From a virus (Duplodnaviria; Caudoviricetes): a stretch of DNA of 56,611 nt. Numbering within the stretch: the stretch's first letter is position 1; every line of letters begins with the position of its first letter. The DNA is taken from IMG/VR virus record IMGVR_UViG_3300005077_000420, positions 1 to 56,611 of that record. The stretch is one strand, 5' to 3'. A program made the translations under genes and the position numbers. Under the pieces are notes generated by a model. It did no database searches, was not told the origin of the DNA, and saw only the letters and a list, made by a program, of their open reading frames with translations. Of the stretch, positions 1-56,611 are shown piece by piece.

Positions 1-167
1 TTTCATCCATACTAAAATACAAATCAATATAAATATTTTCTTTATTTTCAATATTTTTAGTCATGTTTAATATTCCAGGAATATAATCTTCTATAAACAT
101 TTCAATTTCATAAAACATTATTAAACATCCGATTGCATATTTATTTTTTAATATCATTTTTTATCCT

Positions 168-362
168 TTATTCTAAATTTTTTACTTGTTCAAAAAATTC
201 AAAACTACCTGTATTCTCTGCTTTAATATCCATTAAATGTTTATTTTTCTCAATAGAATCAATTGTTTTAGGTTTTTTTATTTTTTTATATATTACTATT
301 AACATATATAATCCATATAAACATAATAAAATTAAAATTAGAATTAAAATTATATTTATCAT
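168..362 (-). CDS. small membrane protein, hypothetical
   Basis: 64 aa with an N-terminal hydrophobic helix; start overlaps the thyX stop (ATGA), GAGG upstream. Confidence 0.65.
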   Translation of the reverse strand: MINIILILILILLCLYGLYMLIVIYKKIKKPKTIDSIEKNKHLMDIKAENTGSFEFFEQVKNLE

Positions 363-1207
363 ATATCTGCCTCCGAAAGTAAAATTTTAAGTTTTTTTAA
401 TTTTTCATTAAATTCCATCTCTTCTCGATTCGATTCAAATTTAATTGAATCTTTATTTGATATACGATATATTTCTTCTTGTGATAATACAATTGAATTT
501 AATATATAATTTTCAAATGCATCCCATGTATTAGGAAGCCATATTTTTACAATTTTTGCAATTTCATTTGCATATTGTCGTATTTCATATTGTGCATGAT
601 TATCCATTCGCAATTTTAAAAAATGTAATAAATTATGAACATCCATTGTCCAAATTGCAATTGTATATGTAGATAATGGTAAATCTTTACGAGCTTGTTC
701 ACGAGCAATACCTTTATTTAATCTTTCTTTATATATTTCTTTAGAAAAATCATGCAATTCTTTTTCTCGTTTTGTTAATAAATATCCATCATCATAAGTT
801 AAAAAACCACTACTTCCTTGTTTATTTGATTTACTTTGTAATCTCCATTGATTAAATAATGTTTCTTGTTTATCATCTATTGCAATTGAATAACGAGTTG
901 AATATTCATTAACAGATGCAGTTCTATGTCTGATCCATTGTCTCCAAGTGTCCATTGGAACTTTAATTCTAAATGTTATAACATTTTGTTCAAATGGAGA
1001 TGTATGATAATGAGAAATCATATATCGAATTAATGCATTATCATCATTTATACGCTTTGATTTTTCTTCATATGATGTTCGTGCAGAATCTACAATTTTT
1101 TTATCATTTCCCATATAATCAATTACTTCAATAAATCCCTTATCTAATACTAAAAATTTTATTCCAAGTAAATCATTTAATTCTTTACTATCATATATTC
1201 TATTCAT
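359..1207 (-). CDS. thyX: FAD-dependent thymidylate synthase ThyX
   Basis: ThyX motif RHRTASVNEYSTRY (RHRx7SxR), plus HTSPFE, REQAR and HAQYEIR. Confidence 0.96.
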   Translation of the reverse strand: MNRIYDSKELNDLLGIKFLVLDKGFIEVIDYMGNDKKIVDSARTSYEEKSKRINDDNALIRYMISHYHTSPFEQNVITFRIKVPMDTWRQWIRHRTASVNEYSTRYSIAIDDKQETLFNQWRLQSKSNKQGSSGFLTYDDGYLLTKREKELHDFSKEIYKERLNKGIAREQARKDLPLSTYTIAIWTMDVHNLLHFLKLRMDNHAQYEIRQYANEIAKIVKIWLPNTWDAFENYILNSIVLSQEEIYRISNKDSIKFESNREEMEFNEKLKKLKILLSEADI

Positions 1208-1463
1208 TTGTATCTCTCTTTATCTTTTCAAGAAGAATTTTAATTAACTCTTTTCCAACTTCAGTTTCAAATTGTTCAGCATTATTTTCATTAACAAGAT
1301 TTTCAGTATTATTTAAAATTCCATAATTATATGTTAATGAATCACCTTTAATGCTAATTTCAGAAATAAAAAATGAAACATTTTTAAATATTCCATCTTC
1401 TATATTAAATATAATAAAATTACTATATTTATTATCTTCTAATATTTTTTGTACTAATTTCAT
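1200..1463 (-). CDS. hypothetical protein
   Basis: 87 aa ORF coupled to neighbours, GAGGA RBS. Confidence 0.7.
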   Translation of the reverse strand: MKLVQKILEDNKYSNFIIFNIEDGIFKNVSFFISEISIKGDSLTYNYGILNNTENLVNENNAEQFETEVGKELIKILLEKIKRDTNE

Positions 1464-1469
1464 AATAAC

Positions 1470-1868
1470 TTATCCTCTATTTAAATCAATATATTTATGA
1501 ATATTTTTTGCTAATTTTATAATTGCCTTTTCAAATGTATTTGCCCCACAATCCAATTTAATATCATGTGTTGCAATAAAATTATTTTTTTTATCAAAAC
1601 TACATCCACATTCTAACCATACCCGAACTTTAGTATTTTTAGATGAATTATTATCTATACTATTTGTTTTTGGATTAACTTTAACTATTTCAATATCTAA
1701 AGATTGTTGAAAATAACTAATATCATATTTATCTTTAAAATATGAATGATTATCTAAATAATTCCATGAATCATAAAAATTCATATTTTTATGAAATTTA
1801 TATGGTTTTTCTTTTATTTTTTTATAATTATTATTAAATACTTTTGACCAATCAATACTTTTTTTCAT
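1470..1868 (-). CDS. hypothetical phage protein
   Basis: 132 aa ORF in operon; no recognised motif. Confidence 0.7.
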   Translation of the reverse strand: MKKSIDWSKVFNNNYKKIKEKPYKFHKNMNFYDSWNYLDNHSYFKDKYDISYFQQSLDIEIVKVNPKTNSIDNNSSKNTKVRVWLECGCSFDKKNNFIATHDIKLDCGANTFEKAIIKLAKNIHKYIDLNRG

Positions 1869-2268
1869 ATTTCCATTCTATATTTTTAATTTTAAATAAA
1901 TTATTACTGCCTATATTTTCAATTGGTTTTTTTATTTTTTTTGATAAATGATTATATTCAAATTGAATTTGTTTTTCAGAAACATTTATATAAATATTAG
2001 TATCAATTAAATTAAAATTAATTTTATTTAAATCATATTTATAATTTCTATTTTTTGATTCTATCCATATATAATAAAGATAAGTATTAATAAAGTTTAA
2101 TGGATTAATTTGATCTTGGAATATTTTTGATTGTGGATGATTTTGATATGCAAATTTTAATCCATTTAATTTATATTCTATTCCTTTTTTAGCTAAAAGA
2201 GTTTCTCTCCATAAAGCATTTAATCTTTTTTGATCTAATGATTTAAAAGATATTGTCCATATTCTCAT
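1852..2268 (-). CDS. pyrimidine-dimer DNA glycosylase family (DenV/Pyr_excise-like)
   Basis: N-terminus MRIWT..KSLDQKRLNALWRETLLA and YQNHPQ resemble the family pattern MRxWs..P.yLD...L.AlWRE.LLA...Y.nHP. Confidence 0.75.
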   Translation of the reverse strand: MRIWTISFKSLDQKRLNALWRETLLAKKGIEYKLNGLKFAYQNHPQSKIFQDQINPLNFINTYLYYIWIESKNRNYKYDLNKINFNLIDTNIYINVSEKQIQFEYNHLSKKIKKPIENIGSNNLFKIKNIEWKYEKKY

Positions 2269-2389
2269 ATTAATTCTCGTATTAAAATATAAATTTATAT
2301 TAAAATCTTAAAATTGTTATTATTTTTAAAGATAAAAAAAATCTTATATTAATATATATTCAGATGAATCGACTTGAATTAATTGTATA

Positions 2390-2638
2390 TCATCTATTTA
2401 AAACACCATAATCATATAACATAGTTTTTAAATCATATATTACACCAAGTAACAAATCTCCTGCATTTTTCTCATTAAATTTTTTTGGCAAATTTCCAGT
2501 TCGTAAATATTCAATAGCAATTAAATATTCACTTTTATCATTAACATCTCCAAAAATAGAAGTAATTGGAAGATTATCATATTCTGCCTTCAATTTATCT
2601 GCCAATTTGTTTTTCATATCTTGAGTTATTGTTAACAT
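2390..2638 (-). CDS. hypothetical protein
   Basis: 82 aa ORF with AAGGA RBS and its own sigma70-like promoter. Confidence 0.7.
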   Translation of the reverse strand: MLTITQDMKNKLADKLKAEYDNLPITSIFGDVNDKSEYLIAIEYLRTGNLPKKFNEKNAGDLLLGVIYDLKTMLYDYGVLNR

Positions 2639-2667
2639 GATTTTTCCTTTTTTTCTTTTACTACTAT

Positions 2668-2696
2668 AATATACAAAATAAAAATAAAAAAGTCAA
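2668..2696 (-). promoter_or_regulatory. sigma70-type promoter TTGACT-N17-TATATT
   Basis: intergenic; -35 at 2691-2696, -10 at 2668-2673; same architecture as 3336-3364. Confidence 0.7.
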
Positions 2697-2702
2697 TAGG
2701 GA

Positions 2703-2912
2703 TTATCCACCAGTTTTAAATAATTTAATGGCGGCTCGAATAAAACTATCTTCATTTTTAAAAAATCTAAATTTACCATCTACATAAAATACTCTATCAC
2801 CATTCTTTTTTAATATGACTTGATATGGAATACGTTCATTTGATAATATATTTCCATCTTTAAGAAATTTCTTCATTTCATTAAATTCTGCTTTACTTAT
2901 TTTACAATTCAT
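2703..2912 (-). CDS. hypothetical protein
   Basis: 69 aa ORF, AGGA RBS. Confidence 0.65.
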   Translation of the reverse strand: MNCKISKAEFNEMKKFLKDGNILSNERIPYQVILKKNGDRVFYVDGKFRFFKNEDSFIRAAIKLFKTGG

Positions 2913-2926
2913 TTTTAAATATCCTA

Positions 2927-3301
2927 TTATTTAACAACTTTTACCCATTTTTGGTTTTTTTCTATTTCAATATAATTATAATAATACCAAGCACTATTCA
3001 CTGCTTTATCATAAGAATCATAAACTAAACTAAAATATATTTTACCATTATTATTTATAGCCCATTTAAATTCATTATTATTATTACTGTAAATTTCATA
3101 TTTTGGAGGAAGAGATATAATATTTTTTTCTATAATATTAATATTTTTATTTATAATATTAATTGAATCTGATTTAATATATTTATAATTAACATAATCA
3201 TTATATAATGTTTCAATTTCATCATTAAGTTTATTAATATACATTATTAATCCAATTATAATTATAATTGTTAACATTAATAAAATATAACATATTTTCA
3301 T
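2927..3301 (-). CDS. membrane-anchored hypothetical protein
   Basis: N-terminal hydrophobic helix followed by a coiled-coil-like stretch. Confidence 0.65.
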   Translation of the reverse strand: MKICYILLMLTIIIIIGLIMYINKLNDEIETLYNDYVNYKYIKSDSINIINKNINIIEKNIISLPPKYEIYSNNNNEFKWAINNNGKIYFSLVYDSYDKAVNSAWYYYNYIEIEKNQKWVKVVK

Positions 3302-3335
3302 ATTTGTATCCTATCTTTTCTATATATTTTAATAT

Positions 3336-3364
3336 AATATACTAAATAAATATATAAATGTCAA
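3336..3364 (-). promoter_or_regulatory. sigma70-type promoter TTGACA-N17-TATATT
   Basis: perfect -35 at 3359-3364, -10 at 3336-3341, intergenic. Confidence 0.75.
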
Positions 3365-3368
3365 TATA

Positions 3369-3479
3369 TCAACAATAATATTTAAAATCGAATTTATTAA
3401 AATCATCCCATATTTTTTTTGTAGCATATGCAAGTGCAATTAAAGATATTGCAATTATTACTTTTTTTCCGATTTTCAT
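3369..3479 (-). CDS. 36-aa membrane peptide (not in the ORF track)
   Basis: hand-translated MKIGKKVIIAISLIALAYATKKIWDDFNKFDFKYYC*; AAGGAG RBS upstream. Confidence 0.6.
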   Translation of the reverse strand: MKIGKKVIIAISLIALAYATKKIWDDFNKFDFKYYC

Positions 3480-3524
3480 TATTTTTACTCCTTTTAAATA
3501 AATATATAAATAAATATATATAAT

Positions 3525-3863
3525 TTATATTTTATTTAAATAATTAAAATATAAAATAAATAATTTTTTATATAACCATTTTGGTTTTCGATAATAAAAA
3601 TTATTCCATTTTTTTAATTGAGAATGCGTATATGTTTGATGATAACCAACACAAAATTCAAATAATATTTTTCTTAATATCCATTTAATTTTAGTTTTTC
3701 CATATAATCTAAATATTATACACCAATTATTTTTTTTAGTAACAAATTCACATAATTTATTATTATAAATACACAGTCCGTTTAAATGATAATCATAATG
3801 ATTAGATATCCATTTAAAATTAACTTCATTATATGGAATTATATTAAGAAGTTCTTTTTGCAT
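3525..3863 (-). CDS. hypothetical protein
   Basis: 112 aa ORF, TAATG-coupled to the upstream gene. Confidence 0.65.
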   Translation of the reverse strand: MQKELLNIIPYNEVNFKWISNHYDYHLNGLCIYNNKLCEFVTKKNNWCIIFRLYGKTKIKWILRKILFEFCVGYHQTYTHSQLKKWNNFYYRKPKWLYKKLFILYFNYLNKI

Positions 3864-4669
3864 TATTTATAATTATCCTTTATTATATCCCATGTTTGTT
3901 TCATTAATTTTGTTCTTGTTTCTCCACGATCAGAAAATCCTGAAAATATCCATACATCAAAAAATCTAATAAAATGTGGTAATTTATATTTTTCATCTGA
4001 AAAATGTTGAGACATTTGCCAACTATTATTTAATACCTCATGTCGATATAAATGATTAACTCCATATTTAATAGGTAGAAAATTAACAGGAATATTATAT
4101 TTTGTAAGTAAATAGTTAATTACTGGTTGATCTCGACCTCGTTTTACAATAACATCTTCTCTTCTAATTATTTCATCTTTATTTTCATAATAAAAATTCT
4201 TAACTATATTCCAAAAATAATGATGTTGTTTAAAAAATAAAATAAAACCACTTGCAATATAATTATTTAAATTAAAATTTACATCAAGAAATAAATCTTG
4301 ATATCCTATAGAACTTTGATAAGTCCATTTTAAATTTTCATTTGCTTTTAATGCAGAAAATTTATCTTTATATAATTCAATTAAATCTGGAGCATCCCAT
4401 TTAATCATAATAGAAGCATCTGTTGATAAAACTGCATCATAATCCAATGGAATTATTTGATCTAAATATAACCATCGTTGCCAATTAATTTTTACTTTTA
4501 ATGTATCAGATTCAATTGGATTTTCAAATGGAATAAAAACATATCCATATTTATTGCAGTAATATTCCCATGTCAATCTGGAATAATTCATCCATTCAAA
4601 GTCTCCATAATTATATTTATTTGATGCTTCTTTATTTTTTATTCCTGTCCATAATAATATTTTCTTCAT
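3863..4669 (-). CDS. GT-A fold glycosyltransferase (GT8/GT34-like)
   Basis: WQRW, STDASIMIKWDAPD, SGFILF and GRDQPVINY motifs; resembles the C-terminal half of 8731-10062; probable start MKKILLW at 4669. Confidence 0.7.
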   Translation of the reverse strand: MKKILLWTGIKNKEASNKYNYGDFEWMNYSRLTWEYYCNKYGYVFIPFENPIESDTLKVKINWQRWLYLDQIIPLDYDAVLSTDASIMIKWDAPDLIELYKDKFSALKANENLKWTYQSSIGYQDLFLDVNFNLNNYIASGFILFFKQHHYFWNIVKNFYYENKDEIIRREDVIVKRGRDQPVINYLLTKYNIPVNFLPIKYGVNHLYRHEVLNNSWQMSQHFSDEKYKLPHFIRFFDVWIFSGFSDRGETRTKLMKQTWDIIKDNYK

Positions 4670-4679
4670 ATTTGGCTTT

Positions 4680-5228
4680 CTAATTATGTACTTCTTTAAA
4701 TTCAATTACTTCATATTTTCCATAACTTAAACGATACGTTCCTATACCTTCTTTTCCAGCTTCAACTAAAATATTTTTCATTGTTTCATTATTTATATGT
4801 TCATCTGCATTTGAAATTATATGAAATTCAAATTCCCAATTTTTCCATATAGGTCTTGCTATTGGACTTCTACATTTTGTATTCGGATTAACAATAGTAT
4901 CTATATTTATTTCATAATTTTCTGGATTCTTTGGTTGTAAAAAATATATAAATTCTTCTTCAACAATAATACTTTGAGCGCATAAATTTTTATATGTTTT
5001 TTTCCCTTGCCATTTAATTTGAGTTGCACCTTTTATAATTGATCTTTCAACATGATTTGATGGTTGAATAATAATACCATTATTATCCAAATATAAACAT
5101 TTTTTTACATCCTTCACTGGATCAAAAATAGTTGATTTTTTTGTTTTTCCAATAGAAATTTCTTCAATTGGAAATCTTTTATGCATTAATGGTCTTATTC
5201 CCTGTATTCTAACATAATATCGTTTCAT
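4680..5228 (-). CDS. stand-alone Cas7/RAMP-like RNA-binding protein (182 aa)
   Basis: RAMP-type order of motifs: YYVRIQGIRPL (beta1), IIIQPSNHVERSI (IPgSslkG-like), thumb hairpin IDTIVNPNTKCRSPIARP, WEFEFHI, C-terminal G-rich loop AGKEGIGTYRLSYGKYEV; start MKRYY at 5228 with GAGG RBS at 5234-5237. Confidence 0.72.
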   Translation of the reverse strand: MKRYYVRIQGIRPLMHKRFPIEEISIGKTKKSTIFDPVKDVKKCLYLDNNGIIIQPSNHVERSIIKGATQIKWQGKKTYKNLCAQSIIVEEEFIYFLQPKNPENYEINIDTIVNPNTKCRSPIARPIWKNWEFEFHIISNADEHINNETMKNILVEAGKEGIGTYRLSYGKYEVIEFKEVHN

Positions 5229-5244
5229 ATTAACCTCATTAAAA

Positions 5245-5279
5245 ACACTACAACACACTACATGACAACACGCCACGTC
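5245..5279 (-). repeat. 5-nt-period repeat tract (NN-YGT)x7, candidate small guide RNA
   Basis: minus strand reads GA-CGT-GG-CGT-GT-TGT-CA-TGT-AG-TGT-GT-TGT-AG-TGT followed by TTTT; 17 of 35 bases are G/C, against a very AT-rich background; intergenic, directly 5' of the RAMP-like gene. Confidence 0.8.
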
Positions 5280-5288
5280 ATTATAAAA

Positions 5289-6152
5289 TTATTTTCTATT
5301 TCGTATAAAACCAAAAAATCTTTTTGTATCATTTTCTTTTTTAATTTCTGATTGTTTTTTTATTTCTTTTAATCTATCTTCAGTTAATGTTTCTAATTCT
5401 CTCATTTCATCAATAATATCAGAAGGTATATCATACATTTTAGGATATCCATATAAAACTTTTTGACTTTCATCATATTCAATAATAAATGCTCCTATAT
5501 CTGGAGTTTCATTAAATACTTTTCTTTCCATATAATCTGTAGAATATTGAAATGCTGGAGTTATATATGCTTGAATTCCAGATTTTTGAATTCCATAAAA
5601 AATATGACCATGTGATCTAACAATCATTGTAGGACATTTTGTTTTTGTTTTTACTGCATCTTTTTGAACATTATCCATTTCTTTTTTCAACGATGATAAT
5701 GTAAATCCTGCCGCATGTTTAAATTGTATTTTTTCATTTTCAATTAATAATTCATATATATTTCTATGATATGTTCCACCCAATTTTTCAATTACTTGTC
5801 TATCTAAATTTGCTCCTGCTCTACTACTATTATGATATCCACTACCTGCAATACCATGTACTTTAGTATTATTTCCAATAATAGGTTTTAATAATTCAAT
5901 TGCAAAATTTATTTGTTCATCAGTATCAGTTGTTATTGCTTCAACTCCAGCTTGTAAACTTTGATTTCCATCACATATATCACCATTTAAAATTAAATAA
6001 TCTGGAAATTTATAAGTTTTAATAATATCTTCATATATATTTAATACCCATTTTTGAAATGGATTTGAATAATAATAATTTTCTATTGTCCTTTTTGGAT
6101 TTAAACCTCTTATATGACCACAATGCATATCCGATAGTGTTAATATTCGCAA
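5289..6152 (-). CDS. calcineurin-like metallophosphoesterase
   Basis: SDMHCG, NGDICDG, GSGYH and SHGH motifs; TTG start. Confidence 0.85.
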   Translation of the reverse strand: MRILTLSDMHCGHIRGLNPKRTIENYYYSNPFQKWVLNIYEDIIKTYKFPDYLILNGDICDGNQSLQAGVEAITTDTDEQINFAIELLKPIIGNNTKVHGIAGSGYHNSSRAGANLDRQVIEKLGGTYHRNIYELLIENEKIQFKHAAGFTLSSLKKEMDNVQKDAVKTKTKCPTMIVRSHGHIFYGIQKSGIQAYITPAFQYSTDYMERKVFNETPDIGAFIIEYDESQKVLYGYPKMYDIPSDIIDEMRELETLTEDRLKEIKKQSEIKKENDTKRFFGFIRNRK

Positions 6153-6162
6153 TTCAGTTCTC

Positions 6163-6648
6163 CTAAATAATTAATAGTTTATTTTTTAAAAAATTAAATA
6201 ATTTTGTATTTGATTTATCAATATATTTATTAATATCAATAATAGTATTATTTAATTCCCATTTTTTAAAATCAGTTTTATCAAAACAATCTTTACATAT
6301 TGTTAAAATCCATCCTTTGGTTTTACCTATATTATTAATTGTTCCACAAAATTCACATATAGATAATGATATAATTCTTGCAAATTCTACTAAATTATAT
6401 ATATATTCATCTTCATCTCCACCATCATAATAAACTGAAAGGAATCCAAATTTTTCTTTAATTTGTGTTATTTTAACTTGAATAATATTATGTGTATCTA
6501 TATAAGACTGAATATCATAACATAAACAATCTAATAATTCATACCAACCATTACGATGTGAAAATTCATATACAGATATATTTTGATTATCATCAATAAA
6601 TAATTTTGGATATTTATTTATTATTTGTTGTTCTAATTCATAATCCAT
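6163..6648 (-). CDS. conserved phage hypothetical protein with C-terminal Zn ribbon
   Basis: GWYELL, QIKEKFG, CEFCG and GWILTICKDC; probable start MDYELE at 6648. Confidence 0.7.
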   Translation of the reverse strand: MDYELEQQIINKYPKLFIDDNQNISVYEFSHRNGWYELLDCLCYDIQSYIDTHNIIQVKITQIKEKFGFLSVYYDGGDEDEYIYNLVEFARIISLSICEFCGTINNIGKTKGWILTICKDCFDKTDFKKWELNNTIIDINKYIDKSNTKLFNFLKNKLLII

Positions 6649-6652
6649 TATA

Positions 6653-7054
6653 TTAATCTTTCTGAACAAAGATTTTATAAGTAACTGTTTGAATAAAATA
6701 CCATGCACATGACATCATTAATATTGATAAAAATATTCCAAATATACTATTATATGATTTTAAAGAAATATATAATAAAATTATAAATACATTAATATTT
6801 TTAAAAAAATGTTGACCATCCCAAAATATAGGATGTAATAAAAATTTTATTGTTAAATGTTTAAATGTTAATATATAATAACGATACTCGTTACTATCAT
6901 ATGATTGTAACCATGTATATAATTTAAAATATTTATTTTTTAATCGTTGAAATATACTATTAGAAAACCAACGATCAAATTCAATTATTTCTCTTAATCT
7001 ATCAAAAAATGCAAGTAAAGAAATAAAAATAAGAAATTCAATTATTATATCCAT
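6653..7054 (-). CDS. membrane protein, hypothetical
   Basis: several hydrophobic segments, GGAG RBS. Confidence 0.7.
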   Translation of the reverse strand: MDIIIEFLIFISLLAFFDRLREIIEFDRWFSNSIFQRLKNKYFKLYTWLQSYDSNEYRYYILTFKHLTIKFLLHPIFWDGQHFFKNINVFIILLYISLKSYNSIFGIFLSILMMSCAWYFIQTVTYKIFVQKD

Positions 7055-7082
7055 TCATTCTACTCCAAATTAATTATTTAAA

Positions 7083-7547
7083 TTACTTATTATCATTTTT
7101 ATTAAATTCATAATTCTTAGCCATATATGACATTCTACGATTATTAACTATTAAAAATAATACAGGCATTATTATAAATGATAATATTAATGCAATATAT
7201 AAGAAATACTTTAACAAAATAATAGATATTATTGTTCCAATCGTATCTGATATTAAATCTTTAAATGAAAATCCTTGTATATTTCCATCAGAATCATATG
7301 GTTTTGTGCCATCTTTTATTTCCCAAACAAATCCAATAAATACTGATATAATAAATGTTGAATATAATGCAAAATTAATTACTGACAATTTAGATGTATC
7401 TAAAAATAAATTTATAAATCCAAGATTTAAAAACCATATTATAGTTGTACCAACAATTGATAATAATAAATGTTCAAGTTTATCATATTTAAAAATACTC
7501 CCCTGTGTACTTAACCATTTATCTATATTCCATTTTAAAAATTTCAT
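7083..7547 (-). CDS. VanZ/YfiM-like membrane protein
   Basis: DKLEH, WEIKD and FSFKDLISDTIG motifs with 3-4 TM segments. Confidence 0.6.
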   Translation of the reverse strand: MKFLKWNIDKWLSTQGSIFKYDKLEHLLLSIVGTTIIWFLNLGFINLFLDTSKLSVINFALYSTFIISVFIGFVWEIKDGTKPYDSDGNIQGFSFKDLISDTIGTIISIILLKYFLYIALILSFIIMPVLFLIVNNRRMSYMAKNYEFNKNDNK

Positions 7548-7577
7548 AAATTTTCTCCATTAAATTAAATATTTAAA

Positions 7578-8117
7578 TTATCTATTATCACCGTCTCCAT
7601 TAATTTTTCCTCTATTAAATCGGGATAATAATTTATCACTATTTGTTTGTAATACAGTATTCATATCAAATCCATAGTTTTTAGCTATATATGATATTCT
7701 ATAAAAAACTGTAATTAATATACTTTGTACAAAATTTTTATATTCATCATTAATTTTATTATAATTAATAAAATCTTCATCATCTCGTAATAATTTTCCT
7801 GTTTTCTCTGATAATTTTGATGTTAATATACATATATCTATAAAATTATAAAATACTTCACTTTTATTATATAATGTATCATTTTTTATATTTAATACAT
7901 TATAATCTAATCCTAAATCCTGAAAAATAGCAAATATATACCAAACAACATCTCCCATTTCTTTATTTAACTCATCATTAGATGAATTTGGTGTTAAAAA
8001 TTTTTCAAATAATTCTCCACATTCTCCATTTATTTTAAGAATTGGATAAATAACTGCATATTGTGTTGGATATTTTTTTACTTTTAATACCATTTCATTA
8101 TATTCATTTAAATTCAT
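7578..8117 (-). CDS. mazG: MazG-like NTP pyrophosphohydrolase
   Basis: GECGELFEK, KEMGDVVWY and C-terminal NSDKLLSRFNRGKINGDGDNR. Confidence 0.85.
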   Translation of the reverse strand: MNLNEYNEMVLKVKKYPTQYAVIYPILKINGECGELFEKFLTPNSSNDELNKEMGDVVWYIFAIFQDLGLDYNVLNIKNDTLYNKSEVFYNFIDICILTSKLSEKTGKLLRDDEDFINYNKINDEYKNFVQSILITVFYRISYIAKNYGFDMNTVLQTNSDKLLSRFNRGKINGDGDNR

Positions 8118-8144
8118 TGATTTCCTTTCTAAAAAAATTATTTT

Positions 8145-8432
8145 TTATTTATCTAAATTTTTTAATTCTTTTTCACGTTTTTTTAATATTTTATTTATTT
8201 CATCACGCAATGCTATTAAAAATGCTGGTGTATAATGATTATCTAATTGATTTATAAATTCTTTTGCCGCTTCTTTTGGTATATTTTTGATATCTATATA
8301 TGATTGTGGAACATCAGATATCCAAATATCTTCAAGATGATCATATCGAGTAAATATATGAATAAGAGCTACACTATTTGGACTTAATAATATTGGTTTT
8401 CTAAATGTTGATTTAAATTGATTTATATTCAT
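8145..8432 (-). CDS. hypothetical protein
   Basis: 95 aa ORF, ATGA-coupled. Confidence 0.65.
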   Translation of the reverse strand: MNINQFKSTFRKPILLSPNSVALIHIFTRYDHLEDIWISDVPQSYIDIKNIPKEAAKEFINQLDNHYTPAFLIALRDEINKILKKREKELKNLDK

Positions 8433-8731
8433 TTTATTTTTTTACTTATATGTCGATCTATATAATATTTAGCCATATCTATTATTTGTTTTTTACCAGA
8501 ATATTCTTCCGATTCTTCTTTTTCAGTTATAAAATAAGAATCATAAAATTTCATATACCATTTGGGTACAGTTGATTTTCGATAACCAGTCATTGTTTTA
8601 TAAATTAAAAATTTTATATTTTTATATTCATATACATAAGCAGGATATACTGAATTAAATAAAGTTTTTTTAATAAGTTTTAAATTATCTGAATTTTCTG
8701 ATAATAATTTAATATTTTTTAATAATATCAT
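8429..8731 (-). CDS. hypothetical protein
   Basis: 100 aa ORF, TAATG-coupled, GGAG RBS. Confidence 0.65.
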   Translation of the reverse strand: MILLKNIKLLSENSDNLKLIKKTLFNSVYPAYVYEYKNIKFLIYKTMTGYRKSTVPKWYMKFYDSYFITEKEESEEYSGKKQIIDMAKYYIDRHISKKIK

Positions 8732-10062
8732 TATTTTTCTCCATAAAAATATTCATAAGTTTTTTTCATCCAATATAATGTTTGTTCATTATTTTTATTA
8801 TTAGGTATAGCATTATATTGATAAATATAGCCAAATTTAGTAAATAATAAATCATCAGTCAGTATTTCTTTTCTATTCATATCTATCATATTATATTCAT
8901 ATGGTAATTGAGTTAATGGAATATTATTAAGATGTATCATAAAATTTACAGGAGTTTGATCTGTTCCAACATGAAAACTTTCTAATTGCTTAAATTCATC
9001 TATTCTATTATTATATAAATCTAATATACTTTTATATAATATTTCATGAAAATTATTACAAATCATAAATCCAGCATCAAAATATTTATAAAAATCAAAC
9101 ATATAATCACTAAATATATATTTTGAATATATATCCATACTTCTTAACACCCAATCCCAACTTCCACCAAATTCAGCTACAGTAAAATTATGTTGACTCA
9201 ATTCAAAAAAACGAGGAGTATCAGGATGAACAATAGTATCTGCATCTACCATTAAAATTTGATTATATTTTATATTATTTTGTTTTAATAAATCAAATAA
9301 ATAATATCGTTGCCAACAAATTCCCATATCGGATATAGGTAACAATAAATCTTCAAGAACAAACATATCTATATTTTTATGTTTTTTAACCCATTTTTCC
9401 CAACTTGAAATAGAATATTCATATGGTAAACTTCGTGATTCTGACCATCTACCATCACCATTAAGTTTTATATTCATCATAAAAACAATATCATTTTTAT
9501 TATTTTTTGGTTGTATTATAATACCTTCTTTATCAACAAAAACAGTACCTTTTTGAGAAATTAATGTATTAGCATCTTCACCTATAAATTTTAAAATTTG
9601 TATTTCATCTTTAAATTCTTGTATAACTTGATTTACACCAACATTTGGATGACCATAATCATCAAAAATAATTATTGAATTATTATACATATTAATAATT
9701 CGTTGTAAATCATATTTGACTTCTTGATATGAATGACCAGCATCAATCCAAATAACCTGAAAATCAATATCAAAATTTAAATCTTCTTGATATATATTTT
9801 TTTCAATAAAAATTATATTATTTCTATCTTTATGAAGTTCTTTTGCTATACTAACATCTCTATCAATTGCAACTACAGTTTTAAATAAATAACTTAAAAT
9901 TCTACTTGAATATCCTTTATTACATCCAAGTTCTAAAACATTACAATTTCTATATTTTTCATCAGAAAAAAATTCTAATATATCTTTTTTAAATTTTTTA
10001 CTTGTAGTATTTTTATCAGTATCTTTATGTGGCACTTCAGATAATATTTTATCAATATTCAT
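8731..10062 (-). CDS. class I SAM methyltransferase / GT-A glycosyltransferase fusion
   Basis: N-half VLELGCNKG, IDAGHSY and IFDDY; C-half WQRY, MVDADTIVHPD, AGFMI and GTDQTPVN. Confidence 0.8.
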   Translation of the reverse strand: MNIDKILSEVPHKDTDKNTTSKKFKKDILEFFSDEKYRNCNVLELGCNKGYSSRILSYLFKTVVAIDRDVSIAKELHKDRNNIIFIEKNIYQEDLNFDIDFQVIWIDAGHSYQEVKYDLQRIINMYNNSIIIFDDYGHPNVGVNQVIQEFKDEIQILKFIGEDANTLISQKGTVFVDKEGIIIQPKNNKNDIVFMMNIKLNGDGRWSESRSLPYEYSISSWEKWVKKHKNIDMFVLEDLLLPISDMGICWQRYYLFDLLKQNNIKYNQILMVDADTIVHPDTPRFFELSQHNFTVAEFGGSWDWVLRSMDIYSKYIFSDYMFDFYKYFDAGFMICNNFHEILYKSILDLYNNRIDEFKQLESFHVGTDQTPVNFMIHLNNIPLTQLPYEYNMIDMNRKEILTDDLLFTKFGYIYQYNAIPNNKNNEQTLYWMKKTYEYFYGEK

Positions 10063-10065
10063 AAT

Positions 10066-10806
10066 TTATTCCTTTAATTCATCAGGAAAACTTGTTATTT
10101 CATTTTCTAATGATTTTATTATTTCTCTGTTTTTTTCTTTTATTAACCATTTAAAATTATTTAAATTATCATAACCAGTATCAGTCCATGAATACGGATG
10201 ACATAATAAATGAATTTTTTCTCCATTAACATCATTAGCATATTTCCATCTATGATTAGAATCAGATAAATACGTTATTTTCATAACACCAGTATTTTCA
10301 AAATCATGATCTATAAATTTTTCATCATATTGATTAATTATATTATTATCAATATGAAATGGTTTAACAATCCATTCATAACGTGGACGATGATATACAA
10401 ATCTATCTATTTTATAATCTAAATAATAAGATAAAATACTTATTTCTTTTAAAATATGAACTTTCATTTGATGTTCAGTATTACCATATAAAAAATCTTT
10501 TTTCATATATGTATGAACACCAATTTTATGTCCCATAGATATAATATCTTTAATTAATTGTAAATTTTTAATTGATAAAGAATTATAATTATTATTAGAT
10601 AATTGAATATTATATGTAGATTTAACTCCTATTTTATTTTCTATCATTGCTAATTTATGCGCTCTATCTATACTAAATTCTACATCATGTCGAATTATAC
10701 ACCAAGTATTATACATATCAACATCAGAAAAATCTATAATAGGTATATTTTTTAATCTTATTTTTTTAATTAAATTTCTATAATAATCATATGAAAATTC
10801 ATTCAT
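10066..10806 (-). CDS. polysaccharide deacetylase-like protein
   Basis: IRHDVE, IGVH, HRP and LCHP motifs of the NodB/WbmS-like barrel. Confidence 0.7.
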   Translation of the reverse strand: MNEFSYDYYRNLIKKIRLKNIPIIDFSDVDMYNTWCIIRHDVEFSIDRAHKLAMIENKIGVKSTYNIQLSNNNYNSLSIKNLQLIKDIISMGHKIGVHTYMKKDFLYGNTEHQMKVHILKEISILSYYLDYKIDRFVYHRPRYEWIVKPFHIDNNIINQYDEKFIDHDFENTGVMKITYLSDSNHRWKYANDVNGEKIHLLCHPYSWTDTGYDNLNNFKWLIKEKNREIIKSLENEITSFPDELKE

Positions 10807-10820
10807 TATCTTTATCCTCC

Positions 10821-11273
10821 TTAATATGATATTAAATATTCTATCATATTTCTCGTATTTTGATGTAAATTCATTTTATCCTTATTTTCAGAATACCATT
10901 TTTTTACACCATTAAAATTACTTACTATTCTCGATTTTCCATTTTTTATTATATCCATTGCTAACCAATCACAAACCATTTCATATATATATATTTGATC
11001 CATATGTTTAGGTTTATCATCAACAATCCAGTATTGCCAATGATGTTTATTTCTTTTATAATGAAGATCAACTGCAACATTAAATTTATTTTTAATATCT
11101 TTAGTTTTTTTATCACCATAAAAATAATTTGCATATGGAAAAAATTCAGATGGTAAAAATTTACTAAAATCATGTATAATTCCTCTATAAAATAAACCAA
11201 ATTTAAAACATTCTAACATTACATACCATTTATGTTTCACTATATATTTAAAATATTTTATATATTTATTCAT
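10821..11273 (-). CDS. HD-like phosphohydrolase (DUF5662-like)
   Basis: HKWYV, HDFSKF, NKHHWQYW and EMVCDW. Confidence 0.7.
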   Translation of the reverse strand: MNKYIKYFKYIVKHKWYVMLECFKFGLFYRGIIHDFSKFLPSEFFPYANYFYGDKKTKDIKNKFNVAVDLHYKRNKHHWQYWIVDDKPKHMDQIYIYEMVCDWLAMDIIKNGKSRIVSNFNGVKKWYSENKDKMNLHQNTRNMIEYLISY

Positions 11274-11980
11274 TCAATTTTTCCTTTATAATAATCTCTA
11301 ACTTTTCGATATCCCATTTCTTTTCCATGATATAACCAACAAAATCCATTTAAATAAAATATAACTCCTTGTTTATGTAATGTAATAAAATAACCTTCTT
11401 GACCTCCCCAAATTCCATCTCCACCATCATACTCATGTTTTAATGGAAACATTTCATTATCAGCAAATCTATATTTTTCATAAAAATTTCGTGTAAATGC
11501 AAAGAAAAATCCACTCGGTATTTCATTATCAGGAAATTTATAAATTTTATAATTTGGCTTAGATTGCTTTTGAATACCACTTAACAATCCTTCACTTAAT
11601 GGAAAATATATACTATTATTACTTTCATTATGTGTTTTTATAAAATTTAAAAATGGATTAATAGTAGTATTAAAAATTATATCATCACTGGTCATACAAA
11701 TAATATCACAATTATCATTAAATGCCATATCAATTCCAATATTCCATCCTCCAGTAATTCCTTTTTCAGATTGATCTTTAATATAATGATATAAAATTTT
11801 ATTATTCCATTTTTTATAATCATATTGTATTTCAGAACCATTATCTACAATATAAATATAAAAATTTTGAGTATTATCTAATTCTGAGTATAAAGAAGAT
11901 ATACATTTATCTGCTAATAATAATCCATTATTTCTAAATTTTTCAGAATAATGAACTAATATTACAAATCCAATTTTCAT
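11270..11980 (-). CDS. GT2-family glycosyltransferase
   Basis: IVDNGS, GWNIG, TSDDI, GFFFAF and GQE. Confidence 0.8.
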   Translation of the reverse strand: MKIGFVILVHYSEKFRNNGLLLADKCISSLYSELDNTQNFYIYIVDNGSEIQYDYKKWNNKILYHYIKDQSEKGITGGWNIGIDMAFNDNCDIICMTSDDIIFNTTINPFLNFIKTHNESNNSIYFPLSEGLLSGIQKQSKPNYKIYKFPDNEIPSGFFFAFTRNFYEKYRFADNEMFPLKHEYDGGDGIWGGQEGYFITLHKQGVIFYLNGFCWLYHGKEMGYRKVRDYYKGKIE

Positions 11981-11993
11981 TAAAGTCCTCCCA

Positions 11994-12971
11994 TTATAAA
12001 TTTAATGATTTATTATTATTATTTATAATTTCAAATCTATTTTTAACTGATTTATAAGAATATATATTATTAACTGCAATCCATGCATTATTAATTACAT
12101 TATATCTTTTTTCATAATCATTAATATATTCATAAAAAAAATGTTCTAATATATCAAAATCATTAGTATATGTATCTGGAAATAATATTTTATGAGAATC
12201 ATTTAATCCTCCAATATTTATAATACCAAGTGCGGCACATTGCATTGCTTGTTGTCCTGGAAAATGTAAATTTGGGTCTAAATTAAAATGAAATGTACAT
12301 GGAGTCCATAAATCTAAAAAATTTTTCCATTTATTTTGTATTTGATTATCTGTATGCATTCTTATATATGGAATATTATATTTTTTACTTATATATTCTG
12401 TAAATTTTAATGTTTCTCCTAATCTTGAAGAATTATGTACTGGAAAATATGAAAATATTTTTTCTTGCTTATTTTCCATAAAATAATGATCATATAAATA
12501 ATCTATATCTACTGGTTGAGGCAGAAAATATATATTTTTATTACAAGTAGATATTCCAGTTAATAAATTATAATTAAATATTGGAGATAATACATCATCC
12601 ACTTCATTACATACTTCAATTCTTTTATTCCAATTAGTATTCCAATTCCATAATTCTTTTATTACATAAAATATTTTAGCATTTGGATATTTTTTTCTCA
12701 ATTTAAAAATTGTCATTGTATCAAATTTGTTTTCTATACTAACAAATATAACATCTAAATCTAAATCTGGAAGTTCATTTTCCCATTCACTCCAATTTAA
12801 AAAACATCCATTAAAAACAAATGGATATCCCCAAAAACCAATAAATGATTTATTTCCTAATGAATGATGAAATTTATATGGTTCATTTTCATTTTTAAAT
12901 TTATATGCTTTATTATTTTTAACAATATATGATTCAACTTTACATTTATCAACTATTAACGCAAAATTCAT
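11994..12971 (-). CDS. putative GT-B glycosyltransferase
   Basis: LPQPVD and GQQAMQCAALG (GT4-like C-terminal lobe); cluster context. Confidence 0.55.
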   Translation of the reverse strand: MNFALIVDKCKVESYIVKNNKAYKFKNENEPYKFHHSLGNKSFIGFWGYPFVFNGCFLNWSEWENELPDLDLDVIFVSIENKFDTMTIFKLRKKYPNAKIFYVIKELWNWNTNWNKRIEVCNEVDDVLSPIFNYNLLTGISTCNKNIYFLPQPVDIDYLYDHYFMENKQEKIFSYFPVHNSSRLGETLKFTEYISKKYNIPYIRMHTDNQIQNKWKNFLDLWTPCTFHFNLDPNLHFPGQQAMQCAALGIINIGGLNDSHKILFPDTYTNDFDILEHFFYEYINDYEKRYNVINNAWIAVNNIYSYKSVKNRFEIINNNNKSLNL

Positions 12972-13669
12972 TTTTTCCCCAACACTGAATTTAATTTATC
13001 AAGATTCATAGATATATTACAAGAATCAATATATTCTTTATTTTTATGAATTGGAATAATATCTTGACGAGAAGATTTTGCTAAATCATATACTGTTTTT
13101 AATTTTGTTCCAACATTAAATAAACCAGTACAATCTTTATTTATTAATTCAATCATTATATTTGCAATAACATCTACATAATCAAAATTTCCAATTAAAT
13201 CAATCCATGCCGCATTATATTCAAATGGATATTTTTTATATGATGCTCTTAATATAAGATAATTATTACTTCTCGCCATAATATATGCATCAGCTAATAT
13301 TTTAGTATAAACATACCAATTATTATAATGTACTGGAATATCTTCTTCATTTGCCATATTAACTGAATTGGCATAAACATAATCTGTACTAATATGAATT
13401 AATTTTTTTTCAAAAAAATTACATAAATCTACTAAATCCATAACTGATTTATAATTCGTATTCCAGTGCATTTCTTTATTAATATTATCTTTTGTTTTTG
13501 TATAGGCAATACAATTTATAATTTCAGTAACATCATTATTTGAAATATATTTTAAATAACTATCTATATCATTAAAATCAATTCCATCTTTTTTTCTACT
13601 TATATAATTCCATCCAGTTATAGAATGTATAGTAGAAGATAAAATTCCATCACCAAGCATTAATATCAT
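12968..13669 (-). CDS. RmlD-like NDP-4-keto-sugar reductase
   Basis: GDGILS, INCIAYT, HISTDYV and YVYTK (YxxxK). Confidence 0.8.
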   Translation of the reverse strand: MILMLGDGILSSTIHSITGWNYISRKKDGIDFNDIDSYLKYISNNDVTEIINCIAYTKTKDNINKEMHWNTNYKSVMDLVDLCNFFEKKLIHISTDYVYANSVNMANEEDIPVHYNNWYVYTKILADAYIMARSNNYLILRASYKKYPFEYNAAWIDLIGNFDYVDVIANIMIELINKDCTGLFNVGTKLKTVYDLAKSSRQDIIPIHKNKEYIDSCNISMNLDKLNSVLGKK

Positions 13670-13675
13670 AATATT

Positions 13676-14974
13676 TTATTCCTTAAAATTTTCAACAATT
13701 AATTTTATATATTTCAGTGTTTGTTCAGTATAATGTGGAGAACAACCAACAAAAAATACTTTATCTAATACTTCATTTGCCATTGGATATTTAGAAAAAT
13801 CATCATAATTTTTATATGCAGGATGTAAAAGAATATTTCCTGCAAAATAATTCCTTGTTTGTATATTATTTTGTTCCAAATGTTCTACTAATTTTGTTTT
13901 TAATTCTTTAGTTTTACATAAAATTGGAACACCAAACCAACATACATCAGAAAATGAATGCTTTTCTACTTTTTTAATACCATTTATTTTTAAAAAATAT
14001 TTTTCAATATGAGATTTATTATATATTCTATTTTGTTTTATTTTTCCAAATTTATCTAATTGTACAAGTCCCATTGCTCCTTGAATATCTAATGGTTTTA
14101 AATTATATCCTATGTTTGTAAATACATATTTATGATCAACAATTCCATTATATAATGGTTTAAGCCAATCACTGAATCTTTTTTTACAAGTTCCCTGTGG
14201 TAATAAATTTGATGAACCAACACAATAACAATCTCTACCCCAAGATATCATGCTTCTTGCTATATCTATAATTTCTTTAATATCAGAAGAAATCATTCCA
14301 CCTTCTCCCGTTGATATTTGATGAGCAGAATAAAAAGAACATGATGAAGTTATACAATATTCATTTAAATATTTATTAAACCATTTAGTTCCAAGACTAT
14401 CACAATTATCTAATATTAATTTTAAATTATATGTTTTACTGATATTAATTAATTCATCTATATTTGGAGGATTCCCTAAAACTGGACTTATAAAAATTGC
14501 TTTAGTATTACTATTTATATTTTGTTTTAATTTATGTAAATCAAAATTTAATGTTTGTAATTCTATATCAACAAATGAAGGTTTTAAATTATTTAATAAT
14601 ATTGCAGATAATGTAGTTGGAAAACCAACCACTGAAATTATAATTTCAGAATTATCATCCCAATTAAAATATTTTTTTAATGCCGCAAGCATTATTAAAT
14701 TTGCAGAACTTCCAGAATTAACCATTACTGAATATTTAGAATTAAATTTTTTAGAAAATTCATTTTCAAATTTATGTACTTTTTCACCACTGGAAAACCA
14801 TTTACCAAAAATTAATGTTTCAATAATAGCTTCAATTTCATTTTCATCAAAAAAAGGACCTGAATATAATACTTTATTTTCAAATTCCTTATTATTATAT
14901 GCAAATTTTGGAACAATGCCATATTCAGATATTATATCATTTATAAATTTACTTATTATATTTTTTTTATCCAT
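13676..14974 (-). CDS. rfbH: RfbH/DdhC-like CDP-4-keto-6-deoxyglucose 3-dehydrase (DegT family)
   Basis: NSGSSANL; SFYSAHQISTGEGG with His at the PLP-Lys position; WGRDCYC...C Fe-S segment; DHKYVF; FAGNI. Confidence 0.8.
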   Translation of the reverse strand: MDKKNIISKFINDIISEYGIVPKFAYNNKEFENKVLYSGPFFDENEIEAIIETLIFGKWFSSGEKVHKFENEFSKKFNSKYSVMVNSGSSANLIMLAALKKYFNWDDNSEIIISVVGFPTTLSAILLNNLKPSFVDIELQTLNFDLHKLKQNINSNTKAIFISPVLGNPPNIDELINISKTYNLKLILDNCDSLGTKWFNKYLNEYCITSSCSFYSAHQISTGEGGMISSDIKEIIDIARSMISWGRDCYCVGSSNLLPQGTCKKRFSDWLKPLYNGIVDHKYVFTNIGYNLKPLDIQGAMGLVQLDKFGKIKQNRIYNKSHIEKYFLKINGIKKVEKHSFSDVCWFGVPILCKTKELKTKLVEHLEQNNIQTRNYFAGNILLHPAYKNYDDFSKYPMANEVLDKVFFVGCSPHYTEQTLKYIKLIVENFKE

Positions 14975-14976
14975 AT

Positions 14977-15753
14977 TTAAATTCCTTGTTTTATATCTCT
15001 AATTAAAAATAATGGATTTCTCCAATGAAACAAATAATCATATACATGAAATGGAGCTCCAGTTTCATTACTTAAACTTCCGAAAGTAATATATGGATAT
15101 TTTTGTAAAACCAATTCTTTTGTTTTATCAAATGCAATACAATCATCCCATCGATCATTAGAAAATATTTTTCCATCTAAATAATAATCAATATATTCAA
15201 CTATAAAAGTTTTTGCATTTTTTTGTAAATTAAAAACAATTGTATCAGTTTCAGTATAAAGTCCATGTGAACTTCTATCAATATGACATATATCATATTT
15301 TTTTACATAATCAATAAAAATTTCATCCAATGATTTATTAAATTTAGTATCACATCCAACCCAAATTAAAAATGGAGTTTTACATATATTTTTACAATTA
15401 TTAATTGCTACTACTTTTCTAAACCAAAAAATAGAATTTCGTATCCAATAATAAGGAGGATCAAATGTTGATGGAGTTCCATATTTATGAACATCTTTAA
15501 ATGGTGATTTTTTTAAAAAATCAGATAACCAATTATTTTCTTCAAATAAATCAAATATATGTAAATTATCCCATTTTTCTTTAATTACTAATTGTTCATT
15601 ATATTTTTCTTGTTCAAATAAATTTTCATGATATACATAAAAATCCATATTTGGATAAAAATTCATCATGCTTTTTACTATTTCTTGATGTTCATCTTCA
15701 TATAATCTTTTATTAAAAGTTGTACCTACACTAAATAATTTTTCTATTTTCAT
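14977..15753 (-). CDS. putative nucleotide-diphospho-sugar transferase
   Basis: FRKVVAI, LIWVGCDT, ETDTIVF and WDDCIAFD resemble phage GT-A proteins. Confidence 0.5.
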   Translation of the reverse strand: MKIEKLFSVGTTFNKRLYEDEHQEIVKSMMNFYPNMDFYVYHENLFEQEKYNEQLVIKEKWDNLHIFDLFEENNWLSDFLKKSPFKDVHKYGTPSTFDPPYYWIRNSIFWFRKVVAINNCKNICKTPFLIWVGCDTKFNKSLDEIFIDYVKKYDICHIDRSSHGLYTETDTIVFNLQKNAKTFIVEYIDYYLDGKIFSNDRWDDCIAFDKTKELVLQKYPYITFGSLSNETGAPFHVYDYLFHWRNPLFLIRDIKQGI

Positions 15754-16706
15754 TTTTTTCCTTTTTTTAATATATCAAATATATATTCAACTCTTTTTAA
15801 TGAAGTGTGGTATGTAAGTCCATGAACATAACCTCTACGACCAATTTCAAGTGCTTTATCTATATTTTTTAAATAATAATGTAATTTTTCATGAAATTCA
15901 TCCATATTTTTAAATTCAATATAAGTTTCACCATCAACAAATGGATATGGTATTATTATATTATATTTTTGACAAAATAAAGTTGAACCATTTGCTATTA
16001 TTTCAAAAAATCTGGCATTACAATCTCCTCCTCCCCATGAATCAACTGTCATTATTGATCTTGCCATCATTAACAAATATTGATCATATGGAAACTTATT
16101 AACTACAACTTTTGGTAAATTTAAAGCTTTCACATAATTTTCAATATCATTTCGTAATCCAGTATCATTTTGACCGAAACCAACATATAAATCAATATCT
16201 CTTTTTACATTTATATTACTGTAATATTTATCTAATATTCCAAACGGAAGAGGAATACATCCAAAATCATCAATATCTTCTTGATAACATTCACGTTTAA
16301 AATAAAAAGCTACTTTTTGCCACATCTCTTCCCAAATCCAGGGATATCCTTTTCTTTTCTTAGGATCAATTTTAGAATCCATAACTTGTTGAATTTTTGG
16401 ATTTGGATAACCATTATATGTCCACTCACTACCATCAATATATATTGTTTTTTCTGGTTTATTAATTATATCAGCTAAATAATATTTTGGCTGTGGTCTA
16501 TCATCTTTTGATTTATCCCAAATAATAAATATATAATCTGCATCTTTAGAATGAGCAACAATTTCTTGATCATTATATATATTTTTAATATATTGATTTG
16601 GAGCGGATGCAATTATTTCTAAATCTTTAATTTTACTAAAACCTTCTAAAATCGTATTTGCTAAAAAATCTGGACTATTATAAGGATTAATTGTAATTAT
16701 TTTCAT
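15750..16706 (-). CDS. GT-B glycosyltransferase (CgeB/Glyco_trans_1_2-like)
   Basis: YFKRE, GGGDCNARFFEI, IGRRG..H...YHT. Confidence 0.75.
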   Translation of the reverse strand: MKIITINPYNSPDFLANTILEGFSKIKDLEIIASAPNQYIKNIYNDQEIVAHSKDADYIFIIWDKSKDDRPQPKYYLADIINKPEKTIYIDGSEWTYNGYPNPKIQQVMDSKIDPKKRKGYPWIWEEMWQKVAFYFKRECYQEDIDDFGCIPLPFGILDKYYSNINVKRDIDLYVGFGQNDTGLRNDIENYVKALNLPKVVVNKFPYDQYLLMMARSIMTVDSWGGGDCNARFFEIIANGSTLFCQKYNIIIPYPFVDGETYIEFKNMDEFHEKLHYYLKNIDKALEIGRRGYVHGLTYHTSLKRVEYIFDILKKGKK

Positions 16707-16766
16707 ATAATACCTATTTTTTATTTTGTTTTACTGTTAATAGCTAAAATTGTTCCTATTTAAAAA

Positions 16767-17333
16767 TTAAAAATAAATAAAATCATATGAATATGGAGGT
16801 TTTACAAATGGATTAAAATTTCCTGCCGCTTCTAATGCTAATTTTACTCTATCAAAAGATGTTATACTAAAATTTTCTGTTGTATACAATGAACCATAAG
16901 CATATAAATAACCCGATCCAATTGAACTATAATTATATATTAAACGAGATATATGAAAATCTTCTTCCATTTCAAATAAATTGCCATGAAATCCAATTAA
17001 AAAATTACCACCAACTTCTTCATTATTATCAATTTTAGAATATCCACGTTCTTTAAATATACGTCTAATTTCTTCAACAAAATTTGAAACCATATAATCC
17101 ATAATATCATCATTTTCATCATATTCTGGTAGATCAATAATATATTGTAATAATTGTCCCATTCGAAATGAAGAAGAATAACCAAATAAAAATTCTTGAT
17201 TTTTTTTATTTATTCGTTTAAATATTTTTTTATCTGCAACTGTTGTTATAAGTTGTGAATTTGATGCTCCTGAATCTGCACCCATATATATTTTTTTTTC
17301 ATTATTATCTATTAATCCAACTATACAAGTCAT
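16767..17333 (-). CDS. HslV/proteasome-beta-like Ntn peptidase
   Basis: MTCIVG (Thr1 nucleophile), GADS, K..IF and IGSG..YAYG. Confidence 0.8.
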   Translation of the reverse strand: MTCIVGLIDNNEKKIYMGADSGASNSQLITTVADKKIFKRINKKNQEFLFGYSSSFRMGQLLQYIIDLPEYDENDDIMDYMVSNFVEEIRRIFKERGYSKIDNNEEVGGNFLIGFHGNLFEMEEDFHISRLIYNYSSIGSGYLYAYGSLYTTENFSITSFDRVKLALEAAGNFNPFVKPPYSYDFIYF

Positions 17334-17348
17334 ATATAATCTCCAAAT

Positions 17349-18515
17349 TTATATTAAATTATTAATTAATTTACATACATATTTTATATCATTATCGGTT
17401 AAATCTTGATGATTTGGTAAATAAAAACCATATTTATCAATAGCATTACAATATGGTAATTCATTAATATTATATCGTTTTTTATAAAATGGTTGTTTAC
17501 TCATTGTCCCACAAATTAATGGTCTAACTTCAACATTACTATTCAATAGAACATGAATAATTGGATTTATATTTATATTAAATAATATTAATGGATATGC
17601 AAAATTAGATACAAATACATTACTATATTTTTTAGGTCTCCACAATTTTTCGTCTAAATATTTATCATATAATAAATAATTTATATTTCTTTTATTAATA
17701 ATATCATCTATTTTATCTAATTGTGTTATTCCAATATAAGCCTGTAAATCAGTTGATCTTAAATTAAATCCTGAATAATAAAATGTATAAATATCATTAA
17801 AATCTGAAATATTCCATTGTTCTTTCAATTCCTTTCTTTTTTGATTATTCATATCTCGACTCCATCCATGAGATCGAATTGCTAATAAAATATTATATAA
17901 ATCTTCATTATCAGTTACAATTAATCCTCCTTCAATAGTAGAAAAATGATGACCATAAAATGTCGAATATGATCCCATTAATCCAAAAGTTCCTACTTTT
18001 TTATTTTCATACATAGAACCCATTGCTTCACATGCATCTTCAAGCAATAATATATTATTTCTTTTACATATATCAATTATTTTTGACATATTAGGAACAA
18101 ATCCTAAAACATGAACTAAAATTAAAATTTTAGGAAGTCCAGAACTTCTATGTTTTTCAATTAAAGTTTCAAAATGTTTTAAATTTATTGATAAATCCAT
18201 ATAATTAGTATCAATTAATACTGGTTCTAATCCTAATTGAATAATTGGAGAAACATCTGTTGCCCAACTCAATGATGGAACAAATACTTTATCACCTTTT
18301 TTTAATATTCCAAATTCAAATAAAGCCCATAACATTAAAAGATTAGCAGAACTTCCCGAATTTACAAAAATACTATATTTTGATCCTATCCAATTAGAAA
18401 ATTTTTTTTCAAATTCTATTGTTTTAATTCCTTTTGTCAATTTAGGATTTGTTTTTAACCATTCTATTAAAAGATTAATATCTTTTTCATTTATTGTATC
18501 AGCGACTAAATTCAT
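17349..18515 (-). CDS. ColD-like GDP-4-keto-6-deoxymannose 3-dehydratase (DegT family)
   Basis: NSGSSANL, EDACE, STFYGHHFSTIEGG (His instead of Lys), RSHGWSR and GFNLR; lacks the RfbH Cys cluster. Confidence 0.75.
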   Translation of the reverse strand: MNLVADTINEKDINLLIEWLKTNPKLTKGIKTIEFEKKFSNWIGSKYSIFVNSGSSANLLMLWALFEFGILKKGDKVFVPSLSWATDVSPIIQLGLEPVLIDTNYMDLSINLKHFETLIEKHRSSGLPKILILVHVLGFVPNMSKIIDICKRNNILLLEDACEAMGSMYENKKVGTFGLMGSYSTFYGHHFSTIEGGLIVTDNEDLYNILLAIRSHGWSRDMNNQKRKELKEQWNISDFNDIYTFYYSGFNLRSTDLQAYIGITQLDKIDDIINKRNINYLLYDKYLDEKLWRPKKYSNVFVSNFAYPLILFNININPIIHVLLNSNVEVRPLICGTMSKQPFYKKRYNINELPYCNAIDKYGFYLPNHQDLTDNDIKYVCKLINNLI

Positions 18516-19273
18516 AATATTCCTTTTAATAAATAATCGGTAATTGAAGTATAAATCTGAGTTTTATTATATAAATATCTATCAATTGAATTATTCCATA
18601 ATTTATAATGAATACTATATATATTATAATTTCTAAGATTATTTTTATTATTATGATCCAAATTAATATTAAAAATATCTTTAGCTAATGTTTTAATTAA
18701 TATTGGTTCACTTATTAAATTACTTATTTTTAAATCATTATTAATTATTTTAATAATATCTGTATATATATTATTTAAATCATAAAATTGTATTATATCA
18801 TTTAAATTAATATATTCAAATTTTTTATTAACTAAATCAAAAATTACATTTTTCTTTATTCCTTTTCCAAAAATAACAGGTAATCTTATTATATATGAAT
18901 TGAATTTTTTATTACAATAATTTTCAAATATATATCTATTTCTTCCATATGGATTTAGTTTAGTAGAATCAATATTATGACTTTCGTCTATAAAATTTTT
19001 ATCATAAACTTCAATTGTTGATATTAATATTAATTTATTAACTTTTATAGTATTTAATACATTCATTAAAAATATAACGTTATTAAAATCATCTGTACTA
19101 TTTTCATTAACTATTCTTTTATTTCCAGATAAACAACTACATATTAATAAATCAAATTCTTTATTTTTTATTTCATTAATATTTTTAGTATTATATATAA
19201 AATCAATATTATGTTCTGCATTATTTAATATATGTTTTCCAACTAATCCTGTATATCCAATCAATCCAATCAT
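18512..19273 (-). CDS. NAD-dependent epimerase/dehydratase family protein
   Basis: GYTGLVG, ISTIEVY, YGRNR and IRLP.IFG. Confidence 0.8.
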   Translation of the reverse strand: MIGLIGYTGLVGKHILNNAEHNIDFIYNTKNINEIKNKEFDLLICSCLSGNKRIVNENSTDDFNNVIFLMNVLNTIKVNKLILISTIEVYDKNFIDESHNIDSTKLNPYGRNRYIFENYCNKKFNSYIIRLPVIFGKGIKKNVIFDLVNKKFEYINLNDIIQFYDLNNIYTDIIKIINNDLKISNLISEPILIKTLAKDIFNINLDHNNKNNLRNYNIYSIHYKLWNNSIDRYLYNKTQIYTSITDYLLKGIL

Positions 19274-20403
19274 TATTTATTATCCCATTTTTTTACTAAA
19301 GTTATTACTTTATCTATTTCTGAATTTGATAAATCATAATGAATTGGTAATAATATTACATCATCATCTGCTTTTTCAGTATTAATTAAATCTTTATTAA
19401 TACCACCAAATATTTTATATTTATCATTACGTCTATTATTTACAACTACTTGAATTCCATTATTCCACATATATTTAGCAAAATTAAATCTATCTTCTAC
19501 ATGAATTGGAAAAATTTGATAATTTGGCTCTCTATCATTATAATAACATAATGTTTTTATTTTTTTACAATCTGATAATTCTTTTCTATATATCTGTCCA
19601 ATTTCTTTACGTCTTAAAAATGGAGTATCAAAATTATTTATAGCCGCAATTGCTAATGATGCAACAATATCATTCATATTATATTTAAATCCTAATACAT
19701 CTATTTCATCTGGAAGAGGATCAAAAAATAAATTATTTTGTTTTTTATCTCGATCTACACCAAACCATACTTTCTTTTTTAATCTATCATAATATTCAGA
19801 ATTAGATGTTGCAATTATACCACCATCACCACAAGTTACTATTTTTATTGATTGCAATGAAAATGCCGCCAATTCACTATCTTCTCCAATATATTCTCCT
19901 TTATATTTTGAACCAAGTGCATGACATGAATCTTCAATAATAGGTATATTATACATTTCTCCTATTTTTCGTATTTTATCTAAATCTACTGGATTTCCAG
20001 CATAATGAACAACTACAATTGCTTTTGTTTTTTTTGTAATTTTAGAATATATACTATTAGGATCAATATTTAAATCATCATATTTTATATCAGCAAAAAT
20101 TGGAGTTGCACCTTGCTCTAAAATTGCAGTATTAGTAGCTATAAATGTATATGGTGTAGTAATTACTTCATCGCCATTAGTTATATTGAGCATAGAATAT
20201 ATAGTTCGTAATGATGAAGTTCCAGAATTTGTTGCTATACAATATGCAATATTAAATTTATTTTTAAATACTTCTCTAAATTCTAATTCATTAGAACCTG
20301 TATTAAGCCATCTTGATTCTAATACTTTTATAACTCTATCAATAGCTTCATCTGGAACATAAACACCCCAAGTTCTTAATTTATTAAGATCATAATCTTT
20401 CAT
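19273..20403 (-). CDS. DegT/DnrJ/EryC1/StrS sugar aminotransferase
   Basis: NSGTSS, EDSCHALG and FSLQSIKIVTCGDGG (catalytic Lys present). Confidence 0.9.
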   Translation of the reverse strand: MKDYDLNKLRTWGVYVPDEAIDRVIKVLESRWLNTGSNELEFREVFKNKFNIAYCIATNSGTSSLRTIYSMLNITNGDEVITTPYTFIATNTAILEQGATPIFADIKYDDLNIDPNSIYSKITKKTKAIVVVHYAGNPVDLDKIRKIGEMYNIPIIEDSCHALGSKYKGEYIGEDSELAAFSLQSIKIVTCGDGGIIATSNSEYYDRLKKKVWFGVDRDKKQNNLFFDPLPDEIDVLGFKYNMNDIVASLAIAAINNFDTPFLRRKEIGQIYRKELSDCKKIKTLCYYNDREPNYQIFPIHVEDRFNFAKYMWNNGIQVVVNNRRNDKYKIFGGINKDLINTEKADDDVILLPIHYDLSNSEIDKVITLVKKWDNK

Positions 20404-20418
20404 AAATCTCCTTTATAT

Positions 20419-21357
20419 TTAATATGGATATATTGATTTATAATAATTTATTGTTTCATCTAATGATTGATCAAAATCAATAAATTTAAATGAAGGAAAT
20501 TTTTCTTTAAATTTATCAGTATTCATTATTTTATATGGTACTCCATCTTGTTTTGATGTATCATATTGATAATTAGTATAATTTAATTTTTTACTTAATA
20601 TTCTTACAATAGTTTTTACTGATAATGTATTACCAGAAGATATATTAACATCTTGAAATTCATTTAAATCTGCACCCATATATATTTCATTTAACATATA
20701 TAATAATATATTAGCAAAATCTTTAACAAATAACCATTCTCTAACTGGATTTCCACTTCCCCATATATTAATCATTGAATTTTCATTTTTAGATTTAACA
20801 AATTTACTAATTAATGCATTAAAAGCATGAGTTTTATTTGGATCAGTAGAATCATATTTTCCATACATATTTGGAACAAATAAATTTATACTTTTCATTT
20901 TATACTGCATATTATAACACTGAGAAACTGTATATAAAAATCGTTTTGAAGTTCCATATGACAACACAGATTTATGAACATTACCATCCCAAAATTCTTG
21001 TTCATTATATACATCTTTATTTCCAGGATATGCACAATTAGCAATTGGATTAATTATTATTCCTTTAATCTTAATTCGTTCTAATATATAATACAAATTT
21101 AAATCTATTAAAGCATTATTTCTTATTATATCTGCGGCATAATCTGTTGCATAATTTAAACTTCCTACATCTGCGGCACAATGTATAATAAAATCCGAAT
21201 CAGCTATTGTTCTTGTTGCAAATTCAGAACAATTCATAGTTAATAAATCAAATTGATTTCGTCTGGAAAATGAATATATTTCATGATTATAATTACTAAA
21301 TACTTCTACTATATTTGATCCAACAAAACCATTACCACCAATTACTGAAATTTTCAT
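20419..21357 (-). CDS. GDP-fucose/colitose synthase-like epimerase-reductase (Fcl/ColC)
   Basis: GGNGFVG, AADVG, YGTSK, PNMYG..D, WGSGNPVREWLFV and DGVP.K. Confidence 0.8.
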   Translation of the reverse strand: MKISVIGGNGFVGSNIVEVFSNYNHEIYSFSRRNQFDLLTMNCSEFATRTIADSDFIIHCAADVGSLNYATDYAADIIRNNALIDLNLYYILERIKIKGIIINPIANCAYPGNKDVYNEQEFWDGNVHKSVLSYGTSKRFLYTVSQCYNMQYKMKSINLFVPNMYGKYDSTDPNKTHAFNALISKFVKSKNENSMINIWGSGNPVREWLFVKDFANILLYMLNEIYMGADLNEFQDVNISSGNTLSVKTIVRILSKKLNYTNYQYDTSKQDGVPYKIMNTDKFKEKFPSFKFIDFDQSLDETINYYKSIYPY

Positions 21358-21373
21358 TTTTCATACTCACTTT

Positions 21374-22081
21374 CTATATAATTTCTTTTATTTTCATTTC
21401 ATTAATAATATTAGTATCTAAATATCTTGGATCATTTATATAATGAAAATTTAATGGAGCAGTTAAATTTCCTTTTCTAACTGCTTGAGTTTGATGTATT
21501 GCATATTCACGATATGAAGATATTATTTTCCATCCATCATTTAATGCTCTTTGAGACCCAATAATTTCATAATCATGTGGACTATAATTGTCCTCTAAAT
21601 ACTTTAAAAAATAATTTTTGTTCCATATACACCATAATAAAGATAAACGATATTCAGTATTTTGCCAATTTTCAATTATATCATAATCATCTAACCTTTC
21701 AATAATATCAAATGATCTATTTTTATTATCTGTTGTTAAACCTATTCGACCAACCATATCTTTTTTAGTATATAATAATAAATGATTTAATACTTTCATA
21801 TTTACATAATCAACAATGAAATGATCTTCAACTGTATATATAAAATATTCATCATTAATAGAACTGAAAAATTTTTTTAAATCAGTTGACCAAGATTTTA
21901 CTCCACCTTCTTGTTTTCCCATTGATATAAATTCAAAATTATTTAGCAATTTAAATTTTGGATAATCATATCCTAAAATAATCACTTTAATATCAGATGA
22001 CCAAAATTTATTAAATAAATATGAAAATGGTTGTACTAAATGAATATATTGATTTGCTGTAGAAATATATATATTTAGCAT
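21374..22081 (-). CDS. putative glycosyltransferase-like protein
   Basis: WSTDL, YTVEDHF and IWNKNYF; cluster context. Confidence 0.45.
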   Translation of the reverse strand: MLNIYISTANQYIHLVQPFSYLFNKFWSSDIKVIILGYDYPKFKLLNNFEFISMGKQEGGVKSWSTDLKKFFSSINDEYFIYTVEDHFIVDYVNMKVLNHLLLYTKKDMVGRIGLTTDNKNRSFDIIERLDDYDIIENWQNTEYRLSLLWCIWNKNYFLKYLEDNYSPHDYEIIGSQRALNDGWKIISSYREYAIHQTQAVRKGNLTAPLNFHYINDPRYLDTNIINEMKIKEII

Positions 22082-22085
22082 AATT

Positions 22086-22865
22086 TTACCTCTTATTTTT
22101 TCCTATCCAAATTCCATCAATAGCATTTATTGATATATCAGTAATAAAATTTATATCAAAATATTCTAATAATCGTTTAATCATGTGAGGTTTTATATTT
22201 TTATCACTGACATTTGATCTAATATAAATATTATTAGAATTTTTAATAAAATTATCCATATAAAAATCAAATCCATTTATATTAAATTCTGTTAAAGCAT
22301 AACTACTTATAATAAGATCAAATGATTGTTGTTGATAATCATTTAATGTTTGAAAAAAAACATTTTTTAATTGAAATTCATTAACATATTTTTTAACTAA
22401 TTCAATAACATTAGGTAAATCAATAAATGTATATGATTTCCAATTAATAAAATTAGATAATGTTACTGCTTGACCACCATAACCACCACCAATTTCTAAT
22501 ATATTTTTATTATTCATATTCTCAAAATTATTAACAATTTCAAAAGAAGATAAAATATATCTAAGTGTTGTTGGCGAAATTTGTCCAAATTCAGTATCAA
22601 TAGTTTTTGGACTTCCAACAGTATCATTATATTTTAATTTATTTATATCATATAATTCATATTTATATTGTTTTATGCCATTTATTAATGTTTTACATAA
22701 AGATATTGCATCTCTATCATTATCACATCCAATAATATCACAAAAATCTTTATTTTGTTTAAAATCATTAAATAAAACATTATTATTATTTAATAATATA
22801 TTATCAATAAATTTTAAATAATTATACGAAACTGTATATCCATTCCAATCTTCAATATTCATCAT
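22086..22865 (-). CDS. putative sugar O-methyltransferase
   Basis: TTLRY, ILEIGGGYGGQ, IDLP and SYALTE. Confidence 0.8.
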   Translation of the reverse strand: MMNIEDWNGYTVSYNYLKFIDNILLNNNNVLFNDFKQNKDFCDIIGCDNDRDAISLCKTLINGIKQYKYELYDINKLKYNDTVGSPKTIDTEFGQISPTTLRYILSSFEIVNNFENMNNKNILEIGGGYGGQAVTLSNFINWKSYTFIDLPNVIELVKKYVNEFQLKNVFFQTLNDYQQQSFDLIISSYALTEFNINGFDFYMDNFIKNSNNIYIRSNVSDKNIKPHMIKRLLEYFDINFITDISINAIDGIWIGKNKR

Positions 22866-22868
22866 TAT

Positions 22869-23609
22869 TTATCCTTTTATTAAAATTTGAGATAAAGAAT
22901 TTTTTAAATAATCTTTATTATCAGTAATTAATTTTATTTTTTTATTATATATTAAATCAAAAATTTCATAATCATCATTTTTTAATTGATTTTCATCAAG
23001 TATTTTAAAAAAATAATCAGTTGTATTTAATATTGGAAATCCTAAATTTTTATTTATAAAATTTTCTTTAACTGCAAATGGTTCAGAATTATTATCCATA
23101 TTTAATTTTGGTAACATATTTCTTTTAGCTCCATTACTATTATATGTAGGCCAATCATGAATCCACATAAGTGTACCAGATTTTAATTTAGGCAATACTT
23201 CAGTACAATACCATAATCCAAATTCATAACTATGATCTGAATCAATAAACATAAAATCACATTTTTCTATTTCACAATTAAATATTGTTTCTTTAACATC
23301 ACCTACAAATAATTTTCTTTTTATTTTTTCAGATTCAATATCATATATAGAACTATCTGATAATAAATCAAAACTATATATTTCACAAAAGTTATTTTGT
23401 TTTTTTACTGCATCAATTAATATTGATGATGTCCATCCTTTATATGGAGAAAATTCAATTATATATGATGGTTTAAATTTTCTTATTACACAATATAATA
23501 ATTTAGAATCAAATAATCCAAATGAATTCCCAAAATAATCATTTGGTAATTCATGATTAAATTCAATCAATGAATTTATAATTTTTTTAAACATATGTAA
23601 TTCCTTCAA
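22869..23609 (-). CDS. class I SAM methyltransferase (Methyltransf_24-like)
   Basis: KPSYIIEFSPYKGWTS, FIDSDHS and IHD. Confidence 0.75.
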   Translation of the reverse strand: MKELHMFKKIINSLIEFNHELPNDYFGNSFGLFDSKLLYCVIRKFKPSYIIEFSPYKGWTSSILIDAVKKQNNFCEIYSFDLLSDSSIYDIESEKIKRKLFVGDVKETIFNCEIEKCDFMFIDSDHSYEFGLWYCTEVLPKLKSGTLMWIHDWPTYNSNGAKRNMLPKLNMDNNSEPFAVKENFINKNLGFPILNTTDYFFKILDENQLKNDDYEIFDLIYNKKIKLITDNKDYLKNSLSQILIKG

Positions 23610-24627
23610 TATTTTTTAATAAATTATATAAATAAACTGTTCGATTTATAAAATTATTTTCTTTCAAATATATAGTTTTCATATTTTCAACATAATATTG
23701 TTGTAATTTATGAAAATTTAATATTATATAATTAATTTTTTCTTCAAGATCAATCCAATTCCAATTTAAAGAAATATATGTATTTTCATTATATATATTA
23801 GGAATAGTTTCAATATGATCCATATTATTCTTAAATAATATATTTCCAAACATTGCAGATTCTATATCTCTTGGAGCTATTTCACCGTATCCAAATGCGG
23901 CTATTACTATTTTAGAATCATACATCATTTGATAATAATCGTTTAATGAAACTCGTTTTCCATCTTTCATTTTTAAAATTTTGTATTTATTATCAAGTTG
24001 ATTAAGTTTTTTATGTAATCCACTTCTAAATTCATCATAAAAATCAGATTGTATTTCTTCATGCTCATATACAATTTTACCCATTGGATATTGAAAATAT
24101 GCCCAAATATCATATAATTTATTACTATCATAATTCATCCATTTAGGTTCTATAGTTGATAACCAATTATATCCACATAACTTCATTTTTGATAACATAT
24201 TATCTATATCAGGAATATTATATTTTCCACCATTTCCCCAATAAATTCTGCCAGTATTCCAATATTCTTTATATAAATCTTTATTTTTCAAATAATTTGT
24301 TTTTAAAAATAATTTACAATTTTTATCATTATATACATGTCTAAATACATCAATTGTTCCAATTAATGAACTCGAATCTTGTCCATCAATTATTATATAA
24401 TCTCCAGTTATATTTTTTAATTTATTTAATCCCCATTCTACTGATTCTTTAAGAGATTGTTTTTTATTAATTATAGATGCTTGACCAATTAATAAAAAAT
24501 CATAAGAAACAGCATCATATACAAACTCAATACCAACTTCTTTCATATAATTTTGTGCAAGTAAATATGGTCTATAAGTTGTTTCATTACGATGAATATC
24601 TGGTTCAAACAATTTTATTTTTATCAT
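23587..24627 (-). CDS. putative GT-B glycosyltransferase
   Basis: YYQMMYDSKIVIAAFGYGEIAPRDIE. Confidence 0.65.
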   Translation of the reverse strand: MIKIKLFEPDIHRNETTYRPYLLAQNYMKEVGIEFVYDAVSYDFLLIGQASIINKKQSLKESVEWGLNKLKNITGDYIIIDGQDSSSLIGTIDVFRHVYNDKNCKLFLKTNYLKNKDLYKEYWNTGRIYWGNGGKYNIPDIDNMLSKMKLCGYNWLSTIEPKWMNYDSNKLYDIWAYFQYPMGKIVYEHEEIQSDFYDEFRSGLHKKLNQLDNKYKILKMKDGKRVSLNDYYQMMYDSKIVIAAFGYGEIAPRDIESAMFGNILFKNNMDHIETIPNIYNENTYISLNWNWIDLEEKINYIILNFHKLQQYYVENMKTIYLKENNFINRTVYLYNLLKNIEGITYV

Positions 24628-25343
24628 TATAATTCATATCCCCACAATAATAAACTATTTTCAAATTTTTCTGTATAATATTCATGAAATTTTTTTGGAA
24701 TTACTTCTTTCCAATATCCAATATTACCGTTAACAATATGATGACCATGTATCATACTTAATGAATCCATTTGAGAAAAATTTTCCATAGAATTTGCTAT
24801 TTTTTTATTATTATTAACCGAAAACATAGCTTTCATAATATTTCGCACATCAAAAGAAATTTCATAATTAAAAAATAATGATATATTATCAAATATATAA
24901 TCATAATTATTATAAAAATCTTCATATTTTAGAAATAATATATTATCTTTTTTTATATTATTATTATTATATTCAATTTTTAATTTATTAAAATCTGATA
25001 ACTGATTTAAAAAACATATTGAATTTTTTATTAAATTATCAATATGCTTATATTTTGTAATATTAATAGAAAAATCAATTTCACCATTTTTACTTAATAT
25101 AGTTCGATATAAAGATATTAATACATCTCTAAAATCTCTATATGTTATTATATTTTTAGATTTATATGTTGCTGGATTATTATGATAATGATGATGTTTT
25201 TCAATTAATATTTCACTAAATAAATAATTTATAATTTGATATACTAATGTTGATCCTGTTCTTGCCATACTAACAATATTAATATGACGTGTACCAATTT
25301 TATTAACTAAATCATTATATAAATTTATATCAATTTTTTTCAT
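24627..25343 (-). CDS. PAPS-dependent sulfotransferase-like protein
   Basis: 5'-PSB SMARTGSTLV, 3'-PB YRDFRDVLIS, LKYEDF and GNIGYWK. Confidence 0.8.
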   Translation of the reverse strand: MKKIDINLYNDLVNKIGTRHINIVSMARTGSTLVYQIINYLFSEILIEKHHHYHNNPATYKSKNIITYRDFRDVLISLYRTILSKNGEIDFSINITKYKHIDNLIKNSICFLNQLSDFNKLKIEYNNNNIKKDNILFLKYEDFYNNYDYIFDNISLFFNYEISFDVRNIMKAMFSVNNNKKIANSMENFSQMDSLSMIHGHHIVNGNIGYWKEVIPKKFHEYYTEKFENSLLLWGYEL

Positions 25344-25966
25344 TTAATATTAGAATAATAATTATTTTGTTTTATTTGTTTATCTAATGATTTTATATGT
25401 TTAATAGCAATATATTCTGCAATATTAAAATCATGTGGTAATATTAATTCAGTTTTATAATCTTGTAATCTTTCATGAACTTTATTTTTCCATTTAATAT
25501 TATCATTATTTAAAAAAACTCGTTGTTGATAATCAGGATAATTTATCCAACCATACTGATTAATTGAATATCTAAATTTAATTGTCCATTCTTCAGTTAT
25601 TCCATTAACAATATTTATTCTCGGAAACCAAATACATTCTGGATAATTATTTGTTTCTATAATTTGTTTAATATTTTCCATAATATATTCTGTTGGAAAT
25701 TCATCTGCATCTAAATGAAATATATATTGTTTTTTACATAAACTTATTCCATAATTTTTAAATGATGCAAAATCTTCATTTAAAAAATATTTATTTATAT
25801 TAATATTATTATCATTTAAATATTTTTCCACTAATCCATCATTATTAGAATCTAATAATACAATTAATTGATCATCAATCATAATATATGGTTTAATAAA
25901 TGATATTAATTTTTGTAATTCATCAATTTCATTTTTTACAGTAATTAAAAATGACATATTAATCAT
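25340..25966 (-). CDS. GT2-family glycosyltransferase
   Basis: ITVKNE, DFASFKN, HLDADE, PRIN and VHE. Confidence 0.85.
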   Translation of the reverse strand: MINMSFLITVKNEIDELQKLISFIKPYIMIDDQLIVLLDSNNDGLVEKYLNDNNININKYFLNEDFASFKNYGISLCKKQYIFHLDADEFPTEYIMENIKQIIETNNYPECIWFPRINIVNGITEEWTIKFRYSINQYGWINYPDYQQRVFLNNDNIKWKNKVHERLQDYKTELILPHDFNIAEYIAIKHIKSLDKQIKQNNYYSNIK

Positions 25967-26462
25967 AACGTTCTATTCCTTCTTGAGAAGCAGGTGCAGT
26001 AGAAGATAAATCCATATCTTTAAATCTATAATCAATTAATTTAATATTAGTCATATTTTTTCTAATATATGTTCTATATGGAGATTCTCCTATATCAAAA
26101 TTTATTTTTATAAAAGGTTTTAATCTATTATAATAGAATTTTTCTGGATCAGCAATATCAGGTTTTAACAATGGCAATCTTAACTTTAATAATTTTTTAA
26201 TTTTTTCTCCAATAGTTTCTTTAACAATAGTATATAATTTTTTTAATACATCATCACTTAAATAATCTAAAGTAACTGCATGAAGTTTTCCTCTCCAATT
26301 TGGATTTAATACTAAAACTAAAGGTCTTTTTACATGTGCATAATCTCCAGTATAATTAAATCTAATAATTTGACCAGCTTGTATTTTTGTTAATACTGCA
26401 ATATGTTCTTTAATTACATTTCTATTATGAAAATTAAGCCAAGATTTATTACTTAATGACAT
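25959..26462 (-). CDS. conserved phage protein (possibly gp2 DNA end-protector-like)
   Basis: PLVLVL..LHAVTLDYL and PYRTY weakly recall T4 gp2. Confidence 0.3.
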   Translation of the reverse strand: MSLSNKSWLNFHNRNVIKEHIAVLTKIQAGQIIRFNYTGDYAHVKRPLVLVLNPNWRGKLHAVTLDYLSDDVLKKLYTIVKETIGEKIKKLLKLRLPLLKPDIADPEKFYYNRLKPFIKINFDIGESPYRTYIRKNMTNIKLIDYRFKDMDLSSTAPASQEGIERYD

Positions 26463-26477
26463 AAAAATTCTCCATAA

Positions 26478-26990
26478 TTATATTTTAAATGATTCATCAC
26501 TATTATCATGTAAATCATTAAATACAGAATATGATGGTTCATCTATAATAGCTCCTAATTTTTTTAATCCATCAAAAAATCTCGTAAATACAATATTATT
26601 ATAATAATTTAATTTTTTAGTATAAAATTTAGTGCTATTTGGCATAGGATAATTTATTTGTTGATCGTCTGGTATATCTTCCATAGGTATATAATTCCAC
26701 ACAATATTATCTCCTTGTAATTCTGGAAATAATATACCAATCGAAGGTACATTTATTACTGATAATATCCAATATATATTTCTTTCACTGTCCCATTTTT
26801 TAGTATCATAAATTAATTTAGGAGATTTTTTTAAATCTTTACAGTCTTGAGTAAATTTAGATGTCGAAGTATAACCACATTTTATACATAAATAACTTTT
26901 AGTATTTTCATCAACATCTTCTTCTAAAACTGTATTAGTGTGGCAAAAAGGACAATTAATTACTTTACCAAACAATGTTAAATTATCCAT
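26478..26990 (-). CDS. Zn-ribbon hypothetical protein
   Basis: CPFC...CIKCG. Confidence 0.65.
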   Translation of the reverse strand: MDNLTLFGKVINCPFCHTNTVLEEDVDENTKSYLCIKCGYTSTSKFTQDCKDLKKSPKLIYDTKKWDSERNIYWILSVINVPSIGILFPELQGDNIVWNYIPMEDIPDDQQINYPMPNSTKFYTKKLNYYNNIVFTRFFDGLKKLGAIIDEPSYSVFNDLHDNSDESFKI

Positions 26991-26991
26991 T

Positions 26992-28365
26992 TTAATCTCC
27001 TGTATTTATTTGTTTAAGTTTAGGTATTTTTATTATATTTGAAGATGGTATATTTTCTGCCGAATCAATTTTTTTCAGTTTAGGTAAATTTGGAAGATTT
27101 ATTGTAGAATTTGTACTTGGAAATGTAGGTAAATATTTATCTAATATTTTACCAAAATCGACAGTCATTCTATTTAAATTAAATTTTGATTTATTTATTT
27201 CAGATAATTTTAAAGAATTATTCTCATATTTATTATAATCTTTATATATATGTTTTATTGTTTCTATTGCATAATTATAATTAACAGTAAACCATTGCGA
27301 TTCTGGAATAATAACTTTATCCCAAACTGCACTTTTATGTACATTACTTAAATGTCCTGGAAGTAATACTGCCAATTCTTTACTTAAAAAATCTAAATGA
27401 CCACTCCATCCACTTGCTACAATTGGTTTTCCACTAATAGATGCTTCTAATAAAGGTCTACAAAAACCTTCTCCTTTTGAAAAATTAATATGAACTTTAA
27501 TTTTTGGATGATTATAAAGAGCATTCATTTCTTCATCTGTTAAATCACCATGAAGCAAATATATAGGAGGAAGATTTCCAGAAACAGTTTTCTTTATAGC
27601 ATGAATTTTATCTAAAATAGATTCACGATCCATTACAGAAAATGTAGCTCCAGATGTTTTTAATATTAATCCTGGAGGATTTGTTGTATTTCTAAATGCT
27701 TCTAAAAATGTTTTTATTAACATTGAAACATTTTTTCTATCTTCTCCAATATCTCCTTTTAACCAATGACCAACATATAAAAAATTAAAATGAGTATCAA
27801 CATTTTTCATTTCATTTACAATATTAAGAGGAAATTCATCTCCTTTATACATTTTTTTATAAACATCTGGATCAAATCCTTCAAATAAAATTTCAATAGG
27901 TTTTTCTACTTTTAATTGTCGAATAGGTTTATTTGTAACATTTTCTCTTTCTGTCCAAATTGTTTTTAAAAAAACATCTTTTGAATGTTTTGATGGTACA
28001 ATAACTAAATCCATTCTATTAATTCCATTAATCCAATCAGGAGAACACATTGTAGTTTCTATTCCTGCCGTAATTCCTATATTATATTTTCCAATAGGTT
28101 GAAATTCATTGGGAACACTAATATTAATATATATTTCTGGTTGTTTTGGTAATTGTGGAGAATTTAATAATCTATCAATAATAATTTTATCTTTTGGATT
28201 ATCCATTTTTAATACATTTCGTGGAGTTTCTCCCCATCTTAAATCCATTATTTTTATATCAAATTTATCAAGAGATATTAATGATCGAATTAAATCACGA
28301 GAATGATGACCATATCCACTTCTGGAAGATGCAGGACAAGATATTAACATTAATGGTTTTTCCAT
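26992..28365 (-). CDS. GT4-family glycosyltransferase
   Basis: SGYG, IVPSKH, DRKN and KGEGFCRPLLEA..SGKP. Confidence 0.88.
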   Translation of the reverse strand: MEKPLMLISCPASSRSGYGHHSRDLIRSLISLDKFDIKIMDLRWGETPRNVLKMDNPKDKIIIDRLLNSPQLPKQPEIYINISVPNEFQPIGKYNIGITAGIETTMCSPDWINGINRMDLVIVPSKHSKDVFLKTIWTERENVTNKPIRQLKVEKPIEILFEGFDPDVYKKMYKGDEFPLNIVNEMKNVDTHFNFLYVGHWLKGDIGEDRKNVSMLIKTFLEAFRNTTNPPGLILKTSGATFSVMDRESILDKIHAIKKTVSGNLPPIYLLHGDLTDEEMNALYNHPKIKVHINFSKGEGFCRPLLEASISGKPIVASGWSGHLDFLSKELAVLLPGHLSNVHKSAVWDKVIIPESQWFTVNYNYAIETIKHIYKDYNKYENNSLKLSEINKSKFNLNRMTVDFGKILDKYLPTFPSTNSTINLPNLPKLKKIDSAENIPSSNIIKIPKLKQINTGD

Positions 28366-28378
28366 ATTTTACTCCTAT

Positions 28379-28780
28379 TTATTCTTCTATTCTTTCTTCA
28401 TATATTTCACCAAGATTTAATTTTTCAATTTGTTCTTGTTGTTGTTTTTCACTATTTTGTATTTTTAAAATATATTCATCTAATATTTTTACTACATCTA
28501 TATCTTGTTCTTTTGCTTGTTTAATTATATAAAATTGAATATTATTAGTATATAAATTTTCTTCAACTTCATAAAATTTAATAACTTTTACATCCATTCC
28601 AAGTTGAGATTTTTCACTAATATCCATTACATAAGTAATAGATACATCAACATTTTGGGATATAGATTTTAAAACATCTTCTTTTTTTGTAATAATACGA
28701 TGTTTTTGAGCAATCATATCATAAAAATTAATTATATCAATTGAAGTATAAAATTGAAAATATTTTAAATAATCTGTCAT
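28379..28780 (-). CDS. hypothetical protein
   Basis: 133 aa ORF between two GT4 genes. Confidence 0.65.
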   Translation of the reverse strand: MTDYLKYFQFYTSIDIINFYDMIAQKHRIITKKEDVLKSISQNVDVSITYVMDISEKSQLGMDVKVIKFYEVEENLYTNNIQFYIIKQAKEQDIDVVKILDEYILKIQNSEKQQQEQIEKLNLGEIYEERIEE

Positions 28781-28782
28781 TT

Positions 28783-29799
28783 TTAATCCTTTCGTGAAAT
28801 TCCTGTATAATTTTCATAATTAAATTGTTTATTTGAATTTATAATTGTAAATCTTTTTTTTGGGGTAAAATTATTAAGTGTATAATCAATATAATTAATA
28901 AATAATTCTCCCATTTTATTTGCAGTCATATTATTTTCAATTAAATATTTTCGTCCACTTTTTCCACATTCTTTTCTTTCATCATGTCCTATATCATAAA
29001 ATTCTTTTATTTTTATTGCTACTTCTTGCCAATCAACACGATCATCAAATATATATGGAGTTGGAGGAGACCCTGCTAATGATCTATTATTAGGAAATAC
29101 TGGCTTTACCCATTTTCCACATTTTTTATATTTTTGATCATGATTTGATCCCCATTCTTCATTATAATGTTCTTTTTCACTAAGATATTTATTATTTTCA
29201 TCAACAAAACCACATTGATCTTGTAATCCACCAGTAACATTAACAATAATTGGAGTTCCAGACATTAAACTTTCAGCCGTAGATAATCCAAATCCTTCAT
29301 TTGAACTAATATTAATGGTAACATCAGCTATATTATACAAATAATTCATGTGTTTTGTTTCCAATTTATCAACTGAAAATATAATATTATCATCATCACA
29401 TAAAGCAGATTTAACCGCTCCAAGATCAGTTCCATTTTCATCTACAATATGAGTATGCATTATCATTAAAGTTCCTTTTCTCTGATCTTCCGATAACATC
29501 ATATTAAATTGATGAAATGATAATAAAATGTCTCCCACTGATTTTCTTCTAATATTTCTACTATTAAATAATATTATAAAATCATAAAAACGTCCATTTA
29601 AAATTTTATTTTTAAATTCTAACATCTCTTCAAATTCTGTTATTGAATATGTAGTATTATCTTTTTTTATTTCTAAAGTATTACCCTGTTCATTAATAGA
29701 TAATGGTTTAAAAAGAGTATGATCTATTCCATGTGGAATGTATTTTAAAAATAATTTATTATTTAACAATGGTTTATATTTTGGATTATTATTTGCCAT
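28783..29799 (-). CDS. GT4 glycosyltransferase, C-terminal part
   Basis: YIPHGID, RNIRRK and NEGFGLSTAESLMSGTP. Confidence 0.85.
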   Translation of the reverse strand: MANNNPKYKPLLNNKLFLKYIPHGIDHTLFKPLSINEQGNTLEIKKDNTTYSITEFEEMLEFKNKILNGRFYDFIILFNSRNIRRKSVGDILLSFHQFNMMLSEDQRKGTLMIMHTHIVDENGTDLGAVKSALCDDDNIIFSVDKLETKHMNYLYNIADVTINISSNEGFGLSTAESLMSGTPIIVNVTGGLQDQCGFVDENNKYLSEKEHYNEEWGSNHDQKYKKCGKWVKPVFPNNRSLAGSPPTPYIFDDRVDWQEVAIKIKEFYDIGHDERKECGKSGRKYLIENNMTANKMGELFINYIDYTLNNFTPKKRFTIINSNKQFNYENYTGISRKD

Positions 29800-29805
29800 G
29801 TATTT

Positions 29806-30399
29806 TTACTCCATTTCTACTATATTATTTTTTCCAATTACTTGTTTTACTATATTATATGTTTGTTTAGATATACAAGAAATACTATCACAACTTTCAT
29901 AAAAATCCCTATTATAAAATGGAAATGGTAAATCATCCCATACATGATAAAATAAAATAGGTATATACTGACGTATTTCATGTTCAATATTATATAACCA
30001 TAACCAAAAACGAGGATCAGTAAAATGTAATATGGCATCAATTTTTTCTTCTGCCATTAAATATCTTATTAAATCTGCATCTCCATATCCAGATTGAGGA
30101 TATATTCTCATATAATTAGTACCAATTCCAAGCAATCTATCTATTTCTTGCGACATGTCAACAATTTTTCCTTGCTCTGGATGTTTAATTGCACCACCAA
30201 CTTGCACCCATGAATAATGATGTATTGTTTTCATTACTATATCTCTTGATACTGTTCCTACTCCTGATGGCAATCGTAAATCATCACTTAATAATAATAT
30301 TTTTTTTCTATCATTTAATGGTAAAAATGTACTTCTTCTCCACTCTTCAGTTTCTTTCAATTTTAATTCACTTCTATATTGTTCAATATTATTTTCCAT
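29806..30399 (-). CDS. GT4 glycosyltransferase, N-terminal part
   Basis: KKILLLSDD...SGVGTV, FTDPR, YHVWDD and ISKQT; in frame with the downstream ORF across a single TAA. Confidence 0.75.
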   Translation of the reverse strand: MENNIEQYRSELKLKETEEWRRSTFLPLNDRKKILLLSDDLRLPSGVGTVSRDIVMKTIHHYSWVQVGGAIKHPEQGKIVDMSQEIDRLLGIGTNYMRIYPQSGYGDADLIRYLMAEEKIDAILHFTDPRFWLWLYNIEHEIRQYIPILFYHVWDDLPFPFYNRDFYESCDSISCISKQTYNIVKQVIGKNNIVEME

Positions 30400-30410
30400 A
30401 TTTTATTCCT

Positions 30411-30593
30411 TTATAATGATCCAGATATTATTAAATTATTAAACATCGTTTCAATTTCAGAATTATTATTATAAAAATATAATAAAGTATTAACAAAAAT
30501 TTTTAATGTCAAATTTTCATTTTTTATTTTTTTCTCTTGAAATTTTTTATATTGAGTTTTATTTATATTAATTGATGTTAATATATTTTCCAT
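30411..30593 (-). CDS. small protein, possibly ribbon-helix-helix DNA-binding
   Basis: 60 aa; LTSINI strand followed by two helices; AAGGAG RBS. Confidence 0.45.
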   Translation of the reverse strand: MENILTSININKTQYKKFQEKKIKNENLTLKIFVNTLLYFYNNNSEIETMFNNLIISGSL

Positions 30594-30639
30594 TATTTAT
30601 TCTCCTTAAAATATATATGTATATATAAATATATATAAA

Positions 30640-32049
30640 TTAAAAAAACTTATTATTTATCCAATATTTTATTCTTTGTTTTGCTATTTCTATATATCTA
30701 TTATTAATTTCACATGCAATCCAATTAGAAAATCCAGCTTTTATTCCACCAATTATTTCAGAACCCGCTCCTGCAAATGGATAACAAATTTTTTGTTCAT
30801 TAGGAGTTTTAAATAATTTTAATATTTTTTCGCTAAGTGAAATTGGTTTTAATGTTGGATGATCATTACCTCTCGGCAAATGTGTATTACTTATTTTATT
30901 ACTAAATCCATTTCCTCTATATTGATATTCATCATATTTATTTATACCAGCATTTCTTTCTTTATTATTTACTTTTGGACAATAAATATATAAATCATAT
31001 TCACCATTTTCAAAATCGCATTTATGTAAAATTTTTGAACAACCACCAGTATCATCATATTGATTATTTGAATTAGACCATCCTCCACCAAAATTAAATT
31101 TATCTCCATATTTTTTATGAAAATTTTTACTTTTACAACTTGTATTTATACCACTTTGTTTATCTAAAATTTTAGATATTTCAGTATCAATAAATGTTTG
31201 GGCTGGATATCTACCATTTTCATTTAAAACAATTGGATTATCCATTTTTGTATTATTCATTCCCCATCCATCATTAACATTCCGAATATTTCTATTAATT
31301 TTTCTATTAATATTTTTTTCATCAGATGCATTTGTTGGAACTTTACATTTTTCTATATTTAATGCTCCACAACAACATTCTCCATTTCCATTCTCAAATT
31401 CTAATGTATCATATAAACAACTATTTGTTTTATATGGTTTTTGAAAAATCATAATTGTTTCATTTGTTTGTTTAAATGGAGCAATAGAATATCTATATCC
31501 ATTATATTTTTTTGCTAAATCTAATTTAGGTTTAGTTAAATAAACACCTCTATTTTTTCCATCATCTGTCAATATAGTTGAACCAAAACTATGTTTATTA
31601 TCATACTTTCTACCTTTTTTATTTGGATTTTCTTCTATTATTTCTCTTTCTACACCAGCATTTTTATCAATCATTTTACTTAAATCTGTGGATTTAGGAA
31701 ATGATGTAATATAATACCAATATAAACTTTGACATTCTTGAAAACCAGATAAATGAGCATAATATTTAAACAATAATAATTGTCGATCTATACCAAACAT
31801 AATACAATAACCACCATATTTTAATATTCTATATGCTTCATTAAACCAATTTTCCCACCATTTTCCTGTAGGCATATCCCATTTATTCATAAAATCAACT
31901 GCATTTTTATAATCTACTTTACCATCAGAATTTATAATTATTTCAGAACCTAAAGCGTATGGAGGATCACAATAAATAATATCAAAATCAAAATCATTTA
32001 TATTTTTTAAAAATTCCAAACTATCTTTATTTACTATTTCATTATTCAT
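30640..32049 (-). CDS. N6-A/N4-C DNA methyltransferase (beta-type motif order)
   Basis: DPPY near the N-terminus; HPTLKP and PFAGAGS near the C-terminus. Confidence 0.9.
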   Translation of the reverse strand: MNNEIVNKDSLEFLKNINDFDFDIIYCDPPYALGSEIIINSDGKVDYKNAVDFMNKWDMPTGKWWENWFNEAYRILKYGGYCIMFGIDRQLLLFKYYAHLSGFQECQSLYWYYITSFPKSTDLSKMIDKNAGVEREIIEENPNKKGRKYDNKHSFGSTILTDDGKNRGVYLTKPKLDLAKKYNGYRYSIAPFKQTNETIMIFQKPYKTNSCLYDTLEFENGNGECCCGALNIEKCKVPTNASDEKNINRKINRNIRNVNDGWGMNNTKMDNPIVLNENGRYPAQTFIDTEISKILDKQSGINTSCKSKNFHKKYGDKFNFGGGWSNSNNQYDDTGGCSKILHKCDFENGEYDLYIYCPKVNNKERNAGINKYDEYQYRGNGFSNKISNTHLPRGNDHPTLKPISLSEKILKLFKTPNEQKICYPFAGAGSEIIGGIKAGFSNWIACEINNRYIEIAKQRIKYWINNKFF

Positions 32050-32165
32050 TTAATTATATTTTCTATTTTAAATACAAACATTTATTAACATAATATAGTA
32101 TATAATTTATATTAATTATCTTTTTTAAAACCATTAAAGTTTTATTGCAAATTTCATATATACAA

Positions 32166-32606
32166 TTATCTCATTACTATTACTGGTTTATTAATTTTTT
32201 TTGCTTTTAATATTGCATCATATGTTCCTTTACTATCTGAAATTTTAATATCAGGAGGTATAAATGCAAATATTATATCACTATAATCAATTATTTCTTG
32301 ATTTCTTTTAAAAAAATTGGATGGTTTATATGGTTTATTATAATTAAATTTTTCTTTTTTACAATAAGGATTCCAATTATAATGTTCTGGAGGAAATGAT
32401 ATATATTTTACTCCAAATTCTAATGCCATTTTTTTTGCAAATCCATCTGCTCCATATTTTTGTTCTCCACTAATTATTTCTATATCATTTGCACCATATT
32501 GAGTTATTAACCATATAATAAATTTTCTAATTCTTAATTCATTTGTATATTTTCTACTTCCAATTATAGCTATTTTTTTAATTTGTTTTGTCATTTTTTT
32601 TGCCAT
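32166..32606 (-). CDS. SLOG/YspA (DUF2493)-like protein
   Basis: IAIIGSR, IISG...GAD, RNQEI and SKGT. Confidence 0.8.
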   Translation of the reverse strand: MAKKMTKQIKKIAIIGSRKYTNELRIRKFIIWLITQYGANDIEIISGEQKYGADGFAKKMALEFGVKYISFPPEHYNWNPYCKKEKFNYNKPYKPSNFFKRNQEIIDYSDIIFAFIPPDIKISDSKGTYDAILKAKKINKPVIVMR

Positions 32607-32940
32607 TTTTTTTATTTAATATTGTATTCATTACATATTCAAATCTATTTAATCCATGTATTATTTCATGACTTTTATTATATTGATAAAAATATTTATT
32701 TCTACTTTTATTATTTTTAGAAATAATATCAAACCATACAAATTCATCTTTAGGATTTTTATTTGTAAACTGTACAATTGGTAATATATTAAATTCATTT
32801 TCATTAATAAAATTTTCATTTCTCCAAAAAACAACCTTTTTTAATGTATATTGAGAATGAAGATTTTTAATTTTATTTAATATTTGTTCTTTAATACCAG
32901 AAGATAATATATCATTCATATTAATTCGTATTTCTTTCAT
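32578..32940 (-). CDS. hypothetical protein
   Basis: 120 aa ORF, TAATG-coupled. Confidence 0.6.
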   Translation of the reverse strand: MKEIRINMNDILSSGIKEQILNKIKNLHSQYTLKKVVFWRNENFINENEFNILPIVQFTNKNPKDEFVWFDIISKNNKSRNKYFYQYNKSHEIIHGLNRFEYVMNTILNKKNGKKNDKTN

Positions 32941-33596
32941 TACATTTCTCCAAAATTAACTTTTTTTTCTTTTCTAAAAATTAAATAATAACTATGAATT
33001 TTTCTAAAACAACCTTGTTTTTTTGAGTTTTTGATTATTTTATTAAATTTTGTTAATATCACAATATCTCTAAGTGAAAATCCAATATTTCTTGCTATTT
33101 TTATTATATCAACATGAGTATCATAAAATGGTCTACTACCACTTCCATCAGTCATATCTTGACATTTAAAAATTACAAATCCTTTATTTTTCAATATTCT
33201 ATAAAATTCTAATAAACTTTCAGAATACATATTGATCAATTCATCATAAGTATTAAAATATGAAAATCTTGTACACATTAAATCCGTATTTTTAGAAATT
33301 CGATCTCTAAATAAAAAAGGAGGATCAAAAATTATACTATGTAATTCATTTGATTTAAAACATAAATTTCGACTATCTGCTTTAATTACATCTTTATATT
33401 GTGGATTTATATCAGATTTAAAATGTGGTTCTTCAATACCAAATTTTTTATAAAAAACCCCTTTAGAATAAGTAGGGTCTAAATCAAATCTGTTATTATT
33501 TAAATATATTTTTTGAATTGCAGTTAATATATATTTATCCGAATCAGATACACTAACAAATTTCATTGATTCTTCAGTATCAAAAAATTTATTCAT
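32940..33596 (-). CDS. small amino-methyltransferase (DNA adenine methylase-like)
   Basis: DLDPTYSKG, IFDPPF and FKCQD. Confidence 0.75.
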   Translation of the reverse strand: MNKFFDTEESMKFVSVSDSDKYILTAIQKIYLNNNRFDLDPTYSKGVFYKKFGIEEPHFKSDINPQYKDVIKADSRNLCFKSNELHSIIFDPPFLFRDRISKNTDLMCTRFSYFNTYDELINMYSESLLEFYRILKNKGFVIFKCQDMTDGSGSRPFYDTHVDIIKIARNIGFSLRDIVILTKFNKIIKNSKKQGCFRKIHSYYLIFRKEKKVNFGEM

Positions 33597-34497
33597 TAGA
33601 TTTATTACACAATTCTACATATTTATTAAAAGGACATCTTAAACAATTATAATCAACTGGAATTTTTATAAATTTTCCATTATGATTAATATCATTATTT
33701 AAATAACATTGATTCATAAAATCATCAAATCTTTTTAATGTTTTATTAATTGATTGTATTCCAGATGAAGGTGCATATTTTATAATTCTTTTTTGTTTAT
33801 ATGGTATATCATCATATAATTTTCTTTTTAAAATTAAATATTCAATATCTATATTTTTTATAGGTATATTATATTTTTTTGAATAAAAATATTTATATAA
33901 TAAAAGTTGATCTGTTTTTCCAGCATCCCCTTTATCATAACTTTTCCATCCATAAGTAGATGATTTTATATCTATAAAACGATATTGACCAGTTTTTTTA
34001 TTTTTAAGTACAATATCTATATAACATTTAAATAATAGATTATTAATTTCATATTCAAAAAAAATATCTTTTCCAATAAAAATTTCTTTATTTAAATTAA
34101 AATAATCTGTTCGATTTTCTTTTAACCATTCAAGAATTTTTTTTGCATCAAAGAAAAATTCAACCATATTTTGCTTTGAAATAATACTATTTAATTTAAA
34201 ATTAATTTCATCCTCAGTATCATTTAAATATAATAATTTTATTTCATTTTTAACAGCATTATATTGATCATATAAATTATTTTTAAAAAAATTTAAAATA
34301 TCTAATTGATTAGCTACATTAATTCCATTATTAAATAAAGATTCAACATATAATTGAACAGATTTATTAATGGCATTACCAAAAATCATATAAATATTAT
34401 TTTCAAAGGATTTTATTTTATCTATATATAATAATTTCCATTTAAACGGACATGCCAACCAAATTGAATATTGAGAATAACTAATTATATTTGACAT
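33589..34497 (-). CDS. PD-(D/E)XK nuclease (RecB/Cas4-like exonuclease)
   Basis: SYSQ..CP, YID, DIKS, QLLLY and C-terminal CLRCPF...C. Confidence 0.85.
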   Translation of the reverse strand: MSNIISYSQYSIWLACPFKWKLLYIDKIKSFENNIYMIFGNAINKSVQLYVESLFNNGINVANQLDILNFFKNNLYDQYNAVKNEIKLLYLNDTEDEINFKLNSIISKQNMVEFFFDAKKILEWLKENRTDYFNLNKEIFIGKDIFFEYEINNLLFKCYIDIVLKNKKTGQYRFIDIKSSTYGWKSYDKGDAGKTDQLLLYKYFYSKKYNIPIKNIDIEYLILKRKLYDDIPYKQKRIIKYAPSSGIQSINKTLKRFDDFMNQCYLNNDINHNGKFIKIPVDYNCLRCPFNKYVELCNKSNE

Positions 34498-35016
34498 TTA
34501 TATTTCCTCGAATTTAATAATTTTTTTAATTTTTTTATCATCTAATCCATACATTTTACAAATATCAATTATATCATCTTTTTTATTAATTAAAATTAAC
34601 AATTTAATATATTCTTTTGCTTGTTCTTTAGATATATCATAATATTTTACAAATATATCAATCAATTCTAAATTAATATCTATATTACTTTTTCCTTTAA
34701 TATATTTTAAAAATATTTTATTTTTAGGAATTAAAATTGCATATAATCTATATGCAATTTCAATCGGCATATTATTTAAATTATAAGGTTGAATATAATT
34801 TATAATTTGTAACCAATTTTCATTCATTGATAAATATCTATTTATCATATAAATATTAAAATTCTTTTTATCTAATTCAGATGTAAAATAATTTGGATTA
34901 AATTCATTTTGAGTTATATTATTTAAATGATAAAATAAATCTTTTGGTTTATTTTTTTCAATTTCAATATCAGATATAATATCTTCATCAATTTCAGAAA
35001 AAAATTTATTATCCAT
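34498..35016 (-). CDS. clamp loader small subunit (gp62-like)
   Basis: YMINRYLSM and FLKYIK; adjacent to the gp44-like gene. Confidence 0.7.
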   Translation of the reverse strand: MDNKFFSEIDEDIISDIEIEKNKPKDLFYHLNNITQNEFNPNYFTSELDKKNFNIYMINRYLSMNENWLQIINYIQPYNLNNMPIEIAYRLYAILIPKNKIFLKYIKGKSNIDINLELIDIFVKYYDISKEQAKEYIKLLILINKKDDIIDICKMYGLDDKKIKKIIKFEEI

Positions 35017-35317
35017 TCAATTCCTCAGATTTTGATGTATCATCAGAATTGGCTTCTCTTTTTTCATCAAGTTCTAAAAGTTTATTATATAATTTTCCAC
35101 CCATTTCAGCAGGAATTGCACCACATGAAACACAAGCATGAAAATCAATTGGAACTATACTTTCTTTTCCAGTTGGAGATTGTAATGCACTAACTTTTTT
35201 TAAAATTGATATTAATTGAAAATTTCTACTACCACAATTAGAACATTTTATTGTTTCTAATTCAAATATATTAATATTGACATTAGAATTAAGTTCGGGT
35301 GTTTGTACTACAGCCAT
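35009..35317 (-). CDS. Zn-binding hypothetical protein
   Basis: CSNCG...SPTGKE...CVSCG. Confidence 0.65.
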   Translation of the reverse strand: MAVVQTPELNSNVNINIFELETIKCSNCGSRNFQLISILKKVSALQSPTGKESIVPIDFHACVSCGAIPAEMGGKLYNKLLELDEKREANSDDTSKSEELNG

Positions 35318-35329
35318 AAGTTTTCTCCT

Positions 35330-36250
35330 TTATTTTTTACGAGTTATTATATCTATTATAGTTGACATAAAATTAATTTCTTTATCAACCACAAAAGAAT
35401 CAGTTTTTATTCCTTCTGCAATTGCTAAAATAACGTTCATATCATCATTTGGAGAATATTGATCAACAGATTCATATAAAAATCTATAAATTCCCGCAAA
35501 ATCTTTTATTTGATTATCTGCAATTAATTGTCTAACATTTTTAAAAATATTTTTTTTATTCGTATCTTTTAAAAAATCAATTAATTTTATTTTAAAATCT
35601 AAATCAGTAATTTCTCTAACATTAATATCCAATTTACCATTAACAGAATATAATTGAATATATTTAATCATTTTTCTCATATCTGGATAATAAGAATCTA
35701 CAATTACTTTTATATCTTCAACACGAAAACTAACATTTTCTTTTTTTAATATAGAAACTAAATGAAGAGATATACTTTGTTTTGATAATGGCTGAACATT
35801 AAAAACTAAACATCTACTTTTAATAGCATCAATTATTCTTTCTTGATAATTTGCAGTAAGTATAAATCTTGTATTTTTACTATGACTTTCCATAATATTT
35901 CTTAATGCCGCCATTCCATTAACACTCATAAAATCCATTTCATCAAGAATAACAATTTTAATATCAGAAAATCCAACAGTAGATGCAAATAACTTTATTT
36001 TATCACGTACCGTATCAACACTATTTTCATCTGAAGCATTTATATATAAATAATCACAATTTATATTTTCTACTATTAATTTAGCAAGAGAAGTTTTTCC
36101 TCCTCCAGGAGAACCAAAAAATAACATATTTGATGGATCATTATTTTCTATATAAGTAGAAATAACTTTTTTTAATTCATCATTACCAACAAATTCTTTT
36201 AAATTTTTTGGTCTATATTTTTCTTCCCATAAAGAATTTATTTTTCTCAT
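35330..36250 (-). CDS. clamp loader large subunit (gp44/RFC small-subunit-like)
   Basis: WEEKYRP, GSPGGGKT, NASDE, LDEMD and SRC. Confidence 0.95.
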   Translation of the reverse strand: MRKINSLWEEKYRPKNLKEFVGNDELKKVISTYIENNDPSNMLFFGSPGGGKTSLAKLIVENINCDYLYINASDENSVDTVRDKIKLFASTVGFSDIKIVILDEMDFMSVNGMAALRNIMESHSKNTRFILTANYQERIIDAIKSRCLVFNVQPLSKQSISLHLVSILKKENVSFRVEDIKVIVDSYYPDMRKMIKYIQLYSVNGKLDINVREITDLDFKIKLIDFLKDTNKKNIFKNVRQLIADNQIKDFAGIYRFLYESVDQYSPNDDMNVILAIAEGIKTDSFVVDKEINFMSTIIDIITRKK

Positions 36251-36963
36251 TAATACTCTCCAACAATTTCTGCTAAATAATAACTACATTTTACAGCATC
36301 AGATTCTATTAAAATTTCAATAAGTCCTTCATTTGAAATATTTAATATAAAAGTATTTGCTCCTTTATTGGCAAGTAATATTTCTTTTAATGCATTTGCT
36401 GAAAATGAAATTGATTTATCTATTTTCATATATTCAAATGATACTGGAATTGTTATATTAGTATTATTAGCTAATGGATTTCCTATAATAAATTTTCCTC
36501 CATTAACAATTGAAAATGAAGTTGAATTTACAATTGCATTTTTTCCTTTAATATATCTATCAATAAATTCATCATTAATATTAATCCTTGATTGAAATTC
36601 AGGAACCTGTTTTAACCATGATGTTTTTGGAATTACACTTAAATCAGCTAAAGCATAATTAATTGAATATTCTGAATTATGCATTTGAATTGATATTGCC
36701 TTATCTCCTACTGTCATTATATCAAATGAAAATTCATCTTTTAAAATAGAAATTAATTTTAATAATTGAGTAGTTTGCAAAATTCCAATTTCATAATTTC
36801 CACTATCTAAAAAATTATTAACAGACATTTCACCAATCATGTTTTTAGAAACATTAATAAATCGAAAATTTAAATTTCCATTTTCAACTTTCATAACAAC
36901 AGATTCAACTTCACCACCAAGATAATAGCGATTAATAACATTTAAAATAAAATTCTTATTCAT
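36250..36963 (-). CDS. DNA sliding clamp (gp45/PCNA-like)
   Basis: 237 aa beta-rich protein between polB and the clamp loader; YALAD and C-terminal YYL. Confidence 0.75.
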   Translation of the reverse strand: MNKNFILNVINRYYLGGEVESVVMKVENGNLNFRFINVSKNMIGEMSVNNFLDSGNYEIGILQTTQLLKLISILKDEFSFDIMTVGDKAISIQMHNSEYSINYALADLSVIPKTSWLKQVPEFQSRININDEFIDRYIKGKNAIVNSTSFSIVNGGKFIIGNPLANNTNITIPVSFEYMKIDKSISFSANALKEILLANKGANTFILNISNEGLIEILIESDAVKCSYYLAEIVGEY

Positions 36964-36972
36964 TTATCCTCC

Positions 36973-39471
36973 TTAAAAAAATTTATTATTAATTGTAAAA
37001 TTTGGAAAATTCCATTTCATTGCACTATAAAAATCTTCCAATTTACCACTAAGTATTTTATCAAACATTTTATTTTTATCAATATATTTTTCCATAAAAT
37101 TTAAAATTTCCACTGGATCATTATAACCTCGCAATGCAAGCGATTCCATTCCAAATGAATTTTGTTTAAGATATACCCATTTTATTTTTTCACCATTAAG
37201 TATCATTGGGTACTTATTTTGTAAATTATAATATGAAATTAATTCATTATAACATATAGCAGATTTTACATGAACTGGAGTTCCTTTAATCCAATTTCCA
37301 AAGTTTTTACTAATTAATGTATCATTTGTTCCAAATTTTGTAATATTTTTTACTGATGTTGGAACTCCAACATCTAACATCGATAAATTTTTTATATTTT
37401 TATGAAAATCAACTATTTTATTAGTTAATATATTTTCAGATACACCATTTAATATATCTGTTAATACTTCTGTTAATAATGCCTTAAATGAAACTGGAAA
37501 TGATGATCTAATAACATCAAGTCCTTTATAATCAATATAATTTTTACTAATTCCAGATTCATTTATAATCCACAATGCATATCTTTTTTTAGAAGTCCAT
37601 AATCCACTTTTTGCAATAATTTCTTGTTTGATATGAAATCTATGTTTATCAACATTTAAATAATTTTTAGAAAATATTGAAAATGAATCATTCAAAAAAT
37701 CTTGAATATTTTTCACAGTATTAATAATTAAATCAATAAGTTCAGATTCAGTATTCCATTTTTGATTTATTAATGGTAATGCAGGTAAAAATGCCGAATC
37801 AGTATCACAATATAAACAATAATCTTTATTTACAGTATTTAATTTTTTATTATAATACCAATTTGAAGTTCTTTCTACATATTTAATTAATTCAACTCCA
37901 GTATTAGTTACTGCAGAAGCATTATCAATATCAAAAAACCTAAATGAAGGTAATGCAAGAACTCCATATATACTATTTAACATTGTTTTAGATATAGTAC
38001 GACGCTGTTTATAATATTTAGATTTTTCTTTATCTCCTTTATTTCCATATTGTTTCATTAATGCATCATAATTATCTTTTTCTTTATACCATTCATCAAT
38101 AATTAATGGTATTATTCCCTTTTCATCTTGTTTATATATAATTCCATTTAATGAAACAGCATAACCATTTACATCTAATATTTCTTTAATTTTTAATTTA
38201 GATATTCCATTTATCATTTTATCTGATATAATAATATCATAAGAATTATTATTATTTGACATATAATCTATGGGATTCCAATTCATAATTTTTCCAATTT
38301 TAGTTTCTGGAGAAATATTTAATGTAATAACAATATTAGGATACATACTTGTCATATCTAAATCATATATCCAATTATATAATCCTACAATTGGGTCTTT
38401 TACATATGCTCCAGTAAAATTATGTTCATCTTGCTCATCATATTGTTTTCTATTCGGAACTATTAAATTTAATTTTTTCATATAACTAAGAATAGCACCT
38501 TCAATCCATCTACTGGAAAAATATATATCTTCTAATGATACATGACTTTTATTACAAATACCTATTGTTAATTCTATAAAATTTAATTTTAAATCCAATT
38601 CTGATACTAATTTAGTATCTGTTAAAGAATATTCAATAAATTTATTTATATCATTTTTAATTAAATCATTAAGACTTCCATCATATACAACTTTACCTTT
38701 ATTCAATTCAATTTTACAAATATTATCGAGAGTATATGATGATTGTTCTTTAAAAACAAAATTTTTATATAATTCTATATAATCTAAAGATGATATTCCT
38801 GCAATAATATATTTATTGGTTTTCGGATTATATTTAACTATATTTATTGGACTCAATGCATCAGCATAACGATCTCCAAATACATTTTTTAATCTATTAT
38901 ATAAATAAGGTATATCAAAAAAATCAATATTCCATCCTGTTAATATTGTTGGATTTATTTCTCTAAATTTAATTAAAAAAGATAATAACAGTTCTTTTTC
39001 ATTTGAAAATGGTATAATTTCTTCATTATTATTTATTGAATTAGTTATAATATTATCTTTATCTAAAATATATACAATATATTCATCAGAAGATTTATTA
39101 TATAATGATATAGCAGTAATTTCATTATCAGCTACGGTTACATTTGGCAAACCTTTTGAACTTTCAACTTCAATATCAAAAAAAACAATATTATGTTTTT
39201 CAGATGGAGTTTCATTTTCATAATATAAATCAACCAAAACTCTTGTTGAAATATTAACATCAGATTCAAATATTAATCCTTGATCTAAATCATTTTTTGT
39301 CCACCATGACACTTTTTTAACTTTATCACCAAAAATTGTTTTATAATTCCCATTGATATTTTTTTTATAACCATATTTTTGATATTTGAATTTTCGATAC
39401 CCATCTATATCATCCCACAAATGAACTATAGTATCAGTATCAATATATTCAATAAATATATTTTGATACAT
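36973..39471 (-). CDS. family B DNA polymerase (gp43-like)
   Basis: DIE, GWN..FFD, DMTSMYP, KTMLNSIYG, YCDTDS and KKRY; no intein evident. Confidence 0.97.
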   Translation of the reverse strand: MYQNIFIEYIDTDTIVHLWDDIDGYRKFKYQKYGYKKNINGNYKTIFGDKVKKVSWWTKNDLDQGLIFESDVNISTRVLVDLYYENETPSEKHNIVFFDIEVESSKGLPNVTVADNEITAISLYNKSSDEYIVYILDKDNIITNSINNNEEIIPFSNEKELLLSFLIKFREINPTILTGWNIDFFDIPYLYNRLKNVFGDRYADALSPINIVKYNPKTNKYIIAGISSLDYIELYKNFVFKEQSSYTLDNICKIELNKGKVVYDGSLNDLIKNDINKFIEYSLTDTKLVSELDLKLNFIELTIGICNKSHVSLEDIYFSSRWIEGAILSYMKKLNLIVPNRKQYDEQDEHNFTGAYVKDPIVGLYNWIYDLDMTSMYPNIVITLNISPETKIGKIMNWNPIDYMSNNNNSYDIIISDKMINGISKLKIKEILDVNGYAVSLNGIIYKQDEKGIIPLIIDEWYKEKDNYDALMKQYGNKGDKEKSKYYKQRRTISKTMLNSIYGVLALPSFRFFDIDNASAVTNTGVELIKYVERTSNWYYNKKLNTVNKDYCLYCDTDSAFLPALPLINQKWNTESELIDLIINTVKNIQDFLNDSFSIFSKNYLNVDKHRFHIKQEIIAKSGLWTSKKRYALWIINESGISKNYIDYKGLDVIRSSFPVSFKALLTEVLTDILNGVSENILTNKIVDFHKNIKNLSMLDVGVPTSVKNITKFGTNDTLISKNFGNWIKGTPVHVKSAICYNELISYYNLQNKYPMILNGEKIKWVYLKQNSFGMESLALRGYNDPVEILNFMEKYIDKNKMFDKILSGKLEDFYSAMKWNFPNFTINNKFF

Positions 39472-39491
39472 AAATTCTCCAAATATAACAT

Positions 39492-40121
39492 TTATTTAAA
39501 ATCTATTTTCTGACCATTTTTTAAAATATCATTTGCAACATCATTTGTTATTTTATAAAATGTAAGATATTTTCTACTACTTTTAATTCTATATATTATA
39601 GGATTATTTGTACTTATTATATAAACTTTATATCTTTTACGCTTAATTTCAATATCGGTTCTAAAATTATTTATATTTTTTTCATTACTAATAGATGATG
39701 ATATTAAATTATAATTTTTATCTATACATAATATAACAATATTATTTTTTATATTATTAACTGATGCATTATAATTATCTGATAATGGAACATCAACACC
39801 TTTTTCTTTACATAATTTAACTAAATTTTTAAACATTAATCCATGTTGCCCACCGATTTCGTGAATGTTATTTACTAAAATATATTGATGTATCATTTCA
39901 TGACATAAAATTGCAATTACTTGATCATGAGTATAATTATAAAATTTAGATATTGCTATTTTTTCTATAGTTACTTCTTTTGTATTTATATTACGAATAC
40001 CACTAATAAAACCACCTCTTCGTTTACAATTTGCCCAAACCAATTTTGGTTGAATTAATTTACCTTTAAAAATTAATTGATTTAATTTATCGTATTCATG
40101 TGCTAAATTAACATTTTCCAT
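39492..40121 (-). CDS. SprT-like zinc metalloprotease
   Basis: LN..IF.G.L, HEMIH and HG..FK. Confidence 0.8.
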   Translation of the reverse strand: MENVNLAHEYDKLNQLIFKGKLIQPKLVWANCKRRGGFISGIRNINTKEVTIEKIAISKFYNYTHDQVIAILCHEMIHQYILVNNIHEIGGQHGLMFKNLVKLCKEKGVDVPLSDNYNASVNNIKNNIVILCIDKNYNLISSSISNEKNINNFRTDIEIKRKRYKVYIISTNNPIIYRIKSSRKYLTFYKITNDVANDILKNGQKIDFK

Positions 40122-40138
40122 AATTTATAAATATTATT

Positions 40139-42655
40139 CTAATTGCATTTACTATCACCACAATTCTTACAAATTAAACATCCATTTTCATATGATAATG
40201 TTTCTTGTTTACATATTGGACATATTTTATCTAATTTAACACCATCTTCAATATATTTTTTTAATGTTCTTTTTATGCCATTTTTCCAAGTATTAATTAA
40301 ATCACTATCTAATTTTAATGATTCAATTAAATCTACTAATTTAACTAATGGCATTTTATGACGCAATAATCCAGATATTAATTTAGCATAATTCCAATAA
40401 TTTTCATTAAATGTTCTATTCAATCCTTCAATAGTTATTTTATATCCATGTCTATCCGTATAACTAAAATCATATCTTGATTTATTATCAATTTTGACTT
40501 TTATAATTTCTCCTCTAATTACATAATTAGGAATTAATATATCTTCTGCTAATCCAGTAAAAATTTCATATGGACGATATATATTTCCACCATTTTTATA
40601 TAATCCAACAAAACTCATCCATTTTTCATTATTATTAGTAAATCTTATAACATCACACTCTAAACTCTTTGGTCTTTTAGGAGCATTATTATCTCCAAAA
40701 AATAAATTATTAGATGTATTATCTTTAGATATTAATACTCCCGATCTTGATCCATCTCTATATATAGTTATACCTTTTAATTTATTTTTCCAAGCTTCAA
40801 AATATATATCAGAAACAGTTTTTTCATCAACATCATTTTTTAAATTTATTGTACTTGAAATTGAATGAGTTACATATTTTTGACATACTGCTTGAAGTTT
40901 AATTCTTTTATTCCAATCAATATTATGTGCTTCACATCCATAATATGGAGATTTCATAATATCATCATTATTTGTTATCAATTTCCAAAGATGTAATTTT
41001 GGATGAAATACTTCAAATTCTTTCCAAGTATCACCGATATTATCTATAAAATCAATACTAATATTATCATTCTTATCTTCTATATTTATTTTTTTTCGTC
41101 TTTTGTATGTCATCATAAAAACTGGTTCTATACCTGATGTTGTTTGTGTTAAATTACTTAATGAACCAGTAGGAGCTATTGTTGATATTGATACATTTCT
41201 TCTACCAAATTTCATCATTCTATTATATAAATCAGGTAATTCTATTTTTAACATTTGAACAAATAAAGAAGAATCTTCAATTTTTGAATCAAATCCATCA
41301 AAAACTCCTCTTTCTATTCCCATATCTATTGAACTGTCAAATTCTGCTTCACATTTCAATTTCATAACAGAATCTACAATTGTTAATGCTATATCACTAT
41401 CATATTTAACATTTAATCCAGCTAACATATCTCCTAATCCAGTTATTCCTAAACCAGTTCTTCTTCCTTTTTTTCCTATGTCATATAATTTTTTCCATGT
41501 TTCAACTTCAACTGATTTAATATAATCAGGTTCAGAATCATTATAAATTTTATTAAGTATTTTTTCAATAGATTCCAATTCCAAATCAACCAAATCATCA
41601 TTTAATCTTTGTGCTTCATATACAACTGAATACCATTTATCATAATCAAATTTAGCAGATTCAGTATATGGATTATCTACAAAACTAAATAAATTAATAG
41701 CAATTAATCTACAAGAATCATTTCCCATAGCAATTTCAGCACAAGGATTTGTCGATATATTTTCATATTGTTTATATACTGATGAAGTTGAATAATTATG
41801 TTGTCTCGTCCAAAATATTAATCCTGGTTCAGCAATATCTCTTGCATTTTTTATTATTTTTTTCCATAACTCTTTAGCCATTATTTTTTTACTAATTATT
41901 GGATTAACAGAATTAGTTGGAAATTTTAATTCAAATTCCATATCATTTTCTACTGCATTCATAAATTCATCTGAAATTTTTATAGATATATTAGCACCAG
42001 TAACTTTATTTAAATCTTTTTTTATATCAATAAAATATTCAATATCTGGATGATTTATATCAATAGTAATCATCAATGCTCCACGACGATTATTTTGTGC
42101 AACTTCTCGTGTAGTATTAGAAAATCTTTCCATAAATGATACTGCACCAGTTGATGTTTTTGCGGCATTAGTTACAAGTGTTCCTACTGGTCGTAATGTA
42201 GAAATATCTAAACCTACTCCTGCTCGACGTTTCATTAATTGAACTAATTGTTGATCTGCATACATAATTCCACCATAACTATCATATAATTTTGGTAAAA
42301 CTATACAATTTGAAAGACTTCCAAAATTAAATGTATTTCCCAATTGAGACATTACACTACCTTGAGGAATTATATATTTAAAATTTTTAAATAATTGATA
42401 TATATCTTCTTCTGATAAATTTTTTCTATTTTTTCCATATTTACTATGATAACTTAAATCATATTTATTATTATATTTTGATTCTATTTTAAAAAATTGT
42501 TTTGCTAATCGTTTATGCATATCATCAGGATTTAATTCATAATATTCATTATTTATTTTTAAACAATACTTATCTATCCAAATATTTGTTGCTAATTCAT
42601 CATTATCAAAATATTTCATTGTATTATTAAAAACTTCATCTTTATTATACGTCAT
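40139..42655 (-). CDS. nrdJ: class II (B12-dependent) ribonucleotide reductase
   Basis: SNC, RRGALM, TNPCAE, APTG, SSTIN and YRDGSR; C-terminal RP..L...PYEIF domain with Zn ribbon; no beta-subunit gene nearby. Confidence 0.92.
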   Translation of the reverse strand: MTYNKDEVFNNTMKYFDNDELATNIWIDKYCLKINNEYYELNPDDMHKRLAKQFFKIESKYNNKYDLSYHSKYGKNRKNLSEEDIYQLFKNFKYIIPQGSVMSQLGNTFNFGSLSNCIVLPKLYDSYGGIMYADQQLVQLMKRRAGVGLDISTLRPVGTLVTNAAKTSTGAVSFMERFSNTTREVAQNNRRGALMITIDINHPDIEYFIDIKKDLNKVTGANISIKISDEFMNAVENDMEFELKFPTNSVNPIISKKIMAKELWKKIIKNARDIAEPGLIFWTRQHNYSTSSVYKQYENISTNPCAEIAMGNDSCRLIAINLFSFVDNPYTESAKFDYDKWYSVVYEAQRLNDDLVDLELESIEKILNKIYNDSEPDYIKSVEVETWKKLYDIGKKGRRTGLGITGLGDMLAGLNVKYDSDIALTIVDSVMKLKCEAEFDSSIDMGIERGVFDGFDSKIEDSSLFVQMLKIELPDLYNRMMKFGRRNVSISTIAPTGSLSNLTQTTSGIEPVFMMTYKRRKKINIEDKNDNISIDFIDNIGDTWKEFEVFHPKLHLWKLITNNDDIMKSPYYGCEAHNIDWNKRIKLQAVCQKYVTHSISSTINLKNDVDEKTVSDIYFEAWKNKLKGITIYRDGSRSGVLISKDNTSNNLFFGDNNAPKRPKSLECDVIRFTNNNEKWMSFVGLYKNGGNIYRPYEIFTGLAEDILIPNYVIRGEIIKVKIDNKSRYDFSYTDRHGYKITIEGLNRTFNENYWNYAKLISGLLRHKMPLVKLVDLIESLKLDSDLINTWKNGIKRTLKKYIEDGVKLDKICPICKQETLSYENGCLICKNCGDSKCN

Positions 42656-42691
42656 ATTTACCCCATTAATTAAAAATATATAAAAATAAAA

Positions 42692-42859
42692 TTATTTTTT
42701 TCCTTTTCGAATAATTAACCAATATAAATTCCATTCTGATATTTTTCGATCTGCATCTTCTGATATTTTTTTTGTTATTATATTAATCATAAATTTATGA
42801 AAAAGATACAAAACTATTATTATTATAATAATTGAAATAATTAAATAAATATAATTCAT
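42692..42859 (-). CDS. 55-aa membrane protein (not in the ORF track)
   Basis: hand-translated MNYIYLIISIIIIIIVLYLFHKFMINIITKKISEDADRKISEWNLYWLIIRKGKK*; AAGGA RBS. Confidence 0.55.
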   Translation of the reverse strand: MNYIYLIISIIIIIIVLYLFHKFMINIITKKISEDADRKISEWNLYWLIIRKGKK

Positions 42860-42872
42860 TTATAAATTCCTT

Positions 42873-43127
42873 TCATTTATCATATATTTGCCAATCGTTA
42901 TCTTTAAAAATTATATCTATATAATGATAATGATTACCTTTTTTTTCAGAACAATTACAAATAACTCCCCATTTTTTATTTGGATGATTTTTTTTATATT
43001 CAGCAGATAAAATTGCTCTTACAACACCAATTAAAGTTAATGAATTCATTGAATCAATAATAGAATTATCAATTTGTAGTTTTTCTCTTATAAAATCTTT
43101 TGATTTTTGAACTTCATTTTTATCCAT
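42873..43127 (-). CDS. hypothetical protein
   Basis: 84 aa ORF. Confidence 0.6.
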   Translation of the reverse strand: MDKNEVQKSKDFIREKLQIDNSIIDSMNSLTLIGVVRAILSAEYKKNHPNKKWGVICNCSEKKGNHYHYIDIIFKDNDWQIYDK

Positions 43128-43228
43128 ACGTTATCCATTATATTTTCTTTATTAATAAATAGTATGAATTAAAAAAAATAATTAATAAATTTTTAAATTA
43201 TTAAAAGAAATTTTATACTAAAATTATT

Positions 43229-43492
43229 TTATTTTTGAAAAAATATATTAGTTTTTCTATTCTGAATATTATTAAAATACCAGAATTTATTTTCCCATTT
43301 ATACTTTGTAAAATCTGAATAATAATATTGTACTGAATAATATTTCATTATATAATATGATTGTTTCTGTAATTCTATTCTATTATATAATTTAATATAT
43401 ATTTCATGTTCAATTTGTTCATGAGTTTTAATATTTAATTTTGATTGACACGATAATACAATAAATAAAACAATTAATATTAATTTTTTCAT
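43229..43492 (-). CDS. putative lipoprotein
   Basis: MKK, hydrophobic core and VLSC lipobox. Confidence 0.6.
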   Translation of the reverse strand: MKKLILIVLFIVLSCQSKLNIKTHEQIEHEIYIKLYNRIELQKQSYYIMKYYSVQYYYSDFTKYKWENKFWYFNNIQNRKTNIFFQK

Positions 43493-43495
43493 ATT

Positions 43496-44437
43496 TTATA
43501 TTTTTACTCCATAATAATTTTTTATGATATTTTTTACAATAGTTTGAATTTCATTATAATTTTGAATAGTTGATACTTTAATATCAGTAATAGAATTAAT
43601 TTCTTTTTCGTATTCATCTGACATATTTAAAATATCAGTTATTTTATATTTTCCCATTTTTATATCAAGTAATAATTCTTTGTCTTTTAATGGAAATTGT
43701 AAATAACCAGTTTTCAATAACTCAATTCCTTCTACCATTAATCTTATTAAATGACTTGCAAATTTACAGTCATATCCATGCTTCAATAATAATTCTTTTC
43801 TATTTGTTACTTTAGATAATCTATCTTCTATCATTTTATAAACTTTTCTGATCATAAAATGTTTCTGAAAATTTAAATCTCCACACTGAATATTATTACC
43901 TTTTAATACAAAAAATGGAAGATTTTTTGGCAATACTTCAATTAATAATTTTTGTCTATAATCTTCATCTTCCTTATTAATATTAGTAGTTAAATATTCA
44001 TAAGCATTTTCTAAAGAATAAAAATTATCACTTCGTATTATCATTTTATGTTTTTGAGAAAATGCATAAGCAAGAAATTTAGTTTTTAAACCAACATACG
44101 GAAATAAATAATTATATTTTAATAATTCCTGACCATATGTATTAGAAAAAATCAAATTATCAGTATTAACAAATAATTGTTCTATAATATTTGGATTATT
44201 ATCTATTGCTAATTTACAAAATTTTCTTAATTCATAATAAACACAATCAATGGCATCTTTTTTATTTTTTCCAAATTTATCTTTCGATTTTATAGATTCA
44301 TCAATTTGTTCTAAACGTTCAAATCCAAATAATTGATTTTCAGTTGGTAAAATTACTCCACTAAAATCTTCATCAGATGTTGGAGTATTTGTACCATATA
44401 AATGTGAGCCTATTCTTAATTTTAATATTTTTTCCAT
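43496..44437 (-). CDS. Pol-beta superfamily nucleotidyltransferase (Nuc-transf/RlaP-like)
   Basis: GSHLYGTNTPTSDED, NPNIIE and YDCKFASHLIRL; probable start MEKIL at 44437 with GGAG RBS. Confidence 0.85.
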   Translation of the reverse strand: MEKILKLRIGSHLYGTNTPTSDEDFSGVILPTENQLFGFERLEQIDESIKSKDKFGKNKKDAIDCVYYELRKFCKLAIDNNPNIIEQLFVNTDNLIFSNTYGQELLKYNYLFPYVGLKTKFLAYAFSQKHKMIIRSDNFYSLENAYEYLTTNINKEDEDYRQKLLIEVLPKNLPFFVLKGNNIQCGDLNFQKHFMIRKVYKMIEDRLSKVTNRKELLLKHGYDCKFASHLIRLMVEGIELLKTGYLQFPLKDKELLLDIKMGKYKITDILNMSDEYEKEINSITDIKVSTIQNYNEIQTIVKNIIKNYYGVKI

Positions 44438-44477
44438 AAATAACTCCATTAATATATAATATAATATAATAATTATT

Positions 44478-45866
44478 TTATGAAATATCAATTTTTTTTA
44501 ATGGTTTTTGTAATAATAATTCTAAAATTTTTTCATTTTGTTTATCATTATTTTCTTGTTTTGAATTATCAAGTTCAGTTTTAATTCTTTTTCCATCTTC
44601 ACTTTTTTCATCAAATAATTTTATAAATCCTCGACTTGCATCTATTTCTGCAGGAAATAATAATCCATCCACTCCAAATCTATTTTTAGGAATAAATATT
44701 CTTCCATGATTATGTTTTTTATCATCATTTGTGCGCTGTAAAGTCATAACAAAATCAGCAACCATAACTTTTCCGTATGATTCAGCCAATCTTCCCTCAT
44801 CAATAAATTCATCATCTAATGCCGATCTATTTGTTTGACTTGCTCCCCATATTGGAATTTGAAATTCTCCTGCTAATCCTCGTATATTATCATAAATATT
44901 ATCAACTTCAAAACGTTTTTCATATTTAGAATATACCGAATTACCATATAATAAATCTGGATAATCAACTATAATTAAATCTGGCTTAATTCCAAAATTA
45001 ATACATGAATTAACATGTGATCTTAATGTATCAATTCCGGCATTTTTAGCTGGAAAATATTTAATTACTAAATTTCCTTTTATTTTTCCAATTTGATGAA
45101 ATACTTCTGCTTGATGATCCTTTATAGTTTGTGGCAAAAAACCAGACAAATTTGCATCATAACGCAATCCCACATAATCTTCACTCAGTTCTAATGTATA
45201 ATGAATAACAGTTTTTCCATTTCTAATATTATGTGCTCCAATAGCAATTAAAATCCAACTTTTTCCTCTTCCAGATGGAGCTACTACAACACCAAATTCA
45301 CCCGATCCAAGTCCTCCATTAGTCAATGAATTAATTTGGTCCCAAGGAGTTGATAATGGATTTCGTAATGTTTCTTCAACTCTACGATTAAAATATTCTT
45401 TTTCTTTCCATACAGAACCAATATTTTTTTCTAAACCACTATTAAATGCTTTATCCATTCGTTTTTTTATATTTTCGTATTGAGCAAGTTCAAATAAATC
45501 AATACTTTCTTTTAATGCATTTTCAAGTTCTTTATTTTTACAAAAATTAAGAAATTCATCTTTTATATAATTAAGATCATTATATGAATTATAAATAACT
45601 AATAAATTATCTAAAATTAATTTTTTTAATACTATATTTTTTGAAATTTTTTGTATTTCTATTTCAAATACATTTTTAGTTGGAATACTTTTATATTTTT
45701 TATAATATTCAATAATAGTTTGAACAATCCATTGATTAGCTTCTGATTCATAAAATTTATAATCAATTATATCATAAATTCTATCAATAAATTTATTATC
45801 AGTTAATAAGCACGAAATGGTCTTTAATTGAAATATATGACCATAATCCAATAATGATTTTGACAT
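44478..45866 (-). CDS. replicative DNA helicase (DnaB/gp41-like)
   Basis: APSGRGKS, YTLEL, VDYPD, ASQTNR and KNRFG. Confidence 0.93.
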   Translation of the reverse strand: MSKSLLDYGHIFQLKTISCLLTDNKFIDRIYDIIDYKFYESEANQWIVQTIIEYYKKYKSIPTKNVFEIEIQKISKNIVLKKLILDNLLVIYNSYNDLNYIKDEFLNFCKNKELENALKESIDLFELAQYENIKKRMDKAFNSGLEKNIGSVWKEKEYFNRRVEETLRNPLSTPWDQINSLTNGGLGSGEFGVVVAPSGRGKSWILIAIGAHNIRNGKTVIHYTLELSEDYVGLRYDANLSGFLPQTIKDHQAEVFHQIGKIKGNLVIKYFPAKNAGIDTLRSHVNSCINFGIKPDLIIVDYPDLLYGNSVYSKYEKRFEVDNIYDNIRGLAGEFQIPIWGASQTNRSALDDEFIDEGRLAESYGKVMVADFVMTLQRTNDDKKHNHGRIFIPKNRFGVDGLLFPAEIDASRGFIKLFDEKSEDGKRIKTELDNSKQENNDKQNEKILELLLQKPLKKIDIS

Positions 45867-45876
45867 ATTTATTTAC

Positions 45877-46923
45877 CTATTTTTTAAATGTAAATGAATT
45901 TAAATAAGAAAAACAAGAATTTAACCACATATCTATATTAGGTAAAACATGATAAATTTTATCTTCCAAAGACAATTTTTTAAATAAAAAATTATTTAAA
46001 GAAGATATTTTTTGTTGTACTAAATTTCTAATATTACTTTGAGTAATAGCATCAATATATTCATCTATATTAATAAGTTGCATTAATTTATAATTTCTTA
46101 TTAATTCATCTCTTTTATTATATAATTTATCTGCTATTTTATTATTTTCTTTTAACATATTTAAATGTTCTAATAAAAAATCAAATGATTCAATATTATC
46201 CCCATTTAAAATTTCAATATTTTTTTGAATAGTTTTTATTCCTATACCCTTTATTCCAGGAATATTATCACTTTTATCACCATCAATTAATCTAAAATAT
46301 AAATAATTTTTTGGATTAAATTCATAATCTTCTTTAACATTATAAACATTATACAATTTTTTCTTATATGCGTTCCAAATACTAATTCTATCATTTATTA
46401 ATTGAATAAAATCTCTATCTGTTGACATAATTATAACTTGACTTTTAAATACATTATTAGACATAAATGAAATTAAATCATCAGCTTCAATATTATCATA
46501 ACTAAAATATAATATAGGCAAACAATTTAAATATTCTACTAATCTTGATAATTGATTCATTGCTTGATTATATTCTTCTTCTGGAGTAGTAAAATCATAA
46601 ATTCTATTTAAATGAGATTTTAATTTTCTATTTTCTTTATATTCACTATAAATTTTTCTTTTTCTAACACTACCACCTTTACCATCAAAAACAATAATAC
46701 ATCGTGTCGGATTTAATAACTTAATACAATAACCAAGAGATGTTAAAAAACCAGTTATACCACCAACATGAATTCCATCTAAATTCATAGAAGAATTAAT
46801 AGAAAAACTTCGTATAAAAGTATTCATTCCATCTATTATTAATACTTTATCATTAACTTCATAAACAGATTGAATACTTTTTTGTTGTTCTATTTGTTTA
46901 AATATAGTATCTAAATCTATCAT
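45877..46923 (-). CDS. 5'-3' exonuclease / flap endonuclease (T4 RNase H-like)
   Basis: IDGMN, VFDG, YKENR, EADD, STDRD and GDKSDNIPG. Confidence 0.93.
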   Translation of the reverse strand: MIDLDTIFKQIEQQKSIQSVYEVNDKVLIIDGMNTFIRSFSINSSMNLDGIHVGGITGFLTSLGYCIKLLNPTRCIIVFDGKGGSVRKRKIYSEYKENRKLKSHLNRIYDFTTPEEEYNQAMNQLSRLVEYLNCLPILYFSYDNIEADDLISFMSNNVFKSQVIIMSTDRDFIQLINDRISIWNAYKKKLYNVYNVKEDYEFNPKNYLYFRLIDGDKSDNIPGIKGIGIKTIQKNIEILNGDNIESFDFLLEHLNMLKENNKIADKLYNKRDELIRNYKLMQLINIDEYIDAITQSNIRNLVQQKISSLNNFLFKKLSLEDKIYHVLPNIDMWLNSCFSYLNSFTFKK

Positions 46924-48053
46924 TCTTCAGTATCAGTAGTTACTTCATCAACATCTAAAAATTCTTTTTCATCGCTGGCATATTTCATTATTTTTAAATC
47001 ACAAATTTTTTCATATAAATATGTTTTTAATTGTTCATTTTCAGTTAATAATTTAATCCAATCTTTTGCTTTAAATTTAATTTCATTATTATCTTGATCT
47101 AATAATTTATACCCACCTTCTGATTTAGTTACTATATCATAATCTTTAAGTATTTTAATCCAACTATCATAATCTACAATTCCACGATCAAAATAAATAT
47201 CAAATTCTGCTTTTCTAAATGGAGGTCCCATTCTATTTTTTTGAATAGACGATTGAACTTTAATTCCAATAACATCTTCTCCAGTTTCAGTTTTTATCTT
47301 TATTTTAGCAATCATAGCTAATCTAATTCTAACCGATGAATGAAATGGTAATGCTTTTCCACCACTTGTAGTATATTTTTCTCCAAACATAACTCCCATT
47401 TTTTCTCGTAATTGATTAGTAAAAACCAAAGCAACACGTTCTTTTCCAATTAATCTTGTTATTTTTCGTAATGCTTTTGATATTAAAATTGCTTTTCCTG
47501 TTGCATATCCATCCTTATCATAATCATCAAGCATTTCATCTTTCGTTGATAATGCCGCCAATGAATCAACAATAATAGTTACAAGTTTTTTTTCTTGATT
47601 TGAATTTTGAATTGTCGAAATGATACTTTCAATTGATGAAAAAACATCTTCAACAGTATCAACTTGTAAATATATCATTTTAGTTAAATCAACACCAATT
47701 GCTTTCATAAATTGTTCACTCATTGCTGTTTCAGTATCAATATATACAACAATACCATTTTTTTCCTGCGTACTTTTTGCAATATGACCTGCTAATAAAG
47801 ATTTTCCAGAAGATTCTAATCCACTTATTTCAGTTATTCTACCAACAGGAATTCCTCCATATTTTCTATTAGATATTGATAAATCTAATAATGTACTTTT
47901 AGTAGATAACCATTCTGTTACATCTGTTGGAGTTTCTTCATTTCCCATAAAATATGCAACTTTTCCACTTTCTTTAAATTTTTTATTTAAAGTTTCAGTT
48001 AATATATTTAATAAATTAACTCCATCAGTCGAAGTATTACTTTTTTTAGACAT
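46920..48053 (-). CDS. recA: RecA/UvsX-like recombinase
   Basis: GRITEISGLESSGKS, YIDTE, VDSLAAL, TNQLR and GGKALPFHSSVR; start MSKKS at 48053 with GGAGA RBS. Confidence 0.93.
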   Translation of the reverse strand: MSKKSNTSTDGVNLLNILTETLNKKFKESGKVAYFMGNEETPTDVTEWLSTKSTLLDLSISNRKYGGIPVGRITEISGLESSGKSLLAGHIAKSTQEKNGIVVYIDTETAMSEQFMKAIGVDLTKMIYLQVDTVEDVFSSIESIISTIQNSNQEKKLVTIIVDSLAALSTKDEMLDDYDKDGYATGKAILISKALRKITRLIGKERVALVFTNQLREKMGVMFGEKYTTSGGKALPFHSSVRIRLAMIAKIKIKTETGEDVIGIKVQSSIQKNRMGPPFRKAEFDIYFDRGIVDYDSWIKILKDYDIVTKSEGGYKLLDQDNNEIKFKAKDWIKLLTENEQLKTYLYEKICDLKIMKYASDEKEFLDVDEVTTDTEE

Positions 48054-48067
48054 ATTTATTTCTCCAT

Positions 48068-48103
48068 AAAAAAAGTGAATCACTTTTACATGATTCACTT
48101 TTT
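48068..48103 (-). terminator. intrinsic terminator downstream of the SSB gene
   Basis: perfect inverted repeat AAAAAGTGAATCA-8nt-TGATTCACTTTTT ending in a T7 run on the minus strand. Confidence 0.75.
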
Positions 48104-48126
48104 CAATAATATTTGATTTAAATTAT

Positions 48127-48930
48127 TTATTTTTTATTATATAATTTTTCAAATTGTGCCATTAATTCCTTTTCACTTAAATCAGATTCTACATCAAGAT
48201 CACTATCTTCATCTGATACATTAGGTACATTAGCAGAATATTGAGTTGCAATATTTTCAACATTATTTTCTGAAGGACTTTGCTTTCCTTTATTAATATG
48301 TTCTTGTAAAGCATTTTTTAATTCTTCATATGTCGGAGTTTCATAAATTTCTTTTATATCAGGTTGATTTTCAAAAATTTTATCAATAACATTCTTATCA
48401 GTAGTAATCATTGTTTTATTAGGTTTAATTTTAAAATTTGGAGTTGCAAAATCTTTTCCTTCTTCTTGAATTGCCCATACAACAATATCATTTCCATGAG
48501 TAGGATCAGATATATCTCCCCAATCTGGATCAACCATATATTGCATCAATTGACTATATACAGTTTTACCAAAACCCCAAAATTTAACTCCTTCATGTTC
48601 TTTTCCTCGAATAATAATAGGAGCATAAGTTCTCATTTTAGGTTCAAGTTTTCTACCTTTTTTCCAATCTTCTTTATCTCCTGTAGCTTTTAATGCATTT
48701 GCCACTTCCATAATAGGATCAGGTTGTCCAAATGAAACTGGAGATAAATAATTTTTACCATTAATTCCATAATGAAAATATAATTCTACAAATGGAGTAT
48801 CTGGAGAATATTTATTTGGAACAATTCTAATTGTAGTTTCAGTAGCAACTGGCTTCCATAAAAAATCAGATTTTTTTGTATTTTTTGTAAGTGAATCAAG
48901 TCTTTGTCTTAATAAATTAATATTAGCCAT
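48127..48930 (-). CDS. single-stranded DNA-binding protein (gp32-like)
   Basis: WKP...IRIVP, FHYG, FWGFGKTVY, GDISDP..G.D and an acidic C-terminal tail. Confidence 0.85.
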   Translation of the reverse strand: MANINLLRQRLDSLTKNTKKSDFLWKPVATETTIRIVPNKYSPDTPFVELYFHYGINGKNYLSPVSFGQPDPIMEVANALKATGDKEDWKKGRKLEPKMRTYAPIIIRGKEHEGVKFWGFGKTVYSQLMQYMVDPDWGDISDPTHGNDIVVWAIQEEGKDFATPNFKIKPNKTMITTDKNVIDKIFENQPDIKEIYETPTYEELKNALQEHINKGKQSPSENNVENIATQYSANVPNVSDEDSDLDVESDLSEKELMAQFEKLYNKK

Positions 48931-49024
48931 AGTAAGTCTCCTTAGTTAATTATTTAATGTTAAGTTTTAAGTATTAAAATAATAAATATTATTTTTAAAA
49001 TTAATGATTAAACAATTTAATACA

Positions 49025-49417
49025 TTAAATAGTTCCGTCATTATTAATAATTTTAAATATTTTTGTTTTTATTTTTTTAATTCCAGTATCATCTGTTATT
49101 AATAACATATTTTTATAATTATTCCAATCAATTTTATATTGATTATCTTTTTTACCATCATTCAATAAAATAATAAGTTCATTTAATGCATCAATTGTAT
49201 ATAATGTATTAGTTTCTTTATTTCTATGTAAAGAAATAGTATATTTTAATCTATTTTTATATGACTCATCATCTGATATATTATAAGTACACATCAATTG
49301 ATTTGTTAATAAATTTTTCAATACAAAAATTTTTGAAACTGAATATGTATTATTTATATCTGAAATAACTCTATTTAAATTATATTTATTTGTAAACGTA
49401 CATAATAATTGTTTCAT
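49025..49417 (-). CDS. conserved phage hypothetical protein
   Basis: QLLCTF and HRNKETNTLYTIDALN. Confidence 0.7.
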   Translation of the reverse strand: MKQLLCTFTNKYNLNRVISDINNTYSVSKIFVLKNLLTNQLMCTYNISDDESYKNRLKYTISLHRNKETNTLYTIDALNELIILLNDGKKDNQYKIDWNNYKNMLLITDDTGIKKIKTKIFKIINNDGTI

Positions 49418-50733
49418 AATATTTTCTCCTCACTCTTAATTTGTTTCATGTCATTATAATTATTACCTATATATATTTTACTTGGAAATTTATTAATTAT
49501 TTTTTTAATTTCAGTTATTATATTATCTTCAAATGAATAATCAAATAAAAATGCATCATATGTATATAATATTAATTTAGTTTTTTTATTTTTTAATATT
49601 TTAATCAAATCATGAATTATCATAAAATTTATTTCAGTTTCTAATAATTGAATAAAATAACTTAATATTTTATTAGGATTCATATTGGCATTTGTAGAAT
49701 TATATATTTTTCTAAAAGTTAATGGAGATTCAAAATACTTCTTATTTTGAAAATCATCCCATAATTTTATAGTAAAATCATTAATTTTTTTAAAAAATGG
49801 AATTTTATCTAATATATCTTCTGGAACTCCTCCATATAAATAATTAAAATTTTTAGCTTTAATTTTTTCGTATTCTATGTCAGTTAATTTAGTAGTTATT
49901 CCATAATATCTTGCTAAATATTGATGAATATTTGATGTTTCGATTTTATAATTTATTATTTTAGATAATATATTAAAATGATATGAATCATAATCAAACA
50001 TAATAAAACAATTATTTCGTGGAATAAAACTTTTTCTCGAACCATTTTTTTTATTTAATGAAGAAAAATTAATACCTCCAAAATGATTTGATGGTCTACC
50101 AGTTGATGTAAAAAAATTATATTCAGAATAAACAATATCATCAATACCAATATCAATATTATGTTTAAAAAAATTATTAAATATATCTCTATTTATTTTT
50201 ATTCCACTATTTTCAATTACATATGAATCTTTTAAAAATAATTGATATACATATAATGATGATGGAATATCTAATTTCATTATTCTAATAATTTGACTGC
50301 AATTAATTTGACACAATTCTATATGTTTTGATATTGGAATTATATCATTTATATTATCATTATCAAATTTATGATTAAAATATCGATGAATATTTAATTC
50401 TTTTTCAAAATTAACTGTTTCTCCATTTAAATATGCAAAAAGATTAGCATCTATTATATTTTCATTATTAAAATAATGATATAAATGTTTATAATTAATT
50501 GTCCATATTTCTTTTGATTTTATTTTTGCTAAATCAACATCAAATTTAAATTCTGAATGATTTTTACTTATAATATATTCTTCATTAGTTAATAAATTTT
50601 TTATATATATTATAGATATTCTATTTATACAATAATGTTTTTCAGAATAAGAAAAAATAGGAATCATAACCAATTTATCATTATTTTTTTGTAAAAATTC
50701 AATGTAATCATTATTATTAAATATAAACTTCAA
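49414..50733 (-). CDS. short family A DNA polymerase-like protein
   Basis: TGRPSN, motif A FDYDSYH, motif B KAKNFNYLYG and motif C-like YTYDAFLFD. Confidence 0.75.
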   Translation of the reverse strand: MKFIFNNNDYIEFLQKNNDKLVMIPIFSYSEKHYCINRISIIYIKNLLTNEEYIISKNHSEFKFDVDLAKIKSKEIWTINYKHLYHYFNNENIIDANLFAYLNGETVNFEKELNIHRYFNHKFDNDNINDIIPISKHIELCQINCSQIIRIMKLDIPSSLYVYQLFLKDSYVIENSGIKINRDIFNNFFKHNIDIGIDDIVYSEYNFFTSTGRPSNHFGGINFSSLNKKNGSRKSFIPRNNCFIMFDYDSYHFNILSKIINYKIETSNIHQYLARYYGITTKLTDIEYEKIKAKNFNYLYGGVPEDILDKIPFFKKINDFTIKLWDDFQNKKYFESPLTFRKIYNSTNANMNPNKILSYFIQLLETEINFMIIHDLIKILKNKKTKLILYTYDAFLFDYSFEDNIITEIKKIINKFPSKIYIGNNYNDMKQIKSEEKIL

Positions 50734-50771
50734 ATTATAATCCTTATTTTATAAAACTTATTAAATACTAT

Positions 50772-51131
50772 TTATTCTTTCCAAAATTGAATTAAATTAT
50801 TTAATTTTAAACTTAAATTTGGAATATATTTTTCTTTTAATTTCAAAATATTATTATTAGATATTTGAACATCTTCTAATAATCCTTTTATTCTCCATCT
50901 TAATTTAACACAATAAAATAATCCATTTGAAAATTTATTCTGTTCCAAATAAAATTTATATTGTTTTTCATCAACTTCAACTATATTACTATTAATATTA
51001 GTTTTTAATTTTACAAAATATCGAATCATATAACCATTTTCATAATCTTCTAATACTGGAATTGGATATATTTCAGTTGGATATTTTGTTATAATATTAT
51101 CTGAATTGATATTTTTATATTGCTCTATCAT
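50772..51131 (-). CDS. hypothetical phage protein
   Basis: DYENG...RYF and LRWRIKG; lies at the end of the structural operon. Confidence 0.65.
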   Translation of the reverse strand: MIEQYKNINSDNIITKYPTEIYPIPVLEDYENGYMIRYFVKLKTNINSNIVEVDEKQYKFYLEQNKFSNGLFYCVKLRWRIKGLLEDVQISNNNILKLKEKYIPNLSLKLNNLIQFWKE

Positions 51132-51136
51132 TTATT

Positions 51137-53131
51137 TTATATTTTCTTAAAAAAACATCTTAATGTTGTAGTCCAATCATCATTTTTAATTTCATCTGAA
51201 CATTCCACAACCAAAAAAACACCATTTTTTTTATACATTGTTGGAATATTATCTAAAGTAAAACAATGACCTGGAATTATTCCAGACATACCATCAATAG
51301 TAACTGAAATTTCAATAGGATATATTGGAGTAAATCGTGTTTCATTATTTTGATTACCATTTTCAATAATATTACCATTTTCATCAAATTCAATTTTTCT
51401 ATTAATATATTCAGTTAAAATATTAATTCCTTCTTCATCATAAACAATAAGTTTTCCATATGATGGATTAGAAACTTTAGGAGTTTTTTTACTAATTATA
51501 GCTTGTCTTAATTCTTTCAAACTTATACTGAAATTTTTTTCTTTTTGTTCCGAATTTTTATCTTTATTACCTTCTTGTTTTGCATTTGATTCTGGAGGTT
51601 TTATAACATCAAAAACTCTATCTTTAATATTAGAAAATAATGAATCCATACCACCATCATTATCATCATTAAAACAAATATTAGAACCATCTTCTCGATT
51701 TCGAGTTGCAAAATATTTTAAACTTAATTGATCTGTTAATTTACTTGTTATGGATATACCAGATAATATACTTTTCCCACTATAACCTCCAAATGATAAT
51801 AATTGATCATCTCCATTTGATTCTTTTTTTGTTTTAATATTATTTATATCATCTTTTGAAGTATAATTCATATCAATAACTCGTAATATATTATCTTGAG
51901 TTGGGTCTGGTTGAATCTTAAAATTCCATATTGATGCCGCCGAATTACTCATAGCAATCAATATTTTATTTAATGCTTCATATAATGTTTCTGATGAATC
52001 AAAAATATCTTTAACATATTTTGAATTAATATATAAATTATTAATATATCCTTCATTAGTATTATCTGCATCAAAATTTTTTGCATTAGAATCTTGACCT
52101 TTTACAATTAATAATACATCTGCATTAGTAGTATATAATAATAAATCATTAGATATTTTAATATTACTACTATCAAATCTAAATAATGATTTATCATTTT
52201 GAAATTTTAATTCCATTTGATCATTTATAACCGCATTTTCTATAAAATTCCAACTCACATATATTTTATCTTCATCCAACCAAAGAAATCTTTGTTTTTT
52301 TGCAATATAAATATCTTTAGTTTTTATATATTTTTGTGATGTTCTAACATTTATAAGAGTTTCTAATTTCCCATCTGTAAAATTATCATTAATAAAAGAT
52401 TTTATTGTACTTGTTTTTTCTTTTTCAATTTGTTCAATACTACCTTGATATACTTTATCTCTATTTAAATCAAGAGTTAATAATGTTTGCCCCCATGATG
52501 TTAATTCAGTAACACAAGAATATGTTCCATCCTCATTTTCATTCCACGAAAAATTACTTATTATTCCTAAATAAGCATTCTGATTTCCATTTGATTTTTC
52601 TATAATATCTTTATATATATTTTTAAAATTATCTGCATAATTAATCAATTTATCTGAAGTATTAATATCAATAGATATTATATTTGATCCATTACTCCAT
52701 CCCCATTCCACAAATATAGATACTCCAGGACTTAACCAATATGGAGCTAAACGATCTAAATCTTCATAATTAGAACATTCCCAATTAATTGTTAATTTTC
52801 TTAATGTTGCATATTCTCCTTTACTTTCACTATGCAATGATATAATTCCAGCCATTGGTCGATCTGATATATTTCGTCCTGCTTGTTTATATATTAAATC
52901 AAATGAACCTCTCATTTGACCATTTTTTGATAATATTCCTCCAACTATTATATTATAATCACTACGAAATCCATCTTTCACATGAACTGCATTAGATACT
53001 GCTCGTATCCATATTGCTCTTGGTTTAGCTTTATGACCAAACATATTTTTTCTTTTATATAATTCTTTTCCAACCCAATCTCCATTAGTTAATGGAGTTA
53101 ATCTTGGAAATCCATTCATATTATCTATCAT
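51137..53131 (-). CDS. putative baseplate hub / tail structural protein
   Basis: PGVSIFVEWGW, GIISNFSW...DGTY.C and C-terminal TIDGMSGI..G..F...WTT; follows the LysM wedge gene. Confidence 0.6.
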   Translation of the reverse strand: MIDNMNGFPRLTPLTNGDWVGKELYKRKNMFGHKAKPRAIWIRAVSNAVHVKDGFRSDYNIIVGGILSKNGQMRGSFDLIYKQAGRNISDRPMAGIISLHSESKGEYATLRKLTINWECSNYEDLDRLAPYWLSPGVSIFVEWGWSNGSNIISIDINTSDKLINYADNFKNIYKDIIEKSNGNQNAYLGIISNFSWNENEDGTYSCVTELTSWGQTLLTLDLNRDKVYQGSIEQIEKEKTSTIKSFINDNFTDGKLETLINVRTSQKYIKTKDIYIAKKQRFLWLDEDKIYVSWNFIENAVINDQMELKFQNDKSLFRFDSSNIKISNDLLLYTTNADVLLIVKGQDSNAKNFDADNTNEGYINNLYINSKYVKDIFDSSETLYEALNKILIAMSNSAASIWNFKIQPDPTQDNILRVIDMNYTSKDDINNIKTKKESNGDDQLLSFGGYSGKSILSGISITSKLTDQLSLKYFATRNREDGSNICFNDDNDGGMDSLFSNIKDRVFDVIKPPESNAKQEGNKDKNSEQKEKNFSISLKELRQAIISKKTPKVSNPSYGKLIVYDEEGINILTEYINRKIEFDENGNIIENGNQNNETRFTPIYPIEISVTIDGMSGIIPGHCFTLDNIPTMYKKNGVFLVVECSDEIKNDDWTTTLRCFFKKI

Positions 53132-53434
53132 TTATCTTCCTTTGTTAAGTAATTCAAAATCAGATATGATTTTTTCAATATTATTTGGAATTCGTATTTT
53201 TAATCCTGGAGTAATTGACAATGAACCTTTTATATAATTTGCATGAGCAATAATCCACCAATAAGTTACATCACCATAATATTTATAAGACAATAAATCT
53301 AATCTATCTCCAGCTTTTGAAATTAATATAATATCATTAATATCATTTTCAATTTTCGGATAAATTATTGTATTATATTTTCTAAATTTTAAATTAATAT
53401 CATTCGTTTCTTTTGCTATTAAATATCTATTCAT
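53132..53434 (-). CDS. LysM-like baseplate wedge protein (gp53/gpX-like)
   Basis: GDRLDLLSYKYYGDVTYWWIIA...PG..IRIP. Confidence 0.82.
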   Translation of the reverse strand: MNRYLIAKETNDINLKFRKYNTIIYPKIENDINDIILISKAGDRLDLLSYKYYGDVTYWWIIAHANYIKGSLSITPGLKIRIPNNIEKIISDFELLNKGR

Positions 53435-53438
53435 TTAA

Positions 53439-55328
53439 TTACTCCAATTTATTTATTACTGAATAAAAATCACTATTTGAACCAATAGGTTCAGCATTTA
53501 ATGAAAATGGAATAAATGTTGTAGATATAGTCATATATCGTGGAACTTTTGCCATTTTAATGTCACTATTATAATAACCATCAATTGCAGGTTGATTATC
53601 TCTAATTTCCCAAGAAACATCATCAGAATAATTTATATTTATATTTCCATGTAATATTCCATGAACATTATCAAATAAATCTCCAATTGTTAATTTTATA
53701 AATGGAGCTTCCATATATTTTCCAACAGATTGTAAATTTTTATATACTGGATAACACAATCCTATTAAAGCATTTACTTTATCATATACTGATTTCATTT
53801 CAGATGGAGATGTAATCATAATTATAAAACTAAAAGCAAATGATCTTTCTGCTCCAGTATAAACATATAATTTATCTGCTCTACCAATATATTTTTTAGA
53901 ATTCCATTCAGGATTTATAGAATCTGACATACTATTTAATGTTGCTCTAAATATTATTGTTTTTCCAGTATTAACATGATAAAATTTAAATGGTATAATA
54001 TCAATAACTCCATCTGCATCTTTTGAATAATCATCTCCATATTTAATTTCATTTATACTATCTTTTTTTCCTAAACCTAATCCTTTAACTTCATAAACTT
54101 TTCTATCTATAACTCTTTCACTATAATTTAAATTTTGTCCTTTTCGAATTACATTTATATCTCCATAAGACATACGATATTCTTCAATTACTCCAGTTTG
54201 TGGATTAATTTTATTTTTTAATTTAGTTATTGCTTGTATATCAGATGTTTTTGCAAATGTTATTCCTTTAGATAAATTTACTTGATCACTATTACCATCA
54301 CTTATTTTATTAATATTAGTTAATAAATCAGTTAATGGACTTTTATTATCCATAAAATTATATTCAATTACATTATTATTATTTGTAATTATTCTAATTG
54401 TTTTACCATTATTAATAGAATATGGATATGATAAATTATATGTATTAAAATATTTTATTTTATTACTATCTGAAATTTGTTGACTACCATAACCAAAATA
54501 TGATAAAACTGTACCAACAAATGGAACTGACGTTAATACACTCTGTAAATATGCAGAACCTCCACTTTTTTTAATAGTAATTTGACCATCTAACGGTGGA
54601 TTTATTGCTGTAGAAGATGTATATTTTATAGCATTTTTAGCTAAACCTATATTTATATTCATTTCTTCTTTCGGAGTAACTCTATTAGATATAGGTAATC
54701 CAGCACCATCTGCACCTATTGGAAATTTATATCTATTTGGATTTATTTTTTTCCATACCTCAGATTTTGACATAAATTCTGTTGATGATTTTGCAAAATC
54801 TTGACTATATTTTGAATTATTAATAAATTCCATATTTGTTAATGGAGATTGATGAATATTTCTACTTCCATCAATTCTAATATAATCACTATATTGTTCT
54901 GGAACATTAAATGGTAATGGAATACCAAATAAAGATGATAATGTCATGTGTCGTCTTTCATGAAAACCAACAAATGGTATAGTATTACTAAATATTGATA
55001 CTGGATTATATATTTTTGTTTCTAATGATGGATTTAAAGTTTGTAATATTTGTTGATTTAATCCAAACATTAATCCTTTTGAACTAAGTAACCATTTTGT
55101 AATTTCTTTAGCTCTTGTTAATGTATAATTTAATTTTCCAGAATATTGATCTGCTATTTCATTTGGTTTTATTGATAAAATTTGTTCTGTTCCTGGATAA
55201 TAATATGGTGATTTTTGATATGCAGTTTTAGCATATCCTTTTATTATACTTTCATCTGTAATTGGATTTTCCGAATTTTGTATCGGAGCAGATTTTTTTT
55301 TATTAAATAAATCAATTAATTTAGCCAA
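53439..55328 (-). CDS. baseplate / tail-tube initiator-like protein
   Basis: C-terminal FRATL..D...W...Y.GRA...Y.YTGAERS..FSF...LTIGD; TTG start. Confidence 0.6.
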   Translation of the reverse strand: MAKLIDLFNKKKSAPIQNSENPITDESIIKGYAKTAYQKSPYYYPGTEQILSIKPNEIADQYSGKLNYTLTRAKEITKWLLSSKGLMFGLNQQILQTLNPSLETKIYNPVSIFSNTIPFVGFHERRHMTLSSLFGIPLPFNVPEQYSDYIRIDGSRNIHQSPLTNMEFINNSKYSQDFAKSSTEFMSKSEVWKKINPNRYKFPIGADGAGLPISNRVTPKEEMNINIGLAKNAIKYTSSTAINPPLDGQITIKKSGGSAYLQSVLTSVPFVGTVLSYFGYGSQQISDSNKIKYFNTYNLSYPYSINNGKTIRIITNNNNVIEYNFMDNKSPLTDLLTNINKISDGNSDQVNLSKGITFAKTSDIQAITKLKNKINPQTGVIEEYRMSYGDINVIRKGQNLNYSERVIDRKVYEVKGLGLGKKDSINEIKYGDDYSKDADGVIDIIPFKFYHVNTGKTIIFRATLNSMSDSINPEWNSKKYIGRADKLYVYTGAERSFAFSFIIMITSPSEMKSVYDKVNALIGLCYPVYKNLQSVGKYMEAPFIKLTIGDLFDNVHGILHGNININYSDDVSWEIRDNQPAIDGYYNSDIKMAKVPRYMTISTTFIPFSLNAEPIGSNSDFYSVINKLE

Positions 55329-55342
55329 TTTTTATACTCCCA

Positions 55343-56611
55343 TTATATTTTTCTTGTATTTTTAGCAATAAATTCTGCTAATTTAGCACCATTTATATTC
55401 ATATCAACTCCAGATTCAAATAATGCAATTAATCTTTGTAATAATTCATATATATCATCTATATTTTTATTAGAAATAGATTTATCAACATATTGCTTAT
55501 CATATTGAATAGTTTCATCTTTTTTCGTATTAATAGTTGAAAATCCATTATTATTTTCATCTGTTATAGTGGGAACATTAGACATTTGTGGATTTAATAT
55601 TGTATTAATAGATGAAGCCACATTAGATAATGGAGTAGATAATTTTGCAATATCATTTAATTGAGTAACTATTGTTTTTCCAGGAAGTAATGATGAAACA
55701 AAAGTTTCAATTTGACTTCCAGCAGAAGATACTGAAAATAATGTTACTGCTCCAGCTAATGTTGTTATTGCAACCGCAGTTTTCATTAAATCAGTAGACA
55801 TTAATGCTAATTTTTCAAAATTATTAACAAGACCAGAAAATCCATCAAATATACCTTTCATTACTGATGTTATTACATTACCAATACCTTTAATAATATT
55901 AACAATACCATTAAATATATTATTTATACTATTTGAAATTGAATTAAATATTTTAGATATTATATCTCCAATTCCAAATAAAACATTAAATATTATATTA
56001 CCAAATTCATTCATTAATGGAATAAATGATGTAATTGATTTTCCAAGAATATATATTGCACCTGCCAAAATTAACATTCCAACTGAACCAGCTATAAATA
56101 ATGGAGAAATTGAACCAAACAATGTTGCTATCATTGCAAATCCAGATATAATTGACATTGAAATTAATACATTTTTCCAATTAATATCAGAAGAAAATTG
56201 TTGCATAGCTTTACCTAATATATATAATGATCCTGCTAAAATCGTCATTCCAATTGAACCTAATATAATTTGAGCAGACATTGACGATAATAAATTAGAA
56301 ATTAAAACTAAAGACATCAATGAACCAATTCCAAAAGCAAAACTTGAAAAATCCACGTTTAAAAACTCTTGCATAGCTTTACTTAATACATATAATGATC
56401 CTGCTAAAATTGTTATTCCAATTGAACTTAATATAATTTGAGCAGACATTGACGATAATAAATTAGAAATTAAAACTAAAGACATCAATGAACCAATTCC
56501 AAAGGCAAAACCTGAAAAATCCACATTTGAAAACTCTTGCATAGCTTTACTTAACACATACAATGATCCTGCTAAAATCGTCATTCCAATTGAACCTAAT
56601 ATAATCTGAAC
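55343..56611 (-). CDS. tail tape measure protein, C-terminal part (5'-truncated by the window)
   Basis: frame stays open to the window edge (VQIILGSIG precedes the listed M); amphipathic Ala/Gly/Ser/Ile-rich repeats; upstream of baseplate genes. Confidence 0.75.
   Translation of the reverse strand, partial: VQIILGSIGMTILAGSLYVLSKAMQEFSNVDFSGFAFGIGSLMSLVLISNLLSSMSAQIILSSIGITILAGSLYVLSKAMQEFLNVDFSSFAFGIGSLMSLVLISNLLSSMSAQIILGSIGMTILAGSLYILGKAMQQFSSDINWKNVLISMSIISGFAMIATLFGSISPLFIAGSVGMLILAGAIYILGKSITSFIPLMNEFGNIIFNVLFGIGDIISKIFNSISNSINNIFNGIVNIIKGIGNVITSVMKGIFDGFSGLVNNFEKLALMSTDLMKTAVAITTLAGAVTLFSVSSAGSQIETFVSSLLPGKTIVTQLNDIAKLSTPLSNVASSINTILNPQMSNVPTITDENNNGFSTINTKKDETIQYDKQYVDKSISNKNIDDIYELLQRLIALFESGVDMNINGAKLAEFIAKNTRKI
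56200..56611. repeat. 168-bp (56-aa) near-identical tandem repeat within the tape measure gene
   Basis: GCTAAAAT anchor recurs at 56235, 56403 and 56571; about 2.4 units are visible. Confidence 0.92.

Follow-up and report, generated by a model that had tools for sequence, protein, structure and literature searches.

A probable VIPR module with a short YGT/NN repeat tract beside a metallophosphoesterase gene in a T4-like phage fragment

Does a small Cas7-like protein of a phage, encoded directly downstream of a tract of five-nucleotide repeats, belong to a known kind of RNA-guided system, and could the tract serve as its guide? The question is raised by a locus in a linear IMG/VR virus record of 56,611 bases (CheckV completeness 27%), the whole of which was analysed and is called the window below. 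A reading of the sequence alone had noted a 182-aa ORF with an upstream (NN-YGT)x7 tract. Both were confirmed, at positions 4680-5228 and 5245-5279, respectively, and the locus has the following layout:

5289-6152, minus strand: metallophosphoesterase gene (287 aa), a candidate vap-like enzyme, predicted phosphodiesterase or nuclease
5229-5288, minus strand: spacer of 60 nt between the phosphoesterase gene and vipr, with a TATAAT-like hexamer, the tract, a T-run and GAGG
5245-5279, minus strand: candidate vrRNA repeat tract, seven consecutive NN-YGT units by direct reading
4680-5228, minus strand: vipr gene, encoding a 182-aa Vipr-family RAMP (P0001) with a G-loop GIGTYR at residues 161-166 and a thumb hairpin at about residues 106-128

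The vipr reading frame runs from an ATG at 5228-5226 to a stop codon at 4680-4682 (182 aa plus stop), and a GAGG ribosome-binding site is found at 5237-5234, five bases 5' of the ATG. The phosphoesterase gene upstream ends with its stop at 5289 on the same strand. The gap between the two genes had been described as almost filled by a GC-rich repeat; its length of 60 nt, the period of five and the high G+C content (48.6% in the tract versus 21.8% in the window) all hold, but the tract occupies only 35 of the 60 nt, and "almost" was generous. The 3' end of the tract lies 7 nt before the GAGG and 16 nt before the vipr ATG. In the VIPR register (x1 G2 T3 N4 N5) two CGT triplets are followed by five TGT, and the dinucleotides with triplets on either side are GG, GT, CA, AG, GT and AG. 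G2 and T3 are intact in all seven units, and x1 is a pyrimidine in all seven. A G+C-rich tract inside an AT-rich genome argues for selection. When both strands were scanned for (YGTNN)x7 with at most three mismatches, the tract, in four overlapping registers, was the sole site in the window, against a chance expectation of 0.01 sites (100 dinucleotide-preserving shuffles), and a looser scan for GTNNN x6 with at most two mismatches again gives only the tract (0.31 expected). The locus has this one tract of seven units, and the next downstream ORF abuts the vipr stop.

The start codon deserves a separate remark. In the public annotation the ORF is called as P0002 (168 aa), with a start that lies 14 codons too far downstream; the alignment with homologues begins at the earlier ATG, the one preceded by GAGG. 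A longer reading of 198 aa from a GTG at 5276, by which the tract would be coding, is unsupported, four of six homologues starting at the M1 position.

The sequence-only reading had likened the locus to viral systems of this kind, and such systems do exist in print. VIPR (Viral Interference Programmable Repeat) was described in two preprints of 2026 (10.64898/2026.04.26.720920; 10.64898/2026.04.26.720927). It consists of a phage-borne Vipr RAMP and a vrRNA in which 9-16 YNNGG units are followed by a 3' tail, the figure of 9-16 units applying to type II (YNNGG) vrRNAs. The NN bases recognize dsDNA and pass over one base for each unit, i.e. one in three (10.64898/2026.04.26.720920). Seven types (I-VII) and accessory vap genes (vap1-6) have been distinguished; the accessory proteins of type II are predicted to be DNA-binding, and in phage SUSP1 one vrRNA lies upstream of vipr (10.64898/2026.04.26.720920). 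Cryo-EM shows one Vipr protomer per repeat, with H17 and D177 reading G1, R138 and W178 holding G2, and R179 forming part of the Y3 pocket (10.64898/2026.04.26.720927). Besides the canonical unit, the alternative repeats NNNGG, YNNNG and NNNNG are given (10.64898/2026.04.26.720920, Methods "VIPR type classification"), and a further preprint reports 21 clusters of non-canonical arrays, including WGT/NN and TGH/NN, for which a motif repeat count of 10 is given (10.64898/2026.10.21.760802). Satellites and solo vrRNAs are the subject of another (10.64898/2026.10.15.759431). VIPR, as a RAMP of about 20 kDa that reads DNA by a gapped RNA code, has been proposed as the ancestor of CRISPR effectors.

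The 182-aa protein has no match in Pfam, and in PHROGs it matches phrog_4652 (E 1.2e-11), for which no function is given there. Among sequences of solved structures the sole match is the "SUSP1 Vipr protein" (PDB 36pp_D). With the single sequence, phmmer aligns residues 41-175 to it at E 1e-4; with a profile of seven sequences (P0001 and six homologues) the match extends over residues 2-177, the full length, at E 1.1e-15. The closest homologues are P0003 (56% identity) and P0007. The family is large: a search with the profile yields 3,625 representative clusters at E<=1e-3, and 1,066 at 1e-10. An AlphaFold2 model built from 76 sequences (pLDDT 94.7, pTM 0.88) has the elements of a RAMP: a strand at residues 2-10, a helix at 57-68, a thumb beta hairpin at 106-113 and 120-128, a strand at 132-139, and the loop GIGTYR at 161-166 followed by a strand at 172-180. 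The RAMP-type motifs that had been picked out from the sequence follow the same order, and their positions agree with these elements. In a Foldseek comparison the top ranks are taken by Csm3 subunits of type III-A complexes (9ash_F, E 9.9e-9). In all, 130 chains reach E<=1e-3, and among viral models three fold matches were found at this threshold, one of which is named as a Cas-associated RAMP. Sequence homology and the predicted fold together identify the protein as a Cas7-like RAMP of the Vipr family, homologous in sequence to the experimentally characterized Vipr of SUSP1, and so bear out both the Cas7/RAMP-like assignment and the likeness to VIPR.

The locus is not a member of a CRISPR-Cas system. 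Identity to the Cas7 backbone subunits of class 1 effectors (Csm3, Cmr4, type VII Cas7) is 10-18%, and unlike these the protein here has no cas partners and no CRISPR array, and a step of 5 nt instead of 6 nt. As had been stated from the sequence, no Cas family could be identified by Pfam among 44 ORFs of the window (56.6 kb of a record that is 27% complete) or by PADLOC in the four ORFs around the tract (3863-6708), and Tandem Repeats Finder lists no CRISPR-like array in the window. Further features of VIPR are present: seven tandem pentanucleotide units adjoin the gene on its strand, where at least four are expected, and within the 56.6 kb window the gene stands in the non-CRISPR context of a stand-alone gene or simple two-gene operon.

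The likeness to the SUSP1 type II system (PDB 36pp) extends beyond the homology of the small RAMP (E 1.1e-15, as above). Both are phage-borne without cas genes or CRISPR array, both form a two-gene module, the second gene of the window being a candidate accessory gene, and both have, beside vipr and on its strand, a repeat of period 5 in which a triplet is conserved and two bases vary. The residues holding G2 and Y3 are conserved, and the change falls on the residue that contacts G1:

SUSP1 R138, R125 in the window protein: kept
SUSP1 W178, Y165 in the window protein: counted as kept
SUSP1 R179, R166 in the window protein: kept
SUSP1 D177 (contacts G1), T164 in the window protein: changed

In other respects the locus differs from the published systems. 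The triplet is YGT where the canonical one is GGY (YNNGG unit), and the Asp of the G-loop is replaced by Thr. The tract has 7 units, compared with 9-16 in type II vrRNAs and the count of 10 given for non-canonical motifs. No pseudoknotted tail of about 40 nt as in SUSP1-type VIPR is detectable, and there is no dedicated promoter block as in the SUSP1 relative Alf5. Finally, the candidate accessory gene encodes a metallophosphoesterase, while those of type II encode predicted DNA-binding proteins. No conserved or structured 3' tail is detectable after the tract: shuffled sequences fold as stably as the RNA of 5200-5300 (z -0.14), no Rfam match was found in 4000-6500 at E<=1, and IMG/VR scans with P0001, P0003 and P0007 gave no closer relatives with DNA.

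The related loci examined are 35 IMG/VR loci (25-38% identity), 16 metagenome loci (32-49%) and one locus from a genome collection. In the 2.5 kb to either side of the gene, a script recorded runs of five or more units in which G is followed, in constant phase, by a pyrimidine. In the Alf5 phage, used as a positive control, the published layout with tails was recovered. Most of the 51 related loci with DNA have period-5 arrays beside the vipr homologue. In 26 of the 35 IMG/VR loci the runs have G at x1 in at least 70% of units, i.e. the canonical GGY/NN repeat, and these GGY/NN arrays lie upstream, downstream or on both sides of the gene, on the gene strand. The 5' position of the tract had been thought a possible mark of distinctness; this does not hold, as SUSP1 itself has an upstream vrRNA and upstream repeat units were found by the script in 15 of the 51 loci.

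The clade closest to the window protein is characterized by the G-loop GIGT and includes 16 loci with DNA (L036-L050 and L052), 15 of which have runs, with 811 units in 74 runs. Over these 811 units x1 is A in 81%, T in 9%, G in 8% and C in 2%, and the third triplet position is T in 93%. The entropy is high at N4 (1.89 bits) and N5 (1.93 bits), versus 0.96 at x1 and 0.36 at Y3. Uninterrupted runs have a median of 10 units and a range of 5-25, five being the threshold of the script, and the seven units of the window fall towards the lower limit. Period-5 arrays of xGT/NN adjoin the genes of the closest clade, on the same strand as these, and the tract of the window shares their period, register, strand and position. 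The check proposed from the sequence, that flanks of homologues should hold period-5 tracts with a conserved triplet and variable NN, is borne out for this clade as a whole, though not for the window locus itself.

Could the tract nevertheless be a chance neighbour of vipr, i.e. an element near a promoter, something like a terminator, or a site bound by a different protein? It is abutted by a TATAAT-like hexamer at 5285-5280, and a prediction places a weak terminator-like hairpin within it. However, 22 promoter-like sites were found versus 23.6 expected from shuffles, so that the hexamer is no evidence of a promoter, and the fold is, as described, no better than that of shuffles. The tract is moreover the only one of its kind in 56.6 kb, and it matches the arrays beside most related genes in period, register, strand and position. 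We regard a chance neighbour as very improbable.

Several clade members have arrays that are more elaborate than the single tract of the window. L045 (3560-3960), L049 (3545-4110) and L036 (915-1330) contain many vrRNA-like blocks of about 8-23 units each. The blocks end in one to four AA-AGT units and are separated by 3-8 nt of conserved, locus-specific punctuation, with no long tail; they may correspond to the tail-less or staggered arrays of the preprint. In L042 (2840-2960) an upstream block of 13 units is followed by a G+C-rich inverted repeat, resembling a hairpin or terminator, and then by vipr, and some clade members may thus have a structured 3' end that is absent from the window. L036 and L038 encode Vipr proteins identical in 174 of 177 aa (522 of 531 nt of the CDS), yet their upstream arrays, anchored at the right end, are identical at only 39 of 160 positions. 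In this comparison (L036:220-380 with L038:365-525; vipr 98% identical) it is the upstream arrays that differ, the first downstream blocks being almost the same; guide turnover is therefore local and fast.

The first base of the triplet appears to follow the G-loop. Loci whose G-loop reads GxGD followed by an aromatic residue have G at x1, and in the 16 GIGT loci x1 is mainly A (13 loci) or a mixture (L037 and L050), with no run by the strict rule in L040. Aligned family sequences hence suggest that the change from Asp to Thr in the G-loop goes with the loss of G at x1, as would fit the part that D177 plays in the structure. All GIGT proteins fall into one clade (23 rows, SH-aLRT 99 in a quick tree from which the short row L030 was dropped), and the D-to-T and G-to-A covariation therefore represents one evolutionary event and not independent replication. 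The locus and its relatives in this way add evidence from natural variation on how x1 is read, Asp occurring with G and Thr with A or a degenerate base, in agreement with the contact observed by cryo-EM.

Within this pattern the window stands apart. Its x1 series is C, C, T, T, T, T, T, with A in none of the seven units. Given the composition of the minus strand, seven pyrimidines would have a probability of 0.003 and the lack of A a probability of 0.02; given the usage of the clade, the lack of A in seven units would have a probability of about 1e-5 (an arithmetical estimate). At the position of SUSP1 H17 the window protein has Lys17, and the pair of Lys17 and Thr164 occurs in three of 157 family members examined, which are the window protein, P0003 and P0007. 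The two loci with Ser at this position are the same two that have a mixed x1. That residue 17 alone sets the first base is an explanation weakened by the Asp class, in which H (70) and N (44) both go with GGY; it follows that residue 17 is at most a secondary determinant.

Outside the clade, two distant Vipr homologues adjoin period-5 tracts that lack G at x1 almost entirely. In L012 (5768-6366; G-loop GIGDKR) x1 is G in none of 14 units, and in L027 (4922-5623; G-loop GIGAWR) in one of six. Both are further candidates for non-canonical codes.

With respect to published repeat classes, the xGT/NN repeat of the closest clade (A 81%, T 9%) equals WGT/NN and fits YNNNG. The triplets of the window also fit the reported class YNNNG and overlap WGT/NN, in that five of the seven are TGT; two are CGT, and AGT does not occur. 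The suggestion that YGT marks a distinct variant is consequently not sustained: the closest clade uses xGT/NN, and both YNNNG and WGT/NN have been reported. The system, including non-GGY repeat classes that take in the closest clade, is already in print, and the locus is a further example with unusual details. These are the single tract, its seven units, the lack of a detectable 3' tail and the all-pyrimidine x1.

The same details could be read as decay, the tract being the remaining part of a longer vrRNA array whose guide function is being lost or has been lost. Relatives have tens of units (11 to 135 per locus in the 15 clade loci with runs) where the window has a single tract of seven, the tract deviates at x1 from what is consensus in the clade, and there is no room for an array downstream because the next ORF abuts the vipr stop. 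Against this, neutral decay should erode both the triplet and the base composition, whereas none of the seven units has lost G2 or T3, and the G+C content of the tract is still 48.6% within 21.8%. The frames and key residues of vipr and of the phosphoesterase gene are intact as well, and runs of 7-8 units adjoining vipr are also found among relatives, for example in L047. A decaying remnant is in our view distinctly unlikely.

The gene upstream of the spacer encodes a calcineurin-like metallophosphoesterase. All 14 aligned homologues have the Pfam Metallophos domain; the copy in the window scores E 5e-4 and 21.0 bits, just under the cut-off of 21.5 bits, and the metal-binding residues D8, H10, D58, H107, H146, H181 and H183 are invariant. 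The best profile match in the PDB is the DP1 exonuclease (small) subunit of archaeal PolD (E 3.5e-8), and the AlphaFold2 model (pLDDT 85.9) matches the folds of GpdQ, Rv0805, DP1 and Mre11 with similar scores. From these sequence and model comparisons a role as a nuclease is plausible. The gene is found next to vipr in 15 of 52 loci overall and, within the clade, in 12 of 16; the remaining four are contigs of 1.0-2.0 kb in which the short upstream flank is filled by arrays. For six other neighbours in the window no homologue was found in the 53 loci (L001-L053). With the phosphoesterase alone conserved beside vipr, the two genes form a conserved module, and the earlier description of a "solo" or one-protein system has to be dropped. 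None of the terms metallo, Mre11 and calcineurin is used in the main text, supplements aside, of the preprint that describes vap1-6. A conserved metallophosphoesterase partner, related in fold to the DP1 and Mre11 nucleases, would tie an enzymatic outcome to targeting by Vipr.

Taken together, we consider it likely, if well short of certain, that the locus is a VIPR module in a large T4-like phage fragment, consisting of a phosphoesterase accessory gene, one short tract and vipr. By analogy with its relatives the tract is probably the guide RNA of Vipr. On the model of SUSP1, it would be transcribed, probably with the operon, and one Vipr protomer would bind each 5-nt unit, sequestering the G and U of the triplet and presenting the two variable bases. 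Six or seven NN dinucleotides (12-14 specified bases) would then pair with dsDNA, every third base being skipped, and by the same homology the likely target would be a competing mobile element or a site in the host. The neighbouring gene suggests that the phosphoesterase may act on the bound DNA, in which case the result may be cutting of that DNA, as opposed to repression alone.

Putative targets were sought with a pattern skipping one nucleotide per unit, built from the dinucleotides of the tract. In the window and its record there are no matches at up to two mismatches, and at three mismatches there are five, versus 5.36 expected. In IMG/VR the pattern gives 92 stretches versus at least 117 for a reversed-pattern control, and the hits cluster like those of the control (103 versus 96 similar pairs). 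The scan thus shows no signal, and a database of this size would call for more than 14 specified bases. A guide of 12-14 specified bases suffices for uniqueness in a phage or small genome, but is too little for a database search. No RNA sequencing run was found for the window, and one DNA run shared 0.08 of sampled words with it; alignment of the contigs of this run to the window gave only short AT-rich pieces of 38-165 nt, none of which falls on 5171-5304.

Caution is called for by four features of the tract, namely its shortness, the lack of a tail, its closeness to the ribosome-binding site and the absence of A at x1. Besides the possibility of a remnant, it may act in cis on the translation of vipr. 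Vipr would then polymerise on its own mRNA leader and throttle its own translation, and the dinucleotides would hold no targeting information. The distances of 7 nt to the GAGG and 16 nt to the ATG suit such a site, as do the upstream arrays of L036 and L038, which run in phase into the Shine-Dalgarno sequence; a short, tail-less tract without an identifiable target fits as well. On the other hand, the upstream arrays of relatives have hypervariable, guide-like NN positions, and G-rich dinucleotides would be unexpected in an AT-rich genome if unconstrained. A module without a guide would also leave Vipr and the phosphoesterase without a target, and the available text of the VIPR preprints describes no role of this kind. 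A purely cis-acting site is therefore an unlikely account of the tract.

Of the VIPR module with a guide a more specific form can be proposed. In this form a Vipr with Lys17 and Thr164 would read a pyrimidine at x1 (a YGU/NN code), its guide would be the tail-less seven-unit tract in the 60-nt spacer of its own operon, and the guide RNA would both direct the DP1/Mre11-like phosphoesterase to cut matching DNA and limit the translation of vipr. We hold this full form to be unlikely; if true, it would be a smaller, enzyme-tied VIPR configuration than the available text of the preprints describes. If the seven-unit, tail-less tract is functional, the known minimum size of a VIPR guide would be lowered. 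The VIPR concept is left unchanged by these data, while its specificity rules and its catalogue are refined.

The locus adds an example of VIPR from a large AT-rich T4-like phage. All larger ORFs of the window are on the minus strand, and no tRNA genes were found in it. The ORFs flanking vipr (3525-4705 and 5289-7547) have no match in PHROGs. The remainder of the window includes the following:

30640-56584 and 359-2268: T4-like replication/repair set, with DNA methylase, PD-(D/E)XK nuclease, gp44-like clamp loader, family B polymerase, SprT-like protein, ribonucleotide reductase, DnaB-like helicase, 5'-3' exonuclease, RecA-like, gp32-like, ThyX and pyrimidine-dimer glycosylase
7578-8117: MazG-like gene

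Between these, a run of sugar-modification genes (8731-30399) could be identified, with three DegT/DnrJ-type aminotransferases, two epimerase/dehydratases, several glycosyltransferases, a sulfotransferase and methyltransferases. Glycosylation of DNA or of the virion, or modification of the host surface, are candidate purposes of this cluster.

Follow-up and report, generated by a model that had tools for sequence, protein, structure and literature searches.

The closest described counterparts of the locus analysed here are the phage-encoded VIPR systems. Their protein, Vipr, is a minimal RAMP protein of about 20 kDa, and the RNA that accompanies it (vrRNA) is described as 9-16 YNNGG repeats, with GGY conserved and NN hypervariable, followed by a constant tail (10.64898/2026.04.26.720920). 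According to the same report, VIPR needs no PAM: its NN pairs read either strand of double-stranded DNA and pass over a single target base in each unit, and its function is to silence rival phages and satellites. Seven types are distinguished, which carry accessory vap genes; in types III-V there are predicted nucleases or helicases (10.64898/2026.04.26.720920). The report also mentions single-vrRNA systems and the alternative repeats NNNGG, YNNNG and NNNNG (10.64898/2026.04.26.720920, Methods), and its repeat detection threshold was four units (10.64898/2026.04.26.720920). Each repeat is occupied by one Vipr protomer (10.64898/2026.04.26.720927). Another preprint lists 21 clusters with non-canonical 5-mers, such as WGT/NN or TGH/NN, beside Vipr-like folds, the motifs repeating 10 times (10.64898/2026.10.21.760802). 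As presented in the two structural and functional accounts, the 1-nt-skip rule has been shown experimentally for canonical GGY systems only (10.64898/2026.04.26.720920, 10.64898/2026.04.26.720927).

The window, i.e. the whole stretch of DNA that was analysed, is the whole of a contig of 56,611 nt. On its minus strand, a tract of seven pentanucleotide units lies between a gene for a metallophosphoesterase and a gene for a Vipr homologue, and this tract probably serves as the guide portion of a vrRNA. The phage locus would then have three parts, namely vap (the metallophosphoesterase), vrRNA and vipr. The locus was assigned to the VIPR family because of the homology of its protein to SUSP1 Vipr, the fold, and the arrays flanking vipr in its relatives. 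VIPR is a very recent RNA-guided DNA-recognition system that is thought to be older than CRISPR, and both VIPR and its non-canonical repeats are already known from the 2026 preprints; the present locus, from an extremely AT-rich uncultured phage, adds a member and opens no category. Its unusual features are the number of units, which is only seven, the pyrimidine at the first trinucleotide position, and the Thr that replaces the G1-reading Asp.

Comparison with known systems

The type II VIPR of Escherichia phage SUSP1 (Vipr, vrRNA and vap1; PDB 36pp) shares with our locus a small homologous RAMP protein of about 20 kDa, 5-nt repeats that combine a fixed trinucleotide with a variable dinucleotide on the same strand beside vipr, a single accessory gene, a phage-borne location, the lack of a CRISPR array, and conservation of the residues that hold G2 and Y3. 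It differs in that the fixed trinucleotide is GGY rather than YGU, D177 stands where Thr is found here, and there are 9-16 units as opposed to seven. While the window has a single array placed between vap and vipr, SUSP1 has one array upstream and three downstream; its accessory gene encodes a predicted DNA-binding protein instead of a metallophosphoesterase, and no pseudoknot tail of the published SUSP1 kind was recognised 3′ of our tract. Non-canonical VIPR arrays, as listed in the preprints (YNNNG, NNNGG and NNNNG, or WGT/NN and TGH/NN), resemble the tract in that only the second G and the next pyrimidine are fixed. They differ from it in that the first base in the window is C or T, and never A, and that the tract is shorter than the 10 repeats stated there.

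The backbone subunits of class 1 CRISPR complexes (Csm3, Cmr4 and the type VII Cas7, all on crRNA) have the same fold, again with one protomer per guide repeat, and in both these complexes and VIPR the thumb interrupts pairing periodically. However, the VIPR period is 5 nt with two paired bases, as opposed to 6 nt with five paired, and the repeats of VIPR themselves make up the guide, there being no array of spacers and repeats; nor do other cas genes lie nearby. Membership in class 1 CRISPR-Cas was rejected: there is no long-period array near the locus among the Tandem Repeats Finder matches listed and no cas set (Pfam, PHROGs and PADLOC detected no Cas families among the scanned neighbours); the fold alone is shared.

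TRAP, the trp RNA-binding attenuation protein, binds (G/U)AG triplets separated by 2-3 nt. It likewise is an oligomer reading a fixed triplet at a spacing of about 5 nt in leader RNA, and it served as the model for the cis-operator alternative considered below, but its fold is unrelated and it has no guide function. The idea of a TRAP-like or other oligomer lattice was dropped once the Vipr homology had been found, as was that of a G-quadruplex, the tract being devoid of GG runs.

The repeat tract

The intergenic spacer between the two ORFs spans 60 nt. Reading along the minus strand, the TAA stop codon of the metallophosphoesterase gene (5291-5289) ends 3 nt, TTT, before a TATAAT box (5285-5280), which is followed by the seven in-phase NN-YGT units (5279-5245), by TTTT (5244-5241) and AAT, by GAGG (5237-5234), and, after another 5 nt, by the vipr ATG (5228-5226). 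The tract is thus located 17 nt upstream of the ATG and 7 nt upstream of GAGG. Its units, in order from 5279 to 5245, are GA-CGT, GG-CGT, GT-TGT, CA-TGT, AG-TGT, GT-TGT and AG-TGT. Every unit keeps the G and the T, and the preceding base is C twice and T five times. The invariant G and T and the constant pyrimidine had been noted in the sequence-only reading, which had also drawn attention to the G/C content of the tract (17 of 35 bases) within AT-rich DNA; the G+C content of the entire window is indeed 21.8%. In the notation of the VIPR paper, the tract is a YNNNG-type repeat, i.e. a relaxed YNNNG or WGT-like form and not GGY. As in VIPR loci, then, tandem pentanucleotides occupy the same strand beside vipr, in a relaxed form.

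The tract is a genuine feature of this DNA and not a product of chance. The four-unit YGT pattern YGTNNYGTNNYGTNNYGT yields four overlapping matches, all of them at the tract, against a shuffle expectation of 0.01, and none of 100 shuffles reached four. When G[CT] chains of at least five units at 5-nt spacing were sought on both strands of the 56.6-kb window, the seven-unit tract was the single case; in 200 mononucleotide shuffles the longest such chain had five units, a length attained in nine of them. No in-phase G flanks the seven units on either side, and no second array was found elsewhere in the window. At a score of at least 30, the tract is not among the Tandem Repeats Finder matches listed, consistent with only three of the five unit positions being fixed. 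Its end is marked by the T run at 5241-5244 (minus strand), directly 3′ of the last TGT and reading UGUUUUU in RNA, which may be the start of a tail or a terminator; GGTTT(T) also closes several canonical arrays of the relatives described below (e.g. L002, L003, L008 and L010). The run of five U residues leads into the vipr ribosome-binding site, and no conserved or stable 3′ tail was found.

The vipr gene and its protein

The vipr gene (4680-5228, minus strand), downstream of the tract, starts at ATG 5228 behind the GAGG at 5237-5234 and encodes a minimal RAMP protein of 182 aa. In the initial annotation its sole family match was phrog_4652, of unknown function (E = 1.2e-11). A 36-member family profile with the window protein as its first sequence matched PDB 36pp_D, the "SUSP1 Vipr protein", with E = 8.4e-25, over positions 1-173 of 178 in the profile and residues 1-189 of 202 in the chain; the window protein on its own matched the same chain with E = 1e-4. 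Its closest protein, P0002, is 56% identical to it and is encoded on a contig of 1,778 nt. The AlphaFold2 model (pLDDT 93.1, pTM 0.87) has the predicted features of the minimal RAMP fold, namely an RRM core, a glycine-rich loop and a thumb. Foldseek returned 120 PDB matches to this model at E <= 0.001, the top ones being chains of about 195-220 residues from type III-A Csm, type VII and type III-B Cmr complexes (E from 2.2e-8 to 7e-6). From the chain length, and from the use of 6IFN chain E as Cas7 in the VIPR paper, we infer that these are Cas7-family backbone subunits. Sequence homology and the predicted model together establish the 182-aa protein as a Vipr homologue with a Cas7-like RAMP fold. 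The thumb arginine, R125, is invariant in the 36 sequences, and the G-loop reads GIGTYRLSYGKY, with glycines G158..G161..G170.

Arrays in related loci

A single-sequence scan of IMG/VR and a tblastn search against 50,697 phage records revealed no close relatives. Scanning IMG/VR with an alignment of the 182-aa protein yielded 35 loci at 26-38% identity, and a metagenome scan added 16 closer loci at 32-50% identity (51 loci in all, L001-L051). Arrays of at least five units with a 5-nt period and fixed GG or GT are present on the vipr strand in 30 of the 35 IMG/VR loci. In these distant relatives the unit is NN-GGY (NNGGT or NNGGC) directly beside vipr, often on both of its sides, and arrays reach up to 23 units. 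NN-NGT arrays, mostly NN-AGT, occur in 15 of the 16 metagenome loci and in one MAG contig. Arrays in low-GC loci are strictly on the vipr strand; for GGC-type arrays the finder also fires on the reverse complement, which leaves no strand test there. The NN positions of the relatives' arrays use all four bases.

The order vap, array, vipr seen in the window recurs in L043. Arrays run into the vipr start codon in L001 and L034; the Shine-Dalgarno sequence of L037 consists of the last units of its array. The closest clade (L036-L050 and L405) mostly has AGT/TGT-NN, i.e. WGT/NN, and its chains have a median of 12 units; 23 of the 86 chains have seven units or fewer, mostly as fragments of degenerate arrays. 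The first trinucleotide base in this clade is mostly A (for example, in 94 of the 97 units of L049), as opposed to no A in the seven units of the window. Moreover, closest-clade arrays end in the constant units AA, AA, AG or TT, and then AGCAG, and such end units are absent from the window tract. The window tract would accordingly be a single guide of minimal size, or else a guide that has been shortened.

The glycine-rich loop and the first repeat base

In SUSP1 Vipr, G1 is contacted by H17 and D177 and G2 by R138 and W178, and the Y3 pocket includes R179, as described in the structural report (10.64898/2026.04.26.720927). The counterparts in the window protein are R125 for the thumb residue R138, which holds G2; Y165 for W178, which stacks on G2; R166 for R179, in the Y3 pocket; and T164 for D177, which reads G1. 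By this alignment, the residues that hold G2 and Y3 are kept while the G1-reading Asp is replaced by Thr, in agreement with a tract that always retains G and T but has lost the first G.

The same pattern extends across the loci. Among the 16 sequences with a Thr loop (the window and L036-L050), the share of units whose trinucleotide begins with G is 0-25% in every case, and 0 of 7 in the window; it is 51-100% in each of the 26 loci that have an Asp plus aromatic loop and detectable arrays. The Thr loop defines a single clade, so that the covariation between G-loop and G1 may represent one evolutionary event. L015 (Asp-Lys) is an exception, in which Asp is present without a conserved G; the GGA-type units of L007 were missed by the repeat finder. 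Relative to SUSP1 H17, the corresponding His of the Thr clade lies one residue away, but some canonical loci lack this His as well. The correspondence between the Asp-to-Thr change and the loss of G1 offers a clue to what determines repeat specificity, and to how this specificity could be re-engineered.

The metallophosphoesterase gene

The candidate vap (vipr-accessory) gene, at 5289-6152 on the minus strand and upstream of the tract, encodes a calcineurin-like metallophosphoesterase of 287 aa, a predicted nuclease. Together with vipr it makes up a minimal two-gene locus with an accessory gene. By tblastn, the metallophosphoesterase adjoins vipr in 14 of the 51 loci, and is thus a syntenic partner of vipr: these comprise 11 of the 16 closest-clade loci plus three canonical-repeat loci (L001, L024 and L034), the remaining closest-clade loci being contigs of 1-2 kb. 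The phosphoesterase motif (D8, H10, G57-D58, Y106-H107, H146, H181 and H183) is invariant in 13 sequences. Pfam Metallophos was matched by all 13 members, the window ORF on its own lying just under threshold, and a word-indexed protein search returned no homologue other than the protein itself. Its nearest solved sequences are the small subunits of archaeal DNA polymerase II (E = 4.2e-8), the phosphoesterase domain of which is an exonuclease. The recurrence of this predicted nuclease beside vipr suggests target cleavage. Neither "phosphoesterase" nor "metallophos" occurs in the main text of the VIPR paper (10.64898/2026.04.26.720920); its supplements may already cover this partner, as well as the correspondence between the G-loop and G1.

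Five other ORFs (3863-4705, 3525-3863, 6163-6708, 6653-7054 and 7083-7547) gave no tblastn match in L001-L051, and were rejected as partners of the system. PADLOC assigned no defence model to any of four proteins scanned.

Target search

If one base is skipped per unit, the tract translates into the query GAnGGnGTnCAnAGnGTnAG, with 14 specified bases. The sequence-only reading had called for a target search, which we ran with the 1-nt skip against the window and IMG/VR, using permuted controls; no natural target above chance emerged from either, and the matches did not converge on one gene. Within the window there were no matches at up to three mismatches (0.5 expected). In IMG/VR, GAnGGnGTnCAnAGnGTnAG matched exactly 93 times, as compared with at least 120 and 119 times for two permutations of the same dinucleotides; low-GC sequences (GC < 0.32) contributed seven matches versus 0 and six in the controls, and these belong to four unrelated ORF groups of near-duplicate contigs. 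The codon phase is 0 in 44 of 94 IMG/VR matches, an excess expected for GAN-GGN-GTN codons. In so large a collection, 14 specified bases do not suffice to identify a target by a database-wide search. For the published systems it is reported that guides searched against their own source contigs gave no self-targeting matches (10.64898/2026.04.26.720920).

Guides of the closest clade were used in the same way. An eight-unit seed from L049 with the 1-nt skip gave six matches, with extension at chance level (6-11 of 26-34 nt). The eight-unit seed from L046 gave 15, and in seven near-identical contigs the first 10 units matched exactly (20 of 20 nt), the other 12 units being at chance; the skipped base in these matches is codon position 1 and not the wobble position. 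A rough post-hoc estimate for the L046 result is p of about 0.03.

Interpretation of the tract

If the tract is a guide, then by analogy with the SUSP1 system the region would be transcribed, probably together with vap and vipr, and processed into a vrRNA, and Vipr protomers would bind this RNA and assemble along it, one per 5-nt unit. Each pair of protomers would clamp the fixed trinucleotide, here YGU, and present the two variable bases, and, should the 1-nt skip extend to this repeat class, the seven NN pairs (GA GG GU CA AG GU AG) would recognise double-stranded DNA with the pattern NNxNNx..., one base being skipped per unit. The bound site would then be silenced or, given the nuclease-like partner, might be cut; rival mobile elements are the likely targets. 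Such a code had been anticipated when the tract was first read, in that the fixed triplets were taken as a scaffold and the 14 variable nt as specifying a gapped target, GAnGGnGTnCAnAGnGTnAG or its complement. This proposal matches the published VIPR rule, and it draws its support from membership in the family.

Several observations count against the guide reading. There are seven units, as opposed to 9-16 in the published systems, 10 in the non-canonical motifs and a median of 12 in the closest clade; the first base is never A; the constant end units of the closest clade are absent; no conserved or stable 3′ tail was found; there is no Rfam match; and no target was found. The seven units lower our confidence that the tract is a typical one, and membership is nevertheless kept because four units sufficed in the published search.

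The tract might instead bind Vipr without any target in trans, either as a decayed or truncated vrRNA or as a cis operator, where a Vipr filament on the vap-vipr intercistronic leader would control vipr translation or transcript processing. The length of the tract, about half the usual one, its location within the operon just ahead of the vipr ribosome-binding site, the arrays of L001 and L034 that reach the vipr start codon, the Shine-Dalgarno sequence made up of the last units in L037, and the lack of a target above chance all agree with it. Nevertheless, both proteins keep all of the family-invariant residues, as would be expected of a functional, guide-dependent system. Moreover, systems with a single vrRNA have been reported, the published detection threshold is four units, and the lack of a target cannot be demonstrated by a search with only 14 nt. 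We therefore regard a tract devoid of a target in trans as unlikely, though far from negligible; a role as a binding site in the leader could, in addition, coexist with that of a guide.

Two further alternatives make no use of Vipr binding. The tract might have nothing to do with Vipr and be a GT-rich regulatory or structural element of DNA or RNA, for instance one close to a promoter, a weak terminator between the two genes or a slippage product. A promoter-like site, TTTATA (5309-5304) plus TATAAT (5285-5280) at an 18-nt spacing, does score 10 of 12 and ends at 5280, immediately upstream of the tract, and there is one terminator-like hairpin with G-U pairs at 5278-5260, where 0.2 would be expected. 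However, the interval 4600-6300 contains 17 promoter-like sites as compared with 16.0 +/- 3.7 in shuffles, i.e. the chance level, the TATAAT hexamer occurs 194 times on the same strand of the whole window, and shuffled sequences fold as well as the RNA of 5215-5300 does (z = -0.55). Moreover, the exact 5-nt phase, the fixed G and T, the strand, and the adjacency to a Vipr homologue recur in dozens of distant loci, while the tract is the sole chain of its kind in 56.6 kb, and such an unrelated element is very improbable. The TATAAT and the U run, from which a small discrete RNA had been proposed, are both present, but that proposal depends on a motif of chance frequency; a transcription start about 7 nt past TATAAT would presumably remove the first unit or units. 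Another reading is translation of the tract: GTG 5276 would give Vipr an N-terminal extension (MACCHVVCCSVFNEVN-), or a short ORF would run from ATG 5282 to TAG. Indeed, no stop codon separates GTG 5276 from vipr in its frame, which also contains the TAA stop of vap. Yet four of six database homologues start at a Met aligned with M17 of the extended ORF, the other two having unrelated longer N-termini; GAGG is found 5 nt before ATG 5228, with no comparable site before GTG 5276; and the SUSP1 Vipr profile match begins at residue 1 of the short form. Since four of these six homologues (40-56% identity) start at the Met of ATG 5228, the tract is not an N-terminal extension, and we find translation of the tract scarcely credible; a real N-terminal extension had been named in the sequence-only reading as a finding that would refute it.

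Returning to the tract as a guide, a more far-reaching scenario may be sketched, which is doubtful when taken as a whole: a Thr-loop lineage of VIPR would have given up reading the first G and become coupled to an Mre11/DP1-like metallophosphoesterase, cutting rather than silencing, in an apparently lytic phage (22% G+C, with a T4-like replication module), and its seven units would form a 14-nt guide, shorter than any described, as well as a Vipr-titrated operator for vipr translation. A natural candidate guide of seven units bears on minimal guide length, and the locus also illustrates that a repeat code can be recognised from raw sequence.

Context of the locus in the window

The minus strand carries each of the 65 ORFs that reach 90 aa and lie outside longer minus-strand ORFs. 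The window, which corresponds to the whole contig, encodes a family-B DNA polymerase (phrog_262, E = 3e-180), a ribonucleotide reductase, a MazG-like protein and sugar-modifying enzymes. No tRNAs were detected, and Rfam at gathering thresholds gave zero matches in the whole window. An ORF is still open at 56611, so the contig is incomplete and further arrays could lie outside the window; they would bear neither on the guide reading nor on that of a tract without a target in trans. One DNA sequencing run, with no RNA run listed, shares 0.10 of the sampled window words, and the only match in the genome collection is a 3.4-kb MAG contig.

Neighbours of the vipr gene

Distant homologues of the window's metallophosphoesterase (25-28% identity) adjoin vipr in three of the related IMG/VR loci, L001, L024 and L034, and the vipr genes of all three carry canonical GGY arrays, so that the putative nuclease-like metallophosphoesterase partner is not limited to the Thr-loop clade. 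In the window itself, a 280-aa ORF (3863-4705, minus strand) begins 13 nt past the vipr stop. It had no match in Pfam, PHROGs or PADLOC, and adjoined vipr in none of the 51 related loci (0/51), which argues that it probably lies outside the vipr system.

A single reading frame takes in the TAA that ends the metallophosphoesterase ORF, the entire repeat tract and the vipr ORF (window 5226-5291, minus strand), and if the vipr ORF began at the GTG at 5276, Vipr would gain the extra residues MACCHVVCCSVFNEVN. Since Vipr homologues begin at a later Met, the shared frame is probably a coincidence.

Among the genes of a run at window 8731-15753 (minus strand) are one for a protein with a methyltransferase domain and one for an aminotransferase of the DegT/DnrJ/EryC1 type (E = 9e-65), which suggests a sugar-modification module in this phage contig of 22% G+C.

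Apparent guide boundaries and a partial guide match in the closest clade

Constant units stand between one guide and the next in the closest clade: AA, AA, AG or TT, and then AGCAG(AGCAG). They are seen in L044 (3579-3880), L049 (3565-4040) and L046 (3613-4260), where they shift the 5-nt phase by 3 and have the look of an inbuilt signal for a boundary or for processing. These units are absent from the window tract.

With the 1-nt skip applied, the 10 units that open one of the L046 guides (L046:3774-3825) match at 20 of 20 specified bases in seven near-identical IMG/VR contigs (L384, L385, L387, L391, L393, L395 and L397); the other 12 units of the same guide have no match in these contigs. 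The matched position lies in the 5′ part of an ORF of 670-850 aa with an N-terminal ...TAGTGHTHDG... sequence, and the skipped base falls at codon position 1.

Array variants and possible Mu-like surroundings

The related locus L007 has a canonical G-loop (GIGDYRP), and its period-5 arrays (3593-3868 and 1989-2028) are built of GGA-NN, in which a purine occupies the position of the family's pyrimidine. NGT-type units occur in L015 (loop GIGDKRP) and L027 (loop GIGAWRP). In L032 (380-900), and also in L011 and L014, GGC/GGT-NN arrays of about 500 nt lie downstream of vipr and are followed by putative GemA-like and Mor-like ORFs, which would make this part of the locus a Mu-like phage's early region.
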